NCBI RefSeq assembly: GCF_021869535.1
Contig: NW_026262712.1
Span: 10,106,001-10,170,000 of the forward strand
Direction of reading: 5' to 3'
Source: Mytilus californianus
Lineage: Eukaryota
DNA length: 64,000 nucleotides
Under the pieces are notes generated by a model. The model searched no databases, was not told the DNA's origin, and worked only from the letters and a program-made list of their open reading frames with translations. Shown piece after piece: positions 1 through 64,000 of this stretch. The position numbers and the translations under genes were made by a program. Within the stretch, counting starts at the first letter, position 1; the number at the start of each line of letters is the position of its first letter.

Positions 1-353
1 TTGTGTCTGGTATCTTTCGCACCTGTTGCGTATGATATCAATCTATATTTAATTAATTGATCACAGATAGAAAAGTACGTGAAAAAAGTGTGAATTGGAA
101 TAGGGAATGTGTCAAAGAGACAACAACCCGAACAAAGAATCAGAAAACAGCCAAGGTCACCGAATGGTCTTCAACATAGCGAGAAAATCACAGACCCGGA
201 GACGGGCCTTAGCCGGTCCTTAATAAAAAATATGTACTAGTTCAGTGAAAATGGACGTCATACTAAAACCAATCACCAGATATAAATGATTACAAAAGGC
301 AAAAGTAACCATTTTTTGGGGGCTATGTGAGAAAAAAATATAACATTACATAC

Positions 354-583
354 ACCAGTTATATCAATCCAGGCAGTATTGAAGAATGTAGTGTCTATTT
401 TCCCATCATCTAGATGAGCCAAGTAGTTCCTGTAATACTTGATTCTTGACAAATCAGCACCTTGTGTGACTTCAACTGTATGTGGTAAACAGTCATATCC
501 ACCAGCAGGAGGAATCATAGGAGTCAAATGTCGAAGTAATGTTATCATCAACGTGACATCAAACGTTTTTGAATCGGGAACAT
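354..583 (-). CDS. HEPN (DZIP3-like) gene copy A, coding exon 2 (catalytic HEPN half); gene continues beyond the left edge
   Basis: Acceptor ttttag| at 586-584 and donor |GTATGT at 353; 230 nt, phase 1 to 0. Encodes (D)VPDSKTFDVTLMITLLRHL...RIKYYRNYLAHLDDGKIDTTFFNTAWIDITG with HEPN R-x4-H motif RNYLAH. Near-identical to 20893-21122. Confidence 0.85.
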
Positions 584-2557
584 CTAAAAATAAGAGAGCG
601 GACACATATAAAACAAATACTCAGGGGTGATGTTTGTCTAGTTGGGGTTAACAAAACATGTTCTGAAGGCACTTAATCAGAAACGTCCTAAACATATATA
701 TTTTAAACACAGTCATAAAAAGTAATATAAAACCAAGTACGTATATAAGAATAGTGTAATAGTTAGTGTATACTCTGACATCTTGAGGCATCTAAGAACT
801 TACTGGTGGTGAGTTTAATGTCACAAAATGTCATCCGAATAATTGAATCTTTTGTCGACAGGCTAGCATACGCACTCATTTATTTGTGTTTGAAGATTTT
901 CTTGTGCTATGATATAATTACGTGAATATTTCTGTATGGGCCTTGTTATTGGTCCGAGGCTTGCTGCAACAAAACCCAATATAGATAATGTGAACAACGT
1001 AATTGTATGTGCTTAGGAAGGATATACTATCCATCAGTACATTTAAAGAGTTTTTAGGAAAGATGTCATATGCAGTATGAAAATAGCATGACCTTGTGCA
1101 ATACCAAAATATTAGTAACGGCAGAATGCATCAACATATTAAAGGTCTGAATAACAGGCTAGCATTATATGTCTGGTAGTTTCGCATTAAACCTTTGAAT
1201 TTTAAATCAATGCTAGTACTAAATAAGGCATTATTCGATGATCGCACTACAGTTTTAGGTAAAAAACATTCTTAGGACAAATAAATTGACCGTATCTTAC
1301 ACAATGTAATCAAGAAGAAGCTCATTCCAGGATTACTTCTTGCTACCGTTACTTACTCATACTTACATGTACATTTTTTAATTCTATAAATTAAACGTTA
1401 CACAGGTTGGGAACACACACCCTATATGGTGATGATACCTTCAGAGAGTGATTCACCCTTTAAAGAGGAATAAAATTATTTCTCTTCAGAGGGATATATT
1501 TGTTAAAATTGGATTTTCATCAGGAAGATGGCAAAAGTGTATTTTCTAGTTTTTTTCCCATAACCCGTAGCATTATAGGTATCTTTTATCACACTTTTCT
1601 AAAATTAAGATGCCCATTTTTGTGCTTAGGTGCAAAAACTTGCAACCTATCTGAACACCTGACCAACAATAAAAGGGATATTTGACCTTTCAACTTTATG
1701 TCTTACAATAGAAATCAGGATGTCCATTGAGACATCACTCAGAGGAATTTATCCAATCATGACCATCAATGTTCAAGGATAATAGTTTTTTTAATTTTCT
1801 TCATGACCCAAATTCTTCAAAGTTAACAGGGGGTGAAACAATGAATGTGACTTAAAATAACCAGTTAACAATTATTTCTGATGAATTGCAAACTGATGAG
1901 AGAACATTGTATGTATTAGGTTAAAAGTGATTTTTAAACTTTTGGAATCAAAGGCAAACTATTGGAGTTGTTGTCACATGGGTATACATATAACTATTTT
2001 CAGCATCCTGTCATGTGTCAGCAATAACAAGAAATCACAATTATGACAAAAAGCAAACGTTGGGTATATGAACAAACAATCAGCTTTCTATAAAAGTTCT
2101 AACTAGACACCTGTTCGAGGTGTTAATGAGAAAGTCCATGAATAATTAATCCAAAATTTTAACAGCCTGTCATTTGTGAAAAAATCTATTGAAAATCTTA
2201 ATCCGAACAATATGCATACCTTCAGTATATGTATCTTTATCTTGCATATCATGAAATGACTGTAGGAGGCTGTTTTGTCGAACAAACAAAATAACTTGCA
2301 TGTTTAATTTTGACGAAGTTCATCAATCTGTAATATTTTTGAAAAAAAAATCAATCGTGACTATTTATCTACTTTATCACGAATAGTCTAACACTCTTCA
2401 TAGTATAAAGTTTCTTGTTATTTGTGAAGATTATTTGTTATTCTTTTGATGTTTTACACGTGCATCCATTTATTCAAACACATCTCTTTTCTTGAAAGGA
2501 TGTCTTGGTAATAGGCGGTTTGATTGAGCAGAATAAAAATCAGATTTCTGTACCTAC

Positions 2558-2780
2558 CTGGATTTCTTGGGAACAGGAGATTCCACTGAGACTGGTTTAT
2601 TATGTGCTTTGATTTAAGGTCTTTCAGTTTGGTATACTCTTTTTTTATTGAGGCATCAAGGCATATTGGTGCAAATTCACTATCAAACAAAGATCTTACT
2701 CCACGTGGGGAAACCCCCGTGATTAACAAACTCATTCTGACATAGTTTTCTTCCTCTGTTGACAGGTACGCCGCTGCCAT
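2558..2780 (-). CDS. HEPN (DZIP3-like) gene copy A, coding exon 1
   Basis: ATG at 2780, MAAAYLSTEEENYVRMSLLITGVSPRGVRSLFDSEF...QWNLLFPRNP, donor G|GTAGGT at 2557. 223 nt, phase 1, joins exon 2 in frame. Upstream acceptor tttcag| at 2852-2850. Same length as the copy B exon. Confidence 0.85.
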
Positions 2781-3554
2781 TTGAGTTACTTTATATCAAC
2801 CCAATATTGCTTCTCAGCAAGATTCATGTATTATACCAAATCCAAGAACCTGAAATGTAAGAAGTCATTAGATAGTATACCGTATATCTGAATTATTTGT
2901 GTACTTTACTACTGTATATCTCAAGATCTGTAAAGGTTGTTTCTGTTTTCAATTACAGGTTTATACCAACAAAAAAGAAATTTAAAAAAAAACTTATCTT
3001 ATCAAAGTCGAAAACATCATTTCATTTCACAAAAAAAAAAGCCTGAATGATTTTAAACATACTTTTTCATTTTAAGTCGTAACATTTCTGTGTACAAAAA
3101 CTAAGTCATTTTGAATATATTGCATATCAGCACAAAATGGATAGCTGTTTTACGTGTATCATTAAAACATGAACTGTAAGCTCACTGGTATAAAAGATTA
3201 CTTTTCCATTAACAAAATAACAGTTAAATCTCCGAATAGATTCAATGTTCACACACATTACATGTATTCCAAAAGTTAAATCTCACAAATATCTTTTAGT
3301 TCTTTCTTGTCATTACTATATAAATGATGCATATGTCAAAGAACAAAGTACGATAAGGCCTATTTTTTTAAAGTTCATCCAAACAGACTTCAAACCTCAG
3401 GGAATATTTTAACATAATAAGTAGCTTTCCAAAACCGAATCTGAAAAATGAGAAAAAAAGGGGGGGGGGGGAAGGGGGGGGCCAAAACATGCCTTATCGT
3501 AACTTGTCCTTTATGCATATTGTGAGACAATTAAGCATAGTAACATTTTTTTAA

Positions 3555-3782
3555 AAAGAGGGTCGAAAGATACCAGAGGGACATTCAAACTCATAAATAG
3601 AAAATAAACAGACAACGCCATGGCTAAAAAAGAAACAGACAAACAGACAAAAAGTAGTACACAAAACACAACATAGAAAAATAATGACTAAGAAACACGA
3701 ACCCTAAGAAAAACCGAGGGTGATCTTAGGTGCTCCTAAAGGGTAAACGGATCCTGCTCTACATGTGGTACCCGTCGTATTA
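3555..3782 (+). repeat. Interspersed repeat family D
   Basis: gaaagataccagagggacattcaaactcat...gacaacgccatggctaaaaa...ggggtgatct; related segments at 7230-7310, 11640-11740(-), 21290-21430(-) and 45060-45270. Confidence 0.7.
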
Positions 3783-4469
3783 TAACTTAAAATAATCAGC
3801 TAATGAAGTTAAATGTAATTGTGAATTGGCGAATCTTGTCTATGATTTTTTTTCTATACATGATAAAATAAACACAACATTGTCATATAGTTACGACATG
3901 AAGGCTATGTATAAAGAAAACCAGCAGTGCTACCTTCACATGATTTTAAGTCACACATTCCTGATAACGGTACTTTCATTTGCCTTTTACAAAATAACTA
4001 CGTTCTTTTATCGAACTGTCAATGCAAACACTTTAAGTTGCTCAACTGTGTCCTCATTGATTTTTGAAACACCACGACGATTGTGCAACAAATTAAAACA
4101 TTCTACAAGATTAGGTAAATTCAATAGTGTTCCATATTTGCAGCCACACTATCAAATATTCTTTTAAGGTTGTAGTCATTCTGAAGCGAACAAAAAGTCT
4201 TAAAAAGATGTCTGATTTTAAAGTTTGATACAAGAAAAGGACAAATGACGTCATACTGGAATGTGTTAAAGACTAGATCAACATTTCGCGGAATTTTAGT
4301 TTAAAACATTGAGAGCGTTGACCATAAGACAAATAGGTTCAACAACTTGTGAAAATCGGATATCGCTTAGTACCAACTCTCGTTACTTTATTTAAGAAGG
4401 CTCGTTTATTATTATATTATATAAATAACTCGAGTTGATATCATGCGATATCCCATTCTCACTCCTTAT

Positions 4470-5100
4470 CTATAATACTAAAATAACGAGGTCCAATTTG
4501 TTAGTCGTCATGGGTTAAAAACGACAAATCAAAGAATTCAACTTTATATATAGCTAATATAGGACAATGGCGTTGATTTAAAATTACACCATTCCAGACC
4601 CTTTTGTTTTCCACATAATTAATATTGCCAATAATTAACAAGTTCCGGGTCGAATCCGATACCGATACCAATAGTATATTCACCTGTTACATATTACCTT
4701 ATCTGTACGTTCCGCATCTGTCATGCGCACCACCAAACGGTGTATTAAGGATTTGCTATATACACGGGTCATAATCACTGGGTTGACACTACTAAATTCA
4801 ATCATTGTCACATTGTTTCCTATTGTAGTATTTTAATCAGCATGACTTTATAAGATGAATACGAATACTAAAAATCTAGACTTAAAATAAGGCGTATAGG
4901 CACAGTTTCCAATTTGTTAGCCGGCATGACGTAAAAACGGCGAATCAAATGATTCAACTTGATTTATAACCAATATAGGACAATGCTGTTGATTAAAATT
5001 ACTCCATTCCAGGCCCTTTTGTTTTCCAAATAATTAATATTACCAATAATTGATAAGTTCCAGGTCAACGGGTTCAAACAGAAAAATTTTGAAAGCAGAT
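4470..5100 (+). repeat. Direct repeat (about 200-bp units, about 410 bp apart) within an interspersed element
   Basis: ccaatttgttag...aatataggacaatg...ccattccag...aataattaatatt occurs at about 4493 and 4910. Confidence 0.7.
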
Positions 5101-5929
5101 GACAATACCAATACTAAAAATCCAGGCTAAAATGAGGCTTACACATAGTTATATACTTTAATTCAGTCACGGACCCGCTATATAGCGGGTGTGTTCTGGT
5201 AAAACCTATAATTACAGGTGGAGTATTCAGGATTTTAGAAAATACTTGTTTTAAATAAAATTCGAAATATTGGGTCATGGTAAATTGTGTTGCAGTCATT
5301 TTAAGCAAAGATTGGCTATATTTTTGTCCAAATATTACAAAAAAGTAAAAAAAAAATATCGATCGAATATCGAATTCCGAATAAAATTCAAATTGGTAAG
5401 TCCCTTATCAAATGGCAAAATCAAAAGCTCAAACACATCAAACGAATGGAAAGAACTTCTGTCATATTCCCGGCGTATTACAGATATTTCTTTGTAGAAC
5501 ATGGTCGATGAAACCTGGATTATAGCTAGCTAAACATTTCACTTGTATGACATTTGCATCAAATTGCACGATATTGAGAACAAAGTGAGAACACAACAGA
5601 CATAATAAATAAAAAAGAAAAAAGTAGGGGTACAGCATGCAACATTGTGTTATAATCTTAATCAGAATGAAAATAAACAAATATGTATACAAAGAAAAAA
5701 CTAAAAGCCATTTAGACAAAGTACATCAGCAAAAATGAAAGCCATGAACTTGAATACAAACAAATGACCACAACACAACAATATAATGGCGGGATACATA
5801 AGTACGTACACACCCACGCCAAAATGATATCATCTAGACTGGACTGAACAGTTAAGGTTTATAATTTACAAAAAAAGAGGACACTATAACATGCAATTTA
5901 GATAAAGTACCTAGAATATTAGGAATATT

Positions 5930-6900
5930 ATGAAATTGATCGTAATATTTATCAACAAGGTGAACGTATTTTTCGATGATCTTTTTATTTTAAAGACGAG
6001 GCGTTCTCTGACATATTCCTTGTTCGTTAACCTTCTGCTTAGACACTGGTGACGTTTTATTAACCTGAGTAGCAGCTGTAATCTTTTAAAAACCGAATGA
6101 GTTGGGAAGTGTATATATATGCAGGTGAAGTTGATATTTTGCTTCTGAGCTGGTGGAAATTGTTAATTTAACAAAAACTAAAATCGTCTCGTTTGTCACA
6201 GTTTCTGATACTGTTTATCCAAAATTTGAGGTGTTAGTCTGAAATGAGGCCGATTAGGCCGCGTTTTTTTTTTTTTCTTTTTTTTTTTTTTTAATTTCTA
6301 AATTTTTAAAAATATATACCAATAGAACTCAATCAGAAAAATTTGGGTTGTTAATGAAAAGAAAGAAAAAAAAATCAATATTTCTAAATGTGAGATTAAA
6401 TGATTTGACTTCTTTGTTCTTCTACTGATCACTTGTTCTTCTTTGTAGTATTTTCTACCTTTTTGTTCACTCTTAACAAACTATGCTAAAATTAATAAAA
6501 TTTATAGCGTATACTACCATTTTTATAATGAAAAGCATTGTTGATAATTTCTTTTAAACGATTTTTCAATTTCACATTGGGAATGGTGGTATATTGGGTT
6601 GAAAATTCAAAAGTTTTGATAGTATTAATTAAAGTGAAAGATTGAAAATAAAAATTTTCCGGAAGTTTTTTAGAATCATCATATGATTAATACCACTACG
6701 CGAATAAACAGTTTCACAGTATTTCTAAAGACTATAATCATTGCGGAAAACCTAATGGACAAATATTTTTGTAGAACGTGCAGATGAGCCCGCAATGTAC
6801 CGTTATTTTTTTGAATTTTGTGAAACTCAAGTATATAATACAAACAGTAAGAAATAAAAATTTGCTGTTCCATATCGTGATCGTTGAAGCCATGCCATGC
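5930..6900 (-). mobile_element. Decayed Penelope-like reverse transcriptase fragment
   Basis: Broken-frame peptides KYCETVYSRSGINHM, YTTIPNVKLKNRLKEIINNAFHYKNG, SPAYIYTSQLIRF. Confidence 0.6.
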
Positions 6901-8299
6901 CTAGTCAAATGATATGTTTTTGTGAGTGCTCATTTATTCTTATTGTTTTACAAGACTACTCGTATTACATATTAGTACGGCCTACATACGAAGACAATAT
7001 TATTTGAATATTTGTCCACAGAAAAAACAACATATTCATCATGGAGAGATTAACAATTTGTATTAATTCTAATGGCTTGTTTGTATATTAAATGAAGCAT
7101 GGCTTTATTGGTCTAGTTTACATACATATTTATGAAATATATTTCAATGTTCATTATAAAACAACGGATGGCACCGATGAGATTCCTGACTTTGAAGAAA
7201 TAGATTAAGAAGTAGTTATTCCGATCTGTTCTAAAAGAGAGGCGAAAGATACCAGCGGGACAGTTAAACTCATTGATTGAAAATATACTGACAACGCCAT
7301 GGCTAAAAAATATCTCCAAAGGTATTAGTATAAGAAGTGGATAAAAGAAAAGACGACATTACGTAAAGATAAGGGTATTAGAATTAGATGCAATTAATCG
7401 TTTAAAGAGTAGAAACCCTAATGAAATAACGCCTTACCATATTGTTGTAATCCAATTTTCCTACCTGTAGATTAATAAAATTCAAAACGGAAAGTCCCTA
7501 ATCAAATGACAACATGAAAAACTCTTACACATCAAACGAATTGATAATAACTGTCTTATTCCTGACTTGGAACATGAATTTTCTTATGTAGACTGTGGTA
7601 GCTTAAACCTGCTTTTATAGCTAGCCAAACCTCTCACTTGTATGACAGTCACATTAAATTCCATTATATTGTCAATGATGTGTGAACAAATAAAACAGAC
7701 TTAATAGGTAAAAAAAGGAATTTGAAAACTTGATTAATCGACCTGTTTATGAACCAATTTCGCATGAAAAAATATTTCGCATTTCATAATGTGAGCGCAG
7801 GAATTAATGAATTTCATAAATTCCTTCAACGATATTGAGAAATAAAGTGTATACTAGTATTCCAACTTTTAATCAACTGATTTTTGTTACTGGGCGAACA
7901 CGAATTGTCACGAGGCTTTTTTGAGAGTCAATAAAGCATGCAAACATCCTCTTTAAGAATACATTTAGATTACACGAACTTGGAATTTCGGGATTTTGGA
8001 TAATGACTAAGCGTCTTGGTATGTCATTCCAGGAATTAAAGCTTTAGTTAATATCACAGTTAAAATTCGAATGCCAAAATATAAAATTAACTTCCGGATT
8101 AGATTATGTGATTTAAAAATTGAATCGCCATTGCCCCATTCTACGCAAAAAGCTGTACTAATCCCTAAGACTTCACGATTTCATTACATTTGTACCCAGA
8201 TAAAAACAGCAATACTATCCAAATGTCCAGATGTCGTTAATTTAATCAATAAAAACCTTTATACTTTTTTACAGATACAACGATTTGATTCGAAACATA

Positions 8300-9065
8300 C
8301 TTACTGCCCGGCATGCCATTGTCATGTAGGACAGGAACAAAGGTTTCCATTGTCTCTCTTTTGCCATCTCTTCAACTGATCCCCATGTGTTATTCATGGT
8401 CTTCAGTTCTTCTTCAACAGTATGTTTTAATTATTTTTTTGTCTTCCTCGCCTACGCCTTCCTTCTGGAGTCAAATGTAATGGTATTCTATTGATGGAAT
8501 TTCTATCTCTTCTTATCACATGCCCAATACATTTCCAACGCCTTCTCAGTAAAATTGTACCTATCTTGATTACAGTCTTAGAAGGTCTTCATAGGATATT
8601 TTGTTTGGCCAGAAATTGCGCAGGATTCTTCTTTAGTGTTTGGTTCGATTTCAGAATTACAGAGTAGATAATACACAACTCTGGTACAGTTTATGATTTC
8701 CATACATTGTTTAGTGATCTAAAAATATTTCTTGCATTGTTTATTCTGTGCATGATGTCATTTCCTGCACCTTCATTGTTTCTTATTGTACTTCCTATGT
8801 ATGTTTATGTTTTTGAGATTGGAAGATCTCTTCTATCTATAAGGATAGAAGTTGGGTTATTGATGTTAAGGGTCATGACTTCTGTTTTCGTTTGACTGAT
8901 GTTTAGTCCAACTTGACTGGCAAAATTATTAAGACGGTTTGTTATCTCTTTTAAATGGTGGTGGGGATGTGATAGAGCCAGATCATCGGCAAAATCAAGA
9001 TTTTCTAATGTTGATGAAATGTTCCATCTTATTCCTATTCGAGCATTTTCTGTAGTTTTTCTCAT
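8300..9065 (-). mobile_element. 5'-truncated decayed RTE-clade LINE (RT C-terminus to 3' end)
   Basis: LENLDFADDLAL...FASQVGLNISQTKTEVM, then TYIGS, FWPNKISYEDLL and LTPEGRRRRGRPKK; multiple stops and frameshifts. Confidence 0.75.
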
Positions 9066-9189
9066 TACCCAATGTTAATAATTTGAGAATAGAAATGGGG
9101 ATAGTGTCAACGAGACAACAACCCAACCAAAGAGCAGAAAACAGCAGAACATGTTGAAAACTTATAACTAGTATACATTGCTAGAATAA

Positions 9190-10000
9190 ACTTCAGTACT
9201 TCTTGGTGCTTTACAGAGGCAATTGCTAAAATATAATCTATTGAAAAGAGGACACAAAGCCCTTTTCAAAATTTAAAAAATATTTAAAGGTCATTTAACA
9301 AATATTGAAACCTTACTACATATATTTCACCACATATAGAAAATAATTCTAGCTTATGGAGATAAAATTTGTGGCGCTTTAGATTAAAAAAAAGTTAGCT
9401 GACAAAGGAAATTATTGTTTTGAAAAATTATGCAAAGAACTGTAAACTGAATTAGTTAATTAAAGCATCTGAAAATTTCCACTGGGAGTAGGGAAAAGTA
9501 CAAACATGACGGTGATTTAGGAAGATATCCAATATTTACTGAAGAAATACTGAATATGTTTTCATTTTTCTTTAAATGTCCTGTAACAAGTCAGTACTAT
9601 AGCAATTGTTTACTTAAATCCGTTTCTATGTATGTTGGTTCTGTGTTTCTGTTCTTCTGTTGTTCTCCTCTTAAAGTTGATGTGTTTCCCTCGGTGTTTG
9701 TTTTCCTGATTTTCTTTTTTTGCTTCCTCGAATAATAACTTTTGAGTAACGGTATACTATTGTTGCCATTATTCCATACTAATCACGTGTAACAAATGCA
9801 GATAAACAATTATTGGTTAAAGCCCTCTCTGTATCCAAATCTTTATCGAACAATAGTAAAAAAGTTCATTAAATTTTATGAGTTCATTCGCTATCAAATA
9901 TTTAGACATTGAAGTATAACAAATATATATCCAATTTGAACAGATTTATTTCGAACAAATTTAAATTAAAGTATAATCAGTTATGGTATTAATCTGTAAC
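9190..10000 (+). mobile_element. Decayed non-LTR retrotransposon, post-RT region
   Basis: Broken peptides KALFKI*KIFKGH..IETLLHIFHH..IILAYG and DLGRYPIF..EILNMF typical of LINE ORF2 C-termini. Confidence 0.5.
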
Positions 10001-10719
10001 CGGTGACAGAAAAATATATCATTTCGACATAAGGATGAAATCAGAATAAATAGATTTTTGTATGCGAAATATAAGTTGTGAATCTTATTTGTCTATAGAC
10101 AAAAGGTTTTCATTTGACAAAATTCATAATAAGTAATCTCGAAATAGAGAGAAGGTAGATACAGGGGACCTAAAATTTTCCCAATCTTAATTATCAATCA
10201 CAATTTATTTGACTAATAGTACTGCAAAAAGTAAAATCACAAAAATATTGAACCCCAAGGAAAATTCAAAACGGAAAGTCCCTAATCAGATGGCAAAATC
10301 AAACGATAAAACACATCAAACGAATGGACAACAACTGTCATATTCCTGACTTGGTACAGGCATTTTCAAATGTAGAAAACGGTGGATTGAACCTGGCCTC
10401 GAAAAAGACGCTTAGTTAACGAGTTTAGTGTACCGGAACATCACACGATTAGAAATTGTTTTAAAGGAAAGAGTAATATCTATATTTCAATTTTTGTCTG
10501 GTCATAAAATGTTTCTTTTGTCAGTTTAAGGTGTACCACTCTATTTACGATTGCGGGTAGTACCTTAAAATCTATAAAAAAAGGTTTTGTTCAATTTCAA
10601 AGTATGTGTCGATGTACCTATTATTAAGAACCATCATATTGCTAAAGACATAGATGTAATACCATCCAAGAATAAAACTTTAAAACTTCAAGGTAGCTGT
10701 CCTAGCTTGTACAAAAAAA

Positions 10720-11075
10720 AGTAGAATCACAAAAATACTGAACTCCGAGGAAAATTCAAAAAGGAAAGTTCCTTATCAAACGGCAAAATCAAAATCTCAA
10801 ACACATCAAACGAATGGATAACAACTGTCATATTTCTGACTTGGTAAAGGCATTTTCTTATGTAGACCATGGTTATTTGAACCTCGTTTTATAGCTAGCT
10901 AGACCTCTCACTTGTTTGACAGTCGCATCACATTCCATTATATTGACAACAATGCGTGAACAATACAAACAGACACAATAGGCAAAAATGTAAAAAATAG
11001 GTGTACAGCAGTCAACATTGTGTTATCATTTTAATCACTAGAAAAACAAACAAATATAACAATGAAGCACAAAAA
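10720..11075 (+). repeat. Interspersed repeat family B
   Basis: aatcacaaaaatactgaactccgaggaaaattcaaaa...aaacacatcaaacgaatgga... also at about 5385-5720, 7478-7715, 10230-10395, 11750-11990(-) and 17805-18170(-). Confidence 0.85.
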
Positions 11076-13134
11076 GGCTTTTTTATTATACGATTTTATT
11101 TATCTATGTAAAATCCACCGATAAAGGTGACAAGTCAGCAATATGATAGTTGTTTTCCGTTCGTTAGATGTGTTCTGATTATTAAAAATTTCAAATTAGT
11201 CAATTTGCTCCATCATTTATATTTACATTTATGACGTTCAGTCATTAGGTCGAGTTGCTCCACAATGAATTTGATTGTGTCGATGTAATTTTGTACATAT
11301 TCTTTGATTAATAAGATAATTTTTAGAATTGTGTTTAACATTTTGTTATGTCGGGACCTTTTATACCTTGATTATAATATATTGCAGCATGGGTTTTGCT
11401 CATTGTTCGAAGGCGACCTATATTTGCTTACATCCACGTGATTGGTATCTAGTGGTTATATGACTCGTTTACATTCATTTTAAATCTCCGTATTTTTTAT
11501 CTGATGAAATAGCAAGTCAAAATATAATTTCACAGAGGGATTTAATGTAAACTTTGACCATTAAAGTCAGACATTGCGACTTTCTAATCTTCATCAAAAT
11601 TATTGGAGCAATACACACGAATATTTACCGACTTTGTAATAACATGAGCAACACGACGGGTGCCTCATGTGGAGCAGCACCTGAAATCACCCCAGTTTTT
11701 GGTGGGGTTCGTGTTGTTGTTGTGGCCCTATTTGTGACATTTTGTTCACGCATCTTTCTTTGTCAATCTAATGGAATTTGATGCGACTGTCGTACAAGTG
11801 AGAGGTTTAGCGCTATAAAACCAGGTTCAATCCATCATTTTCTACATTTGAAAATGCCTGTACCAAGTCAGGAATATGACAGTTGTTGTCCATTCGTTTG
11901 ATGTGTTTTGTCATATGATTTTGCCATGTGATTAGGGACTTTCTGATTGAATTTTCCTTGGAGTTCAGTATTTTTGTGATTTTACTTTTTGCAGTACTAT
12001 TAGTCAAATAAATTGTGATTGATAATTAAGATTGGGAAAATTTTAGGTCCCCTGTATCTACCTACAATAAAAGTTGACATAAACCACGCTTCAAGAAAAT
12101 AGTTGTGATAAGTGTAAACAGTTTTTGCTACGCTCATGCAACCCATCTTGTAAAATATTTTGTCCTTAAACACTCCATCAACTATCATACATGCTTTGAT
12201 CTTTCTCGGGATAAATATATGTATATGACATAGTAAATGGCTGATCGACATGGATTTTTACACATACTTTGTTTCTTCGTATTTGCTTTTAATAAATTGT
12301 ATATTGTTCATTGGGAAGAGTTTTAAAATTAATATCAGTTATTCTATTTAACTTTTGATACAGATACTTAAAATTGATTATTGAGTCAGAACCAAAGTGA
12401 TAAATAGTGTCGTACAACAATTGTAAATTAGGCACTAGAGTCGCTTCATCTTTCAGGAAATTAGAAATATTTACTACAATATAATCACTTGACCTATGAA
12501 GACAGTATCAACGGCTTAAATACATTTCTTATATACTTTTTTAATATTGAATGATGGTCTTTGACTAACAGCATCAGGGAGGTAGCAATTATCTGAGCCT
12601 GTATTAAACGGGATTTGGTCAGAATAGTTAGGCGTTAGTCTGGTGTTGGTGTAAAATCATTCATAAGAATATAACTAAAATATAAGAACAAATAAAACAA
12701 ATCCAATCATATATTTGGAATCATATGAATGGTTTTATACTACAAAACAGTCTTATTTTTTGTAAAATTTTCATAGATAAAACACATATTACAGATAGAA
12801 TACTATGGAAATAGGATGATAATAATAGACATTCTGAACCGGAAAGCAATTTGATGTTGCAAATCACAAAAGAAGCACATTATATGAGTTTGGACTATTG
12901 ATACTCAAACTGTTGATTGAATGCATCAACCCAAATTATTCATAATGCTGAGTAAATATTCTACTTTAATATTTAGATAATTAACTATATTGGAATAACG
13001 CGACAAAAAGAATAATATTTTATCGATGTTCAAACTATCAGTACCATATATAAAGTGAATCGTGACACATGTTAATCAATCATCGTTATAAATCTTAAAC
13101 TAAAAATGTATGTTCATTACTCTATAAATATACA

Positions 13135-13560
13135 ATATATGTATGTTGTCGGAAAATATAAAATTTATTTGTATGAGCTTTAGAAACAGGACGAAAAGCG
13201 AGGCTCCGCCGAGCTTTTCTCCTGTTTCAAAGCGAGTACAAATAAATTTTATATTTCCGACAATGTACATATATTGTGTTTATCCTGAAATTACTCCCAA
13301 CACTTGAAACTTCAGTTATTAAAATCTAAATCATTGTCTCTAATTTCTCAATGAAATCGACATGGTTGAAACGCGGACCGCGAAGAGAACCCCAAAATGA
13401 ACTGGTTCGGAAACAGAAATATTCATATTACCGCTTGCTCAACATGGAAGTGGGGTAACAGGAGGCTTTATTTGTACATGTACAAATAAAGCAAAAATTT
13501 ATTTGTATACCTGTTATTTGTATAATAGATGGCTAATTGCAGGATAAATACTGAATATCA
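13135..13560. mobile_element. Long-hairpin element (hairpin + short-IR module)
   Basis: About 130-bp palindrome centred near 13206, followed by a segment bounded by ttatcctgaaatta / taattgcaggataa. Confidence 0.6.
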
Positions 13561-14312
13561 TAAAAACATATTCCGCACTTCATTTATTCTTATATATGCT
13601 TGTACAGCACGGGAGAATAACTGACCAAAATATACGTATTACAGTCGGTGAATCCTCATATTCTATCCCATTGAAGGAAAACATAGACGTACTTAAACAC
13701 ATACATATATATCCAAATCAACATCTTTAATGATAATAATTGAAAAAAAGGATATAGCATATATTTTAACCAGCCACAGGCATTAAAAAACAACCATAAC
13801 ATTGAAAGTAAAGCAACTTTCTAGATATGAAACAAATTACAATCATTATTTCGTCATTGTATCAGCACTTCTTATATTGTAAATCTTATATAAAGTAAAA
13901 AATATAGTGGTATTGATTCATGATTCTTCTTTAACTGTCAGACATTGATGATCATTGAATACAAATTCATTGTTTCCTTGAACAGAAATATTATGTTATT
14001 GATGTGCATATTCTTTATCTGTTTCAGTTCTATTTATAGTCAAACATTAAAGGGTATATCTCCTTTTGCATTGCTCTGATTCTTTGTCCGGTTTTTGCTA
14101 TGCTTGTGCTTTTTTAGGGGGGGGGGTAATATTGTTTTTAACGTTTGTATTAGATTTTGGAATATCCAATGTGTTAGACTCTTAAATCGCCGAACAAATA
14201 ATAAGTGCAGAAGTTGACATCTGTTGCAGTGGAATTTGTACCGTTAATGATTTCTACGGTCTCTCCTTTTCAATATGACAAATACAACATTAGCAAATGA
14301 AGATTAAAAATC

Positions 14313-17300
14313 TTACACATTAACTTTGTCTAACAACATCCGCAAAACTGCTAAATGACAGTATTTGTCAGCCATCTTTATAGGCGTTTGTCCATACTTG
14401 TCACATATTCTATAATCTGCTTCTCTGTCCAACAACATTTTTACGAGTTCTGTTTTACCAGTTTTACAAGCCATCAGTATCGGTGTCTGCCCAAAATTGT
14501 CACATGCATTATAATCTGCTCCTTGGTCCAACAAGATTCTTACTACTTTTGTTTGGCCAGTTTTACAGGCCATTAGTATCGGCGTCTGCCCAAGATGGTC
14601 ACACATATTATAATCTGCTCCTTTGTCCAACAACATTTGCACTGTTTCTATTTGACGAGTTCTACTAGCCAACAATACAGGTGACTGGTTCCATTTGTCA
14701 TAATGATAATTATAATATGCGCCTCTGTCTATCAGCATCCTAACTATATCTGAATGACCTTGTCTACATGCTTTCATTAACGATGACTGGTAATTAGCAT
14801 CACATTTATCATGATCTGCTCCTTTGTCTAACAACATTCTTACTATATCTATATGACCATGTCTACACGCCTTCATTAAAGGTGACTGGCCGTCTGAGTC
14901 ACATTTATCATAATCTGCTCCTTCGTCTAAAAACGTTCTTACTACATCGCTATGACCACGTCCACACGCCTTCATTAAAGGTGACCGGCCTCTTGAGTCA
15001 CATTTTTCATGGTCTACTCCGTTGTAAAACAACATCCTCACTATTTCTGTCTGACCATATTTACAAGCCATATTTAAAGGTAACCAATCCCCTGTGCCAC
15101 CAATATAATAATATGCTCCTTTATCTAATAATCGTTTTGCTATTTCTGTATGACCATGCATACACGCCAACATTCCAAGTGACTGACCTCTTATGTCACA
15201 TTTATTATAATCTGCTCCGTTGTCTAACAACATCATTACTATTTCTGTGTGACCATGCATACAAGCCATCAATACTGGTGACTGTTCATCATTGTCACAT
15301 CTATTATAATCTACGTCTTTCTCAAATAACATTCTTACTATTTCTGTTTGACCCTGCATACAAGCTAGCATTAAAGATGACTCACCATTATTGTTACACG
15401 CATTATAATTTGCTCCATTGTCCAACAGCAACTATTTGTGTATGACCATGCATACAAGCAATCATTACCGGTGACATTCCATCGTTGTCACATTTTTTAT
15501 AATTTGCTCCAATGTCTAACAGCATTCTTACTATTTTTGTATGACCATGTTTACAAGCAATAAATAAAGGGAAATGACCAAGTATGTCACTTGTATTTTG
15601 ATTTGCTCCTTTGTCTAACAGCATTTTAACTATACTTGTATGGCCAAGTTTACATGCCATCATGACAAGTAAATCAGCAGTATTGTCACATTTGCTATCA
15701 TCTGCTTCTCTCTCCAACATCATCTTTAATATTTCTAAATGCCCATGTAAACATGTCATAATTACAGGCGACTGACCTCTCAAATCACATTTTTTATAAT
15801 CTGCTTCTCTGTTTATCAACATTTCAACTATGTCTGTATGATTATGTTTACATGCCATAAACAGCGGTGACTGTTCAAGATTGTCACATTTACTGTAATC
15901 TGCGCCGTTGTCTATTAACATCCTTACTATGGTTGTGTGACCATGTATACAAGCCATTAGTGTAGGCGACTGACCAATTTCGTCACATTTATTACAATCT
16001 GCTGCTTTGTTTAAAAACATTCTCACTATGTCAGTATGGCCATATCTACAAACAATCATCAGAGGCGACTGGCCACAAATTCCACTTTCGTTTACATCAA
16101 CACCATGACTGCAACACCACTGGATCATATTCATGTCTCCAATCGAACAACAATGTAGCATGACAGTGTCACATACAATATCCCTGTAGTATAACATTTC
16201 ACGTATACATCTTTTATAATCAGTATCACAGGCATGTACCAATTGCTTTTGGTAACCTACATCTAATGTATTCAAATAACACAGAAACCTTTGTCTGAAA
16301 TGACGCATTTTCATGTTTTTGTTATTAAATACATCTTGTAGTTTCCCTTTTGACCAGTCGTCAATCATTCTCTGCATGTATAGTTGGTGGTACTCAGAGG
16401 GCACACTCGTGATAGACTGATCTGTGGCGTCTATTCTTTCCAGTAAAAATATTTCCCGTATCAAGCAGCTGTCAGCATTCTTGATCAGACAGCCGATTAT
16501 TTTCTGTCCAAAGTATTTAGCTAGAAAGTGAAATATTTTATCATGAATAGTTGTGTAGAAGCTTTTAGTTTTTAATATAAGTTTGTTGTTTTCTGTTGTT
16601 GGATATAATTTGTCTTGTTTTTTTAATAATGTATTTAAAAGGGAATCCATTTCATCTTTCAAAAAAAGTCTTGATGTTCCTCTGTCCAGTTTACACGTTT
16701 CACACGTGTTCTCTATGATAGTTTTTGTTTCTTCATCAATCTCCTTCGTTAACATATCTTCGTTCAGTTTGTTATTGAACATGACACATAAAACCAAAGC
16801 ACAGTATTTACCAAAACATCTTCTCTTTTGTAGCTGGTCAACCTGTGCTTCATAAACTGAATAAGGATGCTGGAAAAAATGTTTTATGTCGTTGGTAGGA
16901 TTTTCATAATACAATTGACATAAAAGTGGAAAACAATCGTACAAATCATAATAATCTGAAATCTCAATAGCTTTTGTTTCGAGGTATACCTCAGCTATTG
17001 ATTGTTTCTCTTTTTTTGTCAAGCACATATCAACTGACAAAAAATTACACACAGATGAATTAAAAATTGATAATGTGTCAAAGTTGTTATCTTGGTACAC
17101 TTGCAATCTACATGCTACCATTATTTTTGTTTGTTTATCTTCAGTTATCTCTTTTATAGGACCACTGACGGATTCTCAAAGTTTGATATCATTCTGGCTC
17201 ACAGAAAAATTCCCAAATAAATCTTCTATAACAAACAATGTTTTCTGGTTTGGATTGTAATATTTGACAATGTCACCTGGATCTGTCACTAAAAGTATGT

Positions 17301-17486
17301 CGTACCCATGAGCATTCATTTGTAAAGCCACATGCTGGAGTGTTGCAGTCTTCCCTACACCAGAACTAGCTGTTATGGTAACGCAACTGTTGCCTTGTAA
17401 AAGTTGCAGTACGTATTTGGCAGCTCTTGTGCTTACAAACATCTTATCCTTATTTTTCCATTTTTCAAGATTTTTGTTGATTTGTG
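14313..17486 (-). pseudogene. Copy B terminal exon: STAND (nSTAND3-like) NTPase + about 19 ankyrin repeats, disrupted by one nonsense codon and one frameshift
   Basis: Acceptor ttgtag| at 17489-17487. Walker A ASSGVGKT, Walker B LFVIED. In-frame TGA at 17178-17176 (IKL*ESVSG) continues in the same frame into ORF 15403-17121. Near 15430, ATA GTT GCT GTT GGA lacks 5 nt relative to the previous repeat (ATA GTA AGA ATG CTG TTA GAC), shifting into ORF 14313-15431. ANK consensus GQSPLMMACxHGHTEIVRMLLDKGADYNKCD. Confidence 0.85.
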
Positions 17487-18479
17487 CTACAATGAAATTT
17501 AACACAAACTCTATCATTATTTATATAAATAAGAATTGAGTGGACTTATATAACCTATAAGAAATAAATAACTTCCGCCTTTTCTAAAATTACATCCAAA
17601 TGAATTATTCAAGCAACTCTGTGGATAATATACAAACATTTCACTAATGCTACCCTGGGAATTCTTTACACAATGATTTAATAGCATATACCCCTTCTAT
17701 GTGAGCAGTTCAACCTGACATAGAATTTTCTCCTCTTATATATAGAAATATATGAACAAAAATACCGTAATAATGTGAGTTGTCCGTCATTGTGTTATTG
17801 TGTTATTGTGTCATGGTAAATGTTTGTTTATATATCTGTTTGTTTTTATAGTGATTAAGATAATAACACAACGGTGACTGCTGTACCCCTATTTTTGACA
17901 TTTTTACCTATTATGTCTTTTTGTTTTGTTCACACATCGTTGTCAATATAATGGCATTTTATACGACTGTCATACAAGTGAGAGGTTTATCTAGCTTTAA
18001 AACCAGGTTCAATCCACCATTTTCTTCATAAGCAAATGCCTGTACCAAGTCAGGAATATAGCAGTTGTTGTCCATTCGTTTGGTGTGTTTGAGCATTTGA
18101 TTTTGCCATTTGATTAGGGACTTTTCGTTTTGAATTTTCCTCGGAGTTCAGTATTTTTGTGATTTTACTTTTTTTTGTCTCATTGGCACTCATACCACAT
18201 CTTCTTATATCTATATAAAGTCTATACAAACTGACAAAACCGACAGCTCGGCTTGACGTCCAACGGAACGTCTGGAAAAAAACTGTCATATTCCTGACAT
18301 GGGTCTTTTATAGCTGACTATGCGATATGGGCTTTGCACATTGTTGAAGGCCGAACAGTGAACTATAGCTGTTAGTTTCTGTGTCATTTGGTCTCTTGTG
18401 GAAAGTTGTCTCATTGGCAATCATACCACATTTTCGTTTTTTATACGGAATGGCGTTGTCAGTTTGTCTTATGAGTTTG

Positions 18480-18960
18480 TATCTTCCGCCTCTCTTAAGA
18501 AGTGTATGAAGGAGTTTTGCAAATTAAGAACAGGTCGACAAGGAGAGATAAACAGGCTGTTCCCATAGCAGTCTGACAACATGCTCGACAATTCTACCTC
18601 CAAATTCAGTAAATATGATGTCACTGAGAAACTCCAGCATACTGATCACTTGTTCTTCGATGTTGTTTGTTTTATACTCGGTACATTTTCAACAAAATAT
18701 TCCAAATTAATTTCAACAATAATAAATTTGAAGCGCATTGTACCCTTTTTATGTAGGAAGGCACTGAGGATTATTTTCTTAAACGGGTTTTCAATTTTTT
18801 CTGCGGTATGGCAGCGTAAAATGTAGAAAAATCGATGGTATTTGTAGAAATTATTTCAGAGAAGGAACGAGATTAGAAACTTTCTAGTAATGCGTTAGAG
18901 TGCTAATGAATCCGGATATGGCATCTACGCGAGTAACAGTTTCATTCTATTTCCAGCAGA
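18480..18960 (-). mobile_element. Decayed Penelope-like RT fragment in intron 3 of copy B
   Basis: DFSTFYAAIPQKKLKTRL, EEQVISMLEFLSDIIFTEFGGRI and MGTACLSLLVDLFL across frameshifts; homologous to 6400-6700. Confidence 0.65.
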
Positions 18961-19909
18961 CAAATTTTGTGTTGCTCAAACGGTCATTTCCTTGCTACAA
19001 CATGCATATGAACCTGTCAATGTCATTTGTTTGTACGGAATTTAGTGAGGTTAAGGTATCCAATAAAAAAGTACAATATACCATCATTTCTAATTATCTG
19101 TGGGCAGAAACAATAAATTGAATCTGATCTGTAAATATTTATTCAGTTGTAAAAATCAATGTTCAATGTTTACTAAACAATGGCATAAACATGAAAATGG
19201 GAGTTGTGTGTGCACGTTAAACTTGTTCCACCAATTTAGGCAATGATGACCATTTGTTATTTGTTGTTGTTTTCATGTACATGTTTTCTCTGGAGTGGGG
19301 AATTTGTGTTGGTGTTATGTGCATGTTATATTGTCCAATAGTTTTTGAATTACAGTAATCCTTTACATGCAATTTTACTTCAAAATAAGACTTAAACAAT
19401 CCAACTTCCACCTGACATTTCTAGCATGGTCTATCAGTATATATCTCTAGTGTTTCAATATACTTTACTACTCTTTCAGTTGGCGTCTTTGAAAATTTCA
19501 TTTGTATGTTTGTTTGAATATTTTAAGTTGTGTAGCATATCTTGTGTATGTTTAAATCACTTTGGATCATGGATCACAGTTTCGGTCACAATAACAAATT
19601 AAATCTGTTTGGGTTGCCAACACATTTTGTTCACCTAACAGAACTATAAACAGCTTGCATAAAAGTGGGAGGTATAGCTAGTAATAAAACTAGGTTTAAC
19701 CCACCATTCGGGAAATTCCGGTACCACGTCGAGAATATGACTGTTGTGTTTCAGTCGTTCCGTTGGTTGATAGAGTTGAGCGTTTAGATTGAGAGGATTT
19801 GTGAATTTCTCGCTTTTCGAATTTAACTTGCAGTTATATAAAGAGTTTAGTATGACCTTCCATTATTGGTTATTTTTCTAAGTTTACAACTTTAATTTCA
19901 AATGTTTAC

Positions 19910-20237
19910 CTCTTACATTCCATGGCACTGTATCCTGCTGAGAGTTTGCAAGTTTTTTTTGGAGCGATGCATAGGAATTCTTCATTTCTTCATAGTCTTC
20001 TTGAAGCAGTGAATAGCGTTTAGTTCCTTCTTCGTAATTTTCTTGCAGTAGTTCATGTGATTTCTTGATTTTTAAATGAGACGATTTCAATTCTTCCAAT
20101 GATCCTTTTATTTCTTTGATTTCATCCTTAGAATGTTTGATATCCATTATTATTTCTTGGTTGGTCTGATCTAAAAGTTTGGTTTTCAACTGATAACATT
20201 CCTGTTCCATTGTGCGTCCTCCTAGTCTAGCAATAGC
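19910..20237 (-). CDS. Copy B coding exon 3: HEPN C-terminal helix + coiled-coil linker
   Basis: Acceptor gttacag| at 20240-20238 and donor G|GTAAAC at 19909; 328 nt, phase 0 to 1. AIARLGG...EIKEIKGSLEELKSSHLKIKKSHELLQENYEE...VPWNVR with heptad pattern. Phases match the flanking exons. Confidence 0.8.
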
Positions 20238-20892
20238 CTGTAACATATATGATAGTACTCGAAAAAGCAGATGATACACAAATTGTATGATGTGTAGAAA
20301 TTCTAAAATATTATGGCAATAAGTTAAAGAGATTAGACAGTCGTCATGCATGAACGGGTAAACTACATATAGAAAAGAAGAAAGGAAAGGAAACACGTCT
20401 TCTGAAGAATAATTCTACATTATATCAAGTTATTGACCATCGGCCAGGGAAGCTATATGTGCTTACCGGAATTAGAGATGAATAGACGATGCAATGTAAT
20501 AATGAAATATACTTCCGATAAGGTTTGTCAAACAACTATATTTTAGTCACTAACATGACGCCTTATCATAAAATGCATGATCACATTAATCACCAGCTCG
20601 ATCAGATGGTACCGACATTGGCGTCAAGTAACGATGTACATAGTATTTAAGACTGTTGAAATACAAAGATAAACACTTATAAGTTTTTCAATACCCATAG
20701 TTTCTGATGAAAGCCTTAGCAATGTTTGATCGCTATTGGCCTAGTGGTAGGAGGGGATAAAGTTTCGAAAAAAAACCCACAACATATGAACAATAGGGAA
20801 CAAAGTGTTCACAAAAGGTCGTTGCGGCTTTCTTTTTTTTTAAATTAATAACGTAAATATAGATTTTCAGAAAACTGATTAGAATTACATAC

Positions 20893-21122
20893 ACCTGTTA
20901 TATCAGTCCAGGCAGTATTGAAGAATGTAGTGTCTATTTTCCCATCATCAAGATGAGCCAAGTAGTTCCTGTAATACTTTATTCTTGACAAATCAGCACC
21001 TTGTGTGACTTCAACTGTTGATGGTAAACAGTCATATCCACCAGCAGGAGGAATCATGGGAGTTAGATTTCTCAATAATGTTATCATCAACGTGACGTCA
21101 AACGTTTTTGAATCAGGAACAC
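20893..21122 (-). CDS. Copy B coding exon 2 (HEPN catalytic half)
   Basis: Acceptor tttccag| at 21125-21123 and donor |GTATGT at 20892; 230 nt; RNYLAH motif intact. Confidence 0.85.
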
Positions 21123-21944
21123 CTGGAAACATTAAAACATTAAAACATATGCAAGATAAACACTCATACTTAGTCATTCGGATTTGGTTTTGTCGAATGA
21201 AAAAAAGTAATAACAGTTAATATTCTTTGAAGACATCGATCAGATGTTTCCTCTGAAGCTAGATCAGATCTGTCTATCCATCAGGAACACATGAGATCAA
21301 CCCAGGTTTTTGCGAGGTTCATGCTGCTCAATCTTTAGTTTTCTATGTTGTGTTTTGTATACTGTAACTTGTATTTTAGTCGTTTTTCGTTTTTTCGAAT
21401 GGCATTGTCACATCGTTTTCGACCAAAAAGTTTTAGAAAAACTTCAAAAGCTTTCACTTCTCTTTTCCACACCATAGATAATATAACCCTAATCATTCAC
21501 TGTGATGTTACATCTCAACATCCATTTAAAAAAGATATATGTTGAAGCGTTTTTAAAGAACAAGATATTGTATTTTTTTCTATAGCAGACACTGATTGTA
21601 ACCTTCTATAATAGCAAAGTGCAGCTATATTAAGCTGATATTAGAGAAGAGGGTTAGACATTAAAGCAGGCAGTTAATCACTTTGAGCTTGCTTAAGTAA
21701 CTGTTAGCATTATTTCAAAAAAAGTAATTTGGTTTACAGGTTTATTTATACTTTTGTTTATGTCTCTCCTATTTAACAATCATAAAGATACACGTTTTTC
21801 CTTTATCATTTTTGTATGCTGTTTTCGGAAATCGACTGTTTCTAGAATAAACCAGGTATCTATAAACATACCAGCTTGCAATTGAGGACATCCAGTGAAA
21901 AAGAGATTGTTTTGGTAGAAATAAACATGAATCACTTAACTAAC

Positions 21945-22880
21945 AAGCCTGAGTGTATCTTAGGAACAGAAGATACCTCTGTGTCTAGAATAGAACATGC
22001 CTCTCTAGACGTACCAGCCTGAGGATATCTCGGGAAGAGAAGAGCCACTGTTTCTAGAATAGAACATGCCTCTCTAAACTAACCAGCCTGAGGATATCTC
22101 GGGAAGAGAAGAGCCACTGTTTTGAGAATACAACATGCCTCTCTAACCTTACCAGCCTGAGGATATCTCGGGAAGAGAAGAGCCACTGTTTCTAGAATAG
22201 AACATACCTCTCTAAACTTACCAGCCTGGGGATATCTCAGGAAGAAAAGAGACCACTTATTTCTGGAATAGAACATGCCTCTCTAGACGTACCAGCCTGA
22301 GGATATCTCGGGAAGAGAAGGGATCACTGTTTCTAGAATAGAACATGCCTCTCTAAACTTACCAGCCTGGGGATATCTCAGGAAGAAAAGAAACCACTTG
22401 TTTCTAGAATAGAACATGCCTCTATAGACGTACCAGCCTGAAGATATCTCGGGAAGACAAGGGATCACTGTTTCTAGAATAGAGCATGCCTCTCTAAACT
22501 TACCAGCATGGGGGTATCTCCGAGAGAGAAGATACCTCTGTTTCTAGAATAGAACATGTATCTCTTAACTTATTAATCTGATGGTATCTCGGGAAGAGAA
22601 GAGCCACTGTTTCTAAAAAAGAACATGCCTCTCTAAACTAACCAGCATGGGGTATCTCCGATAGAGAAGATATCTCAGTTTCTAGAATAGAACATGCATC
22701 TCTTAACTTATTAACCTGATGGTATCTCGGGAAGAGAAGAGCCACTGTTTTTAGAATAGAACATGCCTCTCTACCAGCCTGAGGATATCTCGGGAAGAGA
22801 CGAAACCACTGTTTCTAGAATAGAACATGCCTCTCTAAACTTACTAGCTGATCATATCTTGGAATTAGTAGATTCCAATG
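21945..22880 (-). repeat. About 69-bp minisatellite (about 13-14 units) derived from the exon1/intron1 junction of copy B
   Basis: Period of 69 seen at 21991/22060/22129; some units are 70-71 bp. Minus-strand unit reads ...CTTCTCTTCCCGAGATATCCTCAGGCTG|GTAAGT..., matching the exon end LLFPR..G|GTAAGT. Confidence 0.85.
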
Positions 22881-23354
22881 TTTCTATAATAAAACTGGGA
22901 TATCTGTACTTAAAATGATATACAGGAGAGTCTACTTTATTCAGAAAGCAACTAATCAACTATCCCAGGTTCTTAATTCTCTCCGTGCCAGAAGTCGCAT
23001 AAGGCCCTAGCTTTTCTATCTTTTGCCGCTGTTCTGGCCACGTTCCAACTATCCCAGGGGTTTCGTCTAAATACGTATCATTAGTAGCGCTCAACTCAAA
23101 ATAGTTTAAAGGTCAAATCAAATACAGCGTTGGAGAGCATTCAAACCAAGAAATACGAATGAGTAGTCATAAAAACATGTTTCTATTAATTTATAAGCTT
23201 CGAGATATCTTGCATAAAAGGGGTTCTGGTGTTTTGAGGAATGTCTTGAGAACAGGAGATTCCGCTGATACTGGACAAAACATTATATCTCTGTATGTAC
23301 CTATTAGGATATCTAGGTGACGGGAGAATCAACTAAGGCTTGAAAAAAACATAG

Positions 23355-23790
23355 ATAGATATAAGAAGATGTGGTATGAGTGCCAATGAAACACCTCTTC
23401 ATCCAAGTCACAATTTGTAAAAGTAAACCATTATAGGTTAAAGTGCGGTCTTCAACACGGAGCCTTGGCTCACACCGAACAGCAAGCTATAAAGGACCCC
23501 AACAAGTGAATAGTGTAAAACCATTCAAATGGGAAAAACAACGGTCTAATCTATATAAAAAACGAGAAACGAGAAACACTTATGAACCACATCAACAAAC
23601 GGCAACTACTGAACTTCAGGTTCCTGACTTAGGACAGGTGCAAACAAATGCAGCAGGTTTTAAACGTTTTAATAGGTACCAACCTTCACCCTTACCTGAA
23701 ACAATAGTGTAACATCACAACATAGACAGACACACTATAAAATATCAATTGAAATGGCTTAACTCAATCAAAAGACACATTAACACAAAA
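23355..23790 (+). repeat. Interspersed repeat family C, interrupting the junction-derived array
   Basis: ataagaagatgtggtatgagtgccaatga...gagccttggctcacaccgaacagcaagctataaagg; also at 35545-35797(-), 51855-52080 + 52895-53097(-), with fragments at 18175 and 32500. Confidence 0.85.
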
Positions 23791-23799
23791 TGTCTGGAC

Positions 23800-24760
23800 T
23801 TACCATGAAATCTTGAAATCATAAGATTCCACTTATAATAGAATACAACATGCATCTCTGTACATAAAGGTAATCTTCGGAAGAGGATAATCGGTTGTTA
23901 CTTAAATAAACCATGCATTGCTGTACTTCACAAGAGACCTTGGGAACAGGCGATTCTACTGTTACTAGGACCAGTATTATAAAACTTCGTTCTCTGTACA
24001 AAATTGCATATTTTGAGAAAGAGCATTCCCTGTCACTGATATAGAGTAATCATTCCTGTACGTAACTGACATTTAGCAATAAGTAGATTTAACTGTTCCC
24101 AAAATAAATCTTGAATATCTGTACTAGCCAGGTATATTGAGAGTAGGAGATTCAACTGAGATTGGATTAAAACGTATATCTCTGTACTTATTACCATGAT
24201 ATCTTGAAAACAGGAGATTCAGCTGAGACTGAAATAAAAGTTGTCCATGATATCATGGAAACAGGCGTTTTGGCTATATTAGAAAAAATGGATATTTATT
24301 ATCACTAGAATATTTTATAGACCGAATTGTCTGATGTTACTGGACTAAACATAAGATCTCTGCACTTATCAAGATATCTAGAGAACAGGAGATTTAATTT
24401 TTAACAGGAAAAAAATGCTCCTCCGTATTTACCTTGTTATGATGAGAACAAATGGTTCCATTGTTACTGGAGTTAAACTTGGATCTCTGAATTTACAAAG
24501 ACATCTTTAAAAGAACAGGCGATTGCACTTTTATGAGAATAAAACTTCGATCTCTTCATTTACCGGAACATCTTGGGAACAAAAGACTTTATGAGAATAA
24601 AACTTCGATCTCTTCACTTACCGGAACATCTTGGAAACAAAAGATTTTATGAGAATAAAACTTCGATCTCTTCACTTACCGGAACATCTTGGGAACAAAA
24701 GATTTTATGAGAATAAAACTTCGATCTCTTCACTTACCGGAACATCTTGGGAACAAAAGA
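23800..24760 (-). repeat. Degenerate about 60-bp and near-perfect 58-bp tandem copies of the same exon/donor junction
   Basis: Four 58-bp units at 24528-24760 (tttatgagaataaaacttcgatctcttcacttaccggaacatcttgggaacaaaaga), the last overlapping the real donor. Older copies at 23800-24520 and 23215-23340, e.g. tctgtacttattaccatgatatcttgaaaacaggagattcagctgagactg. Confidence 0.75.
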
Positions 24761-24960
24761 TTCCACTGACATTGATTTATTACGCGCTTCAATTTAAGGT
24801 AATTCAGTTTGTTATACTCTTTCTTGATTGTGGCATCCAGACATGATGGAGCAAATTCGCGATCAAACAAAGATCTCACTCCACGTGGAGAAATTCCAGT
24901 CAGCAACAAGCTCATCCTTACATAATTTTCTTCCTCTTGTGACAGAGAAGCAGCTGTCAT
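24738..24960 (-). CDS. HEPN-STAND-ANK gene copy B, coding exon 1
   Basis: ATG at 24960, MTAASLSQEEENYVRMSLLLTGISPRG...QWNLLFPRCS, donor G|GTAAGT at 24737; 223 nt. Upstream acceptor ttttcag| at 25180-25178. An in-frame upstream ATG at 25059 is also possible. Confidence 0.85.
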
Positions 24961-25424
24961 CGTGTTGATTTGTAAAATCAGAGTACTATTTTTGTATTTT
25001 GTGTAGAATTGCGCATTACTTGCGTTTATGCAAGGGATAGCTATGATGTGTTTATGCAAGAGGTAGCTAGGACTTTGGTAGATAGTTTGGTCTTAGATTG
25101 CCTTTTCCATCAAGTTTTCATTTCGGTTGAATGATTTTGCTCTTTAACATTCCTAATTCCCAGATTTTGTGCATTTCCTGAAAAAAAATTAAAAAAAGTA
25201 TATCAATATATGATAAAAATTTTCGAACAGCATATCAAAATTATTATTGAATAAGTATTACAGACTCCTGTGTGTCATTATGCCTCAAAGTTTTTCTTTG
25301 ATATAACAGAGCTTCCAGAATTTTTCCAGGGGTGTCACCAAAGCCAACTTTATACCAAGGTCATTAGGGAGTAATAAACAAATCGTAACACATGACTCTT
25401 CCTTCAATGTTTTGTAGCTGGCTG

Positions 25425-25850
25425 TTATTTATAGATTCTTACATTGATACCAGTGGATTATCGGATTTATCCAATCGAGATAGTTAAATTATCAATTTTA
25501 AAGTCCGAGCCTCGGCGAGGACTTTAAAATTTATTATTTAACTATCGAGATTGGATAAATCCGATAATCCACGAGTAACTATATATGTAAGAATCTGTTT
25601 CTCTAATGATTAAAAAATAAATTTTCCTTTTTTGCTAAACTAAAATCCCCTTCGAGTGCATTCCACTTTCCATAAAGTTGTCAATTTCATTAACACCTGT
25701 TAGCATATTTTGATGCATCCAGTGAGCTGAGAAAGGTTATGACCCTTAAACTCATCCAATCATCTTCTGAGATCACTGGCAACCACACGTTGATTAATTT
25801 TTTTTATACAATGGGTTCGGAATGGGATAAATTTCCATAGAATTAGAGAA
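25425..25850. mobile_element. Long-hairpin element (hairpin + short-IR module)
   Basis: About 170-bp palindrome centred near 25511, followed by a segment bounded by tttctctaat / attagagaaa. Confidence 0.6.
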
Positions 25851-26214
25851 ATGTATGTATGTATGATGTCCTGTATGAATATACATTTCTCGCCCTTATT
25901 GTATACATGAAGTTTGAAAAAGTTACCTATTCCAGTGGCTCATACCTTGCACCCATTTTTCAGTAAGTGGCTTCCCGAGATTAAGAGTCCTATATGTATT
26001 TCCAAAAAACTTTGTCTTGATTTTCTTTTAAAAGAGTGCTTCAATGTATATATTGAATCCTATGATATCAATGCAGGGTTTGATTTCTTGTTCTTTTGTT
26101 AATTATATGCCCCCGTTCTCTCCTCTCTCTCTCTGTTGACTTCATCGGTGAATAAAGATGAATATATAGATAAATTATTATATTATGCATGTTAATCATA
26201 GTGACGAAACTGAT

Positions 26215-26690
26215 AAACATTGTTACTGTAGTCTGTTGTTATTTATGTATTATTGTCATTTTGTTTATTTTCTTTTGTTTCCTATTCTGACATCGGACTC
26301 GGACTTCTCTTAAACTGAGTTTTACTGTGCGTACTGTTGTGCGTTTGTTTTTTTCTACATTGGCTAGAGGTATAGGGGGAGGGTTGAGATCTCAAAAAAC
26401 ATGTTTAACCCCGCCGCATTTTTGCGCCTGTCCCAAGTCAGGAGCCTCTGGCCTTTGTTAGTCTTGTATCATTTTTAATTTTAGTTTCTTTTTTGTGTAT
26501 AATTTGGAGTTTAGTATGACGTCCATTTTCACTGAACTAGTATACATATTTGTTTAGGGGCCAGCTGAAGGACGCCTCCGGGTGCGGGAGTTTCTCGCTG
26601 CATTGAAGACCCATTGGTGGCCTTCGGCTGTTGTCTGCTCTATGGTCGGGTTGTCTCTTTGACACATTCCCCATTTCCATTCTCAATTTT
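26215..26690 (-). repeat. Interspersed repeat family A (most complete copy)
   Basis: aaaattgagaatggaaatggggaatgtgtcaaagagacaac... also at about 85-270, 9077-9185, 41783-42092, 43557-43820, 58620-58765 and 63555-63720. Confidence 0.85.
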
Positions 26691-26760
26691 ATTGATAATC
26701 ATAGATCAGAAACAGAGCATAACTTTTGAAAACACTTGTCTCTCAAAAGATATTGAGGTA

Positions 26761-26860
26761 TACTTACCCTGGTCACTGCTGAGTTTTGAAAATTATTTTT
26801 TCCTAAATATGACGCAATTCGTTACGCTTAATAGCTAGCAATGCGGAAACTAATATGAAA
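26761..26860 (-). other. Candidate non-coding first exon / splice donor of copy B
   Basis: Consensus donor CCAGG|GTAAGTA at 26768/26767, in unique sequence just downstream of the ISRE-like site. The 5' end of the exon is not defined. Confidence 0.4.
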
Positions 26861-26893
26861 TAAATCGTTCCTAATAGTATTTAGTGAATTGTG

Positions 26894-26912
26894 ATTTCCT
26901 CTTTCGGTTTCG
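26894..26912 (-). promoter_or_regulatory. ISRE/IRF-binding-like element upstream of copy B
   Basis: Minus strand CGAAACCGAAAGAGGAAAT: GAAA-NN-GAAA core plus a third GAAA, about 130 bp upstream of the candidate first-exon donor. Confidence 0.5.
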
Positions 26913-27021
26913 ATAACAATCTAAATATAATCAATGACGATAAGTTTTCTTTTTCCGGTAATTTAACTGTTATTACATATATAGATAAAACATTTTATTC
27001 AAAGTCGGTACATGAAGATGT

Positions 27022-27262
27022 GAATATTGAGCCTCCTCATGGGGTTTTTGATTATGTGATTACTTGGCCATTTTTATAGTGATTATTTTATTACCAGACC
27101 AAATATTTCATGATTATTTGATTATTTGATAAATTAGGACTGTATTTTTGATTATTTGATTATCTTGTTTAAAAAAATAATTAATGATTATGTGATTATA
27201 AATTGGCAAAAACATTTGTGATTATGTGATTACTTGGACACCCCCATGAGGGGCCTCAATAT
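27022..27262. mobile_element. Small MITE with internal tgattat repeats
   Basis: atattgagcctcctcatgggg ... ccccatgaggggcctcaatat inverted termini. Confidence 0.55.
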
Positions 27263-28102
27263 CTATATTGTATCATTTATGCATTTTTGTTTACAATGTA
27301 ATAAACGCAGGGTAATGGACTTCTATTTATAGTACTGATAGATGAAAATAAAAACTTGATCATTTTGGTTCTTTCGAAGTACTTTAATAACCTTCGTTAG
27401 AAACGATGAAACCCAAGAAATTGAGTCTATGGTGTGTATTACATACAGTACTTCAATACGTAAGGAGGTAATTTATGATCAGACAAAAGGGGTCTAAGAG
27501 TAATCATTTGAGCCAAATCAACTTTGCATGAGGGACTGAGTTGAAACCATTTTATAACTGATATTAGTTATGTCGTCTTTAAACTAAATCCCGTTCGATG
27601 TGTGCTGATTGATTTTTAGTGTTTGATTTGTAATTGGCTTTGAACTGACTTAATATACCTGCGAGTTCACTTTGATTTGTACTTTTATGTATTTTGGTAA
27701 GGTGTTTTTGTTAGTTATTTTCTAGTATTTCCTGTCGAATTTTGAGTCATACCCTTCCAACTGATTTGTATAATTCGTTCTTATATTTTGCTGTAATTAC
27801 ACTACTATCCCAGGTTAAGCGGAGAATTAAGAGCTCAACGCACTAGTCAGAAGAGACTTATTAAGTGCCTGTCACAAATAAAGGAATCTGTAATTCAGTA
27901 GTTGACATTGATTGCTGTTTGTCATCAATCAGACCACAGGTTTTCTCTTATGAAACAATTGACATTTAATCATGCCGAATCCTTTAAAAGGTAGTATATT
28001 GTATTCATTTTGCTCATTGTTGAAGGCCGTTGATTTACCAATAGCTGCCTATATTAAGAAATGCATAACTTTTATCACTTGCTTTACTTATACCAGCATC
28101 TA

Positions 28103-28945
28103 TTAAATAAAATGCTTCGCCGAGCGCAGCTGGATACGACCGCAGAGGTCCAACCCTGAACAGTTGGGGCAAAAATGGACACAATATTCAAGCTTGATAC
28201 AGGTCTGAATTTGAATTGTAATTAAATATTTGACACATAATAGGTTTCTGACACAGAATAAATGTAGTCAAAGAACTTGAAATTGGTTATATGATTTGAA
28301 TTTATATTTAATTGAAGATTTCTTGCTGTTGTGCAATACACTAGGCTGTTGCGCAATACTTAGTAAATCTGTTTTCAGACTATATACAAAGAATTAGGAA
28401 AATAAATTGTGACCCCCAATTTTTCATTGGAAAATTGACAATTTCTTAAATCTTGAGGGAAAAAAATTTTCTTTTTGTAAAATGTGGTACAATTTAAGAG
28501 ACATCCATACACTTAAACACAAGTTATTGTCTGAAAACTAGAAAAATGCTTGTTTTAGACCCTTTTTGGACCCTAATTCCTGAACAGTTTGGGCAATTTA
28601 CCCCCAAAATGAATCCCAACCTTCTACTTGTGGTATTGAACCTTGTGGTACAATTTCAGAGCAATCAAAATACTTATACACAAGTTATTGTCCTGAAACT
28701 AGAAAAATGCTTGTTTTGGGCCCCTGTTTGCCCCCAATTCCTAAACGGTTTGGACCATCACCCCCAAAAACAATCCCAACCTTCCTTTTGTGGTATTGAA
28801 CCTTTTGTTTAAATTTCATAGAGATCCATTCACTTAAACTAAAGTTATTGTCCGGAAACCAAATGTCTTCGGACGATGACGACATACGACATTGACAACG
28901 TGATAGCAATAAACGACCCAAAAAAATGTTTGCGGTCGTATAAAA
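28103..28945 (+). mobile_element. Helentron/HINE-like element with internal tandem repeats (other copies 57212-58590 and 63945-end)
   Basis: Shared start aaaatgcttcgccgagcgcagctggatacgacc, about 160-bp internal repeats, gacgac microsatellite and terminal hairpin ata..cgacc...ggtcgtat. Confidence 0.65.
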
Positions 28946-29399
28946 ATGATTGGCATGTCTTAAATATTAAAAATGTTATAAAAAGAAACGACCCTTAAAT
29001 TCTTTGAACATCTTAAAGGGTTCATGGTTGTCTTCTGACCAAAAAAAGCATGTTTTGTAAAAACGCCTTTCAATTAAAATGAAATGAAAGTGTGTTCTAA
29101 CAGCCAAAGAGCAGCTTTCGTGATTTCAGAAACTGATGGTCCTTTAAACAGAGCACATTAAAAATATTCCTGTATCATTAACTCTCAATGTTTGAACAGA
29201 GTCATCATTTAGACTATATGCATATTGGATAAGCGTTACTATCCATCTTTTTCAATCTACGAGCCTCATATTTCTGTACCCTTAAAGGCTTTTTAATGGT
29301 ATTATCTTTGTAGTTTTTAACTTTTTATGAATCATATGAAAAATTGTGCAATATATTCCTAGTGGCACTGATATTCATTTTCTTTTGCTAAGCGAGAGG

Positions 29400-30200
29400 G
29401 TCTTGAACTGGGCTAATAAACATCTGAATTTTGAGATTGTTTCTTGTAGGAAAAAAGTCTTTTTTGGGGGTTCCCAGTATTCGAATATTGTAAATATTTT
29501 ACAGGATGCAGATTCCATTCAATTACCCTCACATGATTTTTACCCCAGGAAAAGCCGTTAGTGATATGAGCTGCGAGAAATACATGCAGCATGTCCCAAA
29601 GTAGAAAACATAGTCTAGGAGATTGTGTCCTTCCTACACGGCTTGTTGGTTGTTATAAACCCCTACTGTTGCATTCGACATAAACCTTTCAACCCTGAAC
29701 CAAGTGTTATATTTTGGACAGAGTATTCATAACTGCTTTCTACTCAAACCAATTCATGCATTTCTAGCTTCTATTCTGAAAGTTTAATTAATCCTAAGTG
29801 CGTTTTCCCAATCCAAAGTCTGTCAAAAATGTCAGAGAGTGTGGGTCAACTTGCAAAGGTGCTCCCTTGAAAATATTCTTCTTCAGTTGTTCCGGAGAGT
29901 TTGCCAAAGAGTAGAGGAACTACAAGAGTTAAGCATATTTAAATGCTATGTCTATCCAAGACTCCAGAAGCAGTTTCCCTGGAGTTGTCCATTCATTGTT
30001 CAAATGACTTTTTGCATATATAATATAAATCTTTGTGCAGATTGAACTGTACCTTAAGATATTAAATCCTTTGAAAGGAAATACATAAAGGTTAGACTTT
30101 ATATTATTTTCAATCCCAGATCCACCTTGGGCAAATTTGATTAGCGCAATAGTTATAGAAACTGGTTTTTCATAGTCCACGAACATAAATACATGAATCT
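29400..30200 (-). mobile_element. Highly decayed LINE RT remnant
   Basis: MFVDYEK, DIFDRLW and V*EGHNL resemble RT motifs FVDFEKAFD and VRQGxxLSP; heavily degenerate. Confidence 0.35.
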
Positions 30201-30714
30201 GATGGCTTCCCGAATACCCACTATTGCACTATCAGCTCTGTTGAAGCTGTTTGAGCAATCGCGATTCCGAAAGGCAAAGCTGTAAATTCTGTTTTTATAA
30301 AACCATAAGAATTTTCTGTGAAAAATTAAACATTGGAATTTGTAACATTGATCCTTTAAGTCCAGACTTTAATATGGTCAAATGTCCTTTCATTTTGAAG
30401 AACTTTAAGAGTTTTGTAGATAAGCATAGATTGGTTTCAGGTTAAAAATTGGAAGTCTGATCCAAAATTCATATTCTAGATATAGAAAGCTTTTTAGAAA
30501 CCATGCCGGTTTCTAAAAAGCTTTCTATATCTTATAAAATATCTAACATGCTTACAGAGTTGATTAGTTTTGTCTCTCTGATACCAGACCTATTAGGAAG
30601 AGAAACAAAATTAGGATGAAGTCCTTCTTGGACTATATATCAAATACCAAAGGATCTGAAGTTTTTACATATCTTTGAACATGAAACCTTGGTTTAATCC
30701 TGAATACTCTACAG

Positions 30715-30925
30715 GACTTGGCCCTTTTTGAAAAACTGATTCTTTTATGACTTATTTTCTGATGCTAAATTGGCCATTTTTGAAAAACTTATTCTTTTAT
30801 GACTTATTTTCTGATGCCAAATTAGTCCTTTTTGAAAAACTGATTCGTTTGTGACTTATCTTCTGATGCAAAATTGGCCCTTTTTGAAAAACTGATTTGT
30901 TTGTGACTTATTTTCTGATGCAAAA
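30715..30925. repeat. About 55-bp tandem repeat x4
   Basis: ttggccctttttgaaaaactgattcttttatgacttattttctgatgc repeated. Confidence 0.85.
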
Positions 30926-31107
30926 GCTTTAACACTATCCTAATTTTCTAAGATTTAAAATTATTTCAAAAAGTTTTCATCTTACTGTATCATCATAATT
31001 AAACAAAGAAGACAGCGTACAGAATTTTAAGCCTGGTAGCTACACTGTACAACATATGATAAGTTTACTTGGTATCATCACAGATTTGGAACTTTTGTAA
31101 CAATTTA

Positions 31108-31326
31108 CTGTGGATTCATTATTATTCATTGGCTACCAATTTTCATCAATTTCTTGGGTTCAGGCCTAGGTGAACCATGAGTTTAAATGTTCAACAAATT
31201 ACAAATTTTTTATCAGGTTGTATGCAACCTTCAAGACAAAACCATGAAATCAAATATCCACGAAAAGGCAAGTTTTCCGCAACCCATGAACATTTGAACC
31301 CACGAAAAATAAATGAATTCACAGTA
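31108..31326. mobile_element. Small TA-flanked MITE (second copy at about 49321-49531)
   Basis: TIR tactgtggattcatt...aatgaat(t/c)cacagta; internal sequence shared by the two copies. Confidence 0.65.
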
Positions 31327-31656
31327 TTTTACTTTTGGCATTTCAATGCAAAGTTCCACAACACCAACAGTAATTGTCATATCTAACTGATCATGTAGTA
31401 TGTCACATGATGAAAAAAACAATCCAACCAAATAAACAAAATATTAATTTTTATTACAGTTATATGTACATTTGTATCACATTTTACAAATTGTGTTTAA
31501 ACATACTGGATTTACCATTTTCCTTCATGAAACATTTTTGATCCATCTGCTTGTTTACAAAATGAAAAAAAATAATCATTAAATGGGCCTCATTTTACTT
31601 ATAACAATGATACGGTGTGAAAAAAATGTGCACTGGTCCCCTGTCCAAAATCTTAT

Positions 31657-32055
<399 letters not shown>

Positions 32056-33298
32056 TGTGCACCACTGGCACAATTACATTTCAGTGTTCTGTGATTCATG
32101 ATAATAGTCAGTTAAACATACCAAAATCATTCTGACATGTTTATAAACTGAATCATGCCAAAGCCAACGAAATAAGATTAAAATAATTTGCTTCATCAAA
32201 TAATGTTTTACTAGTATCAATAGTTAAAGTCTGTAAAAAGAACCATGAAAATTTCAATCAACCAGTATTTACAAGTATTGACCACTTTAAGGAGTATTGG
32301 GCAGTGAACACCAACCAACCTTGTCAGTGAACTATAAAATTTTAGTAAAATTCCTTAATCCCTAATTTGACATCTATATTATGGCATATGTACTAGGTTT
32401 CATATTGATTTGACCACAAACTACCTTGAACATGTTGAACCTAAACTTTAACCTAAATGTATTTCATTTGAATTTTCAGTGAACCTTGAAATCTGTGTCC
32501 TATAATGGTTTACTTTTATAAATTTTGACTTGGATGGAGAGTTGTCTCATTGGCACTCATACCACATCTTCTTATATCCAAATACCATAATTTGACAAGA
32601 AAATTAACAGTTCACTACAAAATGAAGGAAGGAAGGAAGGACAATAAGAGAAATCAAGTGTTGAACTGTAATCTAAAAATGAACTTATGAGTACAGTACA
32701 CAAAAGGATATTCAGTCATAATTACTTTTGTTGGTGTTGGGTGAATCACTCTGAATCAGGGTGATTGCTGGTAATAACACTCTGATTAGATTAACAACCA
32801 TCACTGACCATGTGATGTTCTTTCTATTGAGTATGAAGAAAAGTATTTCAAAGATATTTGACTGATCCACCTTGAGTGTACTGTATATATTTGAGCATGC
32901 AGTTAAATTGGTATTATACAGACTCTTTTCTGTAAATGACATCTGTTTCGCAACCTCCAGTGTTCTAATGGATTTTTTACATAATCAAGTTGTTGTCTCA
33001 TTCATGTATTTCTTTTTAATCATAATCTGTCATACCTTTTATTTCATTGTTTTTTTTAAATCATGTTAGGATCATGAGGATAGAATAAATCTAACTTTGG
33101 AATAAGCAAGACCAAGAACATTTTTTGTGTTTCATAGTTAATTGGCTCTGAATATTTAGTACTGGTAGGTGCTTTACCAGCAAATTATCTTGCTTTTTAT
33201 TCTAACTCATTACATCATAAATTATTGCAGTCAATGACACAAATAAATCAAAGTTAAAAGGATAGGCAGAAACATAAGTATTTTCTAAGTCTTACTCA

Positions 33299-33403
<105 letters not shown>

Positions 33404-34344
33404 TTAACCTATGAATTAAATATACTGTAATGAATATTATACAAAGTACATGTATTATTATTATACATTTAAATCAGGGATTTGTTTGAACTTCACTTTG
33501 GTCTACACAAATAAATAAATACAGCTCGAAACATGCAAATAAAAATTAAAGAAAACAAAGGCTTATCATCAGTAAATCATAAGAAATAAATGGGGAATGT
33601 GTCCATGGGACACAGATGATTCCCCTGCTTGCATATCATATGAAGTTATAAAGGGACATAACTGAAGAATGGTAAAAGTGACGCTACCCAAATTTGTAAT
33701 TGATCTGAGTTTTGTGGTAATAAGTATTGTGTATAAATCTCATAACATTTGGTTCAGGCTAACTTAAGTGAAAGAACAGAAATGAAAAATTCAACAATTT
33801 TTAAGTTTATAAAGGGGCATAACCCAAGAACAGTAAAAGTGACGCCACCCAATTACAAACTTGATCTGTATCATGTGGTAATAAGCATTGTGTATAAGTT
33901 TCATAACATTTAGTTGAGGCAAACTAAAGTTGGAGAACGGAAATGAAAAATTCAGCAATTTTTCCATTTGTAAAGGGGCATAACTCTAGAACGGTTATAG
34001 TGACGCCACCAAAATTCAAACTTGATCTGTGTTGTGTGGTAATAAGCATTGTGTATAAGTTTCATAACATTTAGAGAACGGAAACCAACTTTGGGACGTA
34101 CGTACAGACAAACGTACAGACGGACAAGGGTAAAACTTAATGCCACCTCAGCTACGGTGGGGGCATAAAAAGAAGAGAAAGACATTATTTCATGTATTTC
34201 AAGAGTAAATTTTAAAACATCGCATTCAAAAAGACTGTTAAATTTGTAGTCCTCTCATCCTTTGACTGTGCTAGGGACATAAGCATGATAAGCCTCAAGA
34301 AATTAACTATTCTAATTATTTCAAAGGGATAAATATAAAAACAT

Positions 34345-34600
34345 GCATTAGTTATCAAAGGTACCAGGCTTATAATTTGGTACGTCAGACGCGCGTTTCG
34401 TCTGCATAAGACTCATCAGTGACGCTTAGATAAAAAAAGTTAGAAAGCCAAAACAAGTACAAAGTTGAAGAGCATTGAGGACCCAAAATTCCAAAAAGTT
34501 GTGCCAAATACGGTTAAGGTAATCTATGCCTGGGATAAGAAAATCCTTAGTATTTTAAAGATAATTCATACTTTTGCAAACAGTAAATTTATAAAAATGA
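34345..34600. mobile_element. Non-autonomous Penelope-like repeat carrying the hammerhead
   Basis: Short interspersed segment containing a ribozyme of the type found in Penelope pLTRs; boundaries approximate. Confidence 0.55.
34382..34425 (-). ncRNA. Type I minimal hammerhead ribozyme (Penelope-like-element type)
   Basis: Minus strand gcgtca-CTGATGA-gtct(tatgc)agac-GAAA-c(gcgc)GTC-tgacgt: complete core, stem I CGTCA/TGACG, stem II GTCT/AGAC, palindromic GCGC loop on a minimal stem III. Confidence 0.85.
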
Positions 34601-36699
34601 AAATTAAAGTGTTAGCAAGACCACTTATGGCTTTGGCTCTCCTTATTCCTTTTTTCCCCGTTACTTATTTGAACTTATTTCTGAGACTACTTTGACAGTT
34701 GTAGTATCCTCAGCTTATTTTTACTTATTCAATGTATTCTTGCTTTTATCAATATATGCATTATTATTTAACAGTATTTTTCATATTTATTCTATCTTAT
34801 ATATTTATTGTGTATAAGTTTCATAGCATTTGGTTGAGACAAACTAAAGTCGGAGAACGGAAACAAAATATTCAGCAATTTTTCCATATGTAAAGGGGCA
34901 TAACTCTAGAACAATAAAATTGACACCCCAAAAATTCAAATTTAATCTGTATTTTGAGGTAATAAGCATTGTGTACAAGTTTCATAGCATTTGGTTGAGG
35001 CAAACTAAAGTAAGAGAACGGAAACGAAAAATTTCGCATTTTTCCAAAATTTTGTAAAGGGGCATAACTCTAGAACGGTTAAAGTGACGCCCCCAAAATT
35101 CAAACTTGATCTGTATTTTGTGGTAATAAGCATTGTGTACAAGTTTCATACCATTTGGTTGAAGCAAACTAAAGTTAGAGAAAGGAAACGAAAAATTTAG
35201 CAATTTGTCCAATTGTAAAGGGGCATAACTCTAGAAAGGTTAATAAAGTGATGCCACAAAAATTCATAACTTGATCTGTATTTTGTGGTAGGTAATAAGC
35301 ATTGTGTATAAGTTTCATATCAATTGGTTGAGGCAAACTAAAGTTAGAGAAAGGAAACCAACTTTGGGAAGTACCTACAGACAGACGAGGGTAAAACTTA
35401 ATGCCCCTCCGCTACGGTGGGGGCATAACATAATGACAATGATACATACATTAACACTGTTAATGTACACTACAAACTGCTCAGAGTCTGAAAAGACCAT
35501 ATTTTGTTTACTGGTCAAGCACAGATTTTACTTAACAAGACTTGTTGTTTGTTGATGTGGTTTGTAAGTGTTTCTCGTTTCTCTTTTTTATATACATTTG
35601 TAGATTAGACCGTTGGTTTTCCCGTTTGAATGGTTTTACACTAGTAATTTTTGGGGCCCTTTATAGCTTGCTGTTCGGTGTGAGCCAAGGCTCCGTGTTG
35701 AAGACTGTACTTTGACCTATAATGGTTTACTTTTATAAATTTTGACTTGGATGGAGAGTTGTCTCATTGGCACTCATACCACATCTTCTTATATCTATTG
35801 ACATAATCTCGGCAGTACTTAACTGTACTCGACTCTGGCCTCGACTTTACTTAATAAGTCTGATTCAGTACTTGACAATCTTGGTGTAGTCTGAAATGGT
35901 CTGGACAAATGCTCAACCAGTCTCAAACTGTCTGGACAAGTCTCGACCAGGCTCGACCAGTCTCGACTCTGTCTCGACCAGTCTCTACCTATCTAGACTA
36001 AGTCTTGACCTTTGAATTTAGTCTTGACTGGTCTGAATCAGCCCATCTAACTCAATCATATATTGATCTTACAAAATTCCAGGTATTTGGTAAAATCAAA
36101 GTGATGGGAATCACTCATGGAAAGACTGGAAAAGTAGTTTGAATAATTTCATGTTTAGGTATGGTGTGGACAAAAAAGAACATTAATAAAGCATTATTGC
36201 TGACAATTGCATAAACTGCAGGTCTTTAGAAGGAAAAGCACTTTTCCAGTAGATAAAATGAGCCAAATGTAAATCAAATTGAATGATAGGGGGTCTCTTA
36301 ATTTGTACAATTTCATTTAAACTGCAATTTATATCCTAACCAAATAATGTTCTCTGTAACATATCTCAAACAAACAAAAATTGCAAATCAAAGATTCTTC
36401 TAATAAAGTTTACCAACTATCCTTGTAAGACATAGGACCAACAGATAGACTTGAAGCCAAGAACTTTATTGTGTCAAAAATATAATCTAAAAAGGTTGTT
36501 TTGGGGCATTTTCCATTGTTTTGTAAGTTGAAACATAGGTGTACTATTTTTGTACTATGGGAATTGCTTATTGATTTCGAAAACAATTATCATGGTTATA
36601 AGAGTGTATTCTTATCAATTAATATTTTAAATATTTTTCAGCAAAGGGTATTGAAAATGTACCTTTTCATGCTTTTCAACATAAACAAATTAAACAAGC

Positions 36700-37185
36700 A
36701 TTCTGTGAGTATTGCATGGCAATACTGAGTCCCCTACCGGTTAAAAATTCATTGTATTAGAACAAAATTCTAGCTTGATCTATAATTTGTCATGGTGTAA
36801 ACTATATAACAAATATCAAACATGTCAAATCAATAGCTTCAAGCATGACTAAAAAAAGTGTTGAAAACTAATTATTTAAGTGAACTTTTAAGTCCAAGGA
36901 CCATAACTCTGCACAAAATCATCAGACCGGAAAAAAATTTGAACTTTAACTGTAACTTGTCATGATAAAACTACATACCAATTATCAAATCAATATCTTC
37001 AAGAATGACAAAAAAAAGTGCAGAAAACTGATTATTTTATGGAATTTTCTAAGCAAATCAATATCTTCAAGCATGAAGAAAAAAGTGTGGAAAACTGATT
37101 TGCCGGACGGACGGACGGATGGACAGACAGACGGACGGAGTGCAAACCTAAAGTCCTCTTCGACTTCGTCGGTAGGGACTAAAAA
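36700..37185 (+). mobile_element. HINE-like element nested in the CACTA element
   Basis: gagtattgcatggcaatact start, gacggacgg microsatellite, terminal hairpin; cccctaccg / cggtaggg inverted motif. Confidence 0.55.
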
Positions 37186-37991
37186 CTTATTTTATTGAAT
37201 GTGGATTCTTTCTTGATTGCAAATATATATATATTCAAATGACTAAAATTGTTAACAGACATTTGTTCTAATTAAAAGTTTTAAAATTTTACTAACTGTT
37301 TCAAGCCAATCACCATGATCATTGATGATCACTGATAAAAAAATAAGTAAACTAACCTAAATTGTTGATTTATAATTACAGATGATTATTGCAGATTTAT
37401 CAAGTAAATTATAGGCCTTACTTGAATACCTTTTATATATTAATATTTAGATTTCATATTTTTTTTCAAAGATCTTGTTAATCCTTAATTATAACCATTT
37501 ATCTTTCAGACATAATTTCACAATCGCGTTATGTAGTGTAGATCAAAAGTAATAGGCAATGATTAAATCTATCATCCGTATATATATAATATCAAACATC
37601 TAATATATACATTTGTGTATTCAATTATGAGATCAAATATTTGTGTATTGAGATGTATAAAGAAGGGTCTGTATAATTATGGTAGACTGAGGTTGATTAG
37701 TTATGTGGTCAATATGATTGGCATTTAAGGAGGTGGGGCATTGTAGTTAAAGGTCCACCTTGTCTCTGGTTGTTTGATAATCATGACAGTTGTCAATCAT
37801 ATTAGTATTGTATCATTACTCAATTACCTAATCAAAATGAAAAAAAAAAGCCTGCACATCAACACACCTTAAAGACATACATACTTGATGATGAACTGCT
37901 CCAAAAATATATCCATTTTTTTCAGTTTATATGTGCATATGTGCACAGAATGAGAAGTATAGGGAACTATATTTCAATGTGTATACATTAA

Positions 37992-38868
37992 GGGGACGAC
38001 CATTTGAAATTCGGGGGGGGGGGGGGGCCAGGAGGATTTGTTTTGGATCGGTTATTTATTTTTGTAAACTAAGAGGACAGATTATCTATTTTCCGCACTA
38101 TTGAAGCCAGATTTTTCATTTTCATTAAAGCAAGGGACTGATTATTTATTTTCACAACTATATTTATAATATTCGAAAACATACAATTTTTAAATTATTT
38201 GTTTATTATAAATAATTCATGTATAGTCAAGTCATTATGTACCATTTAATCAGAATTAATTATTATCCTCTGCAGAAATGAATCTTCTATATTCCCCAAT
38301 GCATATACATGTATTGCATACATACACAGTATTAAAGTTTGGTTGTAACTAAGGCTCTTTTAAAAGTATTGGCAAACATGTTTCGCCGAGCGGAGCGAGG
38401 CTAAATTTTTTTTTGAAGGGTTTCTGAACTGCTGAAGGCCCAAGAAGCTATAGAACAAATGATGCAAAATCATGCCTTCTGGGTGTTCCCCAGACCCTTT
38501 CTTAAACTGAAAATGCAAGTTCTGTTTTAATAATTGTATGACAATATTTTGGTCTCAAAGCAAAATCACGTTATAGATTCAGTGTAAGACTTAAGTTTCT
38601 AGGAACAACATCAAAAGATATGGAAAGTGTTTCCCGATTTTTTTTTTGGAAAAAAGATGAATTTATGAAGAATCTGGTGCCATCTCATACTTTCGATTAG
38701 ACCTGCTGAGTTATTTATTTTCAATACATTGCAAGTCAGGTAATTTATTTTCAAACTACCACAGAACAAACCATTTATTTTTGTGATTATCAAGGCTGAG
38801 TTATTTATTTTCAAAATCCTCCTGGCCCCCCCCCCCCCCCCCCCCCAGAATATCAAATGGTCGTCCCC
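37992..38868. mobile_element. PIF/Harbinger-like MITE
   Basis: TIR GGGGACGACCATTTGA...TCAAATGGTCGTCCCC with poly-G/poly-C subterminals; TAA TSD on both sides. Confidence 0.75.
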
Positions 38869-38991
38869 TAAGTAGCTAACCTGTCCTTAGTTACTTGTTG
38901 TTAGGGAGGCCGGTGCCTTAGGAAAGATTTAGAACAAGTTCCAATCTTTCCAAAAAAGCAAAAATTTTCAGTTGGACTTAAAGCATGTTAC

Positions 38992-39685
38992 AGGGGCACT
39001 AGCTACCAGATATATAAAAATCTAAAATATGATTTTTTTTGTTCAATCATTAATGAAAGTGAAATAGTGAAATAATTATTTGCTTTTAGCAGCCAGTATG
39101 GTTCAATTTGGTCAAAATAAGCTAACAGACATTGATGATGAATTATTCACTTGCAAGTGAATAATTCGACCTCATTGAATCCGTATTCATGTGAACTTCA
39201 ATTCAACACCTTAGCTAGAGATGGATAACGCATGAATTGTGCGTGCAAAGTTATTTAAAAGAAAAGAATGTCAACATTGAAAGTGAAACAAAGGTAAATC
39301 ATTTGATTGATTGATTCAATCCACAAAAAATCATTCTTATACAGGTAAAAACGATGATAAACATATAATTTTAATCTATAATATGAAATTAAACAGACCT
39401 AGAATAATCCAGATGCACGAGTTCGCTTAATCTATTTATATCTATATTTTTGTTTACAGCACTTATATGGTCATCGGAGGACTTCGGAGGTCAACTCGAT
39501 AGTTAATTAGACAGCGTCTAGACTAAAATATACAAGAAACGAAGCTACATATTATCGAGCCCATGCCCTGTAAATTGTTTATTTTAGACTTTTAATAGTT
39601 TGGATAAATGTTTTACATTGTTATAAAATCAAATATGAGAATTTGAGTCAAATCGGCGAACACAAATTTGACAGCTAGTGCCCCT
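38992..39685. mobile_element. Non-autonomous DNA element (Kolobok-like, TTAA flank)
   Basis: TIR AGGGGCACTAGCT...AGCTAGTGCCCCT; TTAA on the right, TTAC on the left. Confidence 0.6.
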
Positions 39686-39689
39686 TTAA

Positions 39690-40710
39690 CTCAGATAGTC
39701 ACCTTTAAATTTAGATTTTCATAAAACTATACAGCTATCTCAGTTATATATTGATCTTACATAATTCCAGGTTGTTTGGTAGTTTGGTTTATTGCTGTCA
39801 ATTTTAAGGATTTAATTAATAGGTAAAAAAAGCTATAATTTTCAGTTCGGACTGAATTCAGACAATGTCAGATAGTCACCTTTAAATTTGTTTATTACTT
39901 TTTCAAATTAACTTGGATTTTCATAAAACTATACAGCTATCTCAGTTATATATTGATCTTACTGAAATCCAGGTTGTTATGTAGTTTGGTGTATTGCTGT
40001 CAAATTTAAGGATATAATTAATCTAGGTAAAAAAAGCTAGAATTTTCAGTGGGGACTAAATTCAAATAGTCATCTTTAAATTTTTTATAACTATTTCAAA
40101 GCAACTTGGATTTTCATAAAAATCTACAGCTATCTCAATTATATATTTATCTTCAGAAATACCGGGTAATTTAGTAATTTGGTTTATTGCTGTCAAATTT
40201 AAATATTTAAATTATAGGTATCTATCTGAATTTAGTCAAAAGTGAAAATTTTAGCTTATTTTACACATTTACTAAGTCCTTAAATTTGACAGCAATACAC
40301 CAAACTACAAAAGAACCTGGCATTCTGTAAGATCAATATATAATAAAGATAGGTGCAAAGTTTGATGAAAATCCAAGTTGATTTAAAAAAGTTATAAACA
40401 AATTTAAAGGTGACTATCTGAATTTTGTCCGAACTGAAAATTCTAGCTTTTTTTCCTTCCTATTAATCATGTTAATTATATCCTTAAATTTGACAGCAAT
40501 ACACCAAACTACAAAAAAACCTGGCATTCTTTTAGATCAATATATAACTGAGATAGCTGTATAGTTTAATGAAAATCCAAGTTGATTTAAAAAATTAATA
40601 ACAAAATTTAAAGGTGACTATCTGAATTAAGTCAGAACTGAAAATTCTTGCTTTTTTTTTTACCTTTTTCCTGGAATTTTGTAAGATCGATATATAATGG
40701 AGTTAGGTGG
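39690..40710. repeat. About 1-kb inverted array: three about 175-205-bp units facing three inverted units
   Basis: gatagtcacctttaaattt at about 39694, 39870 and 40064; aaatttaaaggtgactatc at about 40400 and 40606; axis near 40220. Confidence 0.8.
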
Positions 40711-41068
40711 GCTGATTCAGACCAGTCAAGGTCAAGACTTAAGGTCAAGACAGGTCGAGACTGGTGAGACTGAGTCAAGACTGGTCAAGACTGAGTCCAG
40801 ATAGGCTGAGACCATTTCAGACTACACCAAGATTGTCAAGTACTGAATCAGACTTATTAAGTAATGTCGAGACCAGAGGCAGAGTCGAGTACAGTTAACA
40901 TGGTTAAGACTTAAGTACAGTTAAGATTCTTGTTAAGGAAAATCTGTGCTCGACCTTTCTGGTCGAGCACAAAATATGGTCTTTTCAGACTCTGAGCAGT
41001 TTGTAGTGTAAGTACACGCACCAGAAAATTATTTGGATATAAACACAAATAGTATGAATCGATACTAT

Positions 41069-41748
41069 CAGTCAGGGGTACTACTTGTACAAGTAATTTT
41101 TATTTACTTGAAGAAGTAATTTTAATATACTTATATAAGTAAATTTATAGGATACTTATACAAGTGTATTTTATTTACTTGTATAAGTAAATTATTTTTT
41201 GGCTTAGTTATGTCCCTTAGACATTCAGATTTTTTTACTTATACAAGTAAAAAAGTCATCCTATCTTCTTTTCTTGAATTCTTAGAACTTCTTCATGTTC
41301 TTTGCTATAACAGAATTTTGAATTGTCTGTCCTTTGCAGATGTCTTTACTATTCATTTAAGTGTAATTTCATGGACAATGAAAATCTCATTTGTCTGTTA
41401 TCTTTAGAACACTGCTCATTTACAAGCCCCCAAGGAGCAATTTTTGAAGGCCTTGCGCAAATACTTTAGATCTTTGCTCAGTCAGTTTCTTTGTTGAATT
41501 AATGAGATGAAACATTGAACTCTTATCAAAAATTATGAGCTAACCTGAGAGAAATTGTGAAAGGCATGATTTTACATCTCAAAACTTGAGAATTTTTGTG
41601 GGATTGTAAAAAAAAATTACTTATACAAGTAAATTTTTTTGAAAATTAAGGGGAGATTATTCAAACAATATAATTAACTTGTATAAGTATATTTTATTTA
41701 CTTCTTCAAGTAAATAAAGATTACTTGTACAAGTAGTACCCCTGACTG
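41069..41748. mobile_element. MITE with about 75-bp TIRs and 5-bp TSD (copy 1)
   Basis: CAGTCAGGGGTACTACTTGTACAAGTAAT...ATTACTTGTACAAGTAGTACCCCTGACTG; ACTAT duplicated on both flanks. Confidence 0.9.
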
Positions 41749-43095
41749 ACTATGATCATGAGTAACTTTTAGGAAACACAGGGGGAGGGTTGAGATCTCA
41801 TAAACATGTTTAACTCCACCGCATTTTTGCGCCTGTCCCAAGTCAGGAGCATCTAGCCTTTGTTAGTCTTGTATTATTTTTAATTTTAGTTTCTTGTGTA
41901 CAATTTGGAGTTTAGTATGGCGTTCATTATCACTGAACTAGTATATATTTGTTTAGGGGCCAGCTGAAGGACGCCTCCAGGTGCGGGAATTTCTCGCTGC
42001 ATTGAAGACCTGCTGGTGACCTTCTGCTGTTGTCTGTTCTATGGTCGGGTTGTTGTCTCTTTGACACATTCCCCATTTCCATTCTCAATTTTACAGATTG
42101 AGGATAACGTAAATATAATCTTTAGACACATTTTGAATTGAATTATTAACCTTGTGTTAATTGACAGATCTTAGAGAGAAAGAGTTTAACCAGCTACGAA
42201 TCCACTTCGCATAAGAAATCAGCGACAATAACAATGCTGCTTCCGGTTTGAGCGAAATGGGAGGAGTATAAATTATGTCATGCTAAATAAATAGGGGTTG
42301 TAACTTGTCTTAATGTGATAATGAAATACTTTCTAACTATTAAGCAATATTTTTTAAACATTGGATTTATTCATAATATTGTATGCATGTAACTGACACA
42401 AATAAACACTGAAAATAATCTTCATTTAATTTTAAAGTGAACGGGGCTTCATATCCAAAATTTAGCAATTTATTTTACAAGATTGGACCTATGACCGAAG
42501 TTAAAGAATATCAAATTAACAATTTTAGCACAATATTTGTCAATTAAGAACAAACTGGCATAACAAAATGATAAATCTAACCATCAATGAGATTTCTTTA
42601 CATTTAAACACTTTATTATCCCAGAAAAACAAGAAAAAACTTGAAACTAGGAAAAGTTCAATTCTTTTTAAAACTGGTTTGACAAGTTTCTTGAGTCTAA
42701 AAATAGACACCATGGCACTATTATTAGAAAGGAGGTTCTGTTTATAAGCAAAAGGTAACACACACTGTCACTGACACTGTCAGTCTTTCTTCACTGTTTT
42801 GATTTTTTGTAATTGCTTGTACAAATGTATATACATGATATATGTGCATATATTTATACACTTAAACAGCAAACATAAAGTTAACAGGTTCTTCTTCTTC
42901 TTCAGTTATTCAACAAAACTTCAGGATACTGAAGATTACTTGTTGTTGATTCTGAAAAAGACTCATTATACTAAGTAGTAAATACAGAAAAATTGTATGT
43001 GTAATACAATCATTGACAAGCGTGCTGTATCAGCCACCGGTGATGATATCGATATTAGCATGGTTGCAAAGGCTTTATCACACCTTTAATCTCTA

Positions 43096-43198
43096 TGACG
43101 TCACATCATTGATTGCAGTCATTGTTGCAAAGGCTTTATCAAACCCCTAATCTGTATGACGTCATTTCAAACCTCCTTATCTGTACAGTATGACGTCA
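43096..43198. promoter_or_regulatory. Cluster of three perfect CRE palindromes (TGACGTCA)
   Basis: TGACGTCA at 43096, 43157 and 43191, in duplicated about 61-bp units; TATA-like sequence near 43230; about 700 bp upstream of the tetraspanin ATG. Confidence 0.55.
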
Positions 43199-43905
43199 TG
43201 TCACATAAAAAACGTCTACGTGAGGTATATGTATATAATAAAGAGTATATGATTATAATCCCTGGAGCAGAGCTCTTGGGATTATATTGGTGTCTCAGGT
43301 TGATACGGATTTGATATTGAAAAAAGCCATATGATATTCTCTATGTATTATTGCAGTTTAAAAAAGCTAATAAAACCCTATCTAATGTACATGATGTATA
43401 TCATTTGTATTATTATAAGGATAAAAGAAATTATCATCCATTACAATTTTTACAGTCATGACAGTAAGTTTGGACAATAAACATGATAAAGCTTACAATT
43501 AGCAAAGCGTACAGTACAAATTAAAGATGACCTCAGTTCTTGTTCATGTTTCAGAGTTAAGTGTGACTTCCATTTTGCTGAACTGGTATATATTATTGTT
43601 GATGTGCTAGCTGAAGCCCAGCCCGACTCCTGTGCAGAATATTCTTGGTGGCCTTTAATAGGCTTGCTGTTTTCTGCTCTTTGGTTGGGTTGTTGTTTCT
43701 TTGACTCATTAATTGTTTCCTTTCTCTATTGTTTGTAGAAGGGAGACAATAAAATCTGTGTTCATATGTTTATATAACAGTAAATAAAATTGAGAATGGA
43801 AGTGGTTAACGTGTCAACATTAATTTTATTCAGGGTTTCGATTGCAGTTTGTAAAGTATCAGTCACAGGTTGAGTGGAATTTGAGAATCCACAACAAGCC
43901 TCAGG

Positions 43906-43962
43906 ATGAACGGAATTAAATGTATGAAGACAACCTTTGCAGTATGCAATATACTATTTTTT
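43906..43962 (+). CDS. Tetraspanin (TSPAN4/TSPAN9/CD53 group), coding exon 1
   Basis: MNGIKCMKTTFAVCNILFF followed by donor GTAAGT; 57 nt, phase 0; start of TM1. Confidence 0.8.
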
Positions 43963-44804
43963 GTAAGTATTTGTTAATGAATAATTGATAGGAAATTGAG
44001 TTGAATTGAACGCGTTAAAAAGGAGATCAAAAATTTCTCTAGAGGCTTTTGACATTCATGATTAAAAACGGGAAAATGGCAAAAGAAGGATCGAAATTGC
44101 TATATATACCATGTATACCATAATACCAACTACAAAAAAAGGATTTCCACATGTAAACTAACATAAAATATTATCCAACATAGCCAAATGTAAAATTTTA
44201 AACTAAAGTGTAAGGCTACATACTATGAACTTAATTCCAAAAAAACAATGATATATATCTCATATTTCACAAAATTAGGCTTACCCTGCTTTCCATTCTT
44301 AAATCATATCAAAGCAGATTGGGAATGTTAAGGGTAAAATTATACAAAAAATCTAGGATATGTTCCAAAATATCAAAGGGAGAATCAATTATCAAAATAC
44401 ATGTAGCTACAGCACACAATACAGTAACAACATGTCATGTCTGATGTCTTTTATGACACTGGTGCACACAACAAATAGCAATAGGTTATACATTGTCTAA
44501 TTTCAAGATAAGTAGCTGTAGTTGTTAGAGTGAACATGATGAATAATAGAAAAGACTTAAAACAATAGAGGTTCATCATGTTCATGTTAATTGTTTTTTT
44601 TTATGTAAGAAATTTGGCAAAGCAATAATATGTTTGAGGGTCAGAAGGCAAGCAAAGTAAATTATGCATTATTTTATTATAACTATTTTAATGTTGATAT
44701 TTATTATTATTGTATAGTTTTATCTTGATTAAATATTTTATATTTAAAGTTGATGAGATTTTGATTGAATATTTCATATGTCTAGACTTATCTTAATTAT
44801 GCAG

Positions 44805-44996
44805 ATAATGGGCATAGCTGCAATGTGTATTGGGATATATTTGAAAGTGTCCAGATCAGATTTCGTTGAGATCCTACAGAGTAAAGAATTTGAGACATCC
44901 TCAGCATTGTTGATATCTGCTGGTATAATTGTTATAGTTGTGGCCCTTGTTGGTTTTATAGGAGCATGGATGAACAACCAATGCATGCTGGGGCTG
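44805..44996 (+). CDS. Tetraspanin coding exon 2 (TM1-TM2)
   Basis: atgcag|IMGIAAMCIGIYLKV...LLISAGIIVIVVALVGFIGAWMNNQCMLGL|GTATGT; 192 nt. Confidence 0.92.
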
Positions 44997-46172
44997 GTAT
45001 GTTGATTAATTCACTCTTTCTAAAACTTTCTGAAAGAGAGGTTACAGGTGAAAGATACTTATAAGGAACATTCAAACTCATGTCAAAAATAAACTGACAA
45101 CTTCATAGCAAAAAAAAACCCAAAAAATAATATACAAAAAACAACATAGAAAATTAAAGCCAACCGTGTGAGGGCTGTATAGCCAGCTAAGGTTGTTAAA
45201 AACTCCCATCATCATCAAAGACTGGTCTGAGCAACAATAACCCCAAGGGGTGATCTCAGGCGCTTTCAATCTTCACTCACTTAACCACTGGTGGACCAGA
45301 CAAACTGGCTTATAAAATAGTTACAATTTAGCCTGTATTAAAGAACTAAAAAATGTCATAAGTAAGGAAACAAATTGAACTTTGGATATCAGTATCCTAA
45401 ACGACCTAAATTTTTGACATTAAAAGTTTGGCATGATATTCATTTTTTGTACTAAATGAACTTACCTGACACCATATTATATCTTAAAACTATCAGGGAC
45501 TTGGTCCTGATTTTGTTTGTTTACTTCATGTCATTTCACACAAGCAAAATAGTCATATGAAGGGTGTATTTGAATAAAAGAAAAATCTATGAAACAACAA
45601 AACTAGATATACTACCAAAAAATCAAAGACAATATTTTAGTATGGATAACATGTATTGAATATATGAGAATGAAATACCCACAGATCAATAGGAATAGAA
45701 TGATACAAGCTTTCATGACTATACTACTTTGAAATAGACCTGATACATTTCTGAAATCAAGACTGTTTTTCAGAATCTTTCTTCGTTTTAGTTTGATATA
45801 TATTTGTATCAACATGATCATGATCAAAACTTCATTTTGGTTCATATCTTTTTACTGTCAATCTACCTGTTAGTTTGTTTTCTAAGTTTAATAAATATAT
45901 ATCATATTCACATACATTAATAAAATGATCCTAGTAAAAATTAAATGAGGAAAAAAAGTCACCCACTAACATGACTAAGTATAGACTTGTATCACACAAA
46001 AATTACTACAAAAAAAATTACATGGCCTAAGGGAGATAACTGTAATAAAAAATTTCAATTTTGTGGAAAATTGGAATTATGAATTAAATTGAATTTAAAC
46101 TAAAACTGATACTATTGTTCTGAGTATTAAATTATTTACAGATTTTTAACTTTGTTTATTTTCTTTTTTCAG

Positions 46173-46247
46173 TATTTTATTTTCGTTATTGTTATTTTTG
46201 CCATGGAATTAGCAGCAGGAATAATAGCTTTCATATACAGAAAAGAT
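46173..46247 (+). CDS. Tetraspanin coding exon 3 (TM3)
   Basis: ttttcag|YFIFVIVIFAMELAAGIIAFIYRKD|GTAAGT; 75 nt; polar Glu in TM3. Confidence 0.92.
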
Positions 46248-46295
46248 GTAAGTTTTCGAAATAAACAAAAAGGTGGAATTCAGTGATTATTGTTA

Positions 46296-47606
46296 GGGCT
46301 ATTCCATTAAAAAGAATGTACCAGGGTCGGACGGCAATTATAAAAAATCCTGTTGGTTGTTGATGTGTTGAAGCGTTTATGGCCAGTGGTCGTTGGTGTT
46401 TAGAGAAACTAAGTATTGTTGGTTGTTGGTCTTCTTTGACAGTCAGTTTTTGTGACTGTCGGTTTCATTGTGTTATTTTTCGTTATTTATTATTATTTGT
46501 TTTAGCAAGGACTTATATAACCGATTGTTTTTGTCTCCTGCTCATATCGTGATATTTTGGAAAACATAACTGTTCCCGCGACTTACGCAGCGGCAGGCGC
46601 AACGTTGTATTCTACCTATGGTACCAGTTCCGGAAGTGCAAGAGTTACTTCCCTTTAATGACAAGCACATGACGAACGGTGTCAAATTCTAATGAAAGGA
46701 CCTTCGATTTGAAAGAAAATAAAAATTAACTTTGCCAACCTTTTTAACCATCAGTATGGTCATTTTTAAGCCATATTACTATTGAGATCGTATACCCCTA
46801 CAGGGATTTTTCTAGTATTCCACAGGGTCCAAATACCGGACCCATTCCTATTGGCAATGGCAAATACCCTACGTTTTTCCCAGTTTTCAATTTGGGACAA
46901 AAACTTCCAAACGATCTCAAAATTTATTTTTATCTTAATTATTCATGACAGCGATGCTCATTTTTGTTCAACCGCTAGCTTTATACTGAAAATCCCCAAC
47001 AAGTAATGTGTAAATACGAGTAAAATTGTATCTGACTGACAAAAACAACATTGAAGAACAATTGATGCCATAAACCGGAAAAGAAGACGATGACAATACC
47101 GGATCAGATTCCGGGGTCGGATAAGGGTAATTCCGGGTTTGCCAATCAAATACAATAAAAAAAAATAATAATTCCAGGCAGGTGACAAAATACATCTATG
47201 ATGATGAAATATAAACACTAGAATTGAAAACCAAAAGATATATGGAAAAGAAAGAAAAAGCATGAAATATTTTATACAGAAACTCAAAATAACTTTTAGT
47301 TCACAAATTTTCATGTCAAAATCCAATGAAATGTGACAGTAATTTTCTTTATCATTAATTAATGTTGATATTACATGTAGATATTTTTATAGAGTATACA
47401 TATATCTATAATTCCAAGAGGTAATTTCTTCTCAATTTTGAAGGGCCAGTAAAAAATAAGTTAGATATGTTCCAGTTGGTTCTTGTATTATCATGAAACG
47501 ACTTCCTGTTGGTTGGTGTTCAGATACATGGTACATTCCTCTTGGTCATGGGGGTACTTGAAAATTGCCTTCCGACCCTAGTACATCCTTTTTAATGGAA
47601 TAGCCC
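46296..47606. mobile_element. PIF/Harbinger-like MITE in tetraspanin intron 3
   Basis: TIR GGGCTATTCCATTAAAAAG...CTTTTTAATGGAATAGCCC; TTA TSD on both sides. Confidence 0.8.
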
Positions 47607-48492
47607 TTAGTCATGTTTGTTGCATTCTATCAAGTTTCTTTTTCATTTATTGTTTTGACATACATTTTCTTCTTTGACATGTTTACTATTTTGTGACATC
47701 AGGGCCCTTTATAGTTTACCATATGGGTTTTACTCATTGTTGTAGGATGTTTGAAACCTGTTTTAAGAGACCACTTAAGGGAGAGCAATACATGTGGTCT
47801 TTCAATACAGGTTCAATCTATATGAAATATACTACAGAGGAATCTAAAATTAATGGTCTTATAATACAGCTTTTTGCTTAATACAGGTGGTCTCAAGCAG
47901 GTTTGACTGTAGTTGTCTAAATCTACGTCATTTGGTCTCTGGTTAATATGTTTTGACAGCCAGATTAAAATTGGATGCTTTACCTTTGCTCCATAATAAA
48001 TAACAGAAAAATATATTTTATAGAGTAGAGGAGAAATTTTTTTTTGGTTGTTCTGTTGAAGATATTTTGATATTTGATTTGTCTTCCAAACTTTTAGACC
48101 AAGAATATCTGATGGTGGTTAATACATGCAGTTTATTTCTTATTCTATATTGTTATAGATTTATTTGATCATATTGAAATTTGTCAGTCTATTTTTACAT
48201 TGAATAAGTTTGTAATATATGTCCTTTACAACCTATTGTGAACCTATTATGGACTTGATTTATTTTAGGATATTGAAAGTGAGCAGTAGTAGTTCTGCCA
48301 CAAAATAAATATTAAGTTACTTTGCATCAACAGATAATAGCTTTTGCAATTAGTTTCTAAGTAATAAATTTTATTTTGTGAAAATCTTTATACTGTAAAT
48401 ATGAAATTTAACCACTGACAATTTTTTAGTATTTGTCATATCAGTAATTAATTTCATTATTTGGAGTAAAATAAAGTCAATGTCTTCTGTAG

Positions 48493-48576
48493 ATTGAAGT
48501 AATTATTAGGAGAGAGTTATTAGAAGGTGTGAAGAAAGATGAAACTAGAAGTGCATGGGACAAATTGCAAGAAAAG
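48493..48576 (+). CDS. Tetraspanin coding exon 4 (large extracellular loop helices)
   Basis: ctgtag|IEVIIRRELLEGVKKDETRSAWDKLQEK|GTAATA; 84 nt; WDxLQ motif. Confidence 0.9.
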
Positions 48577-49164
48577 GTAATATTCAATAATGTCAGGCAA
48601 CAAATGACAGCAATTGCATCAGTGCTTAACCAGTTATTTAGGTAGATGGGTAAATATAATTCCTTGTCTGCAAATTCATTTTTTTTTCAACAGTATTTCG
48701 GTTCTGTAAACCTATGATGAGCAAGAGAACTTAAAGGAAATAATGTTTATTACTTATTATTTAGCAGCTTTAAGTTATGTTATTATAAAACTGAAACCAA
48801 CAAATATTTGTCAGCACTTTCTATGTTAATACAGCTGGAAGGTCAAGCATGAAATAAAAAGAGAAGAACAAAGGAATTTTTTTTCATCAATTGGGAGGTT
48901 TTTGGACTAAGACAAACTTGTAGAATAAACATCTAAAGATCTTGATATGGATAAGTTTTTCTCCTATGTTGGTAATTGAAAGTTTTAAAATTATGCAACA
49001 CTTGTATTTAGTTCAGTAAACATTTCAAGTACTCTTTAATTGTAAATGAGCACAAGCACCTGCATTTTTTTCCAGATTTAGATGCAATCTTTTGTTATCA
49101 GTCTTACTAAAATACCTAATACCCAGTACCTAGACTTGACCTTACTATCTATATATATTTTTAG

Positions 49165-49299
49165 TACTTATGTTGTGGAGTAAACAATTACACAGACTGG
49201 TACGGAGTTTATGATATCCATAATTATAAAACTTTACCAGACTCGTGTTGTGGTTACGCTGGATGTGGACAATCTGGTGGTGTAGTGGCATATCGTATT
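49165..49299 (+). CDS. Tetraspanin coding exon 5 (CCG, PDSCC)
   Basis: ttttag|YLCCGVNNYTDWYGVYDIHNYKTLPDSCCGYAGCGQSGGVVAYRI|GTGAGT; 135 nt. Confidence 0.95.
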
Positions 49300-49684
49300 G
49301 TGAGTACTCCTATTATTCTTTACTGTGAATTTATTATTATTCATGGGATACCAGTTTTCTTCAATTTTATGGGTAAAGATGAACCAGGAATTTCAATGTT
49401 AGACTAAGTACAAATTTCCTATAGGCTTGTATGCAGATTTTGGCAAAACCATGAAATCAAATATCCTGGAAATACAATTTTTCCTCAATCCAGGAAAATT
49501 GATACCCACGAATATAAATGAATCCACAGTAGTATATATTTTAAAAGCTAAAATATAGGAAGAATCAAACAAATTTAAGGTGGTACATCACACTACAGGG
49601 AGATAACTCTGTAAAAATCAGCTGAAAGTTTTAATCATGTTCTATTGTCAAGGAAATATTACTAAGCTACTCAATGATAAAAAT

Positions 49685-50080
49685 AATTATTACATTGGTT
49701 GCAATGAATTACATTGATTTCCCAGTGAAATAAAAACCGATAATTTCACATGTGAAATAAACGTGGTTATTTCACTCCTCTGACATCATACAACAATAGG
49801 CGTTGTCAAGACGTCGATAACGTCAGATCAAAACAAATTGTGAATGCGTAGAAAAAGATATAGTTCCTTACATTTTCTACTTTAATTTCATTAAAAAGCC
49901 CTTTGCCAATGTAATAAAAAGAATAACTAATCAAAGAATTCAAATATTGAAAAATATTCAACTCGTGACCGAACAACACTGATAATTAACTCATGCGCTA
50001 CGCGCATTCGTGAATTAATGTGTTGTTCGGTCACTCGTTGAATATTTTTCTCTATTTGAATTCTTCGATAATTTATTCTA
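49685..50080. mobile_element. Long-hairpin element, reverse orientation
   Basis: ttattacattgg / ccaatgtaataa module followed by an about 160-bp palindrome centred at 50000; interrupts an element with aaggtggtac/gtaccacctt ends (about 49575-50245). Confidence 0.6.
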
Positions 50081-50687
50081 TAAGTGTTTGTCAAAGTGCT
50101 ATATATCCAATTAATTTTAATCCAATAAAGTGTGTGGTTCTAGTTTTTTGAAATTTTTATATTTTTCTCAAAGGGTCAAAGTTAATATTTTGTCAAAATT
50201 TTATGAAAATTAAAGGAGCCAAATTAATTTTAGTCAAGGTGTTTGGTACCACCTTCAGTAGGTTATTCAATAAACCTGATTTGTCACTTGAGGTTAAGCA
50301 ACCAACAAATCAATCAATCATCCTAATTTGAACAAAAACATAAAAGTCGGGGAATTACGGTTGTATGTTTTTTTCGGGAAACCAAAAATTACTTTAGTAG
50401 ACCCTTTAAAACCTGGCCACCATGGTCTGCTTACCTCTACCAGCACAAATGTATCCTAGATATTTTATAAATACTGAAAATTTAGAGGCTTAAATATTTT
50501 TTTTCTTTGAAAAGTAGGTTCATTTCTTCTGATGATACAAAAAAAAATGTCAGGTCGAAGATGACCAATAGACACAAGGGAATTTCTAGAAGTTTGTCCT
50601 CTCAGTGGCAACCCCTACAATGGAAATGTGGGAATGACAATAGAATTCACCCAAGCTGTAATGTAATTTTAATGATTTATTTTTCAG

Positions 50688-50771
50688 AGTTGTTATGAAG
50701 ATGCCAAAGAATGGATTATAGACAATTTCTACCTGATTGGAGCTGCAGGGGTTGCTATAGGTGTACTGCAG
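50688..50771 (+). CDS. Tetraspanin coding exon 6
   Basis: tttcag|SCYEDAKEWIIDNFYLIGAAGVAIGVLQ|GTAATG; 84 nt. Confidence 0.92.
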
Positions 50772-52081
50772 GTAATGAACTTGCTGAATGAAATAATACT
50801 GTAAATTAGTAAAGATTATCGCTCCTGCAATTTTATTTTAAATTTATGTGCATGTGAAAACTGCAAAATCGTTGGTCTTGAATAATGGACAAATGATCAA
50901 AATAACCAGTAAGATTAATTAAGGATTATTATTTCAAGGTTTTGTTTGCCAAAGGATTGATGCAATCTTTAAACAAGCAAGTATTGTCTTTTGTCTACTG
51001 AACTACCAATAATGGTCATGGCCAAATCTTTTTAGAATTTATTGGAACAATATTGATACATACATGCATTAGGAGGTATTGAAGACCTAGATCTCTTTTT
51101 TTCAATTAATGTCTCCTGTTTCTTTATTAAACCTTATACTTTATTATAATAAGGGTACAAGTATTTTTTCCTGTAAGGGTAACCAAGTCAAATGAACAAT
51201 TTAAAAAAAAAAGATTTTTCAACTTTATATAATTTAATGAATACAGGACATGTAAGCAATGAAATAAATATGAAAACTTTTTTTGGAAACATTGTTTTCT
51301 TATTCTTAGTTATAACTGGTGATCTGACACTTTTCCTTACTTTTTTTATTTTAATTGTCTCCCATTATGTGATTGATGTTTATCTAATAAAAACAAAATT
51401 GTGAAATTATCTCCCTTGCTTTATGGAAAACTGTTTTTTTCTTTATATTGGTTATTATTGATAATTGTCGCCCTTAACATGTTTTGTTTTATCTTAAACA
51501 TCTTTTTTTTCAGTTATTGCTGATAATTGTCTCCCATTACTTTTATGTGCTTTTATCAAACATAAATTTTCACTTCGTACTATGAACATCAAAATTATTT
51601 ATTTTGTAAAAATATTTCCTTTCTCTTTTTGAACTGCACACGAATACTTAACAACAAAATTATTTTCATTTACCTGTGTTTAAAGTAATTGCAAATGGCT
51701 GATATTTTTGTTCGAGCATATTGTTTTTCTTATATTGTTTAACATTTCACAGCGGTATAACATGTTACTTTTATTATTCTTCCCTTAGTTTATTCATTTT
51801 GTATTTACATTGTATCATAGATCAAGTTTATTTGTTCAGTGTATGTTCACTGGTGTTAATATGTCCTTTGATTGAGTTAAGCCATTTCAGTTGATATTTT
51901 ATAGTGTGTCTTTCTATGTTGTGATGTTACACTATTGTTTCAGATAAGGGTGAAGGTTTGGTACCATTAAAACGTTTAAACCTGCTGCAATTGTTTGCAC
52001 CTGTCCTAAGTCAGGAATCTGATGTTCAGTAGTTGTCGTTTGTTGATGTGGTTCGTAAGTGTTTCTCGTTTCTTGTTTTTG

Positions 52082-52890
52082 TCTTGACTTGACGGAGTCA
52101 AAAAACGAGACATAGGTATGCTGTTTCTGGCGGCGGGGTGTCAACAATGTATTAGTTTGTAATTAGGTCTAGTTCATGGTGAACCACTAGTGGTAGGTCA
52201 ATGATATTTGGTATGCAGTTAGTTTAGCATTGGCATATCTCATTTCCATGGAGATTATTTGGCTTTGCCCCCTTAGTCATGGTCTATAGACTTTGAAAAT
52301 TTTGCTAAGTTAACATGTATTAGTTTGTAATTAGGTCAGTTCAAGGGGAACCATTAGTGGTAGGCCATTGTTAATTGGTGTTCAGTTGTATAAGCATTAG
52401 CACATCTCATTTCCGTAGAGAATATTTGACCCCGCCCCCTCAGTCATGGTCTAGTGACTTTGAAACTTTTGCTTAGTTTACATGTATTAGTTTGTGATTA
52501 GATCAGTTTAAGATGAACTGCTAATGTTAAGTCAGTGATATTTGGTATGCAAATGTATTGGCATTTGCAAGTATCGTTTCCATGGAGATTATATAGCCCC
52601 ACCCCTGATCATGGTTCATTGACTCTGAAACTTTTACATAGTTTACAAGTTAATGTTTGTGTTTAGGTTTGTTTAAAGGGAACGACTTATAAGTCAATGG
52701 TATTTGGTATGCAGTTGTATTAGCATTGGCACATCTCATTCCATGGAGATTGTTTAGCCATGTACCTTCAGTCATGGTTCATCGACTTTGAATATTTGCA
52801 TAACTTACATGTTAAAATATTGCTATTTTAATTTCAACATTTGCATTATCAAAATTACAAAAAGGCGAGACATATCTCTGTGATAACAGT
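52082..52890 (+). mobile_element. HINE-like element with about 150-bp core repeats, inserted into a family-C repeat
   Basis: Four to five units of atgtattagtttg...ggtatgcag...catctcatttccatggaga; the flanks 51855-52080 and 52895-53097 are two halves of one interspersed repeat. Confidence 0.7.
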
Positions 52891-53120
52891 TTATTTATAT
52901 AGATTAGACCGTTGGTTTTCCCGTTTGAATGGTTTTACACTAATAATTTTTGGGGCCCTTTATAGCTTGCTGTTCGGTGTGACCCAAGGCTCCGTGTTGA
53001 AGACCGTACTTTGACCTATAATGGTTTACTTTTGTAAATTTTGACTTGGATGGAGAGTTGTCTCATTGGCACTCATACCACATCTTCTTATATCTATATA
53101 TGTTTTTTTCTTATTTTCAG

Positions 53121-53237
53121 TTATTACTTGTTATTGTCTCCCTTGCCCTCATTTGCTTTATTCGAAAGGAAAAGAGTTACAAGGATTATAGAAGACGTTC
53201 TGCTGGAAACTTTGGTAGTGGAATTCAAAAGTTGTGA
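53121..53237 (+). CDS. Tetraspanin terminal coding exon (end of TM4 + tail)
   Basis: ttttcag|LLLVIVSLALICFIRKEKSYKDYRRRSAGNFGSGIQKL*; total CDS 247 aa; AATAAA at 53577 and 54008. Confidence 0.88.
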   Translation, partial: LLLVIVSLALICFIRKEKSYKDYRRRSAGNFGSGIQKL

Positions 53238-54829
53238 GATTGGAACTGTGTAGCCATACATTTGAACCCTATATTACAGTGTGTACTTTGAATTGTAATG
53301 TGCATGTTTGGGATGTTATAACTAATCTTAGAAACAAAAGAACAGATCACTTTCGAACAGAATTTTATGTAGTGTGTTTATCATTGCAGAAGGATGACTC
53401 CTATACAAATGTAAACTTAGACATTTTTGTGTACATTTATTGTATAGATCCTTCAAAAATGGACAAAAATGCAAGTTTGATTACCAGGATTGTGATTTCA
53501 GGAAATGCTACAATTAAATATTAAAATCATAAAGATTTTTTTTGTAGCGAACATATCATGTAGCAATTTTCTGTATAATAAAAATGTCTATAAATTTCTG
53601 AATTTATGGTAATTAAAACTTATTTTTAGTCAACTGTTCTATGGTATTTGAAAAGTTCCAAGATCTTGCATTAAAAAATACATGCAATGAATTCTTAATA
53701 CATAGTTATTAAAGACATGTCTCACTGGTTGAAACATGCTCACAATAAACAGTCTTTCATATAGTCTGCCTTTCTTTATCTTCTCCATTTACCAAAGAAA
53801 TATTCAGAGATGTGTTTCTGGATATATTGTAATTTGCATGTTTTGCATGTAAAAGAAAAGGTGGATGTTGTTAAATGTTTGTATTATTGAAATATGCACA
53901 ACATCTCTAAATAAGGTAGAAAAGAAAGGAAAGGGTAAAGAATTTTTAAGTTTGAATAAATAAATTGCTACACTTGCCATCATAAGTTCAAATTTGCTAA
54001 AATGCTCAATAAATAAACTATATTGCGCTGAGAAATTGATCACTTCTTTATTCAATTGATTTGAGTTTTTTGTGGCAAGTTAAAAATTAATTTCATGTCA
54101 TTGCCAAGTAAATTTTGAACCTGATGTTTTCAAGACTTATGAAGAATAATTGACAAAACATTGGTAAATATAGACAGGTTATTCACGTTTTTATCTCATC
54201 TGCTATGAATCAAATATTGTGAGACACTAAAACTTCAACACCAACTACAAGAAGGTCTTTGGTATTGATTGGTTAAAAGTGTATTTATTCTTCATGTGAA
54301 AATTGTGATATTTATATATTTTTTATTATATTTTTGTCAAGTATTGCATTTGTACATGTATTTTGATTTTATATAAAAAAAAACTATATATAAAAATGAT
54401 ACAAAAATGTAATAATAATACTTAAAAAGTAAAAAAGATAAAAAAAAAAATATGATATAGTATTGGTATTTTTTTCTCAAGGGATTGCATGTGTCATTCC
54501 TTTATTCTCTTCAATGAATTTATATGAACTGCTGGAGTACTGGTTATTTAACTCCAGTAATGTAAAAGAAAAAAAATATGGTGTATTAATCTTTGAGATC
54601 GTCTCTACATGCACTTGTCAAAATTCAAAGCATAAATTGCTGAACTATGTTTCAAAGACACAGCGAGACCATCAATATTTCCAATTTTCCAAACTTCATT
54701 TCCCATTAAAATTTACTAAAGACCATACCAATTTTGTGCAATGAAACTTCACAGAATGATTGCACATATATTTCAGCTTTGCACCTGCTATTATGGAATT
54801 GTTTAGATAATTATACCCCATGCAATTTT

Positions 54830-55970
54830 TTTCGTCAGGTATAATGTTTTTGACCTGTCCGTCCGTCTGTCCGTCCGTCTGTCCAACCATCCGTCCATCT
54901 GTCTGTCTGTCCGTCCATCCAGTCATCGCAACTCCTCTGAAACCACACAACAGAAATTCATGAAACTTTGTAGATAATAAGGACATACTATGTAGATGCG
55001 CATATCGACAGGAAATTATGATTCAATTTTTTTTCCAGGAGTTATGCCCCTTTGCACTTATTGGCTCAATATACTACTGCACAGTTTGTCATCACAACTT
55101 CTCTGAAACCACACAACAGAATTTCATGAAACTTTGTAGATAATAAGGACATACTATGTAGATGTGCATATCTACAGGAAATTATGATTCAATTTTTTTT
55201 CTAGGAGTTATGCCCCTTTGCACTTATTGCCCTCAATATATTACTGCAAAGTTTGTCATCGCAACTCCTCTGAAACCACAGAACAGAATTTCATGAAACT
55301 TTGTAGATAATAAGGACATACTATGTTGATGTGCATATTGACAGGAAATTATGATTCAATTTTTTTTCTAGCCCCTTTGAACTTTTTAGCCTCAATATAC
55401 TACTGCAACAGTTTGTCATCTCAACTCCATTGAAACCACACAACAGTTTCATGAAACTTTGTAGATAATAAGGACATACTATGTAGATGTGCATATCTTA
55501 AGGAAATTATGATTCAATTTTTTTTCTAGGAGTTATGCCCTTTGAACTTATTGGCCTCAATATACTACTGCAACAGTTTGTCATCACAACTCCTCTGAAA
55601 CTGCACAACAGAATTTCATGAAACTTTGTAGATAATGAGGACATACTATGTAGATGTGCATATCGACAGGAAATTATAATTCAATTTTTTTTCTAGGAGT
55701 TATGCCCCTTTGAACTTAGAATTTTGGCCTAAATATACTCCTTCAACAGTTTGTAATCACAACTCCTCTGAAACTACACAACAGAATTTCATGAAACTTT
55801 GTAGTTAATGAGGACATAATATGTTAATGTGCATTTCCACAAGAAAATTTTTATCAGTTGACTTTTGTAGAGTTATGAGTCTTTGAACTTAGGAATCTTG
55901 TGAGATTTTGTTTGTCCAGTGACAATGTGGGGGCGTGGGGTATGTGAGCGTGCTCACAAAGGTTCTTTAA
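54830..55970 (+). repeat. HINE-like element with 6-7 tandem about 145-165-bp units
   Basis: gtccgtccgtctgtcc microsatellite, then repeated caactcctctgaaaccacacaacagaatttcatgaaactttgtagataataaggacatactatg. Confidence 0.8.
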
Positions 55971-58900
55971 TTTGATCATATTTTTATCGACTTTGGAGCT
56001 GAGTGAATTTTCAGAAAAAATTCAAAAGATGATTTAATTTTCACATTTTTGGTTTTACCCCCAGACCGTTAGAACTTACAGAGAGCTAGCAAACATATCT
56101 ACATTGTGCACTTTAAATTATGGATTTATCATTGTTTGTCCTATATTTTATATTTTATATTTCTATATATTGAAATGTTCAGTATAGACCATTACTATAT
56201 ATGTTTAAAGTCTATCTGCACAACCCAGCCATTTGAGCCTTTGATCCATTTTTATATCTCTTTTTGGCAGAGATCAATGTTTTGATTTCTTGTCTCCCTT
56301 TATAATTGTGTTGTTGACAATGTCAAGCTTTGACTACTAAAGGCATCACACTTCTGTCATCTTTTGTCAATAACACACAGTCCACTCCACATAACACTTT
56401 TGAACTGCAACTCCTTGAAAAGGCTGGAGGGAATATGGATGAAATATTGAAGAATACAATCAATATACAGTCATGGATCCACGCAAGTGTCACTTTTGTC
56501 ACTTAATTCATTTAACACCCTTACTTTTGATTGATAAGTTGGTGTTTTTTGTCACTTTCAGCACTATTGTGCTATTTTGTGGTAATCAGTTTTTATTGGT
56601 GGCAGTAACCTGAGGGCCCAGAGAGAACCACCGACCTTCAGTAGGAAAACTGACAATCCTTACTTTTGAGATGTATAATTATACTTCTCATAAATTTATC
56701 TGATCTGAATAAACAAGTTACTTTAACAATGTTATTTTCATCCTTTTACCACATCTTATACATTCAGATGTTTTTACCGAAAGTGATCCTTTAACTACAG
56801 GGTATTTATAATAGGACTGTAATAATTAGTATACAGATTAATAAAATTTCAAAACTATTTCAAGATAAAACGGGCATATAACCTGTGACCTCTAGTTGCT
56901 TCTATTTCATTTGGTCTCTGGTGGAGAATTTTTTCACTGGCAATCAAATCACATGTACCACATCTTCTTATTTTTATATATATGATATATAAATTGATCA
57001 GGTGCCTTTTATAACAATCTAGACTGTATGGGTTTTGCTCCTTGCTGACAATTGTACATTTACCTGTCCTTTAGTCAGTTGGGAATATATGTCTAATTGT
57101 CAATCATACATCATCTTTTAACATGTTTAATACTTTATATAAAGAAATGTAGGAACAAGGGAATAAGATTAAAAGATAACCCGGACAATGATAAATTATT
57201 CAAGTTATATGTTAAATAAAATGCTTAGCCGAATGCAGCCTGATACGACCACAGAGGTCGAAACCTGAACAGTTGGGGCAAGTTTGAACACAATATTCAA
57301 GCTTGATACTGTCTGAATTTGGATTGTGATAAAATTTTTGACATAATATAGGTTTCTGGCACAAAATAAATGTGGCCAAAGATCTTAAAAATTTGAAATG
57401 CGACATTTAATTTACCTAGTATGGTCTGATATCCAAAATCTAACAACATTGTTAGATTCAACATATAAAAAAAACACCAAAAATTTAATTTCAGCAGAAA
57501 TCAAACAAAGTTTAATTTTGGACCCTTCAAACCTTAATATGGACTAATTTGAAAACAGGGCCCAAAATAAAAAATCTAAATGCACAATAAGATTCAGCAT
57601 ATCATAGAGCCGCAATAATTCAGTTTTTGATGAAATCAAACAATTAATTTTGGACCCTTTGGACCTCAATGTAGACCAATTTGAAAATGGGGCCCAATAT
57701 CCAAAATAGTAATACAAGGTTAGAACCCCCAAAAATTAAAGACTTTAAATTAATCCCATTGAAATTGGTTAAAAGATTTGTATTTATTTTCAACTGAAGA
57801 TTTCTTGCTATTGCGCAATACTGTGCTATTGTGCAATACTATGTTATTGCGCAATATTCAATACTGTGTTATTGCACAATACTGTTCTATTGCGCAATAC
57901 TGTGCTATTGAAGATTTCTTGCTATTGCACAATACTAACCAAAAAATTACGAAAAAAAAAATCCTCCATAAAATTTTTTTTTGAAAAAATTTGTTATTTT
58001 GAAAAATCTTGAAGAAGAAAAGTACAAATTGAAGTATGAACCCCCCAAAAAAAATTGAAAACAAAAATCCCTCCCCCCCCCCCCTTGGAGTAATTACCCC
58101 CAAACTCAATCCCAGCCTTCCCTTTCTGGTATGGAACCTTGTAGTACAATTTCAGAGAGATCCATACACTTAAACACAAGTTATTGTCTGGAAACTAGAA
58201 CAATGCTTGTTTTTGACCCCTTTTTTGCCCCAAATTCCTGAACGTTTGGGGCAATTACCCCAAAACTTAATTCCAGCCTTCCCTTTGTGATATGGAACCT
58301 TGTGGTACAATTTCAGAGAGATCCATACACTCACACACAAGTTATTGTCCGGAAACTACAAAAATGCTTGTTTTTGGCTCCTAATTCCTAAACTGTTGGT
58401 ACCATAACACCCAAAAACAATCCCAACCTTCCTTTTGTGGTATTGAACCTTCTGGTAAAATTTCATAGAGATCCATTCACTTAAACTAAAGTTATTGTCC
58501 GGAAACCAAATGTGTCTTCAGACGAAGACAAGGACGACATGATAGCATTATACGAACGCAAAAAAATTTTTGCGGTTGTGTAAAAAGTGAGAAGACACTA
58601 AGGGGAAAAGAAAAAAGGTCTCATATTTGTTTAGGGGCCAGATGAAGCCCGCCTCTGGGTGCAGGATTTTCTCACGGTGTTGAAGACCCATTGGTGGCCT
58701 TTGGCTGTTTTCTGCTTTGGTTGTTGTCTCTTTGACACATTGCCCATTTCCATTCTCAATTTTACTCATTAATATTTCTTGTTTTTCATTTATTGTTTTG
58801 TACGTTGACATAAATCAGGCTTTTAGAAGTTTTAGTTTCTAGTTTGAATTGTTTTATCATGTTTATGTTTGCCTTTTCTGGGCCTTTTATAGTTTGCTAT

Positions 58901-60168
58901 GAGGTATAAGTTTTGCTCATTGAAGAAGCCCGTACACAAATGGTACAGTGATTTACATTTGTTAACTTCTATGTCCTTTGGTCTCTGGTGGAGAGTTTTT
59001 ATCATTGGCTATAATATCACATCTTCTTATTTTTATTTAGACAACATTATAGCCACAAAAATATGTGGAAAAAAAAAAAATAAAACTAAAAATTGAAAAA
59101 CAAGATGTAATAAAATTAATAAATGTTTTTATATTTAAAGCAGCAACATACCGGTACATGCAGTCAATTTATAACTAAGAAGTAAAACATTCTTTTAACA
59201 GCTTGCATAACAGGATTCAACAAAAAAAAATGTCAACACATACATCCAAAACATACTATGATTGCAATTCATATACAACAAAATCTTCTCTCACAAGGGC
59301 ACAATGGTTTATATTTTAATTGTAGTAAAAATAATTTGGTACATGGTACAGAAAATTCTGTGCTAATTTTTTCGTAACTTTTGTTCTCTATAATCTCGAC
59401 CCAAATAGGCATAGACATGATAGACAGAAACAATTAATTATCAAAATAAATTGTAAAAGCACAATTTTAGGCTCTTTTTGTCAGAAATGATAGGGCGAAG
59501 CCATTAAACTCCAAAACATCACCTTATTTCCTACTACATGCATATGTGTACTAAGAGGCTTTAACTCACTTTACACAATTCGCAAGGACAGGGAAACAAG
59601 AAATAAATTACCAATTTGTATAATTAAAACATGGACAGACGGGACTTCCCCTAAAGTGTCAATGTGATATTAAGAATACTGTTGATCAACCTTTTTTCAT
59701 ATTACTGATACTCCTACAGGTTACTGATGGGTACTAAGCTGAGAAGAATACCAATTTTTCAAGTCTATTATTGTTAAGTTTGACTGACAGGAGGATGAAC
59801 AAATGGAAATAGAGAGTAAACAGTTATGAGAGAGCAAGCCCCAAAAAATATCTTTGGAGAAAAAAACTGTTATCCTCCAAAGGTAACTGTAAATCAGAAA
59901 GTTTAGCAACCTTTTTTATCATGTAAATCAGAAAGTTTAGCAACCTTTTTTATCATGTAAATAGAATGCAAGATCATGAAGATTGGAATTGGATAATTTT
60001 GGAAAATAAAACATCTGAACTTTTCGTCGTGTTTGTATCGCACATGTTTTTAGTCCATTGTACAACAAATGCAATAATAAAGCAGACCAAATTTTCTGAA
60101 AAGCTCATCACTAAATATTCTATGTTAATGTTTCACGACAAAATGCTATAAATATAAGTCTTCATGGT

Positions 60169-60840
60169 CAGTCAGGGGTACTACTTGTACAAGTAATTTT
60201 TATTTACTTCAAGAAGTAAATATTAATATACTTGTATAAGTAAATTTGAAGGATACTTATACAAGTGTATTTTATTTACTTGAATAGGTAAAAAAAAATT
60301 GGGCTTAGTTATGTCCCTTAGACATTCAGATTTTTTTACTTATACAAGTAAAAAAGTCATCCTATCTTCTTTTCTTGAATTCTTAGGACTTCTTTGCTCT
60401 AATAGAATTTTTGATTGTCTGTCCTTTGCAGATGTCTTTACTAATCATTTAAGTGTAATTTCATGGACAATGAAAATCTCATTTGTCTGTTATCTTCAGA
60501 ACACTGCTCATTTACAAGCCCCCAAGGGGCAATTTTTGAAGGCCTTGCGCAAATACTTAAGATCTTTGCGCAATCAGTTTCTTTGTTGAATTAATGAGAT
60601 GAAACATTGAACTCTAACCAAAAATTATGAGCTAACCTGAGAAAAATTGTTAAAGACATGTTTTTACATCTCAAAACTTGAGAATTTTTGTGGGATTGTA
60701 AAAAAAATTTACTTATACAAGTAAATTTTTGAGAAAATTAAGGGGAGATTATTCAAACATTATAATTAACTTATATAAGTTTATTTTATTTACTTCTTCA
60801 AGTAAATAAAGATTACTTGTACAAGTAGTACCCCTGACTG
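60169..60840. mobile_element. MITE with about 75-bp TIRs and 5-bp TSD (copy 2)
   Basis: Same family as 41069-41748; ATGGT duplicated on both flanks; ends 37 bp beyond the stop codon of the NTPase/REase ORF. Confidence 0.9.
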
Positions 60841-60877
60841 ATGGTTGTGGTTGGGTGATGTCATTTCAACCCACAGA

Positions 60878-62722
60878 CTATTTGTTTTTACAGCTTGAAA
60901 CAACAGAGGTTTTTACAACTGCTTCTAACAGACTATGAAATTTTTCGTCATAAAACTTCAATGAATTCAAAATATGTGGAGCACCTATGTTGACAATGGA
61001 AATGTTTTTAAAAATGTAATTCCCTGTAAGATTATATGTATCACTTTCTTTTGTCGCATTAATAACCACTACATGAAGCGTGACTTCATCTATGATGTCT
61101 TTAAAGACTGATAATGCTCTGCTCATTGTAATTCCAGTGTGCAAGGATCCTGTTGCAACCCGTACCAAAAATAGCATCCCTCTATTTTTAGATTTCTTTG
61201 ATGGTGGACTGCTACTTGATTCGTCACTACTACCAGAATCAAACAAAGTAGGCTGAGTGTATAGAAAATAATCAAAGCCCATGAAATTTGTAACATGAGG
61301 ATAAATAATGAATGACTGATCATTACACTTTTCTATTTCTCTTTTCACATAAACGGCAGCTTTGCACACATTTGCTAAATGACCTTTATATTTCTCCTGT
61401 ATTATTGCATCTTTTACAATTTCATTTTTTGGTCTTAAGCAATATAACTTTCTGGGCTTCATTACTCCGTCACATTGTATATACTCATTTGTATCGGATG
61501 CTTCTAGACTACAAGTATCAAAAAATTTATGTTTATCGGGGATAATAACACAATCGTTTTCCACTTGACAATTTACAAGACCATCCTTGAACATTTTCCG
61601 CAAACTACCATTTTGTAGACTAAAATCCAAAATTCTATTAGCATCTTCACAATTTAATACCTCTTCCAACTTCAAAGGCAGCTTTTCTATCCAATGTTGA
61701 CCAAGAAAGGGCACTAAATGGCTGATAGTTACATATCGATCCCCTTCTTCCAGCTCGAGCTCGTAAAATCTGCAATTATCCTCCAAATCCTGCCTGGTTA
61801 CTTCAAGAATTTTAATGTCAAATATATTAATAGCTACCTTAAAATTAGCAACCTGAGAAAGTGTACAAATTATGTTTTTACCCTGCCCAACTAGGCAGTC
61901 CAAAAGTAGTTTAGTATCAAGTAAAAATGTTTCACAATAACTGCTTTTCAATTCATCTTTAAACATTGCAATCTCTTCTCTTAATTTAATTTCAGCACAG
62001 TAAGAAATTTCGTTAATTTTTTTACCAAATATGAACATTTCATCGAATGCATCATGTAATAGTCTTGGTGTAACTATGAATTTATCCTTCAACTCATAAT
62101 ATACCTTATCACCTAATTTGAGTAAAGAACTAACTAATTCATGTCGCCCTGGGAAATCTGTACTTTTTACTGACAACATTCCGTTCCAAATCCTTTCAAA
62201 GTCATTTAGATCTAGTTGAAAGTCCTTGTTGAAGTCAAGGTTAGTTGTATAAACACATGCAGTGAATCTAGATTCTATTAAAACTATTTTTGCAAAAGAT
62301 GTGAGTTCTTCAATTTTTTCGACTAACTTCCCGTTAAATAAAGTCACATGATCAATGACCAAACAATCGTTATTTTTTACACTGGCAATGTATTGAGAGA
62401 ACTTTTCTAAATTCTTATCCTTCTTTTCAATTATACTCAAGTCAACATAATGAATTCCTCCATCTCCATTTTTTCTACAACTAAGAACATGATACATCAC
62501 AGATGAAGATTTGCCGATACCTTGAATCCCTACAATTCTTTCTTTTTGAAGAGCACCTTTTCTGACTGCTTTAATAACTTCCAAAAAATGGTTATGGAAT
62601 TTGGTTTTGATAAAACATTTATCTTTAAAATTCCTTGCAAATGTTTTATATGTCAGAAAATGTTCATCTGTCTCTGCAACTTTCAGAATCTCTTCCTCAA
62701 ATCTATTCTTTATGTCTGGGTC
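60878..62722 (-). CDS. Terminal exon (614 aa) encoding a P-loop NTPase + putative REase-fold domain, Crinkler/RHS-like
   Basis: The listed ORF starts at a TTG. The frame stays open 46 codons further (DPDIKNRFEEE...) up to acceptor ctgtttttag| at 62725-62723. Walker A GIQGIGKS, Walker B CLVIDH, IVTPRLL, C-terminal YPHVTNFMGFDYF...LFLVRVATGSLH. No stops in 1845 nt. Upstream exon not identified. Confidence 0.75.
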   Translation of the reverse strand, partial: DPDIKNRFEEEILKVAETDEHFLTYKTFARNFKDKCFIKTKFHNHFLEVIKAVRKGALQKERIVGIQGIGKSSSVMYHVLSCRKNGDGGIHYVDLSIIEKKDKNLEKFSQYIASVKNNDCLVIDHVTLFNGKLVEKIEELTSFAKIVLIESRFTACVYTTNLDFNKDFQLDLNDFERIWNGMLSVKSTDFPGRHELVSSLLKLGDKVYYELKDKFIVTPRLLHDAFDEMFIFGKKINEISYCAEIKLREEIAMFKDELKSSYCETFLLDTKLLLDCLVGQGKNIICTLSQVANFKVAINIFDIKILEVTRQDLEDNCRFYELELEEGDRYVTISHLVPFLGQHWIEKLPLKLEEVLNCEDANRILDFSLQNGSLRKMFKDGLVNCQVENDCVIIPDKHKFFDTCSLEASDTNEYIQCDGVMKPRKLYCLRPKNEIVKDAIIQEKYKGHLANVCKAAVYVKREIEKCNDQSFIIYPHVTNFMGFDYFLYTQPTLFDSGSSDESSSSPPSKKSKNRGMLFLVRVATGSLHTGITMSRALSVFKDIIDEVTLHVVVINATKESDTYNLTGNYIFKNISIVNIGAPHILNSLKFYDEKFHSLLEAVVKTSVVSSCKNK

Positions 62723-64000
62723 CTAAAAACAGAAAAAATAAACATGCTCTGAAAATTATTCATCAGTGAAACACAATGGTTGTTAAATGGTATGAAGCAA
62801 AATTTCAAGAAGAAAACAAGCAAATTTGATATTAATTTACCCTGCTTTGTGCTAGACCTGAACATGCTGAGCCAAATTTGTAACAATCCTCATTAAGACA
62901 TATCACTCAATATTTAAAATGAAGAATGATGCAAGATTGCTGTTAGCCAATCAAAATAACGTATAATAATGAAACATACTTCTATTAGTATAGGGGGAGG
63001 GTTGAGATCCCTATACACTTATTATTTGACACTGAGCCAACCAGTCTTTGCTTTAACTACTAAATTTTTGCATGCTTAGCACAGAAATAACAATATTATC
63101 TAAAAGTTTAAAGTCTTCTTTAGTTTGAGACAACTTCCCTCAGTGTAGCCAAGCCTTCTACCATGAGACCATAAGGCTGGTTGATTTATTATGTTTATCA
63201 GGTTTTCAATATGAAGTTATTACGAGGAAGAAAATATGGATGAATAGATTCATCATATTAATCACAGTTTTGATCTTTGAAGTCTTTTGTTCTGCTTGGA
63301 TTGGGCCAAAACATGGCACTTGTTGTTTTACTGGTCCTGTTGATAGATATCATAGTGTTTAATTTTGTCTTTTTTTGAATTTGCCCTCGAGTTTAGCATT
63401 TTTTCTCAATCTGCCTTTGGTGAAATATTTCATGGACTCAGCCAATCATACTCTTTTTTAAATCTTCTTTGTAACGTTGATTATATTGTTTCGTACAAAT
63501 TTTGGTAAAGTCAAATGCCTATTACAGTTACTACATGTACTAATAATTACATTAGATAAAATTGAGAATGGAAATGGGGATTGTGTCAAAGAGACAACAA
63601 CCCGACCAAAGAGCAGATAACAGCCGAAGGCCACCAATGGGTCTTCAATGCAGCGAAGAAAATCCCGCACCCGGAGGCATGCTTCAGCTGGCCCCTAAAC
63701 AAAAATGTATACTAGTTTTAGAATGCAGCAATACTTTTTTGTAGGTTTTCATGTTTTTTGTATTATTTTTTCATCAAAATATGTAAACTCTACTTTATCT
63801 GACAGAATCAAACTTTTCATTTCTAGCCATCAGTAGCCTTTACTGTCATTCTTTTTTCTTCAGATGCTAGGTTATAATCTGCATTAAAAACTCAGAATTT
63901 ATCTAATTGTAATTATTATTCCCTAAAATTGTTGTGACTTATTAAATAAACTGCTTCGCTGAGCGCAGCTGGATACGACCGCAGAGGTCCAACCCTGAAC

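Follow-up and report, generated by a model that had tools for sequence, protein, structure and literature searches.

Introduction

Fusions of DZIP3-type HEPN domains with ankyrin, NACHT, Death or LRR domains, together with lineage-specific expansions in the oyster, are on record (Anantharaman 2013; PMC3710099, Table 1). Bivalve NLR-like proteins with an N-terminal DZIP3-HEPN, for which an RNase role was proposed, have also been described (Takeuchi 2022; PMC9646362). The NLR-like reading of such proteins, with a HEPN RNase as the effector, has already been published in these two studies, and further literature is in line with the reading of the family preferred here (PMC8195603, PMC11897194). 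A comparable layout occurs in bacterial Avs5 (AVAST type 5; EfAvs5, PDB 9JAP), a tripartite protein of effector, NOD and repeat sensor, whose NOD is Pfam nSTAND3 and whose effector is activated through assembly. RNase L, an animal antiviral protein, likewise unites a sensor of ankyrin repeats and an RNase of the HEPN superfamily, the latter activated by dimerization (see also PMC3710099, Table 1).

Here we analysed a window of 64,000 nucleotides of the mussel Mytilus californianus, in which the locus of interest lies at ~10.12 Mb of contig C132. A preliminary description had proposed a sensor-triggered RNase with the layout of NLR and Avs proteins. The order of effector, STAND NTPase and repeat sensor holds, but the assembled copy cannot make the protein, the find is not unusual and the idea is not new. 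Very probably, the locus is an ordinary tandem member of a lineage-specific Mytilus family with the architecture HEPN_DZIP3, coiled coil, nSTAND3 and ankyrin, which was broken recently; intact members are probably NLR-like sensors with a putative RNase.

Relation to described systems

[quoted passage not shown] Shared features are an N-terminal DZIP3/hRUL138-like HEPN that bears R-x4-H, a STAND NTPase in the centre and repeats at the C-terminus. Large tandem-array expansions in bivalves, haplotype differences and the suggestion that the proteins act in RNA degradation and immunity are further points of likeness. The NTPase there, however, is NACHT with LRR, TPR or WD40, whereas nSTAND3, ankyrin repeats and a coiled-coil linker are found here. 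Neither NACHT nor LRR gave a Pfam match in the locus product. Assignment to the animal NLRs in the NACHT-LRR sense was rejected on account of the nSTAND3 NTPase and the ankyrin repeats; the protein is NLR-like by layout.

The likeness to Avs goes beyond analogy, since Avs5 has its NOD from the same Pfam family, nSTAND3, as the NTPase of the locus. EfAvs5 (9jap_A) also matches the modelled NTPase of the M. edulis relative P0039 (Foldseek, E 6.8e-6). Avs5 differs in having a SIR2 NADase instead of HEPN as the effector, TPR, Sel1 or PPR instead of ankyrin as the sensor, and a prokaryotic single-exon gene, whereas the mussel locus is a spliced animal gene. PADLOC assigned no Avs model to the locus, its sole match being the candidate system PDC-S73 (1e-11). 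Membership of the bacterial Avs proteins was rejected on the lack of an Avs model and the spliced animal gene, the common ground with Avs5 being the NOD family only. The comparison with RNase L suggests a similar mode of action rather than membership: in RNase L the domain order is reversed (ankyrin repeats, pseudokinase, KEN/HEPN RNase), a STAND NTPase is lacking, and the HEPN is of the KEN rather than the DZIP3 family.

Gene layout and family

The minus strand carries the gene, and the gene features below are given as window positions on that strand in the direction of the gene. The four exons of the preliminary description, with matching phases and lengths of 223, 230, 328 and 3174 nt (3955 nt in total), are borne out exactly, with good splice sites (AG/GT boundaries). 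Exon 1 (24960–24738) opens with the ATG at 24960, encodes the start of HEPN_DZIP3 and is followed by a GT donor at 24737. A tandem array of four 58-nt units at 24529–24762 (TRF, 97% matches) repeats the end of exon 1 including its splice donor. Exon 2 (21122–20893; AG acceptor, GTATGT donor) holds the HEPN_DZIP3 core, exon 3 (20237–19910) the coiled-coil linker with a conserved QQDTVPWNVR at its end, and exon 4 (17486–14313) the nSTAND3 NTPase, the helical/winged-helix region and the ankyrin array, broken by a stop and a frameshift. The 363 residues before the stop align without gaps to the annotated paralog P0005 (LOC127704365) at 75% identity, with all three junctions spanned. The splicing of the locus is backed by this homology to annotated paralogs: among the sequencing runs checked, no read and no contig joined two of its exons, so the spliced transcript expected from the preliminary description was not found.

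The architecture is not unusual, as it occurs in hundreds of copies in the genome and in dozens of annotated Mytilus proteins. In the M. californianus genome, 496 candidates yielded at least 119 scored paralogous STAND modules, and 637 candidates at least 150 HEPN_DZIP3 exons; most of the 120 matches listed, from five Mytilus species, combine PF18738, PF20720 and Ank. P0005, on the same contig at 9.83 Mb, shares the four-exon layout and the domain order, but its frame is open, whereas the copy studied here has a stop, a 5-nt deletion and a Glu in Walker B. P0039 of M. edulis also shares layout and domain order, with 83–89% identity per exon. The nearest M. edulis copy carries a +1 frameshift of its own.

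Domains and proposed mechanism

[quoted passage not shown] HEPN_DZIP3 (PF18738) matches exon 2 well above threshold (73 bits, cut-off 27; profile positions 39–113), and exon 1 adds profile positions 2–34 at 19.4 bits. The motif, with the putative catalytic residues, was located in the translation at 20970–20953.

Whether this domain cuts RNA is the point on which the strongest alternative turns. The family HEPN might serve as an adaptor for RNA binding or protein interaction rather than as a nuclease, signalling in the manner of NLRs that bear Death domains or CARDs and without RNA cutting. The literature consulted on DZIP3-type HEPN reports no RNA cleavage, no biochemical test of such a domain fused to a STAND NTPase was found there, and inactive HEPN families exist (PMC3710099). 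Structural likeness to HEPN nucleases is also modest. The HEPN model of P0005 (residues 1–160; pLDDT 91.8) gave no Foldseek match at E ≤ 0.001, and HEPN proteins (Cas13-type, Csm6, sacsin, Roquin, LsoA, RnlA, HepS) are frequent among its top VIA-align rows (Z 6–7), all of them short of the noise bar that applies to helical bundles. Against an adaptor stands the invariance of R, N and H of R-N-x3-H across 34 diverged Mytilus family proteins (alignment A2), a pattern to be expected of a catalytic site, together with the finding that 194 of 202 pearl oyster proteins carry the motif (Takeuchi 2022, PMC9646362). We regard a non-nuclease HEPN as the less probable reading, though one of appreciable weight, and prefer a putative RNase.

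For the proposed coiled coil between HEPN and NTPase, exon 3 gave no more than weak Pfam matches of coiled-coil type; its counterpart in P0005 is modelled as a parallel in-register dimer. Two copies of P0005:1–262 gave a dimer score of 0.64 against 0.00 for the best control (partner pLDDT 88), with runs concordant in at least 90% of contacts; this model is of the paralog and not of the locus product, and coiled coils are readily modelled as dimers. Of the proteins solved as one-chain pairs, 21 of 30 attained the dimer mark, and of those solved as single chains, none of 23; on eukaryotic proteins 17 of 29 reached it, and just one of seven among those without an older solved relative.

The P-loop STAND NTPase was recovered as nSTAND3 (PF20720), which matches the first 102 residues of exon 4 at 65.9 bits (cut-off 27.2). 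Just profile positions 1–83 of 155 are covered, because the domain is severed by the stop; the piece behind the stop gave no nSTAND3 match in Pfam on its own, and an intact neighbour gene matches over profile positions 1–137 (79.8 bits). Walker A (GVGKT, 17361–17347) has its G, G and K invariant in alignment A3, and Walker B (LFVIED) lies at 17238–17221. The NTPase model of P0039, the nearest intact relative (residues 190–614; pLDDT 85.5), has the NBD, helical and winged-helix fold of NLR, Apaf-1 and Avs proteins. Its Foldseek matches include NLRP, Apaf-1/Dark, NLRP3, NLRC4, NOD2, plant NLRs, Avs5 and Avs4 (E 3e-7 to 2e-5), with ORC/Cdc6 AAA+ proteins in the same range. The family profile had no match among PDB sequences. 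The estimate of about 19 ankyrin repeats, presumed to be the sensor, is confirmed at 16170–14316 by very strong matches to Ank_2, Ank_4 and Ank (Pfam, E from 1e-41 to 1e-81) and by 33-residue periodicity.

We infer RNase activity and ligand-triggered oligomerization for the family. Intact members are probably cytosolic NLR-like sensors, whose ankyrin array would recognize a ligand from a pathogen or a danger ligand and whose STAND module would then exchange nucleotide and oligomerize. The N-terminal HEPN domains, probably pre-paired via the parallel coiled coil, would thereby be brought into an active arrangement and would cut viral or host RNA. The family merits experiment, given a NOD family in common with bacterial Avs5 and hundreds of mussel copies with an invariant R-N-x3-H. 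The locus itself is of little weight, being one disabled copy among hundreds with an architecture that is already present in Pfam, UniProt and comparative-genomics papers.

A disabled allele at a polymorphic locus

As assembled, the copy is a null allele, with a TGA at codon 364, a 5-nt deletion and a Glu at the invariant Walker B Asp. The in-frame TGA (17178–17176), within the NTPase domain, was missed in the preliminary description, which had counted exactly 1320 clean codons. The site encodes Trp in P0005 and in 11 of 11 paralog loci that span it (one further locus, L005, ends short of the site). The 5-nt gap that was to be restored is a true deletion, as the window contains no N. It lies between 15431 and 15430, where the frame switches between the ORFs 15403–17121 and 14313–15431, and shifts the ankyrin frame; the M. 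edulis copy has the five nucleotides. The Walker B residue (GAA, 17226–17224) is Asp in 31 of 31 family members. With these three lesions, the 1319-residue protein cannot be made from the assembled genome.

Alleles without the stop, the deletion and the Walker B Glu exist in other individuals. Contigs from DNA run X1 (depth 44–50), possibly the sample assembled into the window and thus of uncertain independence, show the letters of the window, and no others, at both 17176 and 15430. Run X3 (DNA of another individual) and run X10 (probable RNA) both have C at 17176 on the plus strand, which gives TGG (Trp), five extra letters behind 15430 that are absent from X1, and A at 17224 on the plus strand, so that the gene strand reads GAT (Asp). 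Because X1 agrees with the assembly while the other two runs have Trp, Asp and the five letters, the locus is best read as polymorphic and the assembled copy as an allele that was disabled recently. Few conserved positions are damaged (1 of 48 invariant columns in the NTPase and 1 of 25 in the HEPN), and dN/dS against the nearest M. edulis copy is 0.28 for the NTPase and helical region and 0.30 for the first ankyrins (dS 0.25), which indicates a gene that worked until recently and is now being lost. Such a loss is as expected of a birth-and-death immune family, and the differences in lesions between individuals are in keeping with the high haplotype diversity known from immune gene clusters of bivalves.

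The preliminary view, an intact 1320-codon gene for a working sensor-triggered RNase at this locus, could appeal to the presence of every domain and motif, to the alleles of other individuals with Trp, the five letters and Asp, and to the low dN/dS of ~0.3. Probable RNA data point the same way: X10 contigs cover exons 3 and 4 with the unique intron sequence absent, and three further probable RNA runs of the same study contain 18–24% of the exon 4 words. Raw RNA reads (X21) reached a depth of at most 0.2 on the exons. This view is nevertheless unlikely. The assembled allele has both stop and frameshift, with which X1, perhaps the same sample, concurs; the X3 allele has lost 2 nt at 19964 in exon 3 and the X10 allele 1 nt at 15534 (each in one low-depth contig); and the nearest M. 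edulis copy, with its frameshift, is annotated as two genes. None of the alleles examined (assembly/X1, X3 and X10) was free of a frame break.

A bolder reading, which we consider slightly more doubtful still, is that a functional/null polymorphism of an NLR-like RNase sensor is maintained at the locus and that the family is an animal branch of Avs5-type (nSTAND3) immune NTPases, with HEPN replacing SIR2. Working and disabled haplotypes would then both be kept in the mussel population, as at plant R-gene loci, the active protein being costly without its pathogen.

That assembly or polishing introduced the stop and the frameshift as errors, the individual's gene being intact, is very improbable: frameshifts in repeat arrays and near homopolymers are a typical kind of long-read error, but there is a homopolymer at neither site, X1, though it may be the assembled sample, concurs at both, and the same haplotype carries a third derived change, the Walker B Asp to Glu.

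Gene model and reading frame

The locus is a minus-strand gene of four exons (24960-24738, 223 nt, starting with ATG; 21122-20893, 230 nt; 20237-19910, 328 nt; and 17486-14313, 3174 nt), with the lengths claimed in the preliminary description. Inspection of the sequence at all four exons found mutually compatible phases and canonical splice sites, with GT donors on exons 1 to 3 and AG acceptors on exons 2 to 4. The HEPN, coiled coil, STAND NTPase and ankyrin calls were each backed by Pfam searches, which recovered HEPN_DZIP3 (PF18738) in exon 2 (73 bits against a cut-off of 27) with profile positions 2-34 on exon 1, only weak coiled-coil-type matches on exon 3, and nSTAND3 (PF20720, 65.9 bits) over the initial 102 residues of exon 4, together with very strong ankyrin matches in that exon, where the array comprises about 19 units. 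By translation, the R-x4-H motif RNYLAH lies at 20970-20953 and the P-loop GVGKT at 17361-17347, both on the minus strand. Up to residue 363, the product aligns with the annotated paralog P0005 (LOC127704365, same contig) at 75% identity with zero gaps across all three exon junctions; the four-exon model is thus sound by homology. An Rfam search of 13500-25500 gave no matches.

Two introns are rich in repeats. At the start of intron 1, the end of exon 1 recurs in tandem as four 58-nt units, GT donor included (24529-24762; 97% matches), and an array of 14 units of 69 nt lies deeper in the intron (21920-22895). The use of an alternative donor in these units as the main form was rejected, because every additional unit would put the frame out by inserting 58 nt, and the product of the first donor aligns gap-free to P0005. 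Intron 3 carries a very abundant interspersed repeat (17688-18682), on which summed contig depth in DNA runs reaches 1e5-3e6 versus about 50 in the flanks, and presumed RNA reads pile up there likewise; short inverted repeats at 18045-18080 and 18267-18302 give it a MITE-like look, and it has no Rfam match.

The frame itself is broken in the assembled copy. The preliminary description counted exactly 1320 clean codons once a 5-nt gap was restored, overlooking an in-frame TGA at codon 364 (17178-17176), between Walker B and the remainder of the NTPase domain. This site encodes Trp, within the motif DIKxWEP, in P0005 and in 11 of 12 fetched paralog loci (the 11 that span it). With no N anywhere in the window, the supposed gap does not stem from the assembly; five nucleotides are missing between 15431 and 15430, a real deletion that puts the ankyrin array into a different frame. 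In addition, Walker B reads LFVIED, with Glu where all 31 relatives have Asp, the sole such position among 48 invariant NTPase columns. A reading of the TGA as selenocysteine or readthrough was rejected, given the Trp of the paralogs, the TGG of other alleles and the downstream frameshift. If translated, the assembled allele would end after 363 residues within the NTPase domain, giving a HEPN-coiled-coil-P-loop stub.

Alleles and age of the loss

The three changes were checked in four sequencing runs aligned to window positions 15300-21250. X1 (DNA contigs, depth 44-50), which may itself be the assembled sample, matches the window at the TGA, the Walker B Glu and the 5-nt deletion, and alternative letters are absent. 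X3 (DNA from another study and another individual) and X10 (a small contig set, probably RNA) both have C at 17176 on the plus strand, giving TGG (Trp), A at 17224 on the plus strand, giving GAT (Asp), and five additional letters behind 15430 that preserve the ankyrin frame. From the agreement of X1 and the differences of X3 and X10, the assembled haplotype represents a genuine null allele, and the three derived changes it carries are all missing from other haplotypes. A contig of X3 misses 2 nt at 19964, close to the end of exon 3, and one of X10 misses 1 nt at 15534; since each comes from a single contig, at depths of 3.5-7.4, these private frameshifts are suggestive only, but by them neither allele looks free of frame breaks. 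Two runs labelled as a different organism, X9 and X11, contain 52% and 26% of exon 4 words, which implies near-identical sequence in a second labelled species, with close relatedness, hybrid origin or mislabelling as possible explanations.

Comparison with Mytilus edulis bears on the age of the damage. The nearest M. edulis copy (protein P0039; locus L015, OY782962.1 80.96-80.99 Mb, 11290-14475) has 84.5% nucleotide identity in exon 4, and both the Trp and the five letters are present. It carries its own +1 frameshift in the ankyrin array, owing to one surplus nucleotide near position 1688 of exon 4, and its annotation is divided between genes of 755 and 481 aa; it is a further frame-broken family member in a reference assembly. 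The dN/dS ratio against this copy is 0.28 in the NTPase and helical region and 0.30 in the first ankyrins, climbing to 0.60 deeper in the array, with dS about 0.25. Broken conserved columns at the locus amount to one of 48 invariant NTPase positions and one of 25 invariant HEPN positions, within the range of working members. This low dN/dS and slight degradation indicate, at the level of sequence comparison, that purifying selection acted on the lineage during most of its past and that the loss is recent.

Predicted architecture and relation to known systems

An NTPase model with pLDDT 85.5, built from the closest intact relative, matches NLRP proteins, Apaf-1/Dark, NLRP3, NLRC4, NOD2, plant resistosome NLRs, Avs4 and EfAvs5 (9jap, E 6.8e-6), with ORC/Cdc6 AAA+ proteins scoring comparably. 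PDB sequence searches with the NTPase of a neighbouring paralog and with a 31-sequence family profile returned nothing significant. The HEPN domain was modelled on P0005 (pLDDT 91.8). Foldseek of this model against PDB gave no matches, and a wide VIA-align search gave HEPN-rich rows (Cas13-type nuclease, Csm6, sacsin HEPN, Roquin, LsoA, RnlA and HepS) at Z 6-7, under the tool's noise bar for helical bundles. A two-copy model of P0005 residues 1-262 passed the complex test with a score of 0.64 versus 0.00 for the best control, a mark attained by 21 of 30 one-chain pairs among solved proteins and by none of 23 solved single chains; among eukaryotes, it is reached by 17 of 29, yet by only one of the seven without an older solved relative. 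Contact agreement between runs is at least 90%, partner pLDDT is 88, and the interface combines a parallel in-register coiled coil (residues 175-251) with HEPN-HEPN contacts. At the level of prediction, this model of the paralog supports a putative pairing of HEPN domains via the coiled coil.

The layout is tripartite, with a putative RNase in which the R-N-x3-H motif is invariant, a STAND NTPase and a repeat array. In a working member, the ankyrins would bind ligand, the NTPase would oligomerise in a nucleotide-dependent manner, and the paired HEPN domains, once activated, would cut RNA. In Table 1 of Anantharaman et al. (2013; PMC3710099), the DZIP3/hRUL138 HEPN family is listed with lineage-specific expansions in oyster and Nematostella, and its recorded fusion partners are ankyrin, NACHT, CARD, Death and LRR. 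In pearl oyster, Takeuchi et al. (2022; PMC9646362) described over 50 NACHT proteins carrying DZIP3-HEPN at the N-terminus and termed them NLR-like; they found R-x4-6-H in 194 of 202 proteins, proposed RNA degradation and showed that copy number differs between haplotypes. The nSTAND clades were introduced by Kaur et al. (2021; PMC8195603), and the Avs5 papers assign its NOD to nSTAND3, the clade of the NTPase at this locus. PADLOC matched no Avs model and no HEPN at the locus. Given this published work, the earlier proposal of an NLR-like HEPN RNase is a sound restatement of published inference, and the copy for which it was made is null. Overall, the original observation is confirmed in part, and its interpretation is supported in part. 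A literature search on Mytilus and HEPN found nothing specific to the HEPN_DZIP3-nSTAND3-ankyrin family; the variant with nSTAND3, ankyrin and coiled coil is present in database annotation and is singled out nowhere in the literature examined.

Transcription, family size and neighbours

The RNA status of all runs called RNA here is guessed. Coverage by X10 reaches depth 2-4 on parts of exons 3 and 4 and is nil on unique intron sequence, three further probable RNA runs of its study contain 18-24% of exon 4 words, and X21 (presumed RNA, raw reads) has an exon depth of at most 0.2. No read or contig joins exons across any of the three introns in the runs aligned to 15300-21250. The locus is likely transcribed weakly in some individuals.

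The family is large. The M. californianus genome (1.65 Gb), where the window occupies 10,106,001-10,170,000 of its contig, holds at least 119 scored STAND module copies among 496 candidates, several with internal stops, and at least 150 HEPN_DZIP3 exons over the Pfam cut-off among 637 candidates. The nearest paralogs (67-71% identity) share one 0.4-Mb stretch of the contig with the locus, and the best 120 database proteins all come from five Mytilus species, the majority with PF18738, PF20720 and Ank. The adjacent upstream gene, a tandem paralog on the minus strand, appears intact, with exons 1 and 2 at window positions 2780-2565 and 581-354, and exons 3 (8513-9094) and 4 (3887-6748; open, 953 aa) in the fetched locus L013 just upstream of the window. 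Elsewhere in the window, a 568-aa ORF on the minus strand (60878-62584) has no significant Pfam match (best Cas_Csa4, E 0.05) and carries a P-loop-like GIQGIGKSS near its start. A retroelement-like ORF pair lies beyond the neighbouring paralog (L013 781-2398).
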